In this document: one piece after another, positions 1-64,000 of the stretch
Position numbering within the stretch: the stretch's first letter is position 1
Layout: every line of letters begins with the position of its first letter
Assembly: GCA_963728205.1 (NCBI GenBank)
Contig: CAVSIV010000002.1
Span: forward strand, 64,001-128,000
DNA length: 64,000 nt
Reading direction: 5' to 3'
Source of the DNA: an uncultured Chloroflexia bacterium
GTDB taxonomy: Bacteria > Chloroflexota > Dehalococcoidia > UBA2979
The notes under the pieces: generated by a model
The model's input: the letters and a program-made list of their open reading frames with translations, nothing else
What the model was told of the DNA's origin: nothing
Database searches by the model: none
Position numbers and translations under genes: made by a program

Positions 1-1694
<1,694 letters not shown>

Positions 1695-1926
1695 TCCGAG
1701 CCCCCTGTCTTCCCTCTACCTTCCCTGGCGGTGTGGATAGCGGGCAGCGGGCCCGAAGCGTGCGGCGGAGTATACACCCGGGATCCGGGGCGGCCATCGG
1801 CCTATCGGGCCGTCGGCGCCGGCGGGAATCGCCGGTCGCGCGCGGGCGAGGAAGAGGTATAGCCGCGGGGCCGTGCTGTGTCCATCCACGGTCGCCGGCC
1901 GGGAGCGCGCTTACGGTGCACCCGGG

Positions 1927-3789
1927 TCAGATCGACCGCTTCACCGTCTCCGCCAGCCGGCGCGTGAAGCCGACCGTCGTCGCGATGTCGTCGATGCTCG
2001 CCTCGCGCACCCCCTTCAGCGATCCGTACTTGCGCAGCAGCGCGCGCTTTCGCTTCGGGCCGATGCCGGGGATCGTGTCGAGCACCGACTGCGTCGCGCT
2101 CTTGCCGCGCAGCTTCCGGTGGTACGTGATCGCGAAGCGGTGTGCCTCGTCGCGGATGCGCTGCAGCAGGTAGAGCGCCTCCGAGTCGCGCGGCAGCACG
2201 ATCGGATCGAAGACGTCGGCGACGAAGACCTCCTCCTCGCGCTTCGCGAGGCCGCATACCGGCACGTCGCGCAGGCCGAGGTCGCGCATCACGTCGAGCG
2301 CGGCGCCGAGCTGTCCCTTGCCGCCGTCGATCACGACGAGCCCCGGGACGACGTCCCACGGCGACGGCTCGAGGCCGTCGTCGCGCGGCTCCTCGCTCAG
2401 CTCGCGCCGCCGCCGCTCGCCGATCGCCTTGAATCGGCGCTGCAGCACCTCGCGCATCGACGCGAAGTCGTCCTGGCCCTCGACCGTCTTGATGCGGAAG
2501 CGCCGGTACTGCGACGTCGCGGGGCGGCCGTCCTCGAAGACGACCATCGAGGCGACGGTATTCGTGCCCTGGATCGTCGAGATGTCGTAGCACTCGATGC
2601 GTTGCGGCGGCTGCGGGAGATCGAGTTCCTCCTGCAGCGTGGCGAGCGCGCTCTCGGTCTTGTCGCGGTCGGCGATCCAGCGCACGTGGTGGGAGACCAG
2701 CGCCTGTCGCGCGTTCTCCTCGGCCGTGGCGACCAGCGCGCGGCGCTCGCCGCGCACCGGCATCGCCACCTCGACTGCGCCGCGGCGCCGCTCGCGCAGC
2801 ATCTGCTCGAGGTCGTCGCGGTCGGCCGGCTCGGCGGACAGCAGCACCGTGCGCGGCACGTAGGTCGCGCCCTCGTAGAACTGGCCGAGGAACGCGCCGA
2901 GCACGTCGGCGTCGCTCGCGTCCTGCGTGCCCTCGACGAGGAACCAGTCGGTGTCGGCGACGACGGTGCCGCGCACGAAGAAGACCTGCACGCAGGCCTC
3001 GTCGTCCTGGCGCGCCAGCGCGAAGACGTCGGCGTCGAGCGGCGTGGTGGTCGCCATCTGCTGGCGCTCGGTGACGGTCCGGATCGCGTGCGCCTGGTCG
3101 CGCAAGCGTGCGGCGCGCTCGTACTCGAGGCGCTCGGCCGCGACGTCCATCTCCGCGAGGACGTGCTTCAGCACCTCGTCGGAGCGGCCCTGGAGGAAGA
3201 GGATCGTCTGGTGGATGACCTCGTCGTACTCCTCCTTCGTGCAGAAGGCCGTGCACGGCGCGATGCAGCGCTTGATGTAGTAGTCGAGGCACGGGCGCGG
3301 GTCGGTGCCGGTGATCTCCTTCGTGCACGAGCGCCACGGGAAGAGCTTCTTCACGACGTCGAGCGTGCGCCGGACGGATCCGGCCGACGCGTAGGGGCCG
3401 AAGTAGCGCGCGCCGTCGTCCTCCACGCGGCGCGTGATCGTGACGCGCGGCCACGGGTTCTGGACGTCGATCTTCAGGTACGGGTAGTGCTTGTCGTCCT
3501 TCAGCCGGACGTTGTGCACGGGCTGGTGGCGCTTCACCAGCGTGGCCTCGAGGTGGAATGCCTCGGCCTCGGTATTGGTGACGACGTGATCGATCGTGCG
3601 CACCTGGTCGGCGAGCGCGCGCACCTTCGGCTCCATCGAGCGTGAGGAGCCGAAGTAGGAGCGGACGCGGTCACGCAGCCGGCGCGCCTTGCCGATGTAG
3701 ATCACGTCGCCGCTGGCGTCTCGCATGATGTAGACGCCGGGCGTCTCGGGGAGCGCGCGGACCTGGTGCAGGACGGAGGGGTCGGTCAC
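1927..3789 (-). CDS. uvrC: Excinuclease ABC subunit C
   Basis: GIY-YIG N-terminus (PGVYIM...YIGKA), RIECYDIS, IDGGKGQL, QRIRDEAHRFA and a C-terminal HhH. Start placed at GTG 3789. Confidence 0.97.
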   Translation of the reverse strand: MTDPSVLHQVRALPETPGVYIMRDASGDVIYIGKARRLRDRVRSYFGSSRSMEPKVRALADQVRTIDHVVTNTEAEAFHLEATLVKRHQPVHNVRLKDDKHYPYLKIDVQNPWPRVTITRRVEDDGARYFGPYASAGSVRRTLDVVKKLFPWRSCTKEITGTDPRPCLDYYIKRCIAPCTAFCTKEEYDEVIHQTILFLQGRSDEVLKHVLAEMDVAAERLEYERAARLRDQAHAIRTVTERQQMATTTPLDADVFALARQDDEACVQVFFVRGTVVADTDWFLVEGTQDASDADVLGAFLGQFYEGATYVPRTVLLSAEPADRDDLEQMLRERRRGAVEVAMPVRGERRALVATAEENARQALVSHHVRWIADRDKTESALATLQEELDLPQPPQRIECYDISTIQGTNTVASMVVFEDGRPATSQYRRFRIKTVEGQDDFASMREVLQRRFKAIGERRRRELSEEPRDDGLEPSPWDVVPGLVVIDGGKGQLGAALDVMRDLGLRDVPVCGLAKREEEVFVADVFDPIVLPRDSEALYLLQRIRDEAHRFAITYHRKLRGKSATQSVLDTIPGIGPKRKRALLRKYGSLKGVREASIDDIATTVGFTRRLAETVKRSI

Positions 3790-3843
3790 GCCACCATCGT
3801 AACGCGGAGAGCCGGGAGGACGGTTCGTGCCGCCCGTGGCGTT

Positions 3844-4204
3844 GGCGGCGCACATCGCCTCAGCGGCGGCGCACGCACCGCCTCAGCGGCGGCGCACACA
3901 CCGCCTCAGCGGCGGCGCACACACCGCCTCAGCGGCGCCGCACGCACCGCCTCAGCGGCGGCGCACACACCGCCTCAGCGGCGGCGCACGCACCGCCTCA
4001 GCGGCGGCGCACACACCGCCTCAGCGGCGGCGCACACAACCGTCCCAGCGGCGGCGCACACACCGCCCCAGCGGCGGCGTACACACCGCCTCAGCGGCGC
4101 CGCACACACCGCCTCAGCGGCGGCGCACACCGCCTCAGCGGCGGCGCACACCGCCTCAGCGGCGGCGCACACCGCCTCAGCGGCGGCAGACATGCCGCCG
4201 ACAG
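3844..4204. repeat. Tandem array of 15 units of 21-24 bp (consensus GGCGGCGCACACACCGCCTCAGC) ending in an intact family-A REP
   Basis: Units counted by hand over 3844-4181, with no spacers. The array is followed by GGCGGCAGACATGCCGCCGACAG. Confidence 0.95.
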
Positions 4205-4317
4205 GACGCGGCCGCGAGGCCGCGCGACCTGTCCTGCCCGGGCCCCCGACGCAGAGCGGCCGGTCCCCCCGCCGAGGGACCGGCCGCGCCGGAGGGCCGC
4301 ACCAGTGGAGGGGGACG

Positions 4318-4603
4318 TTAGGCGGCGCTCCGGTCTGTCGGGTCGTCGATCCCGGTCACGATGCCGAGACCGGCGGTGTGCTCGAGGCCCTGTGCGGCGA
4401 TTCTGACGCGCGACGGTTTCGAGTGCGCCGCCCTCGTCCGCGATCGCCATGAGCAGGCGCTCGATGTCCCCGTCGTCGAGCGTCTGGCTCTGCATCATCC
4501 CGGTCGTCACGAGCGACCGCTGGATCGTCATCCACGCGTGGTCCGTGCTGGTCACGCCGGAAAGCAGCGTCATCAGGTCGCTGACCGCCTGCGTCTTGAA
4601 CAT
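4318..4603 (-). pseudogene. Small hypothetical gene (about 94 aa) with an apparent +1 frameshift near 4401
   Basis: AGGAGG RBS precedes ATG 4603 (MFKTQAVSDL...ETVARQ). Removing one A gives ...QIAAQGLEHTAGLGIVTGIDDPTDRSAA* ending at TAA 4318-4320. Confidence 0.6.
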
Positions 4604-4818
4604 CGCTCGTTCCGTTCCTCCTGCGCCTTCCGCCGCGCGGGGGCGCTCCGCCTCGGGATCACAGCCAAGTGTGATGAAGGCGCCGCAGCCTGAGGATCGG
4701 GGACTACCCCGATTTCTTGACGTAATGCGCGCGGCCATCCGCCGCCCCACGGTGCGCCGAGGCGTAGGATGCCGCCGCGGCGCCGGCTCGCAGCCGCCCG
4801 CCGTGAGAGGGGCGCCCG

Positions 4819-5967
4819 ATGACCACCACCCAGATCCACGGCACCTGCGACGATCGCTTCGCCGCCGTCCGCGACGCCTTCCAGGCGAACTTCGACGCCG
4901 GCCGCGACGTCGGCGCGTCCGTCGCGGTCACGGTCGACGGCGATCCCGTCGTCGATCTGTGGGGCGGCTTCGCGGACGAGTCCCGCACGCGGCCGTGGGA
5001 GCGCGACACGATCGCGAACGTCTACTCGACGACGAAGACGATGACGAACCTCTGCGCGCTGATCCTGGCCGACCGTGGCGCGCTCGACCTGCACGCCCCG
5101 GTCGCGACCTACTGGCCGGAGTTCGCGCAGAACGGGAAGGGTGCGGTCGAGGTCCGTCACCTGCTGAGCCACTCGTCGGGGCTGTCCGGCTGGGACACGC
5201 CGCTGACCGTCGAGGACCTCTACGACTGGGAGAAGGTGACCTCGCTGCTCGCCGCGCAGGCGCCGTGGTGGAAGCCGGGCACCGCGTCGGGCTACCACTC
5301 ACTGACGCAGGGCTACCTGGTCGGCGAGGTCGTGCGCCGCGTCACCGGACGCTCGCTCGGGACGTTCTTCCGCGAGGAAGTCGCCGAGCCGCTCGGGGCC
5401 GACTTCCACATCGGCCTCGCGTCGAGCGAGTTCGGCCGCTGCGCGGACCTGGTGCCGCCCGAGCAGACGGCGGACGTGCTGGCGATGGCCGGCGACTCGA
5501 TCCCCGCGCGCACCTTCTCGAACCCGCCGATGAACGCGCTCGACTCGCGCACGGCCGCCTGGCGGCAGGCCGAGATCCCCGCTGCCGGCGGGCACGGCAA
5601 CGCGCGGTCCGTCGCGCGCGTGCAGTCCGTGCTTGCGTGCGGCGGCGCCGTCGGAGGGACGCGGCTGCTCTCGCCGGCCGGCTGCGCGGTCGTCTTCGAC
5701 GAGCAGACGCGCGGCACGGACCTGGCACTCGGCGTGCCGGTGCGCTTCGGCATGGGCTTCGGCCTCAACTCGCCCGAGGCGCCGCTCGGTCCGAACCCGC
5801 GTACCTGCTACTGGGGCGGGTGGGGCGGCTCCGTCGTGGTGATCGACATGGACGCGCGCGTCGCGATGTCCTTCGTCATGAACAAGATGAACTCGACGAC
5901 GGTCGGCGACGTCCGCTCGGCATCGCTGGGCGCGGCCGTCTACCAGTCGCTCGCCGCTGCCGTCTAG
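4819..5967 (+). CDS. Serine hydrolase, beta-lactamase family (EstA-like esterase)
   Basis: SxxK (STTK), LLSHSSGL, GYHS and WGGWGGS motifs. Confidence 0.9.
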   Translation: MTTTQIHGTCDDRFAAVRDAFQANFDAGRDVGASVAVTVDGDPVVDLWGGFADESRTRPWERDTIANVYSTTKTMTNLCALILADRGALDLHAPVATYWPEFAQNGKGAVEVRHLLSHSSGLSGWDTPLTVEDLYDWEKVTSLLAAQAPWWKPGTASGYHSLTQGYLVGEVVRRVTGRSLGTFFREEVAEPLGADFHIGLASSEFGRCADLVPPEQTADVLAMAGDSIPARTFSNPPMNALDSRTAAWRQAEIPAAGGHGNARSVARVQSVLACGGAVGGTRLLSPAGCAVVFDEQTRGTDLALGVPVRFGMGFGLNSPEAPLGPNPRTCYWGGWGGSVVVIDMDARVAMSFVMNKMNSTTVGDVRSASLGAAVYQSLAAAV

Positions 5968-5999
5968 CCGGCCGACTCCGCGCCGCGAGAGGAACCACG

Positions 6000-6545
6000 A
6001 TGCCCCGACTCCAGCCGCTCGACCTCGACCACGCCAATCCCGAGCAGCGTCGCGTCGCCGACGAGATCCGCAGCGGGCCGCGCGGCGGCCTCCGCGGTCC
6101 GTTCGACGCCTGGCTGCGCAGCCCCGGATTCGCCGAGCACGCGCAGCGCGTGGGCGCCTACTGCCGCTTCGGCAGCAGCCTCGCCGACGACACGCGCGAG
6201 CTGGCGATCCTGCTCGCCGGCGCGCACTGGCGCGCGCAGTTCGAGTTCTGGGCGCACGCGCGCCTCGCCCGCGAGGCCGGCCTCCCCGACGCCGTGATCG
6301 AGGCCGTGCGGATCGGCGCCGAGCCGGCGCTCGAGCGCGCCGACCTCCGCGCCGCCTACGCGGTCGTCACCGAGCACTTCGCGACACAGCGCGTGTCCGA
6401 CGCGACGTACCGCGAGGCGCTCGCGGTCTTCGGCGAGCGTGGGCTCGTCGACCTGATCGGGACCGTCGGCTACTACGGGATGGTCTCGATGACGCTCAAC
6501 GTGTTCGAGGTCGAGGTGCCGGAGGGTGAGACCGCGCCGTTCTGA
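6000..6545 (+). CDS. Carboxymuconolactone decarboxylase/AhpD-like family protein
   Basis: GAGG RBS before ATG 6000. Motifs GPFDAWLRSP, RELAIL, FEFWAH and VGYY. Confidence 0.85.
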   Translation: MPRLQPLDLDHANPEQRRVADEIRSGPRGGLRGPFDAWLRSPGFAEHAQRVGAYCRFGSSLADDTRELAILLAGAHWRAQFEFWAHARLAREAGLPDAVIEAVRIGAEPALERADLRAAYAVVTEHFATQRVSDATYREALAVFGERGLVDLIGTVGYYGMVSMTLNVFEVEVPEGETAPF

Positions 6546-6602
6546 TCCGGCGGCGGGACATCGGCCCCGCGGGTGCGGGTGCGGGTGCTGGTGCGTGGTG
6601 CG

Positions 6603-6678
6603 TGGTGCGCCCGGGAGGATTCGAACCTCCGGCCTCTGCCTCCGCAGGGCAGCGCTCTATCCCCTGAGCTACGAGCGC
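6603..6678 (-). tRNA. tRNA-Arg(GCG)
   Basis: GCGCTCGTAGCTCAGGGGATAGAGCG CTGCC-CT GCG GA-GGCAG ...GGTTCGAATCC...CGCACCA, 76 nt with encoded CCA. Confidence 0.95.
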
Positions 6679-6774
6679 ACGCGTCCGAAGATGGTAGGTC
6701 GCGGACCCGGTGTGAGCGAACGGCGGGCGGTCGAGGACTCGCCGCCGGTTCCGTCGCTCAACTGCTGGACCGGA

Positions 6775-6861
6775 TGGTGCCGAAGGTGAGATTTGAACTC
6801 ACACGGGGATAAACCCCACTGCGCCCTGAACGCAGCGCGTCTGCCATTCCGCCACTTCGGC
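6775..6861 (-). tRNA. tRNA-Leu(CAG)
   Basis: GCCGAAGTGGCGGAATGGCAGACGCG CTGCG-TT CAG GG-CGCAG, long variable arm, GTTCAAATC T-loop and CCA end, 87 nt. Confidence 0.95.
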
Positions 6862-6906
6862 ACGTCATGCAGTCACCGGCGATCCCCACTCGGTGGGTTT
6901 GTCAGC

Positions 6907-6983
6907 TGGTGGGCGGTACTGGACTTGAACCAGTGACCTCTCGCGTGTGAAGCGAGCGCTCGTACCAACTGAGCTAACCGCCC
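6907..6983 (-). tRNA. tRNA-Val(CAC)
   Basis: GGGCGGTTAGCTCAGTTGGTACGAGCG CTCGC-TT CAC AC-GCGAG ...GGTTCAAGTCC...ACCA, 77 nt. Confidence 0.95.
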
Positions 6984-7128
6984 GTGGCTGCGACCTCCCG
7001 GAACGATGAGACTAAGGCCGCGCCGGGCTCGCGTTCAACCGGCGCGCGCCGCGGCCGGCGGTGTAGCATCCCGCCGCCGGCGCCCCCGGCCGCGGGGCGC
7101 ACACGACGTCGACACGAGGGGGTCCGCC

Positions 7129-8064
7129 ATGACGCTCAAGCTCGGGGTGCACACCGGCCAGCAGGACATCGCGATGGATGAGCTGCGCCGCGTGTGGCGC
7201 TTCGTCGATTCGCACGGCTGGGACTTCGTCTCGGTGTGGGACCACTTCTACGAGGCGCCGCCAATCGACGGCACGCACCCGTGCTTCGAGGCGGTCGCGT
7301 CGATGGCGGTGCTCGCCGCCGAGACCGAGCGCGTGCGCATCGGCTGCCACGTGTTCTGCATGAACTACCGCAACCCGGCGCTGCTCGCGAACTCGATCAT
7401 GACGATCGACCACGTGAGCCACGGGCGCGTCGAGCTCGGCGTCGGCGCCGGCTGGCACGCCCAGGAGCACGCGGCGTACGGGTACCCGTTCGACCCCCCG
7501 AAGGAGCGGCTCGACCGCCTGGAGGAGGGCATCCGCGCGCTGAAGCTGCTCTTCTCGCAGGAGGAGACGGACTTTGACGGCCGCTACTACCACCTCGAGC
7601 ATGCGACGCTCTACCCGCGGCCGGTGCAGCAGCCGGTGCCGATCGTCGTGGGCGGGCGCGGCGAGAAGCGCACGCTGCGCATCGCGGCGCGCCACGCGGA
7701 CGGCTGGAACGTGCCCTACATCAACGTCGAGGAGTTCGAGCGCCTCAACGGCGTGCTCGACATGTGGTGCGAGCGGGAGGGCCGCGACCCGGCCGGCATC
7801 GAGCGCTCGGTGAACCTCCACATGCACATGGGCGCGAACGAGGCGGATGCGAAGCGGATCGCCGACGCGCACGGCGCGGCGTTGTCCGCCGGGGGGCGCA
7901 TGCCGTCCGTGGGCGCCGTCAGCGGCACCGCGCAGCGGACGATCGAGACGATCGCGGCGTACCAGGAGGCCGGCGCGTCGCGGGTGAGCATCGCGATTCG
8001 CCCGCCGGTGGAGTGGGACGCGCTGCAGGCCTTCGCGGAGGAGGTGATCCCGGCGTTCCGCTAG
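7129..8064 (+). CDS. LLM-class (probably F420-dependent) oxidoreductase
   Basis: SVWDHF, YRNPALLA, GRVELGVGAGW, PIVVGGRGEKRTLRIAARHADGWN. GAGGGG RBS before ATG 7129. Confidence 0.9.
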   Translation: MTLKLGVHTGQQDIAMDELRRVWRFVDSHGWDFVSVWDHFYEAPPIDGTHPCFEAVASMAVLAAETERVRIGCHVFCMNYRNPALLANSIMTIDHVSHGRVELGVGAGWHAQEHAAYGYPFDPPKERLDRLEEGIRALKLLFSQEETDFDGRYYHLEHATLYPRPVQQPVPIVVGGRGEKRTLRIAARHADGWNVPYINVEEFERLNGVLDMWCEREGRDPAGIERSVNLHMHMGANEADAKRIADAHGAALSAGGRMPSVGAVSGTAQRTIETIAAYQEAGASRVSIAIRPPVEWDALQAFAEEVIPAFR

Positions 8065-8126
8065 CGCGTGCTCGGGGAACAACCGGCGCGCAAGCGCTAG
8101 TGCCGCGGGCGTAGAGTGGATGCGCT

Positions 8127-9116
8127 GTGATGCTCTACGAGCCGACACAGACACTGCTCCACCGCTGGTTCGCCGACGAGGAGATCCGCGCCGTCGCGCG
8201 CGTCGACGGCGGCACGGTCAAGGACGTCTTTCGCGTCGACACCGCCCGCGGCGTCTTTGTCCTGCGCATCGCGGAGCCCGGCACGCGGCTCGACGACGTC
8301 CTGTTCGAGCAGGAGTGGGTGACGCACATCGGCGCGCGGTTGCCCGAGGTGCTCGCGCCGCTGCCGGCCCCCGGTGGGTCGACCGCGGTGGTCGACCACG
8401 GGCGCGTGAGCACGCTGCTCCCCTACGTCCCCGGCGACGCGCCCAGCCGCTTCCGGCCGGAGCACCGCGCCGCCGCCGCGCACACGCTCGCGCGCATCCA
8501 CCGCGTCGCCGCCTCCGTGCACGACCCGCTGCCGCGGCCGGGCTGGCCGGCGTGGCATCACCTGCACTGGGAGCGCAACCACTGGTGGTGCTGGGACGAC
8601 CTGCGTCGCGCCCTGCCGCGTGCCGCCGATGCGCCCGACCATCTCGACCCCGCCGCGATCGCCGCAGCGCTCGGCCGGCACATCGCCGTGCTGCCCATTG
8701 CGCTGCACGAGCTCGCGTACCGCGGCCTGCCGGCGCACCCGCTGCACGGCGACTACGGCGCCGCGAACCTGCGCGTGCGCGACGACCGCATCGTCGGCGT
8801 CTTCGACTGGGACGAGACGCGGCTCGACTGGCGCGCCTGCGAGCTCGCCGACGCGATCTGGGGCTTCGCGCGCCAGGTCGCGCACGACGGCTTCGACCGC
8901 GAGGTCGCGCTCGCGTTCCTCGAGTCCTACCGCGAGGCCGGCGGCGAGGTGTCGCCCCGCGAGCGGGACGAGCTCGTGCTGCTGATGCGGGCGCGACGGC
9001 TGTGGGAGGCGCTGTACTTCCTCGGCGACTGGCAGCGCGGCCAGGAGATCTCCTGGGACTACCTCGCCGCCAACGTCCGCGCGCTCGACGCGCTTGAGGG
9101 GATCGAAGCGCTGTAG
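8127..9116 (+). CDS. Phosphotransferase, APH/type II homoserine kinase-like
   Basis: Brenner motif LHGDYGAAN and GVFDWDE. Confidence 0.8.
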   Translation: MMLYEPTQTLLHRWFADEEIRAVARVDGGTVKDVFRVDTARGVFVLRIAEPGTRLDDVLFEQEWVTHIGARLPEVLAPLPAPGGSTAVVDHGRVSTLLPYVPGDAPSRFRPEHRAAAAHTLARIHRVAASVHDPLPRPGWPAWHHLHWERNHWWCWDDLRRALPRAADAPDHLDPAAIAAALGRHIAVLPIALHELAYRGLPAHPLHGDYGAANLRVRDDRIVGVFDWDETRLDWRACELADAIWGFARQVAHDGFDREVALAFLESYREAGGEVSPRERDELVLLMRARRLWEALYFLGDWQRGQEISWDYLAANVRALDALEGIEAL

Positions 9117-9179
9117 CGAACAGCGTTCGCCCCAATCCAACTCCCACCCGCTATCGTCGCCGGCGGAGGTGCCGCCCCG

Positions 9180-9746
9180 ATGGCCGACCGTGTTCGCTGC
9201 CCCTGGGCCGGCGACGACCCGCTGATGGTCGCCTACCACGACGAGCAGTGGGGCGTCCCCGAGCACGACGACCGCGCGCTCTTCGAGTTGGTCACGCTCG
9301 AGGGCGCCCAGGCCGGCCTCTCGTGGCGCACGATCCTGCAGCGCCGCGGCGGCTATCGCGCCGCGTTCGCCGGCTGGGACATCGCGCGCATCGCCGCGTT
9401 CGACGACGCCGACGTCGCGCGGCTCCTCGCAGATCCCGGGATCGTCCGAAATCGCGCGAAGGTCGCGGCCACCGTGGGCAATGCCCGCGCCGCGCTTGCC
9501 GTCGTCGAGGAGTGGGGCTCGCTCGACCGCCTGCTCTGGAGCTTCGTTGACGAGGTGGTGAAGGTCGGCGGCTTCACGCGCGTCGACCAGGTGCCGGCCG
9601 AGACGCCGGAGTCGCGAGCGATGAGCAAGGACCTGCACCGGCGCGGCTTCCGGTTCGTCGGACCCACCATCTGCTACGCGCTTATGCAGTCCGCCGGGCT
9701 CGCGAACGATCACCTCGTGGACTGCTTCCGCTTCCGCGCGGTCTAG
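9180..9746 (+). CDS. tag: DNA-3-methyladenine glycosylase I
   Basis: [29 protein letters not shown] and NDH...C motifs. Confidence 0.95.
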
Positions 9747-9913
9747 CGGGCCGCGCGCATCCCCCGCCGGCAAGTGCCGGCGACCGCGCGCCGCTCGCCC
9801 GGCGGCGGTCCGCCGCCGGACCGTCCGCATCGCCTGCGCTACGATGTCGCCGACGCGCCGCCGGCGCGCCCGGATGTACCACCGGTACCCCTGCGACGGA
9901 CAAGGTGAACGCG

Positions 9914-12589
9914 ATGGCGGACTCCATGAACAGCTTCGGCGCGCGCGACACGCTTCGCGTCGGCAACGACACCTACACCATCTACCGGCTCGGGCGCGCC
10001 GCCGAGCAGCTCGGCGTGGACATCGATCGCCTGCCATTCACGATCCGCATCCTGCTCGAGAACATGCTGCGCTACGAGGACGGCCTCAGCGTCACCACCG
10101 ACCAGGTCCGAGCCGTCGCGCAATGGGACGCCGCCGCCGAGCCCGATACCGAGATCGCGTTCCGCCCCGGCCGCATCCTGCTCCAGGACTTCACCGGCGT
10201 CCCCGCGGTCGTCGACCTCGCCGCCATGCGCGACGCGATGGCCGAGATGGGCGGCGATCCCGACAAGATCAACCCGCTGCAGCCCGTGGACCTCGTGATC
10301 GACCATTCCGTGCAGGTCGACTCCTTCGGCATCGCCGACGCCTTCCGGATCAACGCCGAGAAGGAGTTCGAGCGGAACAAGGAGCGCTACCAGCTGCTGA
10401 AGTGGGCACAGGGTGCCTTCCGCGGCTTCCGCGTCGTCCCGCCGGATACCGGCATCGTGCACCAGGTGAACCTCGAGTACCTCGCGCCGGTCGTGCTCGC
10501 CGACGAGGCCGGCAACGCCTACCCGGACTCGCTCGTCGGCACCGACTCGCACACCACGATGATCGACGGCCTCGGCGTGCTCGGCTGGGGCGTCGGCGGG
10601 ATCGAGGCGGAGGCGGCCATGCTCGGCCAGCCCGTCTCGATGCTGATCCCGCAGGTCGTCGGCGTGCACCTCACGGGCACGCTGCCCGAGGGTGCGACCG
10701 GCACGGACCTCGTGCTTCGCGTCACCGAGATCCTGCGATCGAAGAACGTCGTCGGGAAGTTCGTCGAGTTCTTCGGGCAGGGCCTCACCGGGCTGCCGCT
10801 TGCGGCGCGCGCCACCATCGCGAACATGTGCCCCGAGTACGGTGCGACGGTCGGCTTCTTCCCCGTCGACAACGAGACGCTGCACTACCTGCACCTGACC
10901 GGCCGCGACGAGGCGATCGTCAGCCGCGTCGAGACCTACACGAAGGCGCAGCATCTCTTCCGCACCGACGCCACGCCCGACCCCGTCTTCAGCGAGGTGG
11001 TCGAGCTGGATCTCGGCAGCATCGTGCCGAGCCTGGCCGGGCCGAAGCGCCCGCAGGACCGCATCGCGCTCAGCGACATGAAGACCGCGGCCCTCAAGGA
11101 GTTCGACGACCAGGTCGCGGCGGGCGGCGGTCGCCGGCCGGTGGCCGTCGAGCAGGACGGGCAGTCGTTCGAGGTCGGCAACGGCTCGGTCGTGATCGCG
11201 GCGATCACGTCGTGCACGAACACCTCGAATCCCGAGGTCATGGTCGGCGCCGGGCTGCTCGCGAAGAAGGCGGTCGAGCGTGGGCTGCACACGAAGCCGT
11301 GGGTGAAGACGAGCCTGGCGCCCGGCTCGAAGGTCGTGACCGACTACCTCGACGAGGCCGGGCTCACCCCGTACCTCAACGAGCTCGGCTTCGAGCTCGT
11401 GGGCTACGGCTGCACGACCTGCATCGGCAACTCGGGCCCGCTGCCCGAGGCGATCGAGAAGGCCGTCGACCAGGGCAACCTCGCGGTGGCCGCGGTGCTC
11501 TCCGGCAACCGCAACTTCGAGGCGCGCGTGCACAACAAGGTGCGCTCGAACTACCTCGCGTCGCCGCCGCTCGTCGTCGCGTACGCGCTCGCCGGTCGCA
11601 CCGACGTCGACCTCTACAACGAGCCGCTCGGCGAGGGCAGCGACGGCCAGCCGGTCTTCCTGCGCGACATCTGGCCAACGCAGCGCGAGGTGCTGTCGAC
11701 GATCCAGTCGTCGATCCGCTCGCAGATGTTCACGTCGGAGTACGGCGACGTCTTCAAGGGCGACGAGCGCTGGGCGGCGCTGGACGCCCCGGCCGGCGAC
11801 CGCTTCGCCTGGGACCCGGACTCGACGTACGTGCGGCGCCCGCCGTTCTTCGAGAACCTCCCGCGCCAGCCGCGGCCGCTCACCGACATCAAGGAGGCGC
11901 GTGTGCTCGCGCTCCTCGGCGACTCGGTGACGACCGATCACATCTCGCCCGCCGGCGGCATCGCGAAGAGCTCGCCGGCCGCGAAGTACCTGGACGACCA
12001 CGAGGTGCCGGTGAGCGCCTACAACCAGTACGGCGCGCGCCGCGGCAACCACGAGGTGATGATGCGCGGCACGTTCGCGAACGTGCGGCTGCGCAACACG
12101 CTGGTCGACCGCGAGGGCGGCTGGACGCGCCACCTCCCCGACGGCGAGGAGATGACGATCTGGGACGCGGCGGAGCGCTACCAGGAAGAGGGCGTCCCGC
12201 TGATCCTGATCGCGGGCCGCGAGTACGGCACCGGATCGTCGCGCGACTGGGCGGCGAAGGGGCCGTACCTGCAGGGCGTGAAGGCCGCGCTGGCGCAGTC
12301 GTTCGAGCGCATCCACCGCAGCAACCTGATCGGCATGGGCATCCTGCCGCTGCAGTTCCGCGACGGCGACTCCGCGGAGTCGCTCGGGCTGACCGGCAAG
12401 GAGCGGTTCGACGTCGATGGCATCGCCGGCGACCTCAAGCCGGGCCAGGCGCTGACGGTGCGTGCGATCGCGGACGACGGCGCGGAGCAGACGTTCGAGG
12501 TGCGCTGCCGCATCGATACGCCGGTGGAGGTCGAGTACTACCGGCACGGCGGGATCCTGCAGTACGTCCTGCGTCAACTGCTCGACTAA
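9914..12589 (+). CDS. acnA: Aconitate hydratase AcnA
   Basis: [42 protein letters not shown] and [10 protein letters not shown] motifs. Confidence 0.97.
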
Positions 12590-12659
12590 GGGACGGGCGC
12601 GGGGCGTCGCTCCCGCGCCCGAGCCGATTGCGCGCCGCCGCCGCGGCGCCCGGTGGTGG

Positions 12660-13454
12660 TTGCCGGCCGCCGCCGTCGCGCTGATGCTGGCGCTGGCGGG
12701 CTGCAGCGGCGGGCGCGTGGTCATCTCGAAGTCCGCGCGGCCGGAGTCGGCCGGCGGGCGAACGTCGTACATCGTTCTGGCGTCGGTCGGCGCCGGCGGC
12801 GAGGATGCGCAGCCCGCGGTCGGGCAAACCTACACGCGCGTCGTGGCGCCGGACGACCCGTGGGTGCGCCACTGCTACGACCAGGCGCGGGTCGGCGTCG
12901 GCCTGCCGTACTACTGCGTCAGCGGACGCACGCCGCTCGAGGCGCTCCTCATCGCCCTGTCGCTCCTCCCGGTGATCGTCATCACCTGGCTCGCCGCGCA
13001 CCGCTTCGTCGCGCGACTGCCCGAGCCCGCGCCCGTCGCCGAGACGGGTGTCGGGGACGCCGCAGGGAGCGGGGGCGGCGGTGGTGACTGGCTGCTGTCG
13101 CGACAGGCGCGCGAGCGCTCGGCCTTCGAGGCGGCGCGGGGTCCCGCCGCGCAGGCCCGCTTCGCCACCGGCCGCTATGCGCTGCGCTCGGTGGGGCTGG
13201 GCGCGCTGTACGGCCTCGCGGTCACCGCGGCCGCGAGCGCGGTGCTCGGCTGGCGCACCGCCGACGACTGGGTCGTGCTCGCCGCCGCGGCGCACATCCC
13301 GGTCGTGGGCTTCACCTACATCTGGTGGGCGCTCCACGGCCGGGTGGGGAACCGGCGGCACCTCCGCGCGCTGTTCGCGGTCGGCGGGATGATCGGTCTC
13401 GCCACGGCCGGGGTCGTGCTGCTGCTGCTCGAGGGCTCGCACGCGCTGCTCTGA
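12660..13454 (+). CDS. Hypothetical membrane protein with lipobox (start uncertain)
   Basis: Hydrophobic signal ending LAGC, a Cys pair and about 4 downstream TM segments. It fills the gap between acnA and the CoA transferase. Confidence 0.6.
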   Translation: MPAAAVALMLALAGCSGGRVVISKSARPESAGGRTSYIVLASVGAGGEDAQPAVGQTYTRVVAPDDPWVRHCYDQARVGVGLPYYCVSGRTPLEALLIALSLLPVIVITWLAAHRFVARLPEPAPVAETGVGDAAGSGGGGGDWLLSRQARERSAFEAARGPAAQARFATGRYALRSVGLGALYGLAVTAAASAVLGWRTADDWVVLAAAAHIPVVGFTYIWWALHGRVGNRRHLRALFAVGGMIGLATAGVVLLLLEGSHALL

Positions 13455-13472
13455 CGCCGCCCCACGCCTCTG

Positions 13473-13490
13473 TTCATACGTATGTAATAT
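13473..13490 (+). promoter_or_regulatory. Palindromic operator candidate CATACGTATG next to a -10-like TAATAT
   Basis: AT-rich 10-bp palindrome at 13475-13484 and TAATAT at 13485-13490, about 40 bp upstream of the CoA transferase. Confidence 0.5.
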
Positions 13491-13531
13491 CTCCCCATCG
13501 CCGCGCCGTTGCGCGACGGGGGAGGTCGACG

Positions 13532-14824
13532 ATGACGAACGCAGTGCAGGGGCCGCTCGCCGGGATCCGCGTACTCGAGTTCTCGCAGATCGTCGCGGCG
13601 CCGGTCTGCGGCGTGAACCTCTCGGATCTCGGCGCCGACGTGATCAAGGTCGAGCCGCCGGGCGGCGAGCAGACGCGCCGCTCGGGGGCGGTCGTGCCCA
13701 ACGAGGGCAAGGGTTTCCAGGCGCTGAACCGCGGCAAGCGTGGCCTCGTCGTCGACCTCCAGGATCCGCGCGGGCGCGCGGTCATCCACCGGCTGATGCC
13801 GTCGATCGACGTCGTCGCCATCAACTACCGGCTCGGCGTCGCGGAGCGGATCGGGATCGACTACCGGACCCTCAGCGCGATCCGTCCGGACCTCATCTAC
13901 TGGCAGAACACCGGCTTCGGTTCCGGCGGCCCCGAGGCGTTCCGCGCCGGCTCGGACATCGTCGCCCAGGGTTACTCGGGGCTGATGGTCACCGACGCGA
14001 AGACAAACGACGACGGCGCGCCTGACCTCGTGGCCACGCCGATCGCCGACATCGCGTCCGGCTTCGCGGCCGCGATGGGCATCTGCGCCGCGCTCTACCA
14101 TCGGGCGATGACCGGCGAGGGTCAGGAGCTCGAGACGTCGCTGTTGCGGACGTCGCTTTTCCTGCAGGGCTCGACGGTGATGCGCGAGCCGGCCAGCGAC
14201 GCGGTGCTGCGCGACCCGCTGATGGAGGAGGTCGCGGCGATCCGCGCTCGCGCCGGCTCGTACGGCGAGATCCTGGAGGCGCGCAAGGGACGCGCCGCGC
14301 TGCGCGCGGCGTTCCGGCTCTACTACGGCGCGTACCGCGCGCAGGACGGCGCGGTCGTGCTGGGCGCACTGACGAAGGCGAACCGCGACGCGATGCGGCG
14401 CGTGCTCGGGGGCGAGGACGAGGCGAGCGACGAGGACGCCTACGACGCCTTCGACCCGCTCAGCCTGGAGGAGGCGGAGCGCTGGAAGCAGCGCTATCGC
14501 GCGCTCTTCCGCACGCGGACGGTCGGGGAGTGGGTCGCGCTGTTCGACGCGGCGCACGTCCCGGTGGCACCCGTGCAGTTGCCCGAGGAGCTCGCCGACG
14601 ACCCGCAGGTGGTCGCCGACGGCGTGATGGCGGAGCTGCATCATGCCGTGACCGGCCCGCAGCGCGTCGTCGGCCCGGCGGTCACGCTGACGCGCACGCC
14701 GACCGCCGCGCGGCGCGCCGCGCCGGCGCTGGGCGAGCACTCGGTCGAGGTGCTGTGCGAGTCGGGCATGGAGCCCGTCGAGATCGCGGAGCTGGTCGCG
14801 GCCGGCGTCGTCGTCCAGCGCTGA
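13532..14824 (+). CDS. CaiB/BaiF family III CoA transferase
   Basis: GPLAGIRVLE, LGADVIKVEPP, NRGKR and APALGEHS motifs. GGAGG RBS. Confidence 0.92.
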   Translation: MTNAVQGPLAGIRVLEFSQIVAAPVCGVNLSDLGADVIKVEPPGGEQTRRSGAVVPNEGKGFQALNRGKRGLVVDLQDPRGRAVIHRLMPSIDVVAINYRLGVAERIGIDYRTLSAIRPDLIYWQNTGFGSGGPEAFRAGSDIVAQGYSGLMVTDAKTNDDGAPDLVATPIADIASGFAAAMGICAALYHRAMTGEGQELETSLLRTSLFLQGSTVMREPASDAVLRDPLMEEVAAIRARAGSYGEILEARKGRAALRAAFRLYYGAYRAQDGAVVLGALTKANRDAMRRVLGGEDEASDEDAYDAFDPLSLEEAERWKQRYRALFRTRTVGEWVALFDAAHVPVAPVQLPEELADDPQVVADGVMAELHHAVTGPQRVVGPAVTLTRTPTAARRAAPALGEHSVEVLCESGMEPVEIAELVAAGVVVQR

Positions 14825-14851
14825 CGCGGCGGCGCGCCGCCGCGCGTCAAA

Positions 14852-15715
14852 TCACAGCAGCTTCTGCGCCGCGTTGCAGGCGTCCGTCACGGCGGCGAGT
14901 GCGCGGTCGGCGGCGTCCCAGTGGCCGCTGCGCGCGAACTGCATCGCCACGAGCTCGCCGTTGAGGCACTCGCTCAGCACCGAGATCTGCTGCTGCTGCG
15001 TCTGCGACTGCTTCTGCGCCGAGTCCAGGCCCGCCTGCAACGCCTGCAGGCGGGCCTGCAGCGCCGTGACCTGCGTCGTCGCGGCGTCCAGCCGGCCCTG
15101 CAGGTCGTCACGCGCCTGCTGCAGCGTCTCGGCCTGCTGCTTCGCCGACTGCGCCTGCGTCTGCAGCGTCGCCTGCGCCGTCGCCTTCGCATCGACCGTC
15201 GCTTGCAGTGTCGCGAGCGTGGCCTGGCTGCGCTGTGCGTCTTGCTGCGCGGCGACGGCGTCGGCGCGGGCGCGCGCCGCATCGCTGCGCGCCGCCAGCC
15301 ACGCCGACCCGACGCCCGCGAGGGCGAGCACGAGGGCAACGACGACGACCGCGGCGATCAGGGGGCCCCGCGCACGGCCGAGCGACGCCCGCGCGCGGGA
15401 GGCGACGCCGGCCGTCCACGCCGGAGCGCTCTCCGTCCACCCGGGTCGCTCGAGCTTCGCGGGTAGCGCGTGCCGGAGGGCCGCCGCCGCCGACGCCGGC
15501 GCGTCCCGCAGCGCGGCGGGCGCGCCGCCGCGCGGCCGCGGCAGCGACCAGCGCGGGAGGTGCGCTCGCAGCCGCCGGAGCGTCTCGGTCGAAACCGGTG
15601 GCAGGATGCGCGGGCCGGTGTCGGCGTTGCGGACCTCGTCGGGCAGGTCGGCGCCGCAGAGGCGGCAGAACTCCCAGCCCGCCAGGACCGGCGCTCCACA
15701 TTGCTCGCAGTACAT
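14852..15715 (-). CDS. Zinc-ribbon + single TM + coiled-coil hypothetical protein
   Basis: CEQCG...FCRLCG N-terminus, one TM helix and a Q/A-rich heptad region. Alternative start at 15739. Confidence 0.75.
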   Translation of the reverse strand: MYCEQCGAPVLAGWEFCRLCGADLPDEVRNADTGPRILPPVSTETLRRLRAHLPRWSLPRPRGGAPAALRDAPASAAAALRHALPAKLERPGWTESAPAWTAGVASRARASLGRARGPLIAAVVVVALVLALAGVGSAWLAARSDAARARADAVAAQQDAQRSQATLATLQATVDAKATAQATLQTQAQSAKQQAETLQQARDDLQGRLDAATTQVTALQARLQALQAGLDSAQKQSQTQQQQISVLSECLNGELVAMQFARSGHWDAADRALAAVTDACNAAQKLL

Positions 15716-15863
15716 GGGTCGGACGATCCCCTCGCGCACCCCGCCCTGGAGTGCGGCCGGTCAGGCCGCCGATGGCCGTCGGTACGTGAACGCACGAGCG
15801 TCGCTCACGTTCGGGTTCCGCCCGCGTCGATGGTATCTCGGGAGCGACACCTGTGGCAGCGGG

Positions 15864-17189
15864 TCACAATCCGGGGACACCGGCCGCTGCGGCTCCGCTG
15901 CGCGCCCGCGCCCCGTCGTCTGCGTCGCCGGGCGTCTCCGGCGGCGTCGCGAAGTAGAAGAAGAGCGACCCCAGCCCGGCGAGCACCGCGATGATCGTGA
16001 AGCCGGCCTGGTACCCGCCCGTCGCATCGGCGAGGAAGCCCGCGATCAGCGGCCCGCTCATCAGCCCGATCATGTTCAGCATCGTGGAGAAGCCCATGAT
16101 CATCCCGAACGACGCGCGCCCGAAGTAGTCGGCGCGCAGCGCCTGCATCTGCGGACCGCGGATGCCCCAGGCGAGTCCGTGCAGCGGCACGAACAGGATC
16201 GCCATCCAGATGTTCACGGCGTAGGCGAGCAGCAGCAGCCCGACCATGTGTCCGAGCATGCACACGATGATGATCCGCCGCTTGTTGAAGCGGTCACCGA
16301 GGTAGCCGCCGATCAGCTGCCCGGTGAGCTGCATCAGCGGCAGCGCTCCACCCACGAAGCTCGCCTGCTGCAGCGTCAGCCCGAGCGACCCCGTGAGGTC
16401 GAGCGACAGGTGCAGCATCACGGCGCCGACCACGAGCAGCGCCGACGCGTGCCCGAACCCGATCAGCCAGAACGCGCGCGTGCGCAGCGCCTCGCGCACC
16501 GTCAGGCTCCGCTGCGGCTCGTCGCGTACGCCGTTGCGCTCAGCCTCGGCGCGGCGCTGCTCCGGCGTCACGCCGTCGACGTGCTCGCCGAGCAGTTCCG
16601 GCCGGTGGTGCATCACCTGCGCGATCGGCAGCCCCACGACCAGCACGATCACGCCCGACGCGAACGCCGTCGTGCGCCAGCCGATCGTCGTGAGCGCGTA
16701 CGCGACGATCGGCGTGAGCACGCCGCCGGCCGCGATGCCGACCTGCGCGAGCGAGAGCGCCGTCGCGCGCCGGTGCTCGAACCAGTTCACGATGGTGGTC
16801 GTGATCGAGAGCATCCCGGAGAGCGTCGAGCCGAGCACGACCAGCAGGTAGAAGCCGAAGAACTCGAGCGGCGTGCGCATCTGGCTGAACAGCATGAAGC
16901 CGATGCCGAAGATGACGACGCCCACGCGCATGACGACGCGCGGCCCGAAGCGGTCGAGCAGCCACCCCTGGATCGGCGCGAGCAGCGCGGTCTGCACGCG
17001 GGTGAGCGCGAAGCCGATCGAGAGCATCGACGCGCTCCAGCCGAGCTCGTCGCGCAGCAGCACCGAGTAGTTCGCGAATGCCTGCATCAGGAGCGCGCTG
17101 CGGATCGCGGACATCGACGCTCCGGCGCCGACGATCCGCCAGCCGTAGAAGGCCGGCCGCCGCGGTCGGCGGGGGCGGGGCAGGCGCAT
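15864..17189 (-). CDS. MFS transporter
   Basis: FYGWRIV, GWLLDRFGPR and GYLGDRFNKR motifs with about 12 TM segments. Confidence 0.92.
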   Translation of the reverse strand: MRLPRPRRPRRPAFYGWRIVGAGASMSAIRSALLMQAFANYSVLLRDELGWSASMLSIGFALTRVQTALLAPIQGWLLDRFGPRVVMRVGVVIFGIGFMLFSQMRTPLEFFGFYLLVVLGSTLSGMLSITTTIVNWFEHRRATALSLAQVGIAAGGVLTPIVAYALTTIGWRTTAFASGVIVLVVGLPIAQVMHHRPELLGEHVDGVTPEQRRAEAERNGVRDEPQRSLTVREALRTRAFWLIGFGHASALLVVGAVMLHLSLDLTGSLGLTLQQASFVGGALPLMQLTGQLIGGYLGDRFNKRRIIIVCMLGHMVGLLLLAYAVNIWMAILFVPLHGLAWGIRGPQMQALRADYFGRASFGMIMGFSTMLNMIGLMSGPLIAGFLADATGGYQAGFTIIAVLAGLGSLFFYFATPPETPGDADDGARARSGAAAAGVPGL

Positions 17190-17265
17190 CAGCGCGGCAT
17201 CGGTTCCACCGCCACCTCACCGCGAGCCCCGCTCGCGGGCAAGACGCTGGCTGGATGCGACCGGC

Positions 17266-19815
17266 TCACGACGCCGCGAACTCGCGGCAGCGGATCGCGC
17301 GGTCGAGCTCGTCGATCTGCTCGCGCAGCGACCGGCGCAGCACGGGCATGCTCTCCGGCGTCGCGTCGAGCATCTGCTGCGCGCGCGCCAGCAGGTCGCG
17401 TTCGACGCGGTTCGGGAAGAGCGCGCTGAAGTACGTCTGGCAGAACTCGTTCGGGCGCTGCTCGAAGATGCCGGTGACCTTCTCGAAGAAGCGCTCCTCG
17501 TAGGGGCGCGTCAGGTCGCGCTGCACCCACCACTGGAAGCCGCGCATCGCCGAGGCCGTCAGGTGCAGCGAGCCGTAGCCCTCGCCGTGGAAGCGCTCCC
17601 ACGCCGTCGCCTTCACCGCGGCGTCGGGCCACGACGTCTCGATGCGCCGCAGCGCGCGCTGGCCGCGGTCCGACGGGTCGCGCGCGGCCTCCGCGTCGAC
17701 GCGCGCCTGCGCGCCGTCGAGCCCGAACCCGACGTGCCGCGCCGCAATCTCCCAGCGCATGTCCTGGTCGATGGTGAGTCCCTCGACGGTCAACTCGCCG
17801 TCGGCAAGCCGGCCCGTGAGGCGGATGTCGTCGGGGTTCAGCGCGACGCCGACCAGCGTGCGCGCGAGCGTGATCTGCAGATCGTGGTCGCGCTCCGCCT
17901 GCAGGAGTCGCCACGTCAACTCGAAGAAGCGATGCGCCTCGGCGGCTTTCCGGTCCTCCGGCACGTAGCGCGCAACCGCGCCCGTCATCGAGCCGAGGAT
18001 CGTCTCGACCAGCTCCTGGTCGCGCTCGAACGCGATCTTCTCGCCCGCGAGCGCCAGGTAGTCGGTCGACCGCAGCTGCTGGTCGCGCACCATGTTCCAC
18101 AGCGACTGCCAGATCATCTGCCGCAGCAGCGGGTCCGCGATCGCCTCCAGCCGCCGGCGCAGGAAGTCGACCGACGTCTCGTCGAGCGCGATCCGCGCGT
18201 AGTCGTAGTCGTCGTGGTTGGGGAAGACGAAGCCCGGCGCCGGCTTGCCGACGGCCGCCGGCACGGCCGCGGTCGCGCCGTCGATCGCGGCGGGCACCGC
18301 CTCGACCGTGAGCCCGCCGTCCTGCTCGCGCACCAGCGCGACCGCCGTGCGGTGCGGCCGCAGCGTCGCGTGCGTCTCCGGCGCGGTCTGCGTCAGCGTC
18401 ATCGCGGCCACGCGGTCGCCATCCGCCTCCCACGTCGCCGCGAGCGTGTTCAGCGAGGCCGTCTCCAGCCACGCACGCGCCCACTGCTCGAGGTCCTGCG
18501 GCACGCCCTCGCCGAGCGCGGCGAGGAAGTCGGCGAGCGTCGTGTTCCCGAACGCGTGGCGCTGGAAGTAGCGCCGCATGCCGTCGCGGAACGCGTCCAT
18601 GCCAATCGCGTAGACCAGCTGCTTGAGGACCGACGCGCCCTTGCCGTACGTGATGCCGTCGAAGTTGAGGAACGTCTCGTCGGTGTCGCGCACCTCGCCG
18701 GCGATCGGGTGCGTCGTCACCAGCTCGTCCTGGTGGTACGCCCACGACTTCATCCGCGAGTTGAAGTTCAGCCACGACGTCTTGAAGCGCGTCGCCTCGG
18801 CGAGGCAGAGGTACGACATGTAGCTGGCGAACGACTCGTTCAGCCAGAGGTCGTTCCACCAGCGCATCGTCACGAGGTCGCCAAACCACATGTGCGCCAT
18901 CTCGTGCAGGAAGATCTCGGCACGGCTGAGGCGCTGGGTGTCGGTCGGGGGATCGCGGTAGATGATCCGCTCGTAGTGCGTGACGGCGCCGATGTTCTCC
19001 ATCGCGCCGGCGTTGAACTCCGGGACCGCGATCTGGTCGTACTTCCCGAACGGATACGGGTAGGCGAAGAAGTCCGCGTAGAAGTCGAGCCCCTGCTTCG
19101 TGACCTCCCAGATCTCGTCGATGTCCACGTACTTCACGAGCGACTTGCGACAGTAGAAGCCGAGAGGGATGTCGCCGTGCTGCTCGCGGAACTCGTGGTA
19201 CGGGCCCACGATCAGCGCGAACAGGTATGGGGAGAACGGCACGGTCTCGCGAAAGACGTGCCGCACCCGCCCATCGCCCGCCGCCTCGCGCGACTGCTCC
19301 GGGTAGTTCGCGATCACGACCCACGCCTCGGGGGCCGTCACAGTCACGCGATAGCGCGCCTTGATGTCGGGCTGGTCGAAGCACGGGAAGAGGCGGTGCG
19401 CCTCGTATGGCTCGAAGTTCGAGTAGAAGTACTCCTCGCCGTCCTCGGGGTCGACGAACTGGTGGAAGCCGTCGCCGTCGTGGTTGTAGTCGTGCTCGTA
19501 CTGGATGCGCACGACGTTCGTCGCGGCGAGCGCGTCGGCCGGCAGCGTCAGGCGGTAGCCGGTCCAGTCGGGCGCGTCGATCGCGCGGCCGTTGACCTCG
19601 AGGCGCTCGATGCGCTTGCCGGTGTGGTCGAGGAAGAGCGGGCCGTTGCCCGCGAGCGAGAAGCGGATCGTGACGTCGCCGCGGTAGCCCTCGCGGCCCC
19701 GTTCGAGGTCGATCGCGAGCTCGTAGGAGACGTCCGAGACGCGTCGTGCGCGGTCAGTCGCCTCGTCCTGGGTGAGCACGTCGCGCGCGGCAGGGGTGGT
19801 GGGGGCGGTCGTCAT
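17266..19815 (-). CDS. pepN: Aminopeptidase N (M1 family)
   Basis: GAMEN, HEMAHMWFGDLVT...WLNESFA and DGITYGKG motifs. ATG at 19815. Confidence 0.95.
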   Translation of the reverse strand: MTTAPTTPAARDVLTQDEATDRARRVSDVSYELAIDLERGREGYRGDVTIRFSLAGNGPLFLDHTGKRIERLEVNGRAIDAPDWTGYRLTLPADALAATNVVRIQYEHDYNHDGDGFHQFVDPEDGEEYFYSNFEPYEAHRLFPCFDQPDIKARYRVTVTAPEAWVVIANYPEQSREAAGDGRVRHVFRETVPFSPYLFALIVGPYHEFREQHGDIPLGFYCRKSLVKYVDIDEIWEVTKQGLDFYADFFAYPYPFGKYDQIAVPEFNAGAMENIGAVTHYERIIYRDPPTDTQRLSRAEIFLHEMAHMWFGDLVTMRWWNDLWLNESFASYMSYLCLAEATRFKTSWLNFNSRMKSWAYHQDELVTTHPIAGEVRDTDETFLNFDGITYGKGASVLKQLVYAIGMDAFRDGMRRYFQRHAFGNTTLADFLAALGEGVPQDLEQWARAWLETASLNTLAATWEADGDRVAAMTLTQTAPETHATLRPHRTAVALVREQDGGLTVEAVPAAIDGATAAVPAAVGKPAPGFVFPNHDDYDYARIALDETSVDFLRRRLEAIADPLLRQMIWQSLWNMVRDQQLRSTDYLALAGEKIAFERDQELVETILGSMTGAVARYVPEDRKAAEAHRFFELTWRLLQAERDHDLQITLARTLVGVALNPDDIRLTGRLADGELTVEGLTIDQDMRWEIAARHVGFGLDGAQARVDAEAARDPSDRGQRALRRIETSWPDAAVKATAWERFHGEGYGSLHLTASAMRGFQWWVQRDLTRPYEERFFEKVTGIFEQRPNEFCQTYFSALFPNRVERDLLARAQQMLDATPESMPVLRRSLREQIDELDRAIRCREFAAS

Positions 19816-20151
19816 GCGAACCTCTCTCGCGGCACGGTCAATCGAAGGCGGGAGGTTCGATTCTATCGGAGCCCCCGCCGGGGGCCACCCGGTGAAGTGC
19901 GTGGGCGGCCCCGAACATCGACCCGCGGCGCGGCGAGCACGGGCGACCGATCGCGCAGGGGACGCCGGACGGTACGGAGCGTGGCTCGCCGCCGCGTCGG
20001 CCGGTGCGGCCCCGGTGCCGTGGTTCGGCCGGAAATACGGCGGCCTCGCGGTCCCTGCTCGGCCGGGCGGAGCGGCGCCATGGCCGCGCGCGCGCCGCGC
20101 AGTGGTAGAGTGCCGCCGTCCCCGACGGACGTGATGGATGGAGGAGGCCCG

Positions 20152-20574
20152 ATGGCGACCGCGGACGAACTGCGCGCGAGGATCGAGAAGAACCGCCACG
20201 ATCTGCACGCGGCGATCGAGGCGGCGGCGGCGCGCTGGGACGCCGGCACCGACGACGAGTGGGGCCCGCGCAAGATCGCGGAGCACGCGATCGGCGCGGA
20301 GCGTGCGTTCGCGGGCCGCATCGCCACCGCGATGCAGGGGAAGCCGCCCGAGCGCCAGCCGCTCGAGCTGACCTCGAGCGCCGCGGCGCTCGACGCCGCT
20401 GCCGCGGCGGAGGCCGACTTCAACCGGGTCGCTCGCTACGTCGAGGATCGAGACCTCGCGAAGGCGGCCGAAGTGACGGGCAACTACCCGCAGACCGTCG
20501 AGGGCGCGCTCCAGCTGAGCGCCGATCACCTCGCCGATCACGCCAGGCAGCTGCAGGGGGTCGCGGCGGGCTAG
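20152..20574 (+). CDS. DinB-like family protein
   Basis: GGAGG RBS. EWGPRKIAEH...E and C-terminal HLADHARQL, the DinB His-triad pattern. Confidence 0.7.
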   Translation: MATADELRARIEKNRHDLHAAIEAAAARWDAGTDDEWGPRKIAEHAIGAERAFAGRIATAMQGKPPERQPLELTSSAAALDAAAAAEADFNRVARYVEDRDLAKAAEVTGNYPQTVEGALQLSADHLADHARQLQGVAAG

Positions 20575-21332
20575 CCGCTCCCGCTCGAGTCCGGCGCCGG
20601 GGCGGCGCGACGACGCTCGCGCTCCTCCCGGCGCGGCACGACCCACAGCCGGATGATCGACACGGCGATCAGCGCCGCCGCCAGCCCGAACCAGGTGGCG
20701 GCGTACTCGAGGTGCGGCGTCGTGTTCTGGAAGCCGATGTACTGCTGCAGCGGCAGCGCGCCGTTGTCGAACTCGAAGTCCTGCACGAGGCGGCCCTGCA
20801 GCACCGCCCAGCCCACGACGGGGTAGGGCAGCGTCTTCCCCATCGCAACCGGGTCGAGGTGCGACCAGGCGCCGTTCGGCAGCAGGTGGCCGCCGAAGTC
20901 GCTGGCCGTCACCGCCATCCCCGCGACGCTGCCCGTCGTCTGCGCCGCGAGCTGCTGCAGCACGGTCGCACGCTGCTGGTCCGGCATCCACCCGCGGTCG
21001 ACGAGCAGGGCCGGACCGCCCGGCGCCAGCAGCAGCGGCGTCACCGCTTCGACGCCGAGCGTGTCGAATCGCACCCGGTTCGCGACGAGCATCGTGTGCG
21101 CGTTGTCCCACGTGCCCGTCGCGGCGACGTGCCGCCATTCGACGTCGCCGGGCGCGCTGTCGAGCAGCGTCGTTGCGTCGACGGGCGCGGCCGTGGTGCG
21201 CGCGGTGCGCTCGGCGATCACGCCCTGCTTCCAGAAGTAGCGGTAGACCTGCCAGGTGCCGAGCGCGGTGAGGCCGAGCACGACCAAGACGACGGCGGCG
21301 ACGGCGGCGGCCGTGCGCGGGCGGACTGACAT
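20571..21332 (-). CDS. SURF1 family protein
   Basis: LGTWQVYR, LLVDRGW and HLEYAATWFGLA motifs. Confidence 0.9.
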   Translation of the reverse strand: MSVRPRTAAAVAAVVLVVLGLTALGTWQVYRYFWKQGVIAERTARTTAAPVDATTLLDSAPGDVEWRHVAATGTWDNAHTMLVANRVRFDTLGVEAVTPLLLAPGGPALLVDRGWMPDQQRATVLQQLAAQTTGSVAGMAVTASDFGGHLLPNGAWSHLDPVAMGKTLPYPVVGWAVLQGRLVQDFEFDNGALPLQQYIGFQNTTPHLEYAATWFGLAAALIAVSIIRLWVVPRREERERRRAAPAPDSSGSG

Positions 21333-21470
21333 GCGCGATGTGCCTCCGGATGGTCGGGGTATGGCCCAGTCTCGGACCGGTGCTCAGGACGCGCAACGCT
21401 CGGGGCGCCGGAGGTTGCCGCTGGCCCCGCGCGGGTGTCTGATCGGCGTGGCGGAGACCCGGCACCGGGG

Positions 21471-21524
21471 GACACGTGCTCGTCTCGAGACTGAAACATT
21501 GTTGAAACGTCGGTGCCGTAGCTT
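21471..21524 (+). promoter_or_regulatory. GlnR/OmpR-type direct-repeat box plus -10 upstream of glnII
   Basis: GACAC-n6-GTCTC-n6-GAAAC-n6-GAAAC (11-bp phasing), then TAGCTT at 21519-21524. Confidence 0.55.
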
Positions 21525-21582
21525 CTTCCCGTCACCACCCGGATTCAGCGGCGTCCCACGCGCCAGTCGAGATGGAGCATCG

Positions 21583-22635
21583 ATGACCCCTCCGTACCGG
21601 GCCGAATACATCTGGATCGACGGTACGCAGCCCACGGCCAAGCTGCGCTCGAAGACGAAGATCGTCGAGGCCGGCGACCAGCCGCCCGTCTGGGGCTTCG
21701 ACGGCTCCAGCACGAACCAGGCTCCCGGCAGCAACTCCGACTGCGTGCTGAACCCGGTGTTCATCTGCCCGGACCCGATCCGCGGCGGTGACGACAAGCT
21801 CGTGCTCTGCGAGGTGCTGCTCACGGACATGACGCCGCACCCGACGAATACCCGCGCGCCGCTGGCCAAGAGCGCGAAGAAGTTCGCGAAGCACGACACC
21901 TGGTTCGGCATCGAGCAGGAGTACACGTTCTTCGAGGGCGCGCGGCCGCTCGGCTTCCCCGAGAACGGCTTCCCGCCGCCGCAGGGTGGCTACTACTGCG
22001 GCGTGGGCGCGGACGAGATCTTCGGCCGCGAAGTCGTGGAGGCGCACACGAGCGCATGTCTCGCCGCCGGCCTCAAGATCGCCGGCACGAACGCCGAGGT
22101 GATGCCCGGCCAGTGGGAGTTCCAGATCGGCCCGGCCGGCGCGCTCGACGCGTCCGACCACCTGTGGGTTGCCCGCTGGCTGCTGTACCGCATCGCCGAG
22201 GACTTCGGCGTGTCGGCGACGCTGTACCCGAAGCCGGTGCGCGGCGACTGGAACGGCGCCGGCGCGCACACCAATTTCTCGACGAAGGAGATGCGCGAGT
22301 CGTACGACGCCTGCGTCGCCGCGGCGAAGGCGCTCGGCACGAAGCACGACCTGCACATCAAGAACTACGGCTACGCGATCGAGGAGCGCCTGACGGGTCT
22401 CCACGAGACCGCGCACTGGTCGCAGTTCCGCTACGGCGTCTCCGACCGCGGCGCGTCCGTGCGCATCCCGTGGCAGGTGGCCCGCGACAAGAAGGGCTAC
22501 ATCGAGGACCGGCGCCCGAACGCAAACATGGACCCGTACACGGTCACGCGGCTGATCGTCGACACGGTCTGCGGCGCGGCCGACGCCCCCGCGAAGGCAG
22601 CGGCCAAGAAGGCGCCCGCGAAGGCGCGCGCGTAA
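21583..22635 (+). CDS. glnII: Glutamine synthetase type II
   Basis: AEYIWIDG, WGFDGSST, NAEVMPGQWEFQIG, DWNGAGAHTNFST and EDRRPNANMDPY motifs. 350 aa fits GSII. Confidence 0.95.
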   Translation: MTPPYRAEYIWIDGTQPTAKLRSKTKIVEAGDQPPVWGFDGSSTNQAPGSNSDCVLNPVFICPDPIRGGDDKLVLCEVLLTDMTPHPTNTRAPLAKSAKKFAKHDTWFGIEQEYTFFEGARPLGFPENGFPPPQGGYYCGVGADEIFGREVVEAHTSACLAAGLKIAGTNAEVMPGQWEFQIGPAGALDASDHLWVARWLLYRIAEDFGVSATLYPKPVRGDWNGAGAHTNFSTKEMRESYDACVAAAKALGTKHDLHIKNYGYAIEERLTGLHETAHWSQFRYGVSDRGASVRIPWQVARDKKGYIEDRRPNANMDPYTVTRLIVDTVCGAADAPAKAAAKKAPAKARA

Positions 22636-22658
22636 GCGCGACGGCAACGGCGAACGCG

Positions 22659-22689
22659 AGAAGGGGCCCCCGCCGGGGGCCCCTTCTTC
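22659..22689. terminator. Intrinsic terminator hairpin after glnII
   Basis: AGAAGGGGCCCCC-GCC-GGGGGCCCCTTCT between convergent genes. Confidence 0.8.
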
Positions 22690-22694
22690 ATATG

Positions 22695-22726
22695 GCTCGC
22701 TTCGAGCGGCGCCGCTCGAAGCGAGC
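22695..22726. repeat. Perfect 32-bp palindrome without a loop
   Basis: GCTCGCTTCGAGCGGC|GCCGCTCGAAGCGAGC. Confidence 0.9.
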
Positions 22727-22729
22727 TCC

Positions 22730-23632
22730 TTATTCCGTGCCGGCCACCTTGCGCTCCTTCGGCGCGCTGTCGTAGCGGCCGCGGAAGTCGCGGAACGGCC
22801 CGTCGCGCCACTCGAGCGCGGCCTTCAGGCCCTCCTCGCGCACGTGGCGGCCCCACTCGCCGGCAGCCGGACGGTAGGCGCTCAGCGCCTGGATCTCCGT
22901 GCCGGACCACAGCCCGGTCCGGATGCCCATCACCTCGTACTGCCGGTTCACCGAGCGCTTTGAGTACATCAGCATGTCGTTGTCGATGTGCGCCATCCGC
23001 CGCGCGAAGCGGTCCGTGAAGTCCGCGAGCTGCTCCGCGGGGACGGCGTAGTTCGCCCAGCCCAGCCGCTCCATCTCCGCGCCGGAGATCGGGTCGCCGA
23101 CGAACGCGAACTCGCGTGCCTTCGCGGCCGGCAGGTACCAGGGCGCCCACATCATGTCCATCGTCGTCATCGCGCGCACCGGCGGGTAGCCGATCTGCGC
23201 GTCCTCCGCGACGACGCGGAAGTCGCAGATCGTCGCAAGCTCGGTGCCACCGGCCAGGCAGTAGCCCTGGATCGACGCGATCACCGGCTTCGCCAGCTCC
23301 CAGATCGCCCAGTTCGTCATCACGACGTGGCGCGACCACTGCTGCTGGCCGGGGTGCGTCGTGTTCGTGTCGGGCATCAGCGAGTGCCTGTTCACGTACG
23401 CCGAGTCGGCGCCGGCCGCGCGCGCGGGGGAGAGGTCGTAGCCCGCGCTGAAGGCGCGGCCGGCGGCGCGCAGGACGATCACGCCGACGTCCGGGTTCGC
23501 CTCTGCTTCCTTCATCGCGTCGATCATCTCGCCGCGGAGGTTGTTCGAGAGCGCGTTCAGCTTCTCCGGGCGGTTGAGGGTGACGAAGGCGACGCGGCCG
23601 TCGACCTCGTACAGGACGTCGCTGTAGGACAT
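22730..23632 (-). CDS. Enoyl-CoA hydratase/isomerase (crotonase) family protein
   Basis: TLNRPEKLNAL, AFSAGYDL and KPVIASIQGYCLAGGTEL motifs. GGAGG RBS. Confidence 0.9.
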   Translation of the reverse strand: MSYSDVLYEVDGRVAFVTLNRPEKLNALSNNLRGEMIDAMKEAEANPDVGVIVLRAAGRAFSAGYDLSPARAAGADSAYVNRHSLMPDTNTTHPGQQQWSRHVVMTNWAIWELAKPVIASIQGYCLAGGTELATICDFRVVAEDAQIGYPPVRAMTTMDMMWAPWYLPAAKAREFAFVGDPISGAEMERLGWANYAVPAEQLADFTDRFARRMAHIDNDMLMYSKRSVNRQYEVMGIRTGLWSGTEIQALSAYRPAAGEWGRHVREEGLKAALEWRDGPFRDFRGRYDSAPKERKVAGTE

Positions 23633-23728
23633 GGCGCCTCCACGGGCTGCGCGTAACGCGGGTCGGGACGGCGCGATGGTGTGCGCCGCGCGCGAGCGCG
23701 TCAAGCCGGCGCGGGGCGGCGCGCCCCG

Positions 23729-24952
23729 TCAGCCGATAGCGAGGGGAATGGTCATCTCAGCGGGCGAGAGACCGGAGTGCTGCGAGCGCTGGCGGAGGAA
23801 CCGCTCGCCGCCGGGGACGCCGGAGAAGCGCATCACCTCGCCGCCGAGGGCGAGCGCCGTGTAGTCGCCCACGCGCGCCCGCGTCTCGGCGCTGAGCGGC
23901 CCCGGGCCCATCAGGCGCAGCGCGTCGAGCTCGTCGGTCGCGAGCAGCAGCCACGTTTCGCCGAAGCGCTCGCGAAAGGCAGCCACGAACGCATCGTGGT
24001 CCGCCGGCGCGGAGCCCGGGTGCAGGTGGAAGTAGACGGCGCGCACGTCACCGGTCGGGTGGCAGCGGAGGAAGTCGAGCAGGACGTCCCCCTGCTCAAT
24101 CATGCGGTGGCCGCCGTCGACGACGTCGCGATGACCGTGGTCGGCGGTGACGATGAGGCGCGTCGGCGCCGGGAAGTCGGCCAGCCGCTCGGCCAGCGCG
24201 GCAAGCTGCTGGTCGAGCTCGCGGACCGCGGTGATGGTCTGCTCGTCGCCGGTGCCGAGGTCGTGCGCGAGCGTGTCGATGCGCGGCGTGTACCAGTAGG
24301 TGTAGGACGGGCCCTCGGCGGCCTCGATGCGCTCGGCGACGCGCTCCGTCGCCTCGCGCAGCGAGTCGTAGCCCGTGCGCGGGCAGCCGCCGCCGAGGTA
24401 GCGCGAGTACACGGAGTCGGTGATCGCGCGCGGCAGCACCATCTCCGGCGCGAAGCGCATGCGCGGCATCAGCGTCGGAACCGGGAAGACCTCTGCCGGC
24501 GGGATGCCCAGTTCGTCGAGCGGCTGTTCGTCGGCGAGGCGCTGGAACGGCAGCGGGGCGGCGACGACGTCGCGCCCGGGCAGATAGGTCCACCACCCGG
24601 TCGCCGCGTGCTCGGTCACCCAGCGCCCGGTGGCGACGCTCGTCAGTGAGACGGCGGTGGTGGGCGGGAACGGCGCAAGCAGGCGGCGCTCGAGGTGCGT
24701 GCGCAGCCACGACTCGGCCGGGAGCGCGTCGACGAAGTGCGTGCCCAGGCCGTCGGCGAGCACGAGGACGATGTGCTCGGCGCCGGCCAGCCGGGCGCCG
24801 ATCGCGCGCGCGTGCTCGCTCGGCTCGAGGCCCGCCACGCCGGCCGCTCCCGCGATGGCGGTGGCGAGATCGAGGAGGTTCGCGCGCTCGGCCGACGGCC
24901 GGACGAGGCGGCCGTCCGAGAACGCCGCAAGCAGCCGGTCGACGTCGCTCAT
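23729..24952 (-). CDS. Alkaline phosphatase superfamily / type I phosphodiesterase
   Basis: LADGLG, FPPTT, DTLAH, VTADHG and HSGLS motifs. Confidence 0.88.
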   Translation of the reverse strand: MSDVDRLLAAFSDGRLVRPSAERANLLDLATAIAGAAGVAGLEPSEHARAIGARLAGAEHIVLVLADGLGTHFVDALPAESWLRTHLERRLLAPFPPTTAVSLTSVATGRWVTEHAATGWWTYLPGRDVVAAPLPFQRLADEQPLDELGIPPAEVFPVPTLMPRMRFAPEMVLPRAITDSVYSRYLGGGCPRTGYDSLREATERVAERIEAAEGPSYTYWYTPRIDTLAHDLGTGDEQTITAVRELDQQLAALAERLADFPAPTRLIVTADHGHRDVVDGGHRMIEQGDVLLDFLRCHPTGDVRAVYFHLHPGSAPADHDAFVAAFRERFGETWLLLATDELDALRLMGPGPLSAETRARVGDYTALALGGEVMRFSGVPGGERFLRQRSQHSGLSPAEMTIPLAIG

Positions 24953-25028
24953 CGGCGCGAATCCCCGTTTCCCGTAGGGCGCTGCCTTGCAGGGTACCCG
25001 GACGGGACATCTGCCGGGTCACCGCAGG

Positions 25029-26351
25029 CTACGGATAGCGGTATTCGCGGATGCCGCGCATCGCACGCCAGATCACGAGCGTGGCGGCCACGCCGATCAC
25101 GCCGCCGAGCAGGAGCGTGTTCTTCGCGCCGATCGCGGCCGACATCACGCCGACCTCGATCGTGCCGGCGTTGTTCGCGCTCTGCGCGACCAGCGACTGG
25201 AAGCTGAGCGCGCGGCCGAGCATGCGGTCGGGGGTCGTGAGCTGCACCGTGACCTGGCGCATCGTCATGCCGACGGCGTCGGCCGCCCCCAGCCCGGCGA
25301 TCACGACGACGCCCATCCAGGTGGCCGTGCTGAACCCGAACGCGAAGAGCAGGAACGCGTAGGCGAGCGTCGCGTAGAGCACGATCATCCCCTTGGGCCG
25401 CACGCGCGCGAGGAACAGCACGACGAAGCTCCCGCCCACCGCGCCGAGCGAGTTCGCCGCGGTAAGCACGCCGACCGCGGCGGCCCCGCCGTGGTAGAGG
25501 CGGTCGACGAGCAGCGGCAGGATCTGCCGGTAGAAGCTCACGACGGTGATGCCGATGTCGAGCACGAACAGGCCCGGCAGGATCGGGTGCTTGCGGACGA
25601 ACTGGAAGCCGTCCCAGATCTGGCGCGCGGTGGACTCCTGCGGGCGGCCGGTCGAGCCTTCGGGGATGCCCGTCACGCGGATCGCGAGCGGCAGCAGGAT
25701 GCTCGGCAGCGAGACGAACGTGGTGACGACGAACGCGGCGGTCAGACCGAGCCACGAGACGACGCCGGCGAACAGCAGCGGGGCGATGATCGCGCCGGCC
25801 TGCTGGGTGACGGTGTTGGTGGTGACCGCGTGCATGAGGTGCGTGCGCGGGACGACCGTGCGGGTGAGCGCCGAGCGCGCCGGCGAGCCGAACACGCCGC
25901 TCACGCTGGTCACCGCGATCACGAGGTAGACGTGCCACGGCGCGAGCCGGCCGGCGACGGCGAGCACTGCGGCCGCCGCAATCAGAGCGGCCGAGACCGC
26001 CTCGGTGCCGGCCATCAGCCGCTTGCGGTCCGCGTGATCGGCGAGCGTGCCGCCGAACAGCAGCGCCGGCACCTGCACCACGAGCTGCACGGCGCCGATC
26101 AGGCCGAGCTGCACCGCCGAGCCCGTCGCCTCGAAGATGAACACGGCCGTGACCAGCAACCGCAGCTGCACGCCGACGATCGACGCGAGCGAGCCGAGCC
26201 AGAGCAGCCGGTAGTCGACGAACTCGAACGCGGACCAGGGGCGTAGCGCCGGCGGGTTTGTCTCGCCGGCGAGCACCGGCGCCGGTTCGAGTTCGGGTTC
26301 GGGTGCCTGCGGGACCGGCGGCGCGCGCGAGGGATCGGGGGCGTCGTCCAC
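25029..26351 (-). CDS. MFS transporter
   Basis: DYRLLWLG and GGTLADHADRKRL motifs with multiple TMs. GTG start at 26351 is inferred. Confidence 0.88.
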   Translation of the reverse strand: MDDAPDPSRAPPVPQAPEPELEPAPVLAGETNPPALRPWSAFEFVDYRLLWLGSLASIVGVQLRLLVTAVFIFEATGSAVQLGLIGAVQLVVQVPALLFGGTLADHADRKRLMAGTEAVSAALIAAAAVLAVAGRLAPWHVYLVIAVTSVSGVFGSPARSALTRTVVPRTHLMHAVTTNTVTQQAGAIIAPLLFAGVVSWLGLTAAFVVTTFVSLPSILLPLAIRVTGIPEGSTGRPQESTARQIWDGFQFVRKHPILPGLFVLDIGITVVSFYRQILPLLVDRLYHGGAAAVGVLTAANSLGAVGGSFVVLFLARVRPKGMIVLYATLAYAFLLFAFGFSTATWMGVVVIAGLGAADAVGMTMRQVTVQLTTPDRMLGRALSFQSLVAQSANNAGTIEVGVMSAAIGAKNTLLLGGVIGVAATLVIWRAMRGIREYRYP

Positions 26352-26359
26352 GGGCGGTG

Positions 26360-28450
<2,091 letters not shown>

Positions 28451-28629
28451 GCGGGCCACGGTACCGCAGGGGAGTGCGCGGGGGCACGGGTGAGGGCGAG
28501 CGCGGGCACACGCACCGGGCTCGAGCGGGGCCGGCAAGGGTCCGGTCCGAACGGCTGCCGGCTGACGAGCGGGGACGACCATCGGATCGAGCACCGGAGG
28601 TACGCCCCGCGCTCCCGTGGTCGATGGCG

Positions 28630-29430
28630 CTATCGGGCGTTGGCGAGGCGGGCCTGCACCGAGCGGCCGTAGCGGCCACGCGCGTCGAACTGCGAGAGCT
28701 CGACGACGCCGATGCCGCCGTCCTCGAGGCTCGAGTCGACCTGCAGGCAAATCCACTCGCCGACGGGCGGGTGGAGCAGGTAGAGCGTGATGTCGGTGTT
28801 GATCATCGAGCGCCCGCCGCCGTTCACGTTCACGTTCGCGAGCGCGTTGCCGAAGTCCGACACGGCGGCGGCGCGCTGGAGCGGGGTGAGGGGCTCGCCC
28901 TCGACGAGCGGCAGCGGCACGCGGAACCACACGGTCGGCGGCGCCTCGTCCCCGCGCCCGCTGACCCAGCGGGTCTCGACCAGCGTGTGGAAGCCCGTCC
29001 GCATGTTCGGCGGCGGTGCGCCGCCGAGGCGACCGCCCATCAGCGAGGTCGTCTCGATGCCGTCCGGGCCGCGCGGCCGCGGTGGGACCGCCGGGTGCGC
29101 ACCCGGCGGCTCCAGCCGTCGCAGGATCAGCGCGTGCGCGCGGGCCACCTCGACGCCGTCGGCGAGCAGCGAGGCGCGCATCGCGACGATGCGCCGCCCG
29201 GCGCGGATCGGCTCCGCGTGGAGCTCGAGCGGCGCGAGCGGGACGGCACGAAAGAGGTCGATGGTGAGTCGGACGACCTGCAGCTCAGGCGCGGAGACGG
29301 CCTGCTCGATGGCGCGCGCGAGCAGGCCACTCGGGGGACCGCCGTGCAGGACCTCGGATCCCCATGGGCTGGCGGCGTGGCGGGTCGGGATGAACCGGTC
29401 GCCGTCGCGTCGGAACACCGCGTCCGCCAA
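28630..29430 (-). CDS. Acyl-CoA thioesterase-like (double hotdog) protein
   Basis: SPW...[22 protein letters not shown] and INTDITLYL motifs. TTG start. Confidence 0.82.
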
Positions 29431-29503
29431 GCGGGCTCCTGTCGGGAAGGGCCGCGCGGCCTCGCGCCACGCGGGGCCGGAGGGCGCGCGCCGGGTGGGC
29501 CGT

Positions 29504-29725
29504 CTACTCGGCGGCGGGGTCCGCTGCCTGCGGGTGCGGGTTCACGGGCGCCCAGCGCTTCGGCTCGTCCGGCTGCTCGTCCGTGTCTTCCGCGGCCGGC
29601 TCCGAGCGGCCGATGCCGAGGATGTCCTCCTTGAAGATCCGTGCCTTGTCGCGCACCGTCCGCGAGAACGGCGCGGCGGCGATGAGGGCCGGACCCCAGA
29701 TGTAGACCGGGCAGCCACCGGGCAT
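29504..29725 (-). CDS. Small hypothetical protein (73 aa)
   Basis: GGAGGAG RBS before ATG 29725 (MPGGCPVYIWGPALIAAAPF...). Confidence 0.6.
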   Translation of the reverse strand: MPGGCPVYIWGPALIAAAPFSRTVRDKARIFKEDILGIGRSEPAAEDTDEQPDEPKRWAPVNPHPQAADPAAE

Positions 29726-29816
29726 GAGCGTCTCCTCCACCGTGGTTCGCGAGCGCCTCGTCATGCTAGCAGGGGGCGTCACCTCCGGGAAATGCGCGGT
29801 GCACGCGGGGCCGCGG

Positions 29817-30800
29817 CTAGCCGTGGCGCGATGGGTCCATCACCGCCGCCGCCAGGATCTCGTCGGGCGACACGCTGCCGGGCGCGCCGCCCTCGCGCGC
29901 CACGGTCTCCGCGACCCGCGAGATGGTGCGGTTGATGGGCGTCACCACGCCATGGAGCATCCCGAGCAGCGCGATCTCGCCGTTCAGGTAGTCGGCCTCC
30001 ACGCTGCCGGTCGCGCGCGCGAGGCTCTGCCACGTGGAGCTGCCACCGCGCGGCGCGCCCTCCACCTCGCCGACCGGGACCTCGCGCGCAAGTGCGCGCA
30101 TCTCCTCGTGCGACGCGCAGGCGATACCGGCCGCCTCGAAGCACGCGAGCGCCTCCCCGCGCACGCGACGCATCAGCTCACTCGTCGCCTCTCCGGGCGG
30201 GCACAGCGCGTTGACCGCGTTGCCGAGGTTCTGCAGCAGCTTCCCGTACTTCAGCCGCATCACCGCCGGGTCGGGCCGGCTGACGAAGCCCGCCGCCTGC
30301 AGGTCGGCGCACACGTGCTCGGCGATGGCGTCGATCCCCGAGGGGAAACGGCCGAGGTCGAGCAGCCCGGGCACGCGCGAGCCGTGCAGGACGACCACGC
30401 CCGGCTCGAGGAACGTCGCCGGCATGTAGACGACCATCGCGTAGACCCGCCAGAAGAGGCGCGCGGTCATGCGCTCGTTGTCGACGCCGTTCTGCGCGCA
30501 CACGACCGGCACGCCGTTGCCCGCCGCCGCTCGCAGCGCCGCCAGCGCTGCCGCCGTGTCCTGCGACTTCATCGCGAGCAGCACGACGTCGTCATGTGCG
30601 AACGCGATCTCGGAGGGGTGGCCCACCGCCGGGACGGGGAGCGTGGTGTCGCCGTCGGGCGCGCGCAGGGTGAGGCCATCGGAGCGCAGCCGCTTGAGGT
30701 GCGCCCCGCGGGCGATCAGCACGACGTCGCGGCCGGCGGCGAACAGCCGCCCGCCGATGCCGCCGCCGATCGCACCCGCGCCATAGACGATGTAGCGCAC
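29817..30800 (-). CDS. Ketopantoate reductase (PanE/ApbA) family protein
   Basis: YGAGAIGG, LAMKSQD, AQNGV, KLLQN, SSTWQSL and EADYLNGEI motifs. Confidence 0.88.
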   Translation of the reverse strand: MRYIVYGAGAIGGGIGGRLFAAGRDVVLIARGAHLKRLRSDGLTLRAPDGDTTLPVPAVGHPSEIAFAHDDVVLLAMKSQDTAAALAALRAAAGNGVPVVCAQNGVDNERMTARLFWRVYAMVVYMPATFLEPGVVVLHGSRVPGLLDLGRFPSGIDAIAEHVCADLQAAGFVSRPDPAVMRLKYGKLLQNLGNAVNALCPPGEATSELMRRVRGEALACFEAAGIACASHEEMRALAREVPVGEVEGAPRGGSSTWQSLARATGSVEADYLNGEIALLGMLHGVVTPINRTISRVAETVAREGGAPGSVSPDEILAAAVMDPSRHG

Positions 30801-30938
30801 GCCGGCCCCCCTTCCGGCGGATCCTACGGCAGGCGTGGTACCGGGCCACCGGTGAGTGTGCGATGCTCGATGCCCGCCGCCACTCGGTGAGCGCAGCGCA
30901 TGACGCCGGCCCGCGCCGGCGCCGATGGGTGGAGTCGC

Positions 30939-31868
30939 ATGTCCGCGATCGTGCAGGGCCGCCGGCTCGTGCGTGCCTTCGGCGACCTCAGGGCCGTCGA
31001 CGGAATCGACTTCGACATCGAAGAAGGCGCCGTCTTCGGCATGCTCGGCCCGAACGGCGCAGGCAAGACGACGACGATTCGCATGATCTCGTGCGTGATG
31101 CCGATCACGAGCGGCGTGCTGTCGGTCGACGGTCTCGACGTGCGCTACCACGACCGCGAGATCAAGCGCCGGCTGGGCGTGGTTCCGCAGGACGACAACC
31201 TCGACGAGGACCTCACCGTGCGCAAGAACCTCGAGGTCTACGCGCGCTATTACGACGTCCCGCGACGGCTCGCGGAGCAGCGCATCGCGGAGGGCCTCGA
31301 GTTGATGCAGCTCGCCGACCGCGCCCACGCGCAGATCGACGACCTGTCGGGCGGCATGAAGCGCCGGCTCGTGATCGCGCGGGCGCTCTTGAACGAGCCG
31401 CGCGTGCTGATCCTCGACGAACCGACGACGGGCCTCGACCCGCAGGCGCGGCACCTGGTGTGGCGCAAGGTGCGGCTGCTCCGCGAGCGCGGCGTCACGA
31501 TCCTGCTGACGACGCACTACATGGACGAGGCCGAGCACCTCTGCGACCGGCTCATGATCATGGACCACGGCCGCTGCCTCGCCGAGGGCTCGCCGCGGCA
31601 GCTGATCGACCAGTACGCGGGCAAGGACGTGCTCGAGGTCCACCCGACGCCGGCGCAGCGCGACGCCGTCGTCGCCTACCTGGAGCCGGCCGTCGCGGGT
31701 CGCGGCCGCATCGAGGAGATCGAGGACGTGATCTACGCGTTCGGCGCGACCGACGAGCACGCGCACCACCTCGAGCAGATGGTGGGCGATCCGTACCGCG
31801 TGCACTTCCGGCGGTCGAACCTCGAGGACGTCTTCCTCACGCTGACGGGACGGGCGCTGGTCGAATGA
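30939..31868 (+). CDS. ABC exporter ATP-binding protein (NodI/DrrA-like)
   Basis: GPNGAGKTT, LSGGMKRR, LDEPTTGLD and TTHYMDEA motifs. Confidence 0.93.
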   Translation: MSAIVQGRRLVRAFGDLRAVDGIDFDIEEGAVFGMLGPNGAGKTTTIRMISCVMPITSGVLSVDGLDVRYHDREIKRRLGVVPQDDNLDEDLTVRKNLEVYARYYDVPRRLAEQRIAEGLELMQLADRAHAQIDDLSGGMKRRLVIARALLNEPRVLILDEPTTGLDPQARHLVWRKVRLLRERGVTILLTTHYMDEAEHLCDRLMIMDHGRCLAEGSPRQLIDQYAGKDVLEVHPTPAQRDAVVAYLEPAVAGRGRIEEIEDVIYAFGATDEHAHHLEQMVGDPYRVHFRRSNLEDVFLTLTGRALVE

Positions 31869-32734
31869 CGGAACGCACGATGACACCGGAGATCGGCGAG
31901 GCGGCGCACACGGGGGCGCTTGCCCCGGCGGAGTGGGGCGTGATCCCGCTGCTCGGCGTCGCGCTGCCGGGGCGCCATTCGCTGCGCGTCTGGCAGCGCA
32001 ACCGCGACGTCTTCTTCCAGCTGTGGAAGGCCGAGCTGGTCCCGCCGGTGATGGAACCGATCATCATGTTCCTGGCTCTCGGGCTGGGGCTGGGCACCTA
32101 CGTGCAGCTCGGCGGTAATACCGACTACATCCAGTTCCTCGGCCCGGGCGTGATGGCGATGTTCGCAATGTTCGCCGCGGTGTTCGAGGCGCTCTGGGGG
32201 GCGTACTTCCGGCTCGACCGGCACGGGACGTACCAGGCGATCCTTGCGACGCCGACCCGCCCCGAGGAGATCACGGCGGGCGAGGTGCTGTGGGCGGCGT
32301 CGCGAGGGACGATCAACGCGGCGCTGATCCTCCTGGTGATGCTGGCGTTGACACCGGTCTATCACCTGGTGTCGTCGCCGCTCGTCATCTTCACGATCCC
32401 GCTCGCCTTCGGCGCGGGGATCATCTTCGCCAGCGCCGGCCAGGCGTACGTCAGCCAGGCGCACTCGGTCAGCCAGCTGACGTACTTCTTCAGCCTGTTC
32501 ATCCTGCCGATGTTCTGGTTCAGCGGTGGCTTCTTTCCGCTGGACGGCCTGCCCCGCTGGGCGGTGGTGGCGGCCTGGTTCACGCCGCTCTACCACGCAG
32601 TCGAGCTGAATCGGCAGCTGATCACCGGCAACGTGGGATGGAGCGCGCTCGGACACCTGGCCTGGCTCGTCGTCGTCGCGTTCCCGCTGTTCTGGCTCGC
32701 TCTGCGCCTGATGCGCCGCCGGGTCATCGTCTAG
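31865..32734 (+). CDS. ABC-2 type permease (NodJ-like)
   Basis: ATGA overlap with the ATPase gene. VWQRN, PMFWFSGGFFP and PLYHAVEL motifs. Confidence 0.9.
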   Translation: MTERTMTPEIGEAAHTGALAPAEWGVIPLLGVALPGRHSLRVWQRNRDVFFQLWKAELVPPVMEPIIMFLALGLGLGTYVQLGGNTDYIQFLGPGVMAMFAMFAAVFEALWGAYFRLDRHGTYQAILATPTRPEEITAGEVLWAASRGTINAALILLVMLALTPVYHLVSSPLVIFTIPLAFGAGIIFASAGQAYVSQAHSVSQLTYFFSLFILPMFWFSGGFFPLDGLPRWAVVAAWFTPLYHAVELNRQLITGNVGWSALGHLAWLVVVAFPLFWLALRLMRRRVIV

Positions 32735-32902
32735 CTCTTCCGCGCTCGCGGATCCGCCGGTGCCCGCCGTCCGTGCTGCGCCACCGGCGCCGAATGCAAC
32801 GAAGCCGTTACGCGGCGGCGCCTCCGGCGATCACGGCTGCAACGGTCCCGTCCGTATTCTCCGTCCGCATGGAGGCAGACCACCCGACCCGGCCTCCAAC
32901 CC

Positions 32903-32950
32903 CTGGAGCCCGCCGGTCCGCCACCGGCGGGCTCCAGTCCGTTCTCCTTG
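32903..32950 (+). terminator. Strong hairpin with pyrimidine tail
   Basis: CTGGAGCCCGCCGGT-CCGCC-ACCGGCGGGCTCCAG followed by a CT-rich tract. Confidence 0.65.
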
Positions 32951-33034
32951 CTTCTCCCTTCGCTTCTCCCTGTGCCGCCGCGCCCGCCCGATACACTCGG
33001 AGCCACTCCTGACCGTGCGAGGCGGGGAGGGCGC

Positions 33035-33838
33035 GTGAGCCGCCACGTCCTGATGTGCGAGCCGGTCCACTACCGCATCGCCTACGAGATCAACCCGTGG
33101 ATGCGACGGGCGAACGCCGTCGACGGCCCGCGGGCGCTCGCGCAGTGGCGCGGGCTGCGGCACACGCTGGAGGCGCTCGGCGTCCGCGTGGAGTGCGTCG
33201 AGCAGCGGCCCGACGTGCCGGACATGACCTTCACCGCGAACGCCGGCCTCGTGCAGGGGCGGACGTTCGTGCCGTCGAACTTCCGCTATCCCGAGCGCGA
33301 GCCAGAGCAGCTGCACTTCGTCGAGTGGTTCGCGGCGCGCGGGTACGACGTCGCTCCGCTGCACCCCCCGCACTACTGGGAGGGCGAGGGTGACGCGCTG
33401 CCGGCCGACGGACGGCTCTTCGGCGGCTACCGCTTCCGCTCGGAGGAGGGCGCGTACGACCATCTCGAGATGCTGCTCGACGTGGCGGTCGAGCGGCTCG
33501 AGCTCGTGGACCCGCGCTTCTATCACCTCGATACGTGCTTCTGTCCGCTCGGGGAGCGCCGCGCCCTGTACTTCCCGCCGGCGTTCGCGCCGGCATCCCG
33601 CGCGCTGCTCGAGGCGTCGTTCGACGACCTCGTGGCCGTACCGGAGCCGGAGGCGCTGCGCTTCGCCTGCAACGCGCTGGTGGTCGACGGGGCGGTGGTG
33701 CTGAACAGCGGCTGTCAGGAGACCGAGCGCGCGCTGGCGGAACGCGGGCTGCGCGCGGTGACGAGCCCGACCGATGAGTTCATCAAGGCCGGCGGCAGCG
33801 TGAAGTGCCTGGTGCTGATGCTCGATGCGTACGCGTAG
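33035..33838 (+). CDS. Amidinotransferase/dimethylargininase (pentein) family protein
   Basis: YEINPWM, PDMTFTANAG, EGEGD, FYHLDTCF and KAGGSVKC motifs. Confidence 0.9.
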   Translation: MSRHVLMCEPVHYRIAYEINPWMRRANAVDGPRALAQWRGLRHTLEALGVRVECVEQRPDVPDMTFTANAGLVQGRTFVPSNFRYPEREPEQLHFVEWFAARGYDVAPLHPPHYWEGEGDALPADGRLFGGYRFRSEEGAYDHLEMLLDVAVERLELVDPRFYHLDTCFCPLGERRALYFPPAFAPASRALLEASFDDLVAVPEPEALRFACNALVVDGAVVLNSGCQETERALAERGLRAVTSPTDEFIKAGGSVKCLVLMLDAYA

Positions 33839-33849
33839 CGGTGAGAGGA

Positions 33850-33886
33850 GCGGACCGGCCGGTCGCACGGATGCCGGCCGGTCCGC
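33850..33886. terminator. Hairpin between convergent genes
   Basis: GCGGACCGGCCGG-n11-CCGGCCGGTCCGC. Confidence 0.55.
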
Positions 33887-33954
33887 GGTGCTGTCGCGAG
33901 GCACGCTCGTCGCCGCGCGCGTTGATGGCGTTCTAGGTGTCGTGGCGGCCGCTG

Positions 33955-34599
33955 TCAACGGATGTGATTGCCCTGCTCGGGGCGGTCGGCGCCGGCAACG
34001 CCGCCGGCGCGCACGAGCAGGTCCTCGAGCTCGAGCTGCCACTCGATCGCGGCGCGGCGGCGCTCCGGCGTATTCGCCAGCTCCTCGTAGATCGCCTGGC
34101 CCCAGCGCAGGTGCTCCTCCTTCTCGAGGAGAATGAGGTCGAGCAGGCGCGCAGTGGGGCCGTCGCAGACCGGATCGGTCGCGGCGCGGTGGTAGCGGTA
34201 GTTCACGGCGAGGTGCGTCTTCAGCACGCGGTAGAGGCCGACGACGCGCAGCAGCTCGTCGCCCTGCGCCTGCAGCGCGCCCGCGAAGCGGACGAACGCC
34301 TCGTTCGGCGGCTCGGCTTTGTCGGACCCGCGCAGGGTTGGCGGCTCGTCGTGGTGGGCGCCGTCGAGCACCCGCAGCTCGGGCAGGCGCTGGCCGAGCC
34401 ACACGTAATGCTGCGAGTCGTGGTACGCGCGCTCGGAGAGGCCCCACTTCACCTTGATCGTGGGGCAGGTCGGCGCCCAGCCGGCGCCGGTGACCATGCA
34501 GAGCCGCTCGGCGTAGCGGTAGTGGGTGATGCGGCGCGCATTCTCCTCGACACCGAACGCTCCGCCGATGCGCCGCGTGTCGATCGCGTACTCCGTCAT
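33955..34599 (-). CDS. Ferritin-like fold protein with degenerate iron ligands
   Basis: Helical pattern E...HDSQH...K...EKEEH where a diiron protein has E/ExxH/E/ExxH. GAAGGGG RBS. Confidence 0.65.
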   Translation of the reverse strand: MTEYAIDTRRIGGAFGVEENARRITHYRYAERLCMVTGAGWAPTCPTIKVKWGLSERAYHDSQHYVWLGQRLPELRVLDGAHHDEPPTLRGSDKAEPPNEAFVRFAGALQAQGDELLRVVGLYRVLKTHLAVNYRYHRAATDPVCDGPTARLLDLILLEKEEHLRWGQAIYEELANTPERRRAAIEWQLELEDLLVRAGGVAGADRPEQGNHIR

Positions 34600-34612
34600 C
34601 GTGGCAGCCCCT

Positions 34613-34963
34613 TCACCGCAGCGCCCTCCGCGGAGCGTCTGGAGCAAGCAGAGCGAGGCGACGTTCGATCACGCGGCGCGCGTCCGCGTCGAGCTCGGCC
34701 GTGACCAGCCGGCCGGACCGTGCGAAGTCGCGGGCGCGCTGCTTCGCGCGTTCGAGCTGCGCCGGCGCCGGAACGGTCTCGGGGTGCGAGGAGATGCAGT
34801 CGATCGGGCACACCTGCGCGCAGATCCCGCAGTCGATGCACCACTCGGCGTCGATCACGTGTCGGCGGCGCCCGGTCGAGAAGTAGTGCACCGTGCCCGT
34901 CGGGCACGCGAGCCGGCAGAGCCCGCAGTTGATGCAGGGCGTGGGGTCGATCACGTAGGTCAT
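34613..34963 (-). CDS. 2x[4Fe-4S] ferredoxin with C-terminal helical extension
   Basis: CINCGLCRLACP and CIDCGICAQVCP. The start overlaps the upstream stop (TGATG). Confidence 0.92.
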   Translation of the reverse strand: MTYVIDPTPCINCGLCRLACPTGTVHYFSTGRRRHVIDAEWCIDCGICAQVCPIDCISSHPETVPAPAQLERAKQRARDFARSGRLVTAELDADARRVIERRLALLAPDAPRRALR

Positions 34964-35868
34964 CAGGCGCCGGGCTCGTAGCCGCCGGTGAGCGACTGCC
35001 GCTCCTGCGCGCTCAGCGGTCGCGCCGGCAGCGCATCTGCGTCGGCGGAGTCGGACAGCGGGCCGACCAGCACCGACGTCGCGCGGTCGGTTTCGTTCTG
35101 GAGGAAGTCCATCACCTCCTCGCGCACCTGCGGCGCAACGTTGCGCCGCTGGTTCTCGCGGCCGGCCTCGGTCATCGCCTGCGCGCGCAGCGCCGCGCGC
35201 TCCGCCTGCGGATGCTCGTCGGCGATGCGCTTGAGGAACCAGTCGCCGATCGACACGTGCACGACCTCGTCGGCCCAGTTGTAGTCGTAGACGTGCTCCA
35301 TCAGGTGGTCGTCGATCCTCGCGCCGAGGCGGCTGACGCCCGAGAACAGGCGCAGCGCGGCGCCCTCGATTCCGACGTTCACGGACGACAGGATCATGAC
35401 AGGGTTCAGCGCCCGCACGCGCGCCGCGATCGCCTCCTCCTGCGTCTGCTGTTGCGCCTGGCTGGCACCGGCGAGGGTGTCCGGGTATTCGCCCAGGACG
35501 CCGCCGTAGCTCTCGAGCAGCTCGGTGCCGAGGCGCGCGTGCCGCACCTCGTCCCACGTCTGGCGCACCATCGCGAGCAGCAGGCCGTCGGGCAGCGGCT
35601 GGTCCTCCCAGCGCGCCACGTTGCGGCCGAAGGCGTCGATGCCGGCGTACTCGGCGCTCACGATCGAGGAGACGAGCGCGCGCCGGTACTCGAGGTCGTC
35701 GGGGTCCTGCAGCACGAGGCGCTGGAGGACGTCGGACGCGTAGTGGTCCGGGCCGCCGATGCGCTCATCGAGCCGCGCGCGCTCCGCGTCGTCGATCGTG
35801 GCGAGCGGGCGGTAGGGCGGGTTGCGCACCGCGGGGTGGTCGTCGAGGTAGTCGGAGAGGACGCCCAT
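34963..35868 (-). CDS. Ferritin-like diiron protein (DUF455-like)
   Basis: E73, D106-E107xxH110, E168, D200-E201xxH204 followed by VSIGDWF. AGGAGG RBS. Confidence 0.82.
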   Translation of the reverse strand: MGVLSDYLDDHPAVRNPPYRPLATIDDAERARLDERIGGPDHYASDVLQRLVLQDPDDLEYRRALVSSIVSAEYAGIDAFGRNVARWEDQPLPDGLLLAMVRQTWDEVRHARLGTELLESYGGVLGEYPDTLAGASQAQQQTQEEAIAARVRALNPVMILSSVNVGIEGAALRLFSGVSRLGARIDDHLMEHVYDYNWADEVVHVSIGDWFLKRIADEHPQAERAALRAQAMTEAGRENQRRNVAPQVREEVMDFLQNETDRATSVLVGPLSDSADADALPARPLSAQERQSLTGGYEPGA

Positions 35869-35963
35869 CGCTGCCTCCTATCGCCGTCGTGATGGGGATG
35901 GTAAGCGACCGGGGGCGAGGCAGTCGCACCCGGACCGCGGGCATCGCGTCCCAGCGCGGTCCC

Positions 35964-36020
35964 GGCAAGCGGCGGCAGGATGCCGCCGATACTGCCGGCG
36001 GCAGGATGCCGCCGCTTGCC
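35964..36020. repeat. REP-like doublet, family A
   Basis: Two CGGCGGCA-GGA-TGCCGCCG hairpins flanked by GGCAAG / CTTGCC. Confidence 0.85.
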
Positions 36021-36041
36021 ACGAGGCTGGGCCGGCGCCGG

Positions 36042-36389
36042 TCAGGCGCCCGCGTGGATCGCGCTCTCGAGCGTGTACTCGTAGTAGGTGATCGCCTCGC
36101 TCACCGAGAAGCGGTCGCGGATGAACTCGATCTCGGGCTGCTTCCTCAACACCGAGTCGAGGGTGAGGTTGGCGCCGAGTGCCGGCCAGCGCATGACGGC
36201 CGGCATCTTACGGCCCGGCCGCGGCTCAATCGTCTCGTCGAGCAACTCGGGCTTCATCGTCAGCAGCTTCAGGTACGCCGACGTCAGCGTCTTCACCGCG
36301 TCGGTCGCGTTGCCCTTGCGCATCATGTCGTGCGCGGACTCGATGAGCGCCCGCAGTTCAGAGTCGGTGACCTGCTCGGGCTTCGCCAT
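36042..36389 (-). CDS. Hypothetical protein (115 aa)
   Basis: Globular composition, GGAG RBS, directly downstream of the LLM gene. Confidence 0.8.
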   Translation of the reverse strand: MAKPEQVTDSELRALIESAHDMMRKGNATDAVKTLTSAYLKLLTMKPELLDETIEPRPGRKMPAVMRWPALGANLTLDSVLRKQPEIEFIRDRFSVSEAITYYEYTLESAIHAGA

Positions 36390-36422
36390 GCCGGGACTCC
36401 GCTCGAAGGTGCGCCGCGCTGG

Positions 36423-37673
36423 CTAGATCGACGAGTTCACGGGGAACTCGATCCCATGGAGCTGCTCGTCCCGCCACGGCCGGTGCACCTTCTCGTGGCG
36501 CTCCTTGAACTCCGGCAGGACCTCGCGGCCGAACGTCTCAATCGACTCCATGATGTGCTCGTGCTTCCGGTCGCCGGCCTGCGCGACGAAGATCATCACG
36601 TCGAGGTGCTGGTCTTCGTACTGCTTCAACGTCGCGCGCAGCCGCTGCGACGTGCCGATCGCGTTGCCGCTGCGGGCGGCGCGGTAGAGCGCGCGGCGCA
36701 CCTCGTCCTCGGGCTCCTCCGCGCGCAGCTCCGTCTCGGTGAGGAAGCCGCGGCGCTGCACCTGCACCTGCGCCTCGCCCTCGGACGAGCTGTCCCGGTA
36801 GCCGCGGTAGAGGTTGGTGCGGCCCGGCTGGTGCTTTCCGCCCGTCGTCGGGTTGTAGTAGTAGCCCAGCGAGTACGAGAAGAACCCGGGGCCGCCCGCG
36901 CTGCGCTTGATCGCCTCCTCGTCGGTCGGCCCCATCATGAAGGTGTTCAGCACCGCCAGGCCGGGGTTGATCGCGTGCCCGATCGGCATGCACTCCTCGC
37001 GGATCAGCCGGTAGTACTCCTGCGTCCGGTCGCCCAGCTCCTCCGGCGTCTCGAAGCCGAAGCCGAGCGACGCCATCCCGAGCCGCGCGGCGACCATCGT
37101 GGTCTCGCGTCGCGAGGCGGCGACCCAGAGCGGCGGGTGCGGCTTCTGCACCGGCTTCGGCACGACGTTCCGCGGAGGCATCGAGAAGAACTCGCCCTCG
37201 AAGCCCTGGTAGGGAACCTGCGTCATCATGTTGGTGATCTCGCGCGTCGCCTCTTCCCACATCGCCTTCTTCAGACCGCGGTCGACGCCGAAGCCGCCCA
37301 GCTCCATGTCCGACGACGACTCGCCGGACCCGAACTCCACGCGACCGTTCGAGAGGATGTCGAGCGCGGAGATCCGCTCGGCAACGCGTGCGGGGTGGTT
37401 GTATGCGGGCGGCGTGAGCACGATGCCGTGCCCCAGGCGAATGTTCTTCGTGCGCTGCGAGAGGGCGGCCATCATCAGCTCGGGCGTCGAGGAGTGCGAG
37501 TATTCCTCGAGGAAGTGGTGCTCCACTTCGAAGACATAATCAAATCCCAGCGAGTCGGCGAGCTCCACCTGGTCGAGCATCTCGTGGTAGATGCGCTGCT
37601 CGGCTTCGGGGTCCCACTGGTCACGGTCGTACGGCTTGGGGAGCTGGAGCTCGTAGAACAGCCCGAACTTCAC
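36423..37673 (-). CDS. LLM-class flavin-dependent oxidoreductase
   Basis: KFGLFYE, VEHHFLEEYSH, HPARVAE and PKPVQKPHPPLW motifs. Confidence 0.92.
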   Translation of the reverse strand: MKFGLFYELQLPKPYDRDQWDPEAEQRIYHEMLDQVELADSLGFDYVFEVEHHFLEEYSHSSTPELMMAALSQRTKNIRLGHGIVLTPPAYNHPARVAERISALDILSNGRVEFGSGESSSDMELGGFGVDRGLKKAMWEEATREITNMMTQVPYQGFEGEFFSMPPRNVVPKPVQKPHPPLWVAASRRETTMVAARLGMASLGFGFETPEELGDRTQEYYRLIREECMPIGHAINPGLAVLNTFMMGPTDEEAIKRSAGGPGFFSYSLGYYYNPTTGGKHQPGRTNLYRGYRDSSSEGEAQVQVQRRGFLTETELRAEEPEDEVRRALYRAARSGNAIGTSQRLRATLKQYEDQHLDVMIFVAQAGDRKHEHIMESIETFGREVLPEFKERHEKVHRPWRDEQLHGIEFPVNSSI

Positions 37674-37829
37674 GGTAGTGCCCCCTCGCGGTGACCGGCG
37701 GCGTGAGTGCGGCGAATGCTCTGCGGTGCCTCTGAGGGTGTCAAGGCATTACGCGCGCGCATCCAACAGGTGTGCGAGCACGGCGTGTAGCATGCCCGCA
37801 CGACGGCGATCGACGGGGGGAGCGAACCC

Positions 37830-39206
37830 ATGACGCAGACGAGCGACCGAGTCGGCGAGTACCTGCAGCGTGGTCTCGATCACCTCTGGGTGCACACGCA
37901 GCAGTACAACGAGCTCGCGCGCGAGGACGGCCTCGTCGTGATCACGCGCGGCGACGGCATCTACGTCGAGGACAGCAAGGGCCGCCGCTACATCGACGCG
38001 ATGTCCGGACTCTGGGTCGTCGCCGTCGGCCACGGCCGCAGCGAGCTGGGCGAGGTCGCGAAGCGCCAGATGGAGGCGCTCCCGTACGCCAACGCGTTCG
38101 CCTACGCGACCGAGCCGGCCATCGATCTCGCGACGAAGCTCGCGCAGATCACGCCGCCGAGCATCCAGAAGGCCTACTTCGTGAACTCCGGCTCGGAGGC
38201 CGTCGAGAGCGCGGTGCGCATGGCGAAGCAGTACCACTACAACCGCGGCGCGCAGCGCAAGCAGAAGGTGATCGCGCGCCAGGGCTCGTACCACGGCATC
38301 ACCGCGATGGCGATGTCGCTGAACGGCTCGACGTATGTCAACAAGAAGCCGTTCGAGCCGCTGATGCCCGGTGTGTTCCACGTCGAGAACGTGAACTGCG
38401 CACGCTGCCCGTTCGAGAAGACGTACCCGGAGTGCGATGTCTTCTGCGCGCGGCACATCGAGGACGAGGTGAAGTTCCAGGACCCGGCGACGGTCGCCGC
38501 GATCATCGCCGAGCCGATCTCGACGTCGAACGGCTGCTACGTCCCACCGCCCGAGTACTGGCGCACGCTGCGCGACATCTGCGACCGGCACGACATCGTG
38601 CTGATCGCGGACGAGGTGATCGACGGCTTCGGCCGCACCGGCGAGTGGTTCGGCATCCAGCACTTCGACGTCGAGCCCGACATCATGACGGTCGCGAAGG
38701 GGATCTCGTCGGGCTACGCGCCGATCGCGGCGACGCTCGCGTCGCAGCGCATCGCGGACGCGTTCGTCGGCGAGAAGGGCGACGCGCTGTCGGGCGGGAT
38801 CACGTGGGGCGCGCACCCGGTGTCGTGCGCCGTGGCGCTCGCGAACATCGAGATCATCGAGCGCGAGCGGCTCGTCGAGAACGCACGCGCCGTGGGCGAG
38901 CACCTCGCGACGCAGCTCGCGGAACTGCGCGCGCGGCACCGAGTGGTGTCGGACACGCGCGGCATCGGGCTGATGCACACGGTCGAGATGAAGCGCGACC
39001 CGGCGGCGGGCGAGGATTTCCGCGCGGAGGACGACGTGGCGACGCGCATGCCGGAGCTGCTGCGCGAGCAGGGGATCCTCTCGCGTGCCGGGGCGAGCAT
39101 CGCGGTGGCGCCGCCGCTCGTGATCAACCGCGAGGAGGTCGACAACCTGGTCGACGCGCTCGACCAGGCGATCGGGCGGCTGGAGCAGGACCTGCGCCTC
39201 GCGTAG
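37830..39206 (+). CDS. Class III (omega-amino acid/polyamine) aminotransferase
   Basis: DAMSGLW, NSGSEAVE, SYHG, LIADEVIDGFGRTG and AKGISSGY motifs. Confidence 0.93.
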   Translation: MTQTSDRVGEYLQRGLDHLWVHTQQYNELAREDGLVVITRGDGIYVEDSKGRRYIDAMSGLWVVAVGHGRSELGEVAKRQMEALPYANAFAYATEPAIDLATKLAQITPPSIQKAYFVNSGSEAVESAVRMAKQYHYNRGAQRKQKVIARQGSYHGITAMAMSLNGSTYVNKKPFEPLMPGVFHVENVNCARCPFEKTYPECDVFCARHIEDEVKFQDPATVAAIIAEPISTSNGCYVPPPEYWRTLRDICDRHDIVLIADEVIDGFGRTGEWFGIQHFDVEPDIMTVAKGISSGYAPIAATLASQRIADAFVGEKGDALSGGITWGAHPVSCAVALANIEIIERERLVENARAVGEHLATQLAELRARHRVVSDTRGIGLMHTVEMKRDPAAGEDFRAEDDVATRMPELLREQGILSRAGASIAVAPPLVINREEVDNLVDALDQAIGRLEQDLRLA

Positions 39207-39218
39207 GCGAGGCAGCCC

Positions 39219-40214
39219 TCAACTCACGCTGCGCAGGAACTCCACGAGCTCGGCGTTGACCGCATCGGGCCGATCCTGCTGGATCCAGTGCCCGGCGCCC
39301 GGTAGCAGCACGAACCGCCGCAGGTCCGGCACCGCCTCGCGCACGCGCTCCTCGAGGTCGTCGCCGGCGCCCATGATCCCGCCGCGCACGATCACCGGGT
39401 CGAGCGCGCCGGCGACGAAGAGCGCCGGCTGCGAGACCGGCACGCCGGCGAGCTGCGGGGTGAGCTGCCAGTTGCGGTCGAAGTTCCGGTAGTAATTCAC
39501 CGGGCCGCGGAAGCCCGAGTGGCGGAACTGCTCGACGTAGTAGTCGAGGTCGGCGCGCTCCAGCCAGGCGGGGAGCCCGGCGGGTTCGGGCAGACGGCCG
39601 ATCCATCCGCCCGCGCTCATCGCCGTGTCGGTGATCGACGGCGGCGCGGCGATGGGCGCGCCCGGCGACGTGTAGAGGCGGCGCAGGAACGTCTCCGGAT
39701 CGGCGTCGAACTCGGACTCGGCGACGCCCGGCTGCTGGAAGTAGAGGATGTAGAAGAAGCGGTCGCCGAAGCGACGGCGCATCGCGGACAGCGGCGCGAG
39801 CGGTGCGCGCCCGGTGTACGGCACGCTGAGCGCCGCGACGGCCCGGAAGCGGTCCGGCCGCAGCAGCGCGAGCTGCCAGGCGATGATCGCGCCCCAGTCG
39901 TGACCGACGACGACGGCGGTGGCCTCGCCCAGCGCGTCGAGCAGGCCCGTGGCGTCCGCCGCGAGGTGCGCGATGTCGTAGTCGTCGACGTCGCTCGGGG
40001 CGTCGGTCCCGCCGTAGCCCCGCAGGTCCGGCGCGACGGTGCGGAAGCCGGCGGTGGCCAGCGCCGGAAGCTGGTGGCGCCACGAGTACCAGGACTCGGG
40101 GAAGCCGTGAAGCAGCAAGACGGCGGGCCCGCGCCCGGCCTCGGCGACGCGCATGCGCAGCCCGTTCGCCTCGACCGTTCGCAGCTCGACACCCGGCGGG
40201 GTGGGATCCGGCAT
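39219..40214 (-). CDS. Epoxide hydrolase-like alpha/beta hydrolase
   Basis: HGFPE, GHDWGA, FYILYFQ, NYYRN and GHWIQQ motifs. Confidence 0.92.
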   Translation of the reverse strand: MPDPTPPGVELRTVEANGLRMRVAEAGRGPAVLLLHGFPESWYSWRHQLPALATAGFRTVAPDLRGYGGTDAPSDVDDYDIAHLAADATGLLDALGEATAVVVGHDWGAIIAWQLALLRPDRFRAVAALSVPYTGRAPLAPLSAMRRRFGDRFFYILYFQQPGVAESEFDADPETFLRRLYTSPGAPIAAPPSITDTAMSAGGWIGRLPEPAGLPAWLERADLDYYVEQFRHSGFRGPVNYYRNFDRNWQLTPQLAGVPVSQPALFVAGALDPVIVRGGIMGAGDDLEERVREAVPDLRRFVLLPGAGHWIQQDRPDAVNAELVEFLRSVS

Positions 40215-40355
40215 GACGCACCTCCGCCGGCAGTATGCGCGTCCGATCGGACGCCCGCCGCGCCGGCGGACATGCGCCGTCCGCTTGACGCGCTCGCCCG
40301 CACGGCCGACGCTCGCGCGCGCCATCACGCCTGCCATCGCACCGGAGGAAGCCAC

Positions 40356-41429
40356 ATGGAGACGCGCGCTGCCGTCCTCGTCGAGCACGGGAAACCACTG
40401 GCCGTCGAGGCCGTCACGCTCCCGGACCCGGGGCCCCTCGAGGTGCTCGTCCAGCTCTACGCCTCGGGGATCTGCCACTCGCAGCTGCACCAGCTGCACA
40501 ACCCGGATCAGGCCACGCCCGCGCTGCTCGGCCACGAGGCCACCGGCGTCGTCGTCGCCGCCGGACGCCAGGTCACGCACGTCCGCGAGGGCGACCGCGT
40601 CATGGTGACGTGGGTGCCGCGCGACGTGACGCCGGAGACCGCGCGCCTCGCGCGCTCGAAGTTCACGTTCCGCGGCGCCGAGCACGACGCGGGCGTCTAC
40701 ACCTGGGCCGAGCACGTCCTCACCCACGAGCAGCTCGTGCTGCCGCTCGACCCCGCGGTCCCGACCGACGTCACGGCGATCATCGGCTGCGCGACCGTCA
40801 CCGGCGTCGGCGCGGTGATGGGGACGGCGAAGGTGCAGCCGGGCGAGACCGTCGCGGTCTTCGGCGTCGGCGGCGTCGGCATTAACGTGATCGCCGGAGC
40901 GAAGATCGCCGGCGCCGCGCGCGTGATCGCGGTCGACCTCGACGACGCGAAGCTCGCGTGGTCGAAGGAGTTCGGCGCGACCGACGCGGTCAACGGCCGC
41001 ACGAGCGACCCCGTGGAGGCGATTCGCGAGCTCACCGGCGGCGGCGTCGACTACGCGTTCGACGCGATCGGCATGGAGTCGGTGATCAACCAGTGCCTGG
41101 AGTGCCTGCGGCCCGGCATCCTCGGCGCGCGGCGCGGCGGCACGGCGGTGTCGGTGGGCATCCCGCAGGGACCGGTGACGCTGCACCCACGGCTGTTCCC
41201 GATGGGCGAGCGCTCGCTGGTCGGCTCGCTCGGCGGCTCGAGCCACCCGCTCGAGGACTTCCCGCAGTACGTCGAGTGGTACAAGCAGGGCGCGCTGCCG
41301 CTCGACAAGATGATCACGAAGGTCTACCCGGGCCTCGACTCCATCAACGAGGGCGTGGCGGCGCTCGAGCGCGGCGAGATCACCGGGCGCTCGATCATGG
41401 TGTACGGGCACCCGGAGGGCGCGCGATGA
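40356..41429 (+). CDS. Zn-dependent alcohol dehydrogenase (MDR) lacking the structural-Zn loop
   Basis: GICHS, GHEA, IGCA and GVGGVG motifs, with no CxxCxxC lobe. GGAGG RBS. Confidence 0.88.
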   Translation: METRAAVLVEHGKPLAVEAVTLPDPGPLEVLVQLYASGICHSQLHQLHNPDQATPALLGHEATGVVVAAGRQVTHVREGDRVMVTWVPRDVTPETARLARSKFTFRGAEHDAGVYTWAEHVLTHEQLVLPLDPAVPTDVTAIIGCATVTGVGAVMGTAKVQPGETVAVFGVGGVGINVIAGAKIAGAARVIAVDLDDAKLAWSKEFGATDAVNGRTSDPVEAIRELTGGGVDYAFDAIGMESVINQCLECLRPGILGARRGGTAVSVGIPQGPVTLHPRLFPMGERSLVGSLGGSSHPLEDFPQYVEWYKQGALPLDKMITKVYPGLDSINEGVAALERGEITGRSIMVYGHPEGAR

Positions 41430-42253
41430 CGGCCGAGCTGACGGGGCTGCAAGACCGCGTCGCCGTCGTGACCGGCGCCGGTCGCATGCGCAGCATCGGT
41501 CGCGAGCTGGCGAAGGCGTTCGCCGCCGCCGGCTGCGACGTCGTCGTCACCGGGACGGGCCGCTCGCCCGACCGCTACCCCGACGACGAGCAGGCGGCGG
41601 GCTGGCGCGACATCGAGTCGGTCGCCGACGAGATCCGCGCGGCCGGTCGGCGCGCGCTGCCGCTGGTGAGCGACGTCTCGGATGAGGCTGAGGTGCAGCA
41701 GCTGCTCGACCGCGTGATCGGCGAGTTCGGGCGCGTCGACTTCGTGATCAACAACGCCGCCGCGGCGCGCGGTCGCGATCGCGTGCCGATGGTCGATATG
41801 CCCATCGACGCGTGGGACCTCGTGCACCGTGTGAACGTGCGCGGCACGATGCTGATGTCGCGTGCGTTCGGCCGGCGGCTGATCGAGCAGGGCGTGGGCG
41901 GAGCGATCGTGAACATCTCGTCGGTCGCGGGGAAGCTGCTCGGGCCGAACACGGGCGCGTACGCGTCGAGCAAGGCCGCGATCCAGGCGATGACCGCGGT
42001 GATGGCGCGCGAGGTCGGCCAGTACAACGTGCGCGTGAACGCGATCTGCCCTGGGCTCATCGACAACAACCGGCTCGACGACGTCCCGCGCGACAGCGAC
42101 CGCTGGCGGCAGATGGTCGCGAACATCCCGCTGCGTCGCACGAGCGCCGGCGAGGACGTGCCGAACATGGCGGTCTTCCTCTGCAGCGAGCAGGGCGCGT
42201 GGATCACCGGCCAGTCGATCAACGTCGATGGCGGCCTGGCCGTGCAGCACTGA
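41426..42253 (+). CDS. SDR family oxidoreductase
   Basis: VTGAGRMRSIG, NNAA, NISS, YASSK and ITGQSINVDGG motifs. ATGA overlap. Confidence 0.9.
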   Translation: MTAELTGLQDRVAVVTGAGRMRSIGRELAKAFAAAGCDVVVTGTGRSPDRYPDDEQAAGWRDIESVADEIRAAGRRALPLVSDVSDEAEVQQLLDRVIGEFGRVDFVINNAAAARGRDRVPMVDMPIDAWDLVHRVNVRGTMLMSRAFGRRLIEQGVGGAIVNISSVAGKLLGPNTGAYASSKAAIQAMTAVMAREVGQYNVRVNAICPGLIDNNRLDDVPRDSDRWRQMVANIPLRRTSAGEDVPNMAVFLCSEQGAWITGQSINVDGGLAVQH

Positions 42254-42264
42254 CGCGGTTGCGG

Positions 42265-42353
42265 CGAGCGGAGGGCGTGCCGCCCTCCGACTTCGCGTGC
42301 GTAACGCTCGATTGCCCGCGAGCAGAGTCGGAGGGCGCCAAGCCCTCCGCTCG
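42265..42353. repeat. REP-like inverted doublet, family B
   Basis: CGAGCGGAGGGC-n5-GCCCTCCGACT at 42265-42292 and an inverted copy at 42326-42353. Confidence 0.8.
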
Positions 42354-42363
42354 TCTTCCGCCA

Positions 42364-42600
42364 TCAGGGTTGCCCGGGCACGACCGCCACCGCTCCCGGC
42401 GGCTCCACTGACTTGCAGGCCGCGCTCGCGGCCGCGAACCCGACGCACTCGGGGTCGAACTTCCCGCTGTCGATCATGCCCGGCTGTCGGGGTCCGGGAA
42501 CGAGGGGTCGCCATCGGTCCGCGTGCAGCCGGCCCACTGCACCTCGGCGGCGAGCTTCGACGCGGACGGCGCCGCGCCGTGGGTGCCGACGGCCAGCTCG
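42364..42600 (-). pseudogene. Frameshifted remnant of a secreted/lipoprotein gene
   Basis: Two frames join to KLAAEVQWAGCTRTDGDPSFPDPDS/MIDSGKFDPECVGFAAASAACKS, similar to CMR..G...FPDP...AAxxAC lipoprotein repeats. No start or signal peptide. Confidence 0.5.
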
Positions 42601-42629
42601 GCCCGCCTGGCCCGCCGCAGCCGCGGCAA

Positions 42630-42727
42630 GCACCGCGACCGTCAGCTGGCTGCGACGCAATCTCGGTGAGCCGCCGGCGATCGAAACCATCACCAACGTC
42701 GGGTACCGGCTGATGCACCCGGCTTGA
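42630..42727 (+). pseudogene. 3' remnant of an OmpR-family response regulator
   Basis: TVSWLRRNLGEPPAIETITNVGYRL resembles the winged-helix end (LRRKLG..IETVRGVGYR). No receiver domain upstream. Confidence 0.55.
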
Positions 42728-42853
42728 GCCGCCGGACCGGCCGCGGTCTGCGCCGCCAGCGCAGCAGGCGATGCGGGCTCCGGTGCAGGAGGGGCGCCGG
42801 TCGACGCGCTCAGGGCCGTGGCCCGGCGCCGCTCGACGCGCGTTCGGTCGAGG

Positions 42854-43462
42854 TCAGAGCAGCCCCCGCGCGGCGAGCGCCGAGTGCAGCGCCGGCGCGC
42901 CCGTGAACCGGATGGCGTCCATCCCCAGCGCCCGCGCGGCGTTGACGTTCGCGGCGACGTCGTCGATGAACACGACCCGCGCGGGCGGCGCGTCGAGGCG
43001 CGCCAGCGCGCGCTCGAAGATCTCGCGCGACGGCTTGAGCGCGTGGAGCTCGCACGAGAACAGCAGCGGATCGAACCGCGACGCGACGCCGGGCAGCCGC
43101 GCCGCGAGCTGCTCCAGCAGCGACGGCGGGTTGTCGGTGAGCAGCGCGACCCGATGGTGGGGGCGAAGCGCGTCGACCAGCCTGAGCACTTCGGCGTCCT
43201 CCGACAGCACGCCGAGGTAGAGGTCGTCGAAGCGCGCGGCGTCCATGCGCAGCCCGAGGCGATCGCGCACGAGCGCATACCACTCGGCCGTCGTGAACAC
43301 GCCGCGGTCGAAGTCGCGCACGAGGTCCGTGGCGAAGAGGCGCGCGTGCACCTCCGCCGCGCTGAGGCCGCAGTCGGCGGCGAGTGCCGCGAGACGCGGC
43401 GCCGGGTCGAAGCGGCACACGGTGGAGCCGAGGTCGAACAGCATGACGGTCGCGTCGTCCAC
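42854..43462 (-). CDS. HAD family phosphatase
   Basis: FDLG, LTDN, KPSREIF and FIDD..ANV motifs. Confidence 0.88.
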   Translation of the reverse strand: MDDATVMLFDLGSTVCRFDPAPRLAALAADCGLSAAEVHARLFATDLVRDFDRGVFTTAEWYALVRDRLGLRMDAARFDDLYLGVLSEDAEVLRLVDALRPHHRVALLTDNPPSLLEQLAARLPGVASRFDPLLFSCELHALKPSREIFERALARLDAPPARVVFIDDVAANVNAARALGMDAIRFTGAPALHSALAARGLL

Positions 43463-43475
43463 CGCGCGATCCTAG

Positions 43476-43504
43476 CGAGCGGAGGGCATGTCGCCCCTCC
43501 GACT
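43476..43504. repeat. Single REP-like copy, family B
   Basis: CGAGCGGAGGG-n8-CCCTCCGACT. Confidence 0.65.
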
Positions 43505-43656
43505 CGGTCACCCGAACGACCGGCGATGCGCGCGCGAGTCTACGCGCGAGGCGACCGGATGCTGCTCGCGAAGTCGGCACGCGACACGCCCTCCGCTCGC
43601 CGCCGACGAGGCGGGCGTACCATGCGGCGCGCACCACCAGCACCGGAGGAGAGCCC

Positions 43657-44592
43657 ATGACCGACCTGCCGACCCGCACGCTCGGACGCACCGGCGTCGA
43701 GGTCACCGCGCTCGGCTACGGCGCGATGGAGCTACGCGGCGCCCCGCGCGGCCGCGAGATCGCGCCCGAGCAGGCCGAACGTGTCCTCAACGCCGTGCTC
43801 GACGGCGGCATCACCTTCGTCGACACCTCGCCCGACTACGGCGACAGCGAAGAGTTGATCGGCCGCTTCGTCTCGCACCGCCGCGACGAGTACTTCCTCG
43901 CCACGAAGTGCGGCTGCCTCGTCGCCGTCGAGCCGACGCCCGACGGGCCGCGTCATGTCTACACGCGCGAGAACATCCGCGCCGCGGTCGAGCAGAGCCT
44001 GCGGCGCATGAAGACGGACCGGCTCGACCTCGTCCAGTTCCACGGCAGCCCGTCGAAGGAGCAGCTCGAGGAGCACGGCGGGCTGCAGGCGCTGCTCGAC
44101 ATGCAACGCGAGGGCAAGGTGCGGTTCATCGGCTCGTCGTCGACGATCCCGAACCTCGCGGACCACATCGCGATGGGCGTGTTCGACGAGTTCCAGATCC
44201 CGTACTCGGCGCTGCAGCGCGAGCACGAGGCGCTGATCGCGCAGGCCGCGGCAGCCGGTGCCGGCACGGTGATCCGCGGCGGCGTCGCGCGCGGCGCGCC
44301 GTCCGAGGACAAGGCGTGGCGCGCCGGCCCGATCGGCGCGCAGGGCCCGGCGCCGCAGGACGTGTGGCAGAGCGCGCAGCTCGACGAGATCCTCACGGAG
44401 GGCATGAGCCGCATGGAGTTCACGCTGCGGTTCACCCTGTCGCACCCGCAGCTGAGCACGACCATCGTCGGGACCGCGAACCCGGACCACCTGCAGCAGA
44501 ACCTCGACGCCGCGGCGAAGGGCCCGCTGCCGGCGGACCTGTACGACGAGGCGAAGCGCCGCCTCGACGCGGCCGGCGCGCGGCCGGCGTAG
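43657..44592 (+). CDS. Aldo/keto reductase
   Basis: RTLGRTG, DTSPDYG, ATKCG, SLRRMKTDRLDLVQFH and EGKVRFIG motifs. Confidence 0.92.
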   Translation: MTDLPTRTLGRTGVEVTALGYGAMELRGAPRGREIAPEQAERVLNAVLDGGITFVDTSPDYGDSEELIGRFVSHRRDEYFLATKCGCLVAVEPTPDGPRHVYTRENIRAAVEQSLRRMKTDRLDLVQFHGSPSKEQLEEHGGLQALLDMQREGKVRFIGSSSTIPNLADHIAMGVFDEFQIPYSALQREHEALIAQAAAAGAGTVIRGGVARGAPSEDKAWRAGPIGAQGPAPQDVWQSAQLDEILTEGMSRMEFTLRFTLSHPQLSTTIVGTANPDHLQQNLDAAAKGPLPADLYDEAKRRLDAAGARPA

Positions 44593-44654
44593 CACCGCAG
44601 GCCAGTTCACGCAGCCAGCCGCCGCGGCATGCCGGCGGCTCGCAGGGGGGCGAC

Positions 44655-44981
44655 ATGATCTACGAGCTCCGCATCTACACCGCGCACCCCGGCAAGCTTG
44701 GTGCGCTGATCGCGCGGTTCCGCGACCACACCACCGCGCTCTTCGAGCGGCACGGCATCAAGAACGTCGGCTACTGGACGAACTCGGTCGGGGGCCGCAG
44801 CGACGAACTCTGGTACATGCTGGCGTTCGAGGACATGGGCCATCGCCAGCGCGCGTGGGCCGAGTTCGGAGCCGACCCGGACTGGCAGCGCGTGCGCGCC
44901 GAGTCCGAGCGCGACGGGCCGCTCGTTCACCACATCGAGAACCGGCTGATGGCGCCGACGGACTTCTCGCCGCTGAAGTAA
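44655..44981 (+). CDS. NIPSNAP family protein
   Basis: MIYELRIY...PGK...W..F.ADPDW...PTDFSPLK. Confidence 0.9.
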   Translation: MIYELRIYTAHPGKLGALIARFRDHTTALFERHGIKNVGYWTNSVGGRSDELWYMLAFEDMGHRQRAWAEFGADPDWQRVRAESERDGPLVHHIENRLMAPTDFSPLK

Positions 44982-45041
44982 CGGCCAGCGGAGGGCGCGA
45001 AGAACACGGCATGTCGGGCATCCAGACAGAGGAGGACGCGC

Positions 45042-45437
45042 ATGTTCAGCGGGGTCGATCACGTCGTGATCGCGGTCGAGGATCTCGACCAGGGGATCGC
45101 GAAGTACGAGGCGATCTTCGGCCAGAAGGTGAGCCGCACCGGCGAGCCGCCGGGTGCGGGCTTCAAGAACGCGTATTTCGACTTCGAGCACTCGCAGATC
45201 GAGCTCGTCGCGCCCACGAACGAGACGGGCCCCATCGGCCGCCGCATCGCCGGCTCCGGCGAGGGCGTGCACCTCGTCGCCATGCGCGTCGACGACCTCG
45301 ACGCCACGGTGGCCGACCTGCGCTCGCGCGGGGTGCGGCTGATCGGCGACCCGGGCGAGGGCAACCCCGTGAAGGGGCAGGTCTTCGTGCACCCGTCGGC
45401 CGCGGGAGGGGTGCTGCTGCAGCTCGTCGGTCGCTGA
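45042..45437 (+). CDS. VOC family (methylmalonyl-CoA epimerase-like) protein
   Basis: DHVVIAVEDL, IELVAP, GEGVHLVA and FVHP...GVLLQL motifs. Confidence 0.85.
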   Translation: MFSGVDHVVIAVEDLDQGIAKYEAIFGQKVSRTGEPPGAGFKNAYFDFEHSQIELVAPTNETGPIGRRIAGSGEGVHLVAMRVDDLDATVADLRSRGVRLIGDPGEGNPVKGQVFVHPSAAGGVLLQLVGR

Positions 45438-45536
45438 CGGCCGCCTCGGCATGCCTCCGGGTCCCTTCATCCCGACGCTACACTCGGGGCGGCGGGCTCG
45501 CGCCCGGCGCGCCCGCGGCTCGAGAGGAGCAGGCTC

Positions 45537-45740
45537 ATGGTCAGCTGGCTCACCAACCTCTTCGGCGGCGGCAGCGCCGTCGACCCGGTCTGCGGGATGA
45601 AGGTGAACAAGAAGGAACCGCCCGGCGGCAGCGCGGAGTACCAGGGCACGACGTATTACTTCTGCGGTCCGGGCTGCAAGGCCGAGTTCCAGGAGGATCC
45701 GCAGGGCTACCTTTCCGGGCAGAAGAAGATGGAGATGTAG
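45537..45740 (+). CDS. YHS domain protein
   Basis: DPVCGM...YQGTTYYFCGPGCKAEF..DP. Confidence 0.9.
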   Translation: MVSWLTNLFGGGSAVDPVCGMKVNKKEPPGGSAEYQGTTYYFCGPGCKAEFQEDPQGYLSGQKKMEM

Positions 45741-45775
45741 CCGATCGAATCACGCATCCGCGAACAGGAGCCGCC

Positions 45776-46366
45776 GTGGCGACGTACGACGCACGCACCG
45801 CGCTGATCGTCGTCGACGTGCAGAACGACTTCGCGGACGCCGACGGCAGCCTCTACGTCCGGGGCGGCGAGCAGATCATCGTCGGCGTGAACGACGAGAC
45901 GTCGCGCGCCGCGGCCGCCGGGGCGACCGTCGTGTTCACGCAGGACTGGCACCCGCAGTCCACGCCGCACTTCCAGAAGGACGGCGGCGTCTGGCCGGCG
46001 CACTGCGTGCACGACACGCGGGGCGCGGAGCTCCACCCGGCGCTTCGCGTCCCGGCCGGCGCCGAACGCGTGAAGAAGGGCGTCGGCGGCGAGGACGGCT
46101 ACTCCGCGTTCACCGTCCGCGACCCCGTGACCGGCGCCGAGTCCGCCACGGAGCTCCGGGCGCGGCTCCACGCACGCGGCGTCGTACACGTCGTGGTCTG
46201 CGGGCTCGCGGCCGACGTCTGCGTGAAGGAGACCGCGCTCGACGCGCTGAGCCTCGGATTCCGGACCAGCGTGCTGAGCGACCTCACGCGCGGCGTCGAC
46301 CTGCGGCCCGGTGACACCGAGCGCGCCTTCCAGCAGCTGGTCGAGGCGCGGGTGACGGTCGAGTGA
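45776..46366 (+). CDS. pncA: Nicotinamidase/pyrazinamidase
   Basis: VDVQNDF, QDWHP, WPAHCV, YSAF and GLAADVCV motifs. AGGAG RBS. Confidence 0.9.
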   Translation: MATYDARTALIVVDVQNDFADADGSLYVRGGEQIIVGVNDETSRAAAAGATVVFTQDWHPQSTPHFQKDGGVWPAHCVHDTRGAELHPALRVPAGAERVKKGVGGEDGYSAFTVRDPVTGAESATELRARLHARGVVHVVVCGLAADVCVKETALDALSLGFRTSVLSDLTRGVDLRPGDTERAFQQLVEARVTVE

Positions 46367-47757
46367 CCGGCGACCACAGCGGGTCGGGCGCCGACGGCCT
46401 GGAGCCCGCGCTCTTCACCGACCTCTACGAGCTGACGATGCTCCGCGCCTACCGCGCGGAGGGTATGCGCGAGCGTGCGGTGTTCTCGCTGTTCGTGCGC
46501 GCCCACCCGCGTCGCAACTTCCTCGTCGCCGCCGGGCTCGACGACGTGCTCGCGTACCTCGAGTCTCTCCGCTTCGGCCCAGCCGCGCTCGACTACCTCC
46601 GCACGCTCCCGGAGTTCCCCGCCGACTTCGTCGACTCGCTCGCGACCTTCCGCTTCACCGGCGACGTGTGGGCCGTGCCCGAGGGCACGCCGGTATTCGC
46701 CAACGAGCCCTTGCTCGAGGTCGAGGCCCCGATCGACGAGGCGCAGCTCGTCGAGACCTACCTGCTCAACCAGGTGTCGCTGCAGACGATGATCGCGTCG
46801 AAGGGCGTGCGGTCCGTGCTCGCCGCCGGCGGCAAGCCGGTGATCGACTTCGGCACGCGGCGAACCCACGGCATCGACGCGGCGCTCAAAGCGGCACGCG
46901 CGCTGTCGATCGTGGGCGTGCGCGCGACGTCGAACGTCGAGGGCGGCCGGCGCTACGGCCTGCCTGTCACCGGGACGATGGCGCACAGCTACATCCAGGC
47001 GCACGAGGACGAGCGCGCGGCGTTCCGGGCGTTCGTGCGCGCGTACCCCGACACGACTCTGCTCGTGGACACGTACGACACCGAGGAGGGCGTGCGGCGC
47101 GTCGTGCAGCTCGCGCGCGCGGTGCGCGCCGCCGGTGAGGACTTCCGCGTCCGCGCCGTGCGGCTCGACTCCGGTGACCTCGGCGTGCTGGCGCGGAGCG
47201 CGCGGGCGATCCTCGACGCCGGCGGGCTCGCGGACGTCGACATCGTGGTCAGCGGCGGGCTCGACGAGGACAAGATCGCGGCGCTGGAGGCGGGCGGCGC
47301 GCCAATCGCGTCGTACGCCGTGGGGACGACCATCAACACCTCCGCCGACGCGCCGACGCTCGACTCCGTCTACAAGCTCGTTGCCTACGGCGGCGAGGGC
47401 CGCGTGAAGCTCTCCGAGTCGAAGGAGACGCTGCCCGGCCGCAAGCAGGTGTTCCGGCGGTTCGACGGCGGCGAGGCGGCCGGCGACGTGATCGCTTGTG
47501 CGGACGAGACGCTCGACGGCGAGCCGCTGCTGCGGCCGGTGATGCGCGACGGCCGTGTGCTGCCGGGCGCGCGGCCGCCGCTCGACGCGATCCGCGAGCA
47601 CGCGGCGGCAGCGGTCGCGCGCCTGCCGGCGCGGCTGCGCGCGCTCGCGCCGGCGGAGCCGCCCTACCCGGTCGCGCTCAGCGACGCGCTGCAGGCGGAG
47701 AACGCGGCCGTGCGGGCGCGGCTGCGCGAGATGGTGCGCGCGGCCGACGCGCGGTGA
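46363..47757 (+). CDS. pncB: Nicotinate phosphoribosyltransferase
   Basis: TDLYELTM, DFGTRR, GTMAHS, LVDTYD and RLDSGD motifs. GTGA overlap with pncA. Confidence 0.95.
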   Translation: MTGDHSGSGADGLEPALFTDLYELTMLRAYRAEGMRERAVFSLFVRAHPRRNFLVAAGLDDVLAYLESLRFGPAALDYLRTLPEFPADFVDSLATFRFTGDVWAVPEGTPVFANEPLLEVEAPIDEAQLVETYLLNQVSLQTMIASKGVRSVLAAGGKPVIDFGTRRTHGIDAALKAARALSIVGVRATSNVEGGRRYGLPVTGTMAHSYIQAHEDERAAFRAFVRAYPDTTLLVDTYDTEEGVRRVVQLARAVRAAGEDFRVRAVRLDSGDLGVLARSARAILDAGGLADVDIVVSGGLDEDKIAALEAGGAPIASYAVGTTINTSADAPTLDSVYKLVAYGGEGRVKLSESKETLPGRKQVFRRFDGGEAAGDVIACADETLDGEPLLRPVMRDGRVLPGARPPLDAIREHAAAAVARLPARLRALAPAEPPYPVALSDALQAENAAVRARLREMVRAADAR

Positions 47758-47784
47758 CGCATGTCGGGCGGCTCGCTCTGTCCG

Positions 47785-47811
47785 CCCTTCGACTTCGCTC
47801 AGGACGAACGG
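47785..47811. repeat. REP-like copy, family C
   Basis: CCCTTCGACTTCGCTCAGGACGAACGG shares TTCGAC-n4-CTCA-n2-ACGAACGG with the arm at 48436-48463. Confidence 0.65.
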
Positions 47812-47824
47812 GACCGGCGGAAGA

Positions 47825-48370
47825 CTACAGCCAGCGCATCACCCGGCGGGCCGCCTCGTGGTCGCGTCGGCTCTTCTCGTCCCAGCGCTGAAGGAACGAC
47901 GCCGGGAGCGCGCCGCGCGCCTCGGCCCAGGTCAGCGGCTCGAGGGCGGACAATCGCTCGCGCGATCGCACGCCGACGAGGTACCCCGTCGCATCGCCCC
48001 AGTCGAACGCGTCGATCACCTCGCCCGCGAGCCAGCCCGTGCCGCCGGGGAAGTACGGGTCGCCTGCCTCGCTCAGCCGGTGCTCGAGGCCCGCGAGCTT
48101 GTCCCCGTCACGACCGCTGCGCAGGCCGAGCGGGTCGAGCAGCGCGGCTTGGTCGCGCGCGAGCAGCGTGACCGCGACCGTCCCGCTGGCCGCCACGAGA
48201 TCGTGCGTGAGATTCTCCTTCCACAGCCCGACCAGCAGCCGCGGCCGCTCCGGCACGATCGACGCGCCGAAGACCGAGACGCAGATCTGCGCGTTCGGCT
48301 GCTCCCCGTGCGAGCCGACCGCGCACAGCGGCGACCAGAAGTACGAGAGCGGGTCGCGGGGTGTGGTCAT
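47825..48370 (-). CDS. Flavin reductase-like (FMN-binding split barrel) protein
   Basis: NLTHDLV, GLRSGRDGDK and GD..YLVGV motifs. Confidence 0.82.
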   Translation of the reverse strand: MTTPRDPLSYFWSPLCAVGSHGEQPNAQICVSVFGASIVPERPRLLVGLWKENLTHDLVAASGTVAVTLLARDQAALLDPLGLRSGRDGDKLAGLEHRLSEAGDPYFPGGTGWLAGEVIDAFDWGDATGYLVGVRSRERLSALEPLTWAEARGALPASFLQRWDEKSRRDHEAARRVMRWL

Positions 48371-50405
48371 CTACTCGGGATTCGGGCTGGTGGTGCGACT
48401 GCGCTCACCACGAGCGGTGCCGGGGTGCTTTCTTGCCGTTCGTGGTGAGCGCAGTCGAACCACGAGCTTCCGTCCGAAGTAGTCGAGGATCACGTTGAAC
48501 CGGTCCACCCGGTGGCTCGGCCGTCCGCCGCGCGAGAGCTCGTGGTTCTCGTCGGGGAAGCGCACGAATTCCACGTCGCGGCGGAGCTTGCGCAGCGGGA
48601 CGAAGAGCGCCTCCGCCTGCGACACCGGGCAGCGCAGGTCGTCCTCGGAGTGCAGGATCAGCAGCGGCGTGCGCATCTCGCGCACGTACGTCGACGGCGA
48701 CTGGCGGAAGAGCGCCTCGCGGTCGTCGAAGGTCGTCGCGCGCTCGCCGAGGTAGCGCTGCGCGAACGTCGCGCCGATGTCGCTCGTGCCCTGGAAGACG
48801 TACCAGTCGTTGACCGCGCGCTCGCTGCAGGCGGCGGCGAAGCGCTGCGTGTGCCCGACGATCCACGACGTCATGAACCCGCCGTACGACCCGCCGAGCA
48901 CGCCCAGCCGGCGCGCGTCGGCCCACGGCATGCGGCGGAGCGCCGCCTCGAAGGCGGCGATCACGTCGTGGTAGTCCGGCCCGCCCATGTCGCCCACGAT
49001 CGCGCGGGCGAACGCGGTGTCCTGGCCGGACCCGCCGCGCGGGTTGCAGAAGACGACGCCGTAGCCGGCGCCCGCGTAGACCTGGAACTCGTCGAAGAAG
49101 GCGTGGCCGTACTGCCCGAACGGCCCGCCATGCACGCTCAGCAGCACGGGGTAACGACGGCCGGCGCGGAAGCCGTGCGGCTTCACGATCCAGGTGTCGA
49201 TCTCGACGCCGGGCGCCGAGCGCACGACGAAGTGCTGCGCGCGCTGCGTGCCGACCTCGCGACGCCAGTCGCGGTTGAGGTGTGCGAGGCGCGTGAGGAC
49301 GCCGGTCCGCAGGTCGAGCCGGTGCACCTCCGGCGGCTCCGTGACGGAGTCGAGCACCACCGCCGCGGTGCGGCCGTCGGCCGCGACCGAAAGCGCGCCG
49401 GCGGTGTGGCGCCCGGCGCCGACCCAGCGGGTCGGCTTCCCCGGCTCCGCGATCAGCGGCGACTCCGCGCCGCGGTCGCTCGCGGTCGCGAGGAGGCGGC
49501 GGCCGTCGAGCCAGAACGGCCCGCGCTCGGCGTTCGTCTGGCGGTCGAACGCGGCGTCGACCGGCGTCGCGCGCCCGCTGGCGACGGTCACGACGCGCAG
49601 CGTCGCGTTCCCGGGCTGCTCCGCGGCGAACGTCTGCGCGATGCGCCGCCCGTCGGGCGACCACGACGGCGCGCCGCCGGCGCCCGTCGCGTCCGCGAGC
49701 AGCCGCGCCCGCCCGCCCGCCGCCGGCACGAGCCAGAGCTGGTTGTTGCCGTCCTCCTCGCGCGAGCGGTGGCGCGCCGAGAGGAACGCGATCGTGCGGC
49801 CGTTCGGCGACCATGCCGGCGCGGTGTCGTCCCAGTCGCCGTTGGTCAGGCGCTGCACGCCGCCGGTCGCGACGTCGACGACGTGGATGTGGCGCCGGCG
49901 GTCGTAGGTGAACCCCTCGCCGTTGAGGCGGTACTTCACGGTGTCGATGCGGCGGTAGGGGCGGGCCGGCTGCGGGCGGTCGCTGCCGGGCGGGGGCGGA
50001 TTCTGGCGGCGGCTCGCCCGTGCGGCCGGCGAAGGCGATGCGCGTGCCGTCGGGCGACCACGCCGGCGCCGCCGCGCCGAGCGGCTGCCGGGTGAGCCGA
50101 CGCGGCTCGCCGCCGTCGGCCGCCATCACGTGGATCTGCGCGCGGCCTTCGCCCTCGCGACGCTGGAACGCGAGCCACCGGCCGTCCGGCGACCAGCGCG
50201 GTGTGACGTCGTGCGCGCCCGTCGTGAACGCGCGCGGCGGCGCGCCGCCGTCCGCGGGGACGACCCAGATCGACGACCGCACCTCGTCGCGCTCGCGGTC
50301 GAGCCGCGTCACGACGAACGCCACGCGCGTGCCGTCCGGCGAGATGTCGCAGTCCGCGACCCAGTCGATCGCGTAGAGGTCGTCGGGCGTCATCGCACGC
50401 GCCAT
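48371..50405 (-). pseudogene. S9 family peptidase with a +1 frameshift near 50000
   Basis: The N-terminal propeller (ISPDG, WSPDG repeats) from ATG 50405 is one frame off the catalytic part (HGGP, GGSYGG, HSEDD, ENH). Confidence 0.82.
48390..48463. repeat. REP-like inverted doublet, family C, inside the 3' end of the S9 peptidase
   Basis: 28-bp arms at 48390-48417 and 48436-48463 with 2 mismatches. Confidence 0.85.
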
Positions 50406-50418
50406 GGGCTCATTCCCT

Positions 50419-50450
50419 TCGTCGTCCTCGTCGTCCTCGTCGTCCTCGTC
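50419..50450. repeat. 9-bp tandem repeat TCGTCGTCC, about 3.5 copies
   Basis: Intergenic between the two S9 genes. Confidence 0.8.
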
Positions 50451-50464
50451 AGGCGGCGCCGTGG

Positions 50465-52303
50465 CTACTCGGCGCGCCGCGTCACGAGGTGCCGGTCGAG
50501 GAAGGCGACGACGCGCCGCGCCATCTCCAGGCGGTTCGGCAGCAGCTGGATGCCGTGGCCTTCGCGCTCGAACAGCACGTACTCGACCACGCCCTCGTTG
50601 CGGCGCACGGTCTCCACGATCTGCTCCGACTCGCTCGGCGGAACGCGCGTGTCGTGGTCGCCCTGGATCACGAGCAGCGGCGTGCGGATGCGGTCCGCCC
50701 GGTGGATCGGGGAGATGGTCTCGAGGAACGCCGGGTCCTCGCCGTACTCGGCCGCGCGGTGCTTGCGACGCCACGGCCCGGTCTGCTCGAGGAAGGTGAC
50801 GAAGTTCGCGATGCCGAAGAGGTCGACGGCCGCCGCCCAGCGGTCGGGCGCTTCGGTGATGGCAGCCAGCGTCATGAAGCCACCGTACGACCCGCCCATC
50901 ACGCCGATCCGCGCCGGGTCGACGGCGCCGCTCGCGCTCAGCCAGTCGACGGCCGCGACGAGGTCGCGCACGGAATCCATGCGCAGCTCGACGTCGTCGG
51001 CGTGTGCGTACGCCTTCCCGTAGCCGGTCGACCCGCGGACGTTCGGGACGAGCAGCGCGACGGCGCCGGTGGCGAGCAGGTAGGCGGGGGCGGCGTAGCG
51101 GCCCCACAGCGCCGGGCGCGACTGGCTCTCCGGGCCGCCGTGCACGAGCACGAGGCACGGCAGGGGGCCGGCGGCGGCCGGCTGCGCGGGTCGGTAGAAG
51201 AACGCGGGGATCTCGCGGCCGTCGAAGGTGAGGTAGTGGACGAGTTCCGGCTCCGGGAGCGCGTCGTCGGGGACCCCGTGCGTGTCGCTCCGCGTCAGCT
51301 GCCGCAGCGCGCCGGCCGCGAGGTCGGCGAGCCATACGTCGGACGGAGCGCCGGCGCGCTCGAGCGCGAACGCGAGCGCCGCGCCGTCCGGCCGCCACGC
51401 GAGGCCCGCGAGGATGCCGCGCGGCAGCTCCGACAGCGCGAGGGGCGCGCCGAGGCGGCCGTCAGCGTCGACGGCGTACGCCTCGAGCCGCGAGTACCCG
51501 TCCTCGTTGACGAGCAGCGCCAGGCGGCGCCCGGAGGGGTCGAGCGCGAGCTCTTCGATATCCCAGTCGTAGGCGAGCAGCGTCTCGCGGCGCCCGGTCG
51601 CGAGGTCGATGCGCTGCAGCGCCGCGAAGTCGCGGCCCTCGTCGGTGAGCGCGAGGACGGCGCCGCCCGGATGGGCGTGCGCGAAGGACCACTTCGCGAT
51701 GCCGTCGTGCGCGGTGAGACAGCGCACCGGCGCGCTTCCGGCGAGGTCGACGAGGTAGAGGTCGTTGTCGCCGGCGGCCTCGAGGTTCGGACGCGTGACG
51801 AGGAGCGCGGTCGCGTCGGCGTTGAAGCGGCCGGCGGCGTTCATGCCGTCCTGCTCGACCACACATCGCTCCTCGCCGGTGTCGACGTCGACGACGTAGA
51901 CGTCGAAGAACCGGACGTCACGGCGGTTCGACGCGAACGAGTACAGCCGTCCGTCGGGCGACCAGGCGCCCGGGTTGTGGATGACGCGCGGTTCGGAGAG
52001 GAGCGTGCGCCCGCCGCGGCCGGAGCTCGGGACGAGGTGGAGCTGGTATTGCTCGTCGCCGCCGTCGTCGGCGACATAGAGGAGGTCGTCGCGGCCGGGC
52101 CGCCAGGATACGCCGTAGACGACGCCCTCGGTGTCGGTGACGGGGTGCGCGGGCGCGGCCGCCTCGCCGGCGTCCGCGACGACGAATGCCTGCGGCATGC
52201 CGGCGCGGTTGGAGAGGAAGGCGACGCTGCGGCCGTCCGGCGCGAACGTCGGTGTGGCCGCGCTCTCGACGCGGACGAAGTCTTCGACGGTGAAGCCGGG
52301 CAT
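50465..52303 (-). CDS. S9 family (acylaminoacyl/prolyl oligo-) peptidase
   Basis: HGGPESQ, PNVRGSTGYG, GGSYGG, QGDHDTRVP and EGHG motifs. AGGAG RBS. Confidence 0.93.
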   Translation of the reverse strand: MPGFTVEDFVRVESAATPTFAPDGRSVAFLSNRAGMPQAFVVADAGEAAAPAHPVTDTEGVVYGVSWRPGRDDLLYVADDGGDEQYQLHLVPSSGRGGRTLLSEPRVIHNPGAWSPDGRLYSFASNRRDVRFFDVYVVDVDTGEERCVVEQDGMNAAGRFNADATALLVTRPNLEAAGDNDLYLVDLAGSAPVRCLTAHDGIAKWSFAHAHPGGAVLALTDEGRDFAALQRIDLATGRRETLLAYDWDIEELALDPSGRRLALLVNEDGYSRLEAYAVDADGRLGAPLALSELPRGILAGLAWRPDGAALAFALERAGAPSDVWLADLAAGALRQLTRSDTHGVPDDALPEPELVHYLTFDGREIPAFFYRPAQPAAAGPLPCLVLVHGGPESQSRPALWGRYAAPAYLLATGAVALLVPNVRGSTGYGKAYAHADDVELRMDSVRDLVAAVDWLSASGAVDPARIGVMGGSYGGFMTLAAITEAPDRWAAAVDLFGIANFVTFLEQTGPWRRKHRAAEYGEDPAFLETISPIHRADRIRTPLLVIQGDHDTRVPPSESEQIVETVRRNEGVVEYVLFEREGHGIQLLPNRLEMARRVVAFLDRHLVTRRAE

Positions 52304-52357
52304 GGGACGCTCCTCGCACGCGACGGGCAGTATGCGCTTTCGGCGACAGCAGTCGCC

Positions 52358-52440
52358 CTCAAGCGGCGGCAGCATGCCGCCGATGCGAACGCGGCCGTTC
52401 GGCCGGTGCCAGCATCGGCGGCATGCTGCCGCCGCTTGAG
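52358..52440. repeat. REP-like inverted doublet, family A
   Basis: 29-bp perfect inverted repeat CTCAAGCGGCGGCAGCATGCCGCCGATGC (52358-52386 and 52412-52440). Confidence 0.9.
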
Positions 52441-52442
52441 CG

Positions 52443-53243
52443 TCAGTAGTGGATCGCGCGCGGCGCGCCGCCGCCGGCGGCGATCGCGTCGCCGTTGATC
52501 GCGATCGACTTCGGCGACGCCAGGAACGCGACCACCCACGCGATCTCGCGCGCGTCGACGAGGTGGCGGATAGAGTTCGCCTCCGCCAGCCGGCGTTCGA
52601 CCTGCTCCGGCGGCACGCCCTGCGCCGCCGCGCGGTCCGCGATCACGCGCGGCGTCGCCTCGGTGCGCGTGAGACCCGGGTGCACGACCGTCACCTGCAC
52701 GCCGTGCGGGCCCAGCTCGTCGGCGAGGTTCTTCGTCATCGCGGCCACCGCGACGTTGCGCATGCTGCCGATCGTCGAGCCGGACTGCCGCGCGGCCAGC
52801 CCCGAGACGTTGATGATGCGGCCCCAGCCGCGCGCCACCATGTGCGGCGCGACCTCGCGCGCGCAGCGCAGGTAGCCCATCACCTTCACGTTCATGTCGT
52901 CGAAGAACGCCGCGTCGGTGATCTCCGCGAGGCGCGGGACCGGCCCCTGTCCGCCGGCCTTCGCCGCGCAGTTCACGAGGATGTCGACCCCGCCGAGCGT
53001 CGCGACCACCTGCTCGACCATCGCGCGCACCGATGCCTCGTCCCCGGTGTCGGCGACGACCGGCACGACCCGCCGGCCGCTCTCGCGGGCGATCTCGGCG
53101 GCGGTCGCCTCGAGCGCCTCGCGCCCGCGCGCCGTCAGCGCGACGTCGGCGCCCTCGAGTGCCAGCTCGCGTGCGACGGCGCGGCCGATGCCGCGGCTGC
53201 CGCCGGTGACGATCGCGACGCGCCCGCCGAGTTCGAGATCCAT
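52443..53243 (-). CDS. SDR family oxidoreductase
   Basis: VTGGSRGIG, DILVNCA, GRIINVSG and VHPGLTRT motifs. AGGAG RBS. Confidence 0.9.
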   Translation of the reverse strand: MDLELGGRVAIVTGGSRGIGRAVARELALEGADVALTARGREALEATAAEIARESGRRVVPVVADTGDEASVRAMVEQVVATLGGVDILVNCAAKAGGQGPVPRLAEITDAAFFDDMNVKVMGYLRCAREVAPHMVARGWGRIINVSGLAARQSGSTIGSMRNVAVAAMTKNLADELGPHGVQVTVVHPGLTRTEATPRVIADRAAAQGVPPEQVERRLAEANSIRHLVDAREIAWVVAFLASPKSIAINGDAIAAGGGAPRAIHY

Positions 53244-53365
53244 CGTGTGCTCCTCGCTGTGCCGGGGTTGGGCGGCGAGCGTAGCGGGCGGGAGATGGCT
53301 TACGGGGAACTCCGTACGGAGCAGTCCCGATTCACGCGGCACAGCGTCGTCCGCATGCTGGTCGC

Positions 53366-54979
53366 ATGGACGAGATGTCGATGGGGCAGCAGGACGAACC
53401 GGCAGGCGTGCTCGGCGAGCTCGAGGCGGCCGTCGCCTCGCACCTGGAGGCGCCCGCCGTGACGGGGCGCGGTCACGGCCGGCGGCCGCGTGGGCGGCTG
53501 GTCGGCGTCGTCAGCCTCGGCGGCGGCGGGACGGAGCCGGCGACGGTGCTGCTCGCGCACACGGCGCTCGCGGCGTCGCGCATGCTGCGCCGCCCGGCGC
53601 TGCTCCTCGACCTCACCGACAGCGTCGCCGCGCCCAGTCACGCGCGCGAGCTGCCCGGGCTCGCCGACCTCGTCGCGCAGCCGGGCCTGCTGGCGGCGCA
53701 CGACGCCTTCGCACGCGCCCGCGGCGCACACCTCGGCATCGCGCGTGTCGGGTCGGCCGCCGAGCCGGCCGCCGGCGCGGTCGTCGACATGCTCGCGGAA
53801 CTGACGCGCCGCTACGCGCTGGTCGTCGTGCACGTAACTCCGGCCGCGTCGGCGCGCGCGGCCGTCGCGCAGGTCGCCGACATGGTGATCGCCGCCGGGA
53901 CGGAGGCGGACGCCGCGATGCTGCGGCGCGGCCGCCTTCCCGCGGAGCGCGACGTGATCGTGCTGGCCGCGGGTCGCGCGGGCGCCAGCGAGGGCGACCG
54001 CCGCCGGCTCGAGGACGCCTGTCGCGCGAACGTGCTGCGCGTCGTGCCGGCGGGGGCGCTCTCGGTGGTGCGGGCCGACGGCGGGGCCGCCGATGCCCGC
54101 GAGCCGTGGCGCAGCGTCGACTGGCTCGCGCGCCACATGCTGCAGCGCAAGGTCGGGCTCGCGCTCGGCGCCGGCGCGACCGGCGGTTACGCGCACCTCG
54201 GCGTGCTCGCGGCGCTCGCCGCGCGGGGGCTGACCGTCGACTATCTTGCCGCGAGCGGCATCGGCGCGCCCGTTGCCGCGGGCACCGCGCTGGGCCTGTC
54301 GCCCGTCGACATCCGCAGGCACCTCGACGACGTGTTCCGGCTGCTCGCGAAGCCTCGCCTGCCCTGGGCGGCGCACGGCACCGGCGCCGCGCTCCACGAC
54401 GTATTCGCGCGCATGACGGCCGGCCGGGCGTTCGAAGACCTGCGCGCTGCGCTCGCGCTCGTCGCCACCGACCTCGACCGCGGCGCGAGCCGCGTGCTCG
54501 ACTCGGGACCGCTCGGCGACGCGATCCTCGCGAGCATGGCGATTCCCGCGGCGCTGCCGCCCGTCACGCGCGACGGACGCCGGCTCGTCGACGGCGGCGT
54601 GCTCGACCCGCTCCCCGCGGGCGTGCTCAGCGCGGCCGGCGCCGACGTGGTGATCGGCGTGCGCCTCGCCCCCGCCGCTTCGTCCCCCGCGCGCGACGCC
54701 GGCTGGCGCGACCGCCTCGGCGCGGCCGACGTGGAGCCGGCCGTGCGCGCGTTCGACCTGATGCAGGCGCGGCTTGCGCTGGCCGGCGCCGACGGCGTCG
54801 ATGTGCTCGTCGAGCCGGAGCTGCGCGGCGGCATGGCCCTGCGCGACCGGGATCACGGCGACGCGATGATCGCGGCGGGTCACGCCGCGACTGAGGCGGC
54901 GATGGGCCGCCTGCGCGCGCGCCTCGCGCTCGACGTCGCAGGCACGCTCGCCGCGACGCCGGACCGCGTCGCCGCCTGA
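53366..54979 (+). CDS. Patatin-like protein with an N-terminal MinD/ParA-like domain, catalytic motifs degenerate
   Basis: LALGAGATGGYAHLGVL, ASGIG in place of GxSxG, ASMAIP and LVDGG. Confidence 0.75.
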   Translation: MDEMSMGQQDEPAGVLGELEAAVASHLEAPAVTGRGHGRRPRGRLVGVVSLGGGGTEPATVLLAHTALAASRMLRRPALLLDLTDSVAAPSHARELPGLADLVAQPGLLAAHDAFARARGAHLGIARVGSAAEPAAGAVVDMLAELTRRYALVVVHVTPAASARAAVAQVADMVIAAGTEADAAMLRRGRLPAERDVIVLAAGRAGASEGDRRRLEDACRANVLRVVPAGALSVVRADGGAADAREPWRSVDWLARHMLQRKVGLALGAGATGGYAHLGVLAALAARGLTVDYLAASGIGAPVAAGTALGLSPVDIRRHLDDVFRLLAKPRLPWAAHGTGAALHDVFARMTAGRAFEDLRAALALVATDLDRGASRVLDSGPLGDAILASMAIPAALPPVTRDGRRLVDGGVLDPLPAGVLSAAGADVVIGVRLAPAASSPARDAGWRDRLGAADVEPAVRAFDLMQARLALAGADGVDVLVEPELRGGMALRDRDHGDAMIAAGHAATEAAMGRLRARLALDVAGTLAATPDRVAA

Positions 54980-55042
54980 CGCACGACGCGCCCCCCGGCC
55001 GCCTGCTCGCACCACCGGTCCGCGTTCGCGCGACGGCTCGGC

Positions 55043-57766
55043 TCAGCCGCGCAACCGCTTGTGCGCCTCCACGACCGCAACCACCGTCAGCGACGTCGCC
55101 ACCATCAGCAGCCACTGTGCCGGCGTCGGCGGCTCGAAGCGCAGCACGTACTGCGTGAACGGCAGGTACAGCGCCGCGACGTGCAGGACGAGCACGGCGA
55201 GGGACCCGCCGAGCAGGAACCGGTTGGTCAGCGGCGACGTGGCGAACGCGGACCGCCGCTCCGAGCGCGCGTTGAACACGTGCAGCACCTGGAACAGCAC
55301 CATCGTCGTCAACGCGACCGTCTGCGCCTGCGCCAGCGTGGCGCCGGCGCGGTCGAGCTGCCAGAGGAAGAGCGCCAGCGTCGCGGCGCCCATCCAACCG
55401 CCTGCGACCACGAGGCGCTCGGTCAACAGGCGGGACAGCAGCCCCTCGCCGCGGGGACGCGGCGGCGCGCGCATCAACGCCGGGTCGCCCGGCTCGAACG
55501 CGAGTCCAATCCCCTGGACGCTGTCGGTCACCAGGTTGAGCCAGAGGATCTGCACGGGCGCAAAGGGCGGGTGGAAGCCAAACAGGATGCTGCTCACGAC
55601 CGCCACGACCTCCGCGACGCCCGACGAGATCAGGAAGAACGTCGCGTTGCGGACGTTCTGGAAGGCGAAGCGGCCCTCCTCGACGGCGGCGTAGACGCTC
55701 GCGAAGTTGTCGTCGGTGATGACGAGCTCCGCCGCCTCCTTTGCGACGTCGGTGCCGGAGCGGCCCATCGCGACCCCGACGTCGGCGGCCTTGAGCGCGG
55801 CCGCGTCGTTCACGCCGTCGCCGGTGACCGCGACGACGTCCCCGCGCGCCTGCAGCGCGCGCACGATGCGCAGCTTGTCGTCGGGCGTCACGCGCGCGTA
55901 GACGTCGGTGCGCCCCACGGCGTCGACGAGCGCGGCGTCGTCCATGCGCTCGAGCTCGGCGCCGGCGAGCGTGGCCGGGTGCGGGCCGCCGATGCCGAGG
56001 TCGCGCGCGATGGCGGCCGCCGTGGTGGCGTGGTCGCCGGTGATCATCACCACGCGGATCCCGGCGCGAGCGCATCCGGCCAGGGCCTCGCGCGCCTCCT
56101 CGCGCGGCGGGTCGAGCATGCCGAAGAAGCCGAGGAACTCCAGGTCGCGCAGCGCCTCGTGATCCTCCGTCGCGGCGCCCGCCGGGCCGAGGTCGCGCCG
56201 CGCGACGCCAATCACGCGCTGGCCCTGCTCCGCCAGGCGCGTTGCCTCGGCGGCGAGCGCCACGCGATCGAGGGCCGCGCACCCCGCGGCGCGCGTCGAA
56301 CGCGCGAGCACCGTCTCGGGCGCGCCGTTCACGAAGACGAAGTCGCGACCGTCGTGCGCGCAGAACGTCGCCGTGTAGCGCTGCTCGGCGTCGAACGGGA
56401 GCTCCCCCCAGCGCGGGTAGCGACGGGAGAGCGGCTCGACGTCCACGCCGGCCCGCGCGGCGGCGACGAGGAGGGCAATCTCGAGCGGGTCGCCGGTGCC
56501 GGCAATGGCCGGCGCCGGCCCCGGCTCGTCGCAATCGTCGCTCGCCCCGGCAAGCTCCAGCGAGGCGTGCGTGGCGAGAACGGCGGCCTCGAGCAGCGCG
56601 GCGAGCACGCCGGCGGTCGCGAGGTCCACCGGCGCCCCGGCGGCGTCGCGCACCCCGCCCGCGAGCGTGTCCGCCGGACCCTCCACGCGGTACGCCACGC
56701 CTCCGGCAGAGATCAATCGGACGGTCATCCGGTTCTCGGTGAGCGTGCCGGTCTTGTCGGAGCCGATCACCGTGCAGCTCCCGAGCGTCTCCGCGGCCGG
56801 CAGCTTGCGGATGATGACGTGCCGCCGTGCCATGCGCGCGACGCTCACCGCGAGCGCGACGGTCAGCGTGATCGGCAGCCCCTCCGGGATCGCCGACACC
56901 GCCAGCGTGATCAGCGTGAGGAAGAGCTGCTGCAGGTCGCCGCCCAGCGCGAGCCCGATCGCGAGCACCGCGGCGCCGAACACGAGCACGACGACGGCGA
57001 TCGCATTCGCGAGCCCCTCCATGCGGCGCTGCAGCGGCGTCTCGACGCGACCGATCGCGCCGAGCGACACCGAGACGCGCCCGAGTTCCGTGTCGCGCCC
57101 CGTCGCGACGACGACGGCGTGCGCGCGGCCGCGCGTGAGGGCGGTGCCGGTGTGCAGCATCGACGTGCGATCGGCGGTGGGCGTGGTGGCGGTCACGGCT
57201 ACGGCGCCCTTCGGCACGGGGGTCGACTCGCCCGTGAGCACGGACTCGTCGGCCTCGGCCCCGTGCGCGTCGAGCACGCGGGCGTCGGCGGGCACGCGCA
57301 TGCCGGCGTCGACCCGGATCACGTCGCCCGGCACCAGGGTCCTCGCGTCGACGTCGCGCTCGCGCCCTTCGCGCCTGACGCTCGCCATGGTGTGCGCGAG
57401 GCGCTGCAGCTGCGTGATCGAGCGCTCGGCGCGGTATTCCTGCAGGAATCCAACGGCGGCGTTGAAGACGAGGACGGCCGCGATCACGGCGGCGTCGACG
57501 TACTCGCCGACGACAATCGTGACCGCGCCGGCGACGAGCAGGATCGCGATCAGCGGGCTGCGGAACTGGCCGCCGAGCAGACGGAGGAGGTTGGAGCCGG
57601 GGGCCCCTGGAACGACGTTCGGACCGTACGTGGCGAACCGGCGGGCGGCTTCGTCGTCGGTGAGGCCGCCGGGGGAAGAGGCGAGCGTCGCCAGCGCGGC
57701 GTCGGGCTCCAGCGCCCACGGAGCAGGCGGCAGACCGACCGGCGGAGCATCCCGCGTGCGAGCCAT
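55043..57766 (-). CDS. Cation-transporting P-type ATPase (type II)
   Basis: LTGES, IPEGLP, DKTGTLT, MITGDH and TGDGVNDA motifs. ATG at 57766. Confidence 0.93.
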   Translation of the reverse strand: MARTRDAPPVGLPPAPWALEPDAALATLASSPGGLTDDEAARRFATYGPNVVPGAPGSNLLRLLGGQFRSPLIAILLVAGAVTIVVGEYVDAAVIAAVLVFNAAVGFLQEYRAERSITQLQRLAHTMASVRREGRERDVDARTLVPGDVIRVDAGMRVPADARVLDAHGAEADESVLTGESTPVPKGAVAVTATTPTADRTSMLHTGTALTRGRAHAVVVATGRDTELGRVSVSLGAIGRVETPLQRRMEGLANAIAVVVLVFGAAVLAIGLALGGDLQQLFLTLITLAVSAIPEGLPITLTVALAVSVARMARRHVIIRKLPAAETLGSCTVIGSDKTGTLTENRMTVRLISAGGVAYRVEGPADTLAGGVRDAAGAPVDLATAGVLAALLEAAVLATHASLELAGASDDCDEPGPAPAIAGTGDPLEIALLVAAARAGVDVEPLSRRYPRWGELPFDAEQRYTATFCAHDGRDFVFVNGAPETVLARSTRAAGCAALDRVALAAEATRLAEQGQRVIGVARRDLGPAGAATEDHEALRDLEFLGFFGMLDPPREEAREALAGCARAGIRVVMITGDHATTAAAIARDLGIGGPHPATLAGAELERMDDAALVDAVGRTDVYARVTPDDKLRIVRALQARGDVVAVTGDGVNDAAALKAADVGVAMGRSGTDVAKEAAELVITDDNFASVYAAVEEGRFAFQNVRNATFFLISSGVAEVVAVVSSILFGFHPPFAPVQILWLNLVTDSVQGIGLAFEPGDPALMRAPPRPRGEGLLSRLLTERLVVAGGWMGAATLALFLWQLDRAGATLAQAQTVALTTMVLFQVLHVFNARSERRSAFATSPLTNRFLLGGSLAVLVLHVAALYLPFTQYVLRFEPPTPAQWLLMVATSLTVVAVVEAHKRLRG

Positions 57767-57932
57767 GCCGTGCCCCCTCTGGCGGATGGTAGGCGTGCGC
57801 GGGCCTCGAGAAACGGCCGGAACGTCCCGCCATCTGCGGGGCTCCCGACCACACGGACGGTGCGGTGCTGGCCACTCTCGATACAGTGAGATCAGGAACG
57901 GAATCGGGGTGCCGCCCCACCAAGGGTGAGCC

Positions 57933-59522
57933 ATGAGCAACACGCAGCCGACCATTTCGCGCGACGCGATCGACGCCGTCATTTTCGACATGGACGGCGT
58001 CATCACCGATACCGCGTCGCTGCACGCGGCCGCGTGGAAGCGCATGTTCGACGATTTCCTGCGCGCCCGCGCCGACGCGTCCGGCGAGCAGTTCCAGCCC
58101 TTCGACATCGAGACCGATTACCAGCGCTACGTCGACGGGAAGTCGCGGCTCGAAGGTTTGCGCTCGTTCCTCGAGGCGCGCGGCATCGACGTGCCCGATG
58201 GGGCGTCGCAGGATGACGCGGACCGGGAGACGATCCACGGCCTGGGCGCGCGCAAGAACGCGTACTTCCTGCGGTCGCTCGACGAGCACCCGCCGCGCGC
58301 CTTCGGCCGCGCGGTGGCGTGCCTGCGTGAGCTGCGCAGCCGCGGCTTCAGGACCGCCGTCGTGTCGGCGAGTCGCAACGCGAAGCAGGTGCTCGAAGCC
58401 GCTGAGGTGGCCGACCTCTTTGACGCGCGCGTCGACGGCGTCGTCGCCGACGCGCAGGGGCTCGCGAGCAAGCCCAATCCCGCGATCTTCGTCGAGGCCG
58501 CGCGGCGCGTGCGAACGCACGTCGAGCGCGCGGTCGTCGTCGAGGATGCCATCGCCGGCGTCGAGGCGGGCAAAGCCGGCGGCTTCGCGCTCGTCGTCGG
58601 CGTCGACCGCACCGGTCACGCCGAAGAGCTGCGCGAGCACGGCGCCGACGTCGTGGTCACCTCGCTCGAAGAGCTGCGCATCGAGGGCGGCGATGACCTG
58701 CGCGCGGCCCGCACGAACCGCATCTCCGAGCTGCCGTCGGCGCTCGACCGCTCCGACGAGGTCCGCGAGCGTATGGACGACCGCCCGCTGGCGCTCTTCC
58801 TCGACTTCGACGGCACCCTGAGCCCGATCGTCGCGCACCCCGGCGACGCGCAACTCGCCGACGGCAACCGCGAACGGCTCGAACAGCTGGCGCGGCGCAT
58901 GACCGTCGCGATCGTCAGCGGCCGCGACCTGCGCGACGTCGAGGAGCGCGTCGGCATCGGCGACTGCTACTACGCCGGCAGCCACGGCTTCGAGCTCTCC
59001 GGGCCGCAGGGGTGGCACCGCACGCACGAGGCCGGCGAGCGCTTCCTGCCGGAGCTCGACCGTGTCGAGCAGGAGCTGCGGTACGAGCTGAACTCGGTCG
59101 AGGGCGTCGTCGTGGAGCGCAAGCGCTTCGCCATCGCGGTGCACGACCGCCAGGCGTCGGACGACGACCTCGACCGCATTCACCAGGTCGTGCAGGACGC
59201 GGCCGATCGGCACCGCAAGCTGCGGCTGACGGGCGGCAAGCGCATCAACGAGCTGAGGCCGGACATCGACTGGGACAAGGGCCGGGCTGTGCTCTGGATG
59301 CGCCAGGGCCTCGGTCTCGACCGACACGACACGCTCACCGTCTACATCGGCGACGACCTGACCGACGAGGACGCCTTCCGCGCGGTGTCCGACGCCGGCG
59401 TCGGCTTCGGGATCGTGGTGGCGGACGAGGACCGCGACTCGGTCGCGACGTACTCGCTGCCCGACGTGGCGGGGGTCACGGCACTGCTCGACCGGCTGCT
59501 GGACTGGACCGACTCGTCGTGA
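57933..59522 (+). CDS. otsB: Trehalose-6-phosphate phosphatase fused to a beta-phosphoglucomutase-like HAD domain
   Basis: N-domain FDMDGV...KPNP...EDA. C-domain LDFDGTLSPI, SGRD, GSHG, WDKG and IGDDLTDEDAF. Confidence 0.88.
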   Translation: MSNTQPTISRDAIDAVIFDMDGVITDTASLHAAAWKRMFDDFLRARADASGEQFQPFDIETDYQRYVDGKSRLEGLRSFLEARGIDVPDGASQDDADRETIHGLGARKNAYFLRSLDEHPPRAFGRAVACLRELRSRGFRTAVVSASRNAKQVLEAAEVADLFDARVDGVVADAQGLASKPNPAIFVEAARRVRTHVERAVVVEDAIAGVEAGKAGGFALVVGVDRTGHAEELREHGADVVVTSLEELRIEGGDDLRAARTNRISELPSALDRSDEVRERMDDRPLALFLDFDGTLSPIVAHPGDAQLADGNRERLEQLARRMTVAIVSGRDLRDVEERVGIGDCYYAGSHGFELSGPQGWHRTHEAGERFLPELDRVEQELRYELNSVEGVVVERKRFAIAVHDRQASDDDLDRIHQVVQDAADRHRKLRLTGGKRINELRPDIDWDKGRAVLWMRQGLGLDRHDTLTVYIGDDLTDEDAFRAVSDAGVGFGIVVADEDRDSVATYSLPDVAGVTALLDRLLDWTDSS

Positions 59523-61939
59523 GCGAGTGGATCCTGGCGTACGACGGGTACGACCCCGACCAGGAGCAGTTGCGCGAAGCCCTCTGCACGGTCGGTAACG
59601 GGTATTTCGGGACGCGCGGCGCGGGGGCGGACGTCGATGCCGGTGGCCCGCACTACCCGGGGACGTACATGGCCGGGGTGCTCAACCGCCTCTCGACGGA
59701 GATCGAGGGGCATACCGTCACGAACGCCAGCATCGTCAACCTTCCGAACTGGCTCCCCCTCCGCATCCGGCCTGAGGGCGGCGCGTGGTTCCGCACGGAT
59801 GCCGTCGAGTTGCAGGAGTACCGGCAAGAGCTCGACGTGCGCCGGGGCACACTGACGCGCTTCGTCCGCTACACGGATGCCGACGGCCGGACGACGCGGC
59901 TCACGGAGCGACGCTTCGCGCACATGGAAGACCCACACCTCGCAGGCATCGAGCTGACGGTCGTCCCCGAGGGCTGGTCGGGGCGGCTGGAGGTGCTGAG
60001 CGCCCTGGACGGGGGTGTGACGAACGCCGGCGTGCAGCGCTACTCAGGCCTCGACGGGCAGCACCTCGAGCCGCTCGTCGCCGAGCAGGTCGACGGCGAG
60101 ACCATCGCCCTGCAGGTGCGGACGAACCAGTCGCACGTGCGCGTGGCCGAGGCGGCGCGCACCCGGGTCTGGCGCGGCGCCGACGAGGAGTGCCGCGTCG
60201 ATGCGGGCCGCACGCTGGAGCAGCGCGCCGGATACGTCGCGCAGCGCTGGTTCGTCGACGTGCACGACGGCGAGCCGATCGCGCTCGAGAAGATCGTCGC
60301 CATCTACTCGTCGCGGGACGCGGCGATCTCCGAGAGCCGCGAGCAGGCCCGCATCGCCATCGACCGCGCCGGCGGCTTCGAGTCGCTGCTCGATCGCCAC
60401 GTCCTCGCGTGGGGCGACCTCTGGCGGCGGTTCCGCGTGCGGGTGCAGGCGGAGGAGCGCGTCGAGCGCGCGCTGCACGTCCACCTCTTCCACATCCTGC
60501 AGACCGTGTCGCCGCACAGCATTGACGCCGACGTCGGCGTGCCGGCGCGGGGGCTGCACGGTGAGGCCTATCGCGGTCACATCTTCTGGGACGAGCTGTT
60601 CGTCTTTCCCTTCATCAACCTCCGCTACCCGCTCCTCGGCCGCTCGCTGCTGCGCTACCGCTATCGCCGGCTGAACGAGGCGCGCTGGCGCGCGCGCGAG
60701 TCCGGCTACCGCGGCGCGCTCTTCCCCTGGCAGAGCGGCAGCGACGGCCGCGAGGAGAGCCAGACGCTCCACCTCAACCCGCGCTCCGGCCGCTGGATCC
60801 CCGACAACTCGCAGCTCCAGCGGCACATCGACATCGCGATCGCCTACAACGTCTGGCAGTACTACCAGTCGACCGGCGACGTGGGGTACCTCGCCGCGGC
60901 CGGCGCGGAGATGCTCGTCGAGATCGCCCGCTTCTGGTCGAGCATCGCGGAGTACAACCGCGCAACCGACCGCTACGAGATCTGCGGCGTGATGGGGCCC
61001 GACGAGTACCACGACGGCTACCCGTGGCGCGACGAGCCCGGACTCGACAACAACGCCTACACCAACGTCATGGCGGCATGGGTGCTCTGCCGCGCCATCG
61101 AGGCGCTCGACCTCCTTCCCCGCCAGGCGCGCGACGCCCTCGATGAATACCTCGACCTCTCCGGGGACGAGGTCCAGCGCTGGGAAGACCTCTCGCGCAA
61201 GATGTACGTGCCGTTCCACGAGGACGCGGACGGCAACCCGATCGTGAGCCAGTTTGAGGGCTACGAGCGGCTCGAGGAGCTCGACTGGGAGAAGTACCGG
61301 TCCGAGCATGGCGACGCGATGCGCCTGGACCGCATCCTCGAGGCCGAGGACGACACGCCGAATCGCTACAAGGCCTCGAAGCAGGCCGACGTGCTGATGC
61401 TCGCCTTCTTGCTCTCGTCCGACGAGCTGACCGAGCTCTTCGCTCGCCTCGGCTACGCGTTCGACAGCGGCATGCTGCTCAACAACATCGAGTACTACCT
61501 CCGCCGCACCGCCAACGGCTCGACGCTCAGCGCGGTCGTCGACGCCTGGCTGCTCGCGCGGCGCGACCGCGAGCGCTCGTGGAGCTACTTCACCGAGGCG
61601 CTCGACAGCGACATCGAGGACGTGCAGGGCGGTACGACCCCCGAAGGCATCCACCTCGGCGCCATGGCGGGGACCGTGGACATCGTCCAGCGCGCCTACA
61701 CGGGCATGGAGATGCGCGGCGACGCGCTCCGCTTCGACCCGCAACTGCCCGACGAGCTCAAGCAGCTCGAGTTCGACATCGACTACCGGGGCCACTGGCT
61801 GCACCTCGACGTCTCGCACCAGCGCATGCGGTTCACGACACGCCCCGGGAACGTCGCGCCGATCCGGGTGGTCGTCCGGAACGGCCAGGAGCACGAACTG
61901 GAGCTCGCACCGGGCGAGACGCGCGAGGTGGCCCTGTAG
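59519..61939 (+). CDS. Glycoside hydrolase family 65 (trehalose/maltose phosphorylase-like)
   Basis: GNGYFGTRG, GEAYRGHIFWDE, GPDEYH, KQAD and GSTLS motifs. GTGA overlap. Confidence 0.93.
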   Translation: MSEWILAYDGYDPDQEQLREALCTVGNGYFGTRGAGADVDAGGPHYPGTYMAGVLNRLSTEIEGHTVTNASIVNLPNWLPLRIRPEGGAWFRTDAVELQEYRQELDVRRGTLTRFVRYTDADGRTTRLTERRFAHMEDPHLAGIELTVVPEGWSGRLEVLSALDGGVTNAGVQRYSGLDGQHLEPLVAEQVDGETIALQVRTNQSHVRVAEAARTRVWRGADEECRVDAGRTLEQRAGYVAQRWFVDVHDGEPIALEKIVAIYSSRDAAISESREQARIAIDRAGGFESLLDRHVLAWGDLWRRFRVRVQAEERVERALHVHLFHILQTVSPHSIDADVGVPARGLHGEAYRGHIFWDELFVFPFINLRYPLLGRSLLRYRYRRLNEARWRARESGYRGALFPWQSGSDGREESQTLHLNPRSGRWIPDNSQLQRHIDIAIAYNVWQYYQSTGDVGYLAAAGAEMLVEIARFWSSIAEYNRATDRYEICGVMGPDEYHDGYPWRDEPGLDNNAYTNVMAAWVLCRAIEALDLLPRQARDALDEYLDLSGDEVQRWEDLSRKMYVPFHEDADGNPIVSQFEGYERLEELDWEKYRSEHGDAMRLDRILEAEDDTPNRYKASKQADVLMLAFLLSSDELTELFARLGYAFDSGMLLNNIEYYLRRTANGSTLSAVVDAWLLARRDRERSWSYFTEALDSDIEDVQGGTTPEGIHLGAMAGTVDIVQRAYTGMEMRGDALRFDPQLPDELKQLEFDIDYRGHWLHLDVSHQRMRFTTRPGNVAPIRVVVRNGQEHELELAPGETREVAL

Positions 61940-61952
61940 GAAGGAGGCCGCG

Positions 61953-62924
61953 ATGTCCCGGGCTCTCCGCTTCGGCCGCTACACGGTCGAGATCGACCAC
62001 GCCGATAAGGTGTTCTTCCCGCGCGACGGCATCACCAAGGGCGACCTCGTCGATTACTACGACGCGGTCGCGTCCGCGCTGCTGCCGGGGCTGCGCGGAC
62101 GGCCGCTGTCGCTGGAGCGCTACCCGGACGGCATCGCACGCCAGGGCTTCTACCAGAAGCGCGTGCCTGACTACTTCCCCGAGTGGATCACGACGACGCG
62201 AGTGTCGTCGGGCGAGGGCCCGCTGGAGCAGGTGCTGTGCGACCAGCGGGCGACGCTCGCGTACCTCGTGGACCAGGGCTGCGTCACGCCTCACCCGTGG
62301 CTGAGCCGCGCCGACGCGCCCGACCGGCCCGACATGATCGTGTTCGACTTCGACCCCCCGGATGCGCAGGGTGACGACCCCGCGGAGGGGTTCGAGCCGG
62401 TCCGCGACGCCGCGTTCGCGATGCGCGAGCTCGTGCAGGACCTCGGCCTGGTGCCCTTCGTCCGCACCACCGGCTCGCGCGGGCTGCACGTCGTCGCGCC
62501 GGTGCGTCGCGAGCAGGGCTTCGACGACGCGCGCGACTTCGCGGCGGGAGCCGCGCGCCTGCTCGCCCGCCGCCACCCGGACGCGCTCACCGTCGAGATG
62601 CGCAAGGCGAAGCGGCGCGGGCGCGTGTTCGTCGACTGGCTGCGCAACGCGTACGGCCAGACGGCGGTCGCGTCGTACGCGGTGCGCGCGAGGCCGGGGG
62701 CACCCGTCGCGACGCCGCTCGACTGGGACGAGCTGCGCAGCCGCTCCCTGCACGCGCAGACGTATCGCATCGACAACGTGCTGCGGCGGCTCGGGCAGAA
62801 GGACGACCCGTGGGACGGCTTCGCGCGGCGTGCCCGCTCGCTCGGCGCGCCGCGGCGGCGCCTGGCGCGCATGCTCGACGACGCCGAGCGACCGGCGTCC
62901 GGCGAGGCCGCCGGCGGTGCCTGA
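61953..62924 (+). CDS. ligD: Stand-alone LigD-type primase-polymerase domain
   Basis: TKGDLVDYY, RYPDG, FYQK, FDFDP, TTGSRGLH and DWLRN...GQT motifs. No ligase domain. Confidence 0.88.
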   Translation: MSRALRFGRYTVEIDHADKVFFPRDGITKGDLVDYYDAVASALLPGLRGRPLSLERYPDGIARQGFYQKRVPDYFPEWITTTRVSSGEGPLEQVLCDQRATLAYLVDQGCVTPHPWLSRADAPDRPDMIVFDFDPPDAQGDDPAEGFEPVRDAAFAMRELVQDLGLVPFVRTTGSRGLHVVAPVRREQGFDDARDFAAGAARLLARRHPDALTVEMRKAKRRGRVFVDWLRNAYGQTAVASYAVRARPGAPVATPLDWDELRSRSLHAQTYRIDNVLRRLGQKDDPWDGFARRARSLGAPRRRLARMLDDAERPASGEAAGGA

Positions 62925-63705
62925 GCTCGCCGACGTCGAGGGCTTTCGCCGCTACTTCGCACGCTACGCCGTCGGCAAGCGGATCGCGCGCGTGACCGTG
63001 GGTGCGCCCGAGATCCTGCGCAACACCTCGCCGCAGGGCCTGGGCCGCGCGCTCGCCGGCGAGCGCTTCGGCGACCCGCGCCGCCGCGGGAAGTGGCTGA
63101 TCGCCCCCGCCGCCGACCGCGCCGTGGTGTTCCACTTCGGCATGACCGGCGACCTCGACTGGCACGGCGCCGACCCGCCGCCCGACGACTTCGCGCGCGC
63201 CGCCTTCCACCTCGACGAAGGCGTGCTGCGCTATCGCTCGCAGCGCAAGCTCGGCGGCATCTGGCTCGCGGACGGCGCGGACGAGGACGCCCTGCAGGAG
63301 GTGGCCGGCGCGCTGGGCCCCGACGCCGATCGCATCGATCGCGACGCGTTCGTCGCGCTGCTCGACGCGCATCGCAAACAGATCAAGTCGCTGTTGATGG
63401 ACCAGGCGCGCATCGCCGGCCTCGGCAACGAGCTCGCCGACGAAGTCCTGTGGCGGGCGGGCGTGCGCCCAGACGTGACGGCGTCGGACCTGGGCACGCG
63501 CCGCGCCGACCGCCTCTTCGACGCGATGCGGGACGTCCTCCGCGCGGCGAAGCGCCACGGCCGCATCCCCGTCGCCGACGACTGGCTGCGCGGCCAGCGC
63601 GAGGCCGACACGCCGAGGTGCCCGCGTTGCGGCCGCACCCTCGAGCGCTCGCAGGTCGGCGGGCGCACCACGCTGTGGTGCCGCCACGACCAGCGGGCCG
63701 CCTGA
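62917..63705 (+). CDS. Fpg/Nei family DNA glycosylase
   Basis: MPELADVE, RRGKWL, HFGMTG, LMDQ..IAGLGN..ADEVLW and a C-terminal CPRCG zinc finger. Confidence 0.9.
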   Translation: MPELADVEGFRRYFARYAVGKRIARVTVGAPEILRNTSPQGLGRALAGERFGDPRRRGKWLIAPAADRAVVFHFGMTGDLDWHGADPPPDDFARAAFHLDEGVLRYRSQRKLGGIWLADGADEDALQEVAGALGPDADRIDRDAFVALLDAHRKQIKSLLMDQARIAGLGNELADEVLWRAGVRPDVTASDLGTRRADRLFDAMRDVLRAAKRHGRIPVADDWLRGQREADTPRCPRCGRTLERSQVGGRTTLWCRHDQRAA

Positions 63706-63708
63706 CCC

Positions 63709-64000
63709 GTGACGCTCTACGTCGGGACGTCGGGCTGGCAGTACCGCCACTGGCGCGGCACCTTCTACCCCCGCGGCGTGCGACAGGACGACTGGCTCGA
63801 GTACTTCGCGCAGCACTTCGCGACCGTCGAGGTGAACAACACCTTCTACCAGCTCCCCGAGCGCGACACGTTCGCGGACTGGGCCGGCCGGGTGCCGGGC
63901 GACTTCGTCTACGCGCTGAAGTTCAGCCGCTACCTCACGCATACGAAGCGGCTGCACGACCCATCGGCGGCCGTCGACCACTTCTTCGCCCGCGCCGAGC
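63709..64000 (+). CDS. DUF72 (YecE-like) protein, 5' part
   Basis: Manual translation from GTG 63709 gives MTLYVGTSGWQYRHWRGTFYP...FATVEVNNTFY...LKFSRYLTH. It runs off the window. Confidence 0.9.
   Translation, partial: MTLYVGTSGWQYRHWRGTFYPRGVRQDDWLEYFAQHFATVEVNNTFYQLPERDTFADWAGRVPGDFVYALKFSRYLTHTKRLHDPSAAVDHFFARAE

Follow-up and report, generated by a model that had tools for sequence, protein, structure and literature searches.

In the bacterial multicomponent monooxygenases (T4MO, ToMO, phenol hydroxylase and sMMO), a ferritin-fold diiron α subunit of about 500 aa is combined with a homologous metal-free β subunit in an α/β(/γ) arrangement, and electrons come from an Fe-S protein. The phenylacetyl-CoA epoxidase contains the active PaaA and an iron-free ferritin-like partner, PaaC, while in the benzoyl-CoA epoxidase BoxB/BoxA the two [4Fe-4S] clusters of BoxA feed the diiron center. 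The cyanobacterial aldehyde-deformylating oxygenase (ADO) is a small ferritin-like diiron enzyme that is reduced by ferredoxin, and yeast Rnr2-Rnr4 joins an active diiron ferritin-fold subunit to a paralogue in which metal ligands have been lost. For DUF455 (PF04305), a ferritin-like family of wide distribution, neither a function nor a functional study was found in the literature searched.

We analyzed a locus in the window, that is, the whole 64,000 nt stretch of DNA from an uncultured Chloroflexia bacterium, in which three genes were proposed to encode a catalytic α subunit (g1), a dedicated electron donor (g2) and a β subunit (g3). As proposed, the trio shares with the multicomponent monooxygenases an Fe-S electron donor, but g1 has only 301 aa, g2 is a 2x[4Fe-4S]-type rather than a Rieske ferredoxin, and no effector protein, Rieske ferredoxin or NADH reductase was recognized among the scanned neighbors. 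The Pfam families Phenol_Hydrox (PF02332), PaaA_PaaC (PF05138) and Ald_deCOase gave no match to g1 or g3 at E≤1; Phenol_Hydrox matched 2 of 44 g1 relatives at E≤1e-3. In contrast to the phenylacetyl-CoA epoxidase, no PaaB-, PaaD- or PaaE-like genes were seen with the trio. BoxA has an FAD domain, whereas g2 is a free ferredoxin devoid of it; ADO differs in being a single subunit, and Rnr2-Rnr4 in belonging to an unrelated family with unrelated chemistry and no ferredoxin. Compared with DUF455 proteins at large, the split clade represented here has the partner domain as a separate protein, with a ferredoxin gene lying between the genes for these two proteins. In agreement with the original prediction, which set the trio apart from described systems, no characterized counterpart of g1 or g3 was found in Pfam, in NCBIfam or by sequence and profile searches of the PDB, the latter of which gave no match at all.

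A coupled cassette with conserved gene order

The g1 gene (34963-35868, minus strand) starts with an ATG preceded by TAGGAGG, and its stop codon has one base in common with the ATG of g2 (34613-34963, minus strand; 116 aa) in the sequence TGATG. The stop codon of g2 is followed after 13 bp by the ATG of g3 (33955-34599, minus strand; 214 aa), which has GAAGGGG ahead of it. These coordinates and junctions agree with the tight coupling, the 1 nt overlap and the 13 bp gap described originally, and g1-g2-g3 are translationally coupled in the window. For each of the three proteins, the start Met corresponds to the same Met in its homologues. A promoter/terminator scan of 33600-38000 detected no promoter-like sites and one terminator-like site, which is located on the opposite strand and is at chance level.

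Searches with g3 retrieved 657 relatives at E≤1e-3 in one case and 544 in another, and most of the source names read Dehalococcoidia or Chloroflexi bacterium. We compared 81 related loci, regarding a locus as testable when it had enough flanking DNA. A g2-type ferredoxin is encoded upstream of g3 in all testable loci (65/65), and g1 is found in the same g1-g2-g3 order, again without exception (56/56), as would be expected from the original proposal of one conserved system. Since every related locus with sufficient flank keeps the order, the arrangement is not due to chance. The three-gene cassette is common among uncultured bacteria of soil and sediment. Its distribution is patchy and accessory: the trio is present in none of 3 same-genus genomes and in 3 of 36 same-family genomes.

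Genes neighboring the cassette

A luciferase-like (LLM) flavin-dependent oxidoreductase of 416 aa is encoded at 36423..37673 on the minus strand (Pfam Bac_luciferase, E 1.9e-41; no NCBIfam subfamily over its cut-off), and between this gene and g1 lies a minus-strand gene (36042..36389) for a 115 aa protein, which has no Pfam or NCBIfam match and no usable match in the ESM Atlas. The same LLM-small-g1-g2-g3 order is found in 3 same-family genomes, whose homologues of the 115 aa protein show 71-72% identity. The LLM gene adjoins the trio in three different arrangements; of the 47 testable loci, 20 have a homologue on the same strand ≤1.6 kb downstream of g3, and the other 27 lack one there. The LLM protein is likely a pathway partner of the trio. 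A homologue of the 115 aa protein is found beside the LLM gene in 7/81 loci, and its occurrence follows that of the closer LLM subclade. The notion of a "minimal" system is unproven, because about half of the loci add LLM and close relatives add the 115 aa protein and an SDR. No CofG, a protein of F420 biosynthesis, was detected in the genome (89% complete), a weak hint that the cofactor of the LLM protein is FMN rather than F420.

Among 32 long sources, an SDR is encoded in 16, a MarR regulator in 11 and an acyl-CoA dehydrogenase (ACAD) in 10. The recurring MarR regulator is divergent, one example being encoded at 6243-6824 in locus L077. The ACAD, together with an AMP-binding neighbor that is itself a weak match, gives a hint of CoA chemistry. 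The neighboring genes of the window for DDAH-like, class III aminotransferase and alpha/beta-hydrolase proteins were rejected as module members (0/81 loci each), and so was Zn-ADH (1/81).

g1 carries a complete diiron-type ligand set

The carboxylate-diiron ligands assigned originally to g1 are all present, namely E73, E107xxH110, E168 and E201xxH204. These six residues are invariant in the alignment of 44/44 split-form relatives and in the C-terminal domains of fused forms (38/38). They are carried by helices 59-87 (E73), 96-120 (E107/H110), 156-184 (E168) and 188-218 (E201/H204), which is the four-helix bundle with the E, ExxH, E, ExxH pattern of ferritin-like diiron-carboxylate proteins. 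The DUF455-like ending is also present, but it reads DExxHVxxGxW (D200-E-V-V-H-V-S-I-G-D-W210) and is one residue shorter than the DExxHVxxGxxW noted before. The Pfam DUF455 profile matches g1 over positions 58-216 of 247 with E 9.2e-7 and 29.1 bits, below the gathering cut-off of 34.3, whereas fused relatives are over it; 42 of the 44 g1 relatives match DUF455 at E≤1e-3. Judged from these profiles, g1 appears to be a divergent DUF455 ferritin-like protein.

The structure model of g1 is a helical bundle (pLDDT 81.2) with long N- and C-terminal extensions. It matches bacterioferritin, Dps and rubrerythrin-like/symerythrin-type folds with Z of 12-14.6, values that are common for helical bundles, and in the ESM Atlas only unnamed or generic ferritin-like clusters were found at 0.87-0.91, which serve as leads only. 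The modeled fold thus appears to match only generic ferritin-like proteins, and this counts against an oxygenase as the best explanation of the locus.

These bacterioferritin, Dps and symerythrin-type bundles are also what might be expected of a ferredoxin-dependent peroxide or oxygen reductase, which would convert H2O2 or O2 to water for protection from oxidative stress, like rubrerythrin, and would take its electrons from g2 without acting on an organic substrate. A domain for handling substrates is not apparent, and a rubredoxin-less rubrerythrin-like peroxidase has been published (PMC3317640). However, the Pfam family Rubrerythrin (PF02915) did not match g1 at E≤1, g1 is without a Cys-rich (rubredoxin-type) domain, and an obligatory partner poor in ligands is no feature of rubrerythrins. 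A reductase is also at odds with the patchy accessory distribution and with the conserved context of MarR, LLM, SDR and ACAD, which looks catabolic. A reductase of this kind is quite improbable in our judgment.

The bacterioferritin-like fold of g1 could alternatively point to iron storage and mobilization by a heteromeric ferritin-like shell, from which a ferredoxin would release iron in a manner comparable to bacterioferritin and Bfd. In locus L001, an FTR1-like permease, a name read from the ORF translation, is encoded upstream on the other strand, but the neighbors in most loci are oxidoreductases and not iron-uptake genes. Moreover, Bfd is a [2Fe-2S] protein, unlike g2, and neither the long extensions of g1 nor the two-domain fused forms, which fit cage assembly poorly, favor this role. 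We give it hardly any credence.

g2 is a predicted dicluster ferredoxin with a conserved tail

The prediction that g2 is a 2x[4Fe-4S] dicluster ferredoxin accords with two CxxCxxCxxxCP motifs and with Pfam matches to Fer4 (E 1.4e-13, 50.5 bits) and Fer4_7 (47.9 bits), each of which exceeds its cut-off; no NCBIfam ferredoxin model reaches its cut-off for g2. The extra helical tail reported for this protein is present as well. It is basic, comprises about 57 aa after the second cluster motif, and its pattern L..AK..AR..A is kept across 64 unique g2 sequences of 91-127 aa. Relatives of g1 with 528-2000 aa, such as g1-ferredoxin fusions, did not turn up, which is weak evidence.

g3 is ligand-altered and strongly conserved

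g3 belongs to no Pfam or NCBIfam family. Its model is a ferritin-like bundle (pLDDT 89.9), for which the best VIA match is the ADO-type 5ux2_B (Z 17.5, rmsd 2.5, 170 residues aligned); the ToMO β chain reaches Z 15.7, and PaaC is among the matches as a fold only (3pvr, Z 13.4). The top Foldseek match is the T4MO β chain 3rmk_B (E 1.4e-3, TMq 0.68), and Foldseek against the PDB gave nothing at E≤1e-3 for the g1 and g3 models. The ferritin-like nature of gene 3 is thus corroborated by its model.

The altered motifs read in g3 were confirmed to align with the ligand positions of g1: HDSQH (D61, H64), K127 at the position of the helix-C Glu, and EKEEH (K160, H163). In the hhalign profile alignment, E31, D61, H64, K127, K160 and H163 of g3 are in register with E73, E107, H110, E168, E201 and H204 of g1, respectively. 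The set of six canonical diiron ligands is not present in g3, which keeps four of the six positions in the window protein and five in most relatives; position 160 is Lys in the window and Glu in >90% of relatives. In the 40/40 split-form sequences, E31, D61, H64, K127, H129, E161 and H163 are invariant, and so are P87, R90, S92, P97 and N99 in the 76-99 loop. In addition, conservation is higher in g3 than in g1 at 41/41 loci, with a median of 64.0% versus 47.3%. While its ligands are altered as originally described, the designation of g3 as iron-free is unproven, because four of the six ligand positions are kept and g3 evolves more slowly than g1; g3 could hold a metal or another functional site. 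The higher conservation is unusual for a subunit with a purely structural role and counts against the α/β oxygenase that we favor.

These invariant residues raise the question of whether g3 is a dead subunit. If it had a functional site of its own, the heterodimer would be a two-site enzyme, in which the invariant Glu/Asp/His/Lys/His of g3 would make up a second site, active or substrate-binding but not diiron, that works with the diiron center of g1 and the dedicated ferredoxin. The candidates are a mononuclear metal site (E31, D61, H64, H163, E160/E161) or one based on Lys127/His129, either of which would serve to bind substrate, to gate or relay electrons, or to catalyze a second step. The conservation of g3 in excess of g1, its invariant ligand-like residues and its invariant loop speak for such a site. 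On the other hand, the positions decay in the N-domains of fused relatives (H163 is kept in 12/42, D61 in 25/42 and E160 in 24/42), the window g3 has a Lys at 160 besides 127, and a buried Lys may merely fill a lost metal site. We consider a second site unlikely. Equally doubtful is the wider proposition that a new kind of two-site enzyme has its functional heart in the ligand-altered g3 and, with LLM, would define an oxidative pathway, so far undescribed, by which uncultured Chloroflexota-type bacteria process organic matter from the environment.

Kinship and pairing of g1 and g3

Using broad profiles, hhalign aligned g3 to g1/DUF455 at 95.5% (E 1.5e-8, 161 columns), a result that supersedes the 0.6% obtained with narrow profiles. 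With the ligand positions in register, this supports the original view of gene 3 as a paralogous subunit and makes g3 a distant paralogue of g1. The survey for fusions of genes 1 and 3 that had been suggested revealed natural examples: a g3-like domain is followed by a g1-like DUF455 domain in 38 of 42 long representatives. DUF455 was located C-terminally in 8/8 long g3 relatives scanned, in 7 of which it was over the cut-off (38-99 bits).

The conserved gene order and the natural fusions argue for a g1-g3 complex. Complex prediction lends weak support: the pair scored 0.58 against 0.00 for the best of three controls, where the mark for such predictions is reached by 58/80 solved complexes and 2/110 mismatched pairs, and at 0.60 or under by only 7 of those 80. 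At least 91% of the contacts agreed among prediction runs, and the pLDDT of the partner was at least 88.

The surroundings of the fused relatives are different, consisting mainly of sugar-transport and sugar-oxidoreductase genes, and a ferredoxin is encoded within 1.5 kb in only 1/29. These differing contexts of the fused forms count against the oxygenase reading of the trio.

A possible ferredoxin-driven diiron oxygenase

Starting from the observed gene structure, ligand conservation, folds, paralogy, order conservation and fusions, we favor the trio as a ferredoxin-driven α/β diiron oxygenase in a catabolic module, with a probability of roughly 0.55. The products of g1, g2 and g3 would form one enzyme system. 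g1 would be the catalytic ferritin-fold subunit with a carboxylate-bridged diiron center, and g3, an anciently duplicated and ligand-altered sister, would pair with it as an α/β unit. Electrons for the diiron site may come from g2, as a 2x[4Fe-4S] ferredoxin of low potential whose conserved, basic helical tail probably serves for docking to the complex. Once reduced, the diiron center would activate O2 and hydroxylate, epoxidize or desaturate an organic substrate. The LLM, SDR, divergent MarR and ACAD neighbors would make this an inducible catabolic module, and the substrate is possibly a CoA-bound, lipid-like or aromatic acid. The varying neighbors, with 27/47 loci lacking LLM just downstream, count against this explanation.

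If the trio is an oxygenase, it would represent a compact third pair of active and inactive ferritin-like subunits beside the multicomponent monooxygenases and PaaAC. The trio is also a candidate system for the oxidative degradation of substrates in bacteria that are known chiefly through metagenome-assembled genomes. The cassette offers a testable architecture for DUF455, in which a catalytic domain has an obligatory degenerate sister, fused or split, and in the split clade a dedicated ferredoxin; hundreds of g3 relatives and 80 metagenome loci are available for comparison. The conservation is inverted, in that the ligand-poor subunit is under stronger constraint than the catalytic one, and this sets structural work a concrete puzzle.

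In five DNA sequencing runs, only 6-9% of the sampled words were found. A search of the genome contigs with g1 returned a single locus. The same genome carries four COX1 genes over the cut-off, which suggests that the host is aerobic and speaks for the oxygenase reading.

Organization and conservation of the gene trio

The trio occupies positions 33955-35868, where three genes lie on the minus strand of a stretch with 72% G+C. The gene for the DUF455-like diiron-ligand protein (g1; 34963-35868, 301 aa) starts with an ATG six bases past TAGGAGG. The ATG of the 2x[4Fe-4S] ferredoxin gene (g2; 34613-34963, 116 aa) overlaps the g1 stop codon by one base (TGATG), and the gene for the ligand-altered ferritin-like partner (g3) begins with the ATG at 34599, which is preceded by GAAGGGG and located 13 bp past the g2 stop. 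The coordinates and junctions in the original prediction were correct. Alignments place the start Met of all three proteins at the same position in the relatives, which do not use a longer TTG-initiated frame of g3, and this start was rejected. A plus-strand gene convergent with g3 (32948-33838) matches dimethylargininase/arginine dihydrolase models with an E-value of 7e-72, below their cut-offs.

Conservation of the trio was surveyed in 81 loci, 80 retrieved from metagenomes with the g3 alignment as query and one from a genome scan. The gene order g1-g2-g3, whose conservation had been in question, was kept in every testable locus: a same-strand ferredoxin was found in 65/65 loci where 400 nt or more precede g3, and g1 in 56/56 loci where 700 nt or more do, while the loci lacking a ferredoxin or g1 match end too early upstream of g3. 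At one locus (L001, 5989-7272), the open frame of the g1 homologue continues to 427 aa, its tail past residue ~244 being of low complexity; this is probably a frameshift or assembly error, because the ferredoxin and g3 come next in other frames. The distribution of g3 among genomes is patchy. It was present in none of three same-genus genomes (80-95% complete), in 3 of 36 same-family genomes and in 2 of 24 that belong to the class but to other families. When the phylum was sampled evenly, 22 of 401 genomes gave a match, the window's own included; the other 21 are all at most 41% identical and mostly lie in open frames of ~370-530 aa that represent a fused form (g3-like and DUF455 parts in one polypeptide), with a few cut by contig ends. 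Sources of the close homologues are mostly named as Dehalococcoidia or Chloroflexi bacterium MAGs.

A predicted diiron subunit and its ligand-altered paralogue

The g1 protein, the sole DUF455-like gene product of its genome, matched DUF455 of Pfam below threshold (E 9.2e-7, 29.1 bits vs a cut-off of 34.3), left only a trace of AurF (E 0.045) and matched none of the NCBIfam models; 42 of 44 aligned relatives matched DUF455 at E≤1e-3. E73, E107, H110, E168, E201 and H204 do not vary across the 44 aligned sequences and sit on four long helices of the AlphaFold model (pLDDT 81.2). Two of these helices carry a class-II (D/E)ExxH pair (D106-E107..H110 and D200-E201..H204), which we take to fit O2-activating diiron enzymes. 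Fold searches matched nothing more specific than ferritin-like bundles in general (best Z 14.6), and Foldseek with the g1 model gave nothing at E≤1e-3. No functional study of DUF455 (PF04305/COG2833/IPR007402) was found in the literature searched, where mentions were incidental or unrelated.

No Pfam or NCBIfam family could be assigned to g3, which was modelled confidently as a ferritin-like bundle (pLDDT 89.9, pTM 0.85). VIA-align matched it best to the ADO-type (aldehyde-deformylating oxygenase) protein 5ux2_B (Z 17.5, rmsd 2.5, 170 residues aligned), followed by 3ez0 (Z 16.4) and the toluene/o-xylene monooxygenase beta chain (Z 15.7); the top row of Foldseek was the toluene-4-monooxygenase beta chain (E 1.4e-3). 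As helical bundles often reach Z ~14, these matches are fold-level evidence only. A narrow-profile hhalign comparison of g3 with g1 showed no paralogy signal (0.6%), whereas broad profiles, built with the domains of fused relatives added, aligned g3 12-187 to g1 54-229 with 95.5% probability (E 1.5e-8). In this alignment E31, D61, H64, K127, K160 and H163 of g3 are in register with E73, E107, H110, E168, E201 and H204 of g1, respectively. The profile alignment and these positions together indicate that g3 is a deep paralogue of g1 with Asp and Lys substitutions, which bears out both the similar helical pattern and the altered ligands (HDSQH, K for E, EKEEH) read from the sequence originally.

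The same prediction called g3 iron-free, and this is unproven because sequence conservation is higher in g3 than in g1 at all 41 complete loci (median identity to the window proteins, 64.0% vs 47.3%), and its altered site and long inter-helix loop are invariant within the split clade (separate g1, g2 and g3 genes). These features speak for the main rival explanation, that g3 carries a mononuclear or Lys/His-based site.

Fused relatives and complex prediction

An exhaustive g3 search yielded 544 relatives, many of which measure 400-550 aa and carry the g3-like part N-terminally. DUF455 was detected in the C-terminal half of all eight long relatives scanned, over the cut-off in seven. Among the 150 relatives listed, the g1-like domain lies C-terminal to the g3-like one in 38 of 42 long representatives (380-560 aa), so that natural g1/g3 fusions, a possibility raised at the outset, do exist. 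All six ligands are kept in the C-domain of 38/38 fused sequences. The N-domain is degenerate in the 42 sequences, which retain E31 in 34, H64 in 33, K127 in 34, D61 in 25, E160 in 24 and H163 in 12 cases. As Rosetta-stone evidence, the fusions argue for joint action of g1 and g3. By eye, an invariant RxPxYRP arm at N-terminal residues 15-21 of g1 resembles P-x-R-D-x-R-F in the interdomain linker of fused relatives; this arm is possibly a conserved strap to the partner domain.

The proposed g1-g3 complex was weakly supported by structure prediction: it scored 0.58 vs 0.00 for the best of three controls, with at least 91% contact agreement among runs and partner pLDDT of at least 88. The mark attained here was reached by 58 of 80 solved complexes, by only 7 of these 80 at a score of 0.60 or under, and by 2 of 110 mismatched pairs.

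Genomic context and proposed function of the split form

We clustered the stop-to-stop ORFs of 31 long loci and the window (32 sources) and scanned one representative per cluster. A luciferase-like flavin oxidoreductase (LLM; Bac_luciferase) gene was found near the trio in 19 sources, a short-chain dehydrogenase-type (SDR) gene in 16, a divergent MarR regulator immediately upstream of g1 in 11 (identified by GC3 and Pfam), an acyl-CoA dehydrogenase (ACAD) gene in 10 and a second LLM gene in 7. Among the 47 loci having at least 900 nt downstream of g3, 20 carry the LLM gene there on the same strand and at most 1.6 kb away. It lies further downstream in L053 and L079, divergently upstream in L110 and L111, and upstream in the same orientation in the window (36423-37673, minus strand) and three same-family genomes; thus, the adjacency survives rearrangements. 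The nearest structures to the window LLM protein are of the FMN-type luciferase-like group (7bip, 2i7g, LuxA); the protein fits no NCBIfam subfamily, and no CofG match was found in the window genome (89% complete). A 115-aa protein without family (36042-36389, minus strand) goes with the closer LLM subclade, occurring at 7 of 81 loci and in three relatives. In same-family genome G414 (L137, ~11796-14618), the LLM gene beside the trio is split by a ~1.5 kb insertion encoding a 465-aa transposase-like ORF, and in G433 (L138) the LLM match consists of two pieces that overlap, suggestive of a frameshift.

At 39222-42250, 3-6 kb upstream of the LLM gene, a minus-strand alpha/beta hydrolase gene, with best matches to haloalkane dehalogenase models all below cut-offs, is followed by two plus-strand genes, one encoding a Zn-dependent alcohol dehydrogenase (from 40356) and the other an SDR (from 41426). 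Of these, the SDR type alone recurs near the trio elsewhere. The DDAH-like gene convergent with g3 (0/81 loci), aminotransferase, alpha/beta hydrolase and Zn-dependent alcohol dehydrogenase were rejected as module members, not being conserved beside the trio.

Two CxxCxxCxxxCP motifs and clear Pfam matches to Fer4 mark the g2 protein, for which no named NCBIfam ferredoxin subfamily exceeds its cut-off. Across 64 unique ferredoxins from related loci (91-127 aa), the tail is kept in length and has a conserved basic pattern, L..AK..AR..A. The conserved diiron-ligand protein, its ligand-altered paralogue, the apparently dedicated tailed ferredoxin, the ferritin-domain fusions and a neighbourhood that looks catabolic and regulator-linked form the observed basis of a putative mechanism. 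Here g1 and g3 would form an alpha/beta unit on which g2 docks, probably via its tail, and reduces the diiron centre of g1, where O2 would be activated and a substrate oxidised; the LLM, SDR and ACAD enzymes might further process this substrate or its product. Four full-length genes for haem-copper oxidase subunit I are present in the host genome (contigs C1, C2 and C6), which makes O2-dependent chemistry plausible. A rubrerythrin-like stress enzyme and a ferritin/Bfd-like iron system are weaker explanations, both disfavoured by the architecture of the trio and by its context.

In its mode of action, the oxidative alpha/beta unit is proposed to resemble PaaA/PaaC and the alpha/beta hydroxylases of multicomponent monooxygenases, and its Fe-S donor recalls BoxA. 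The trio belongs to none of these systems, because no Phenol_Hydrox or PaaA_PaaC match was obtained at E≤1 (Pfam).

Genomic context of the fused form

We took 18 regions around fused genes and scanned one representative per ORF cluster. Nearby genes encode a sugar-type ABC binding protein (5/18), two permeases (4/18 each), GFO/IDH/MocA oxidoreductases (5/18), and a PfkB kinase, a xylose-isomerase-like TIM barrel, a sulfatase and an SDR (3/18 each), which suggests a carbohydrate-linked role for the fused DUF455 branch. No LLM gene was found within 1.5 kb of the fused genes at 29 loci, and a gene for a tailed 2x[4Fe-4S] ferredoxin lies just downstream in only one of the 29 (L006). As the neighbourhoods of the split and fused forms differ, their substrates probably differ between the clades. 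Aldo/keto reductase genes also occur among the fused-form neighbours in other genomes of the phylum (L112-L129), and one of these loci (L113) harbours two fused paralogues ~4 kb apart.
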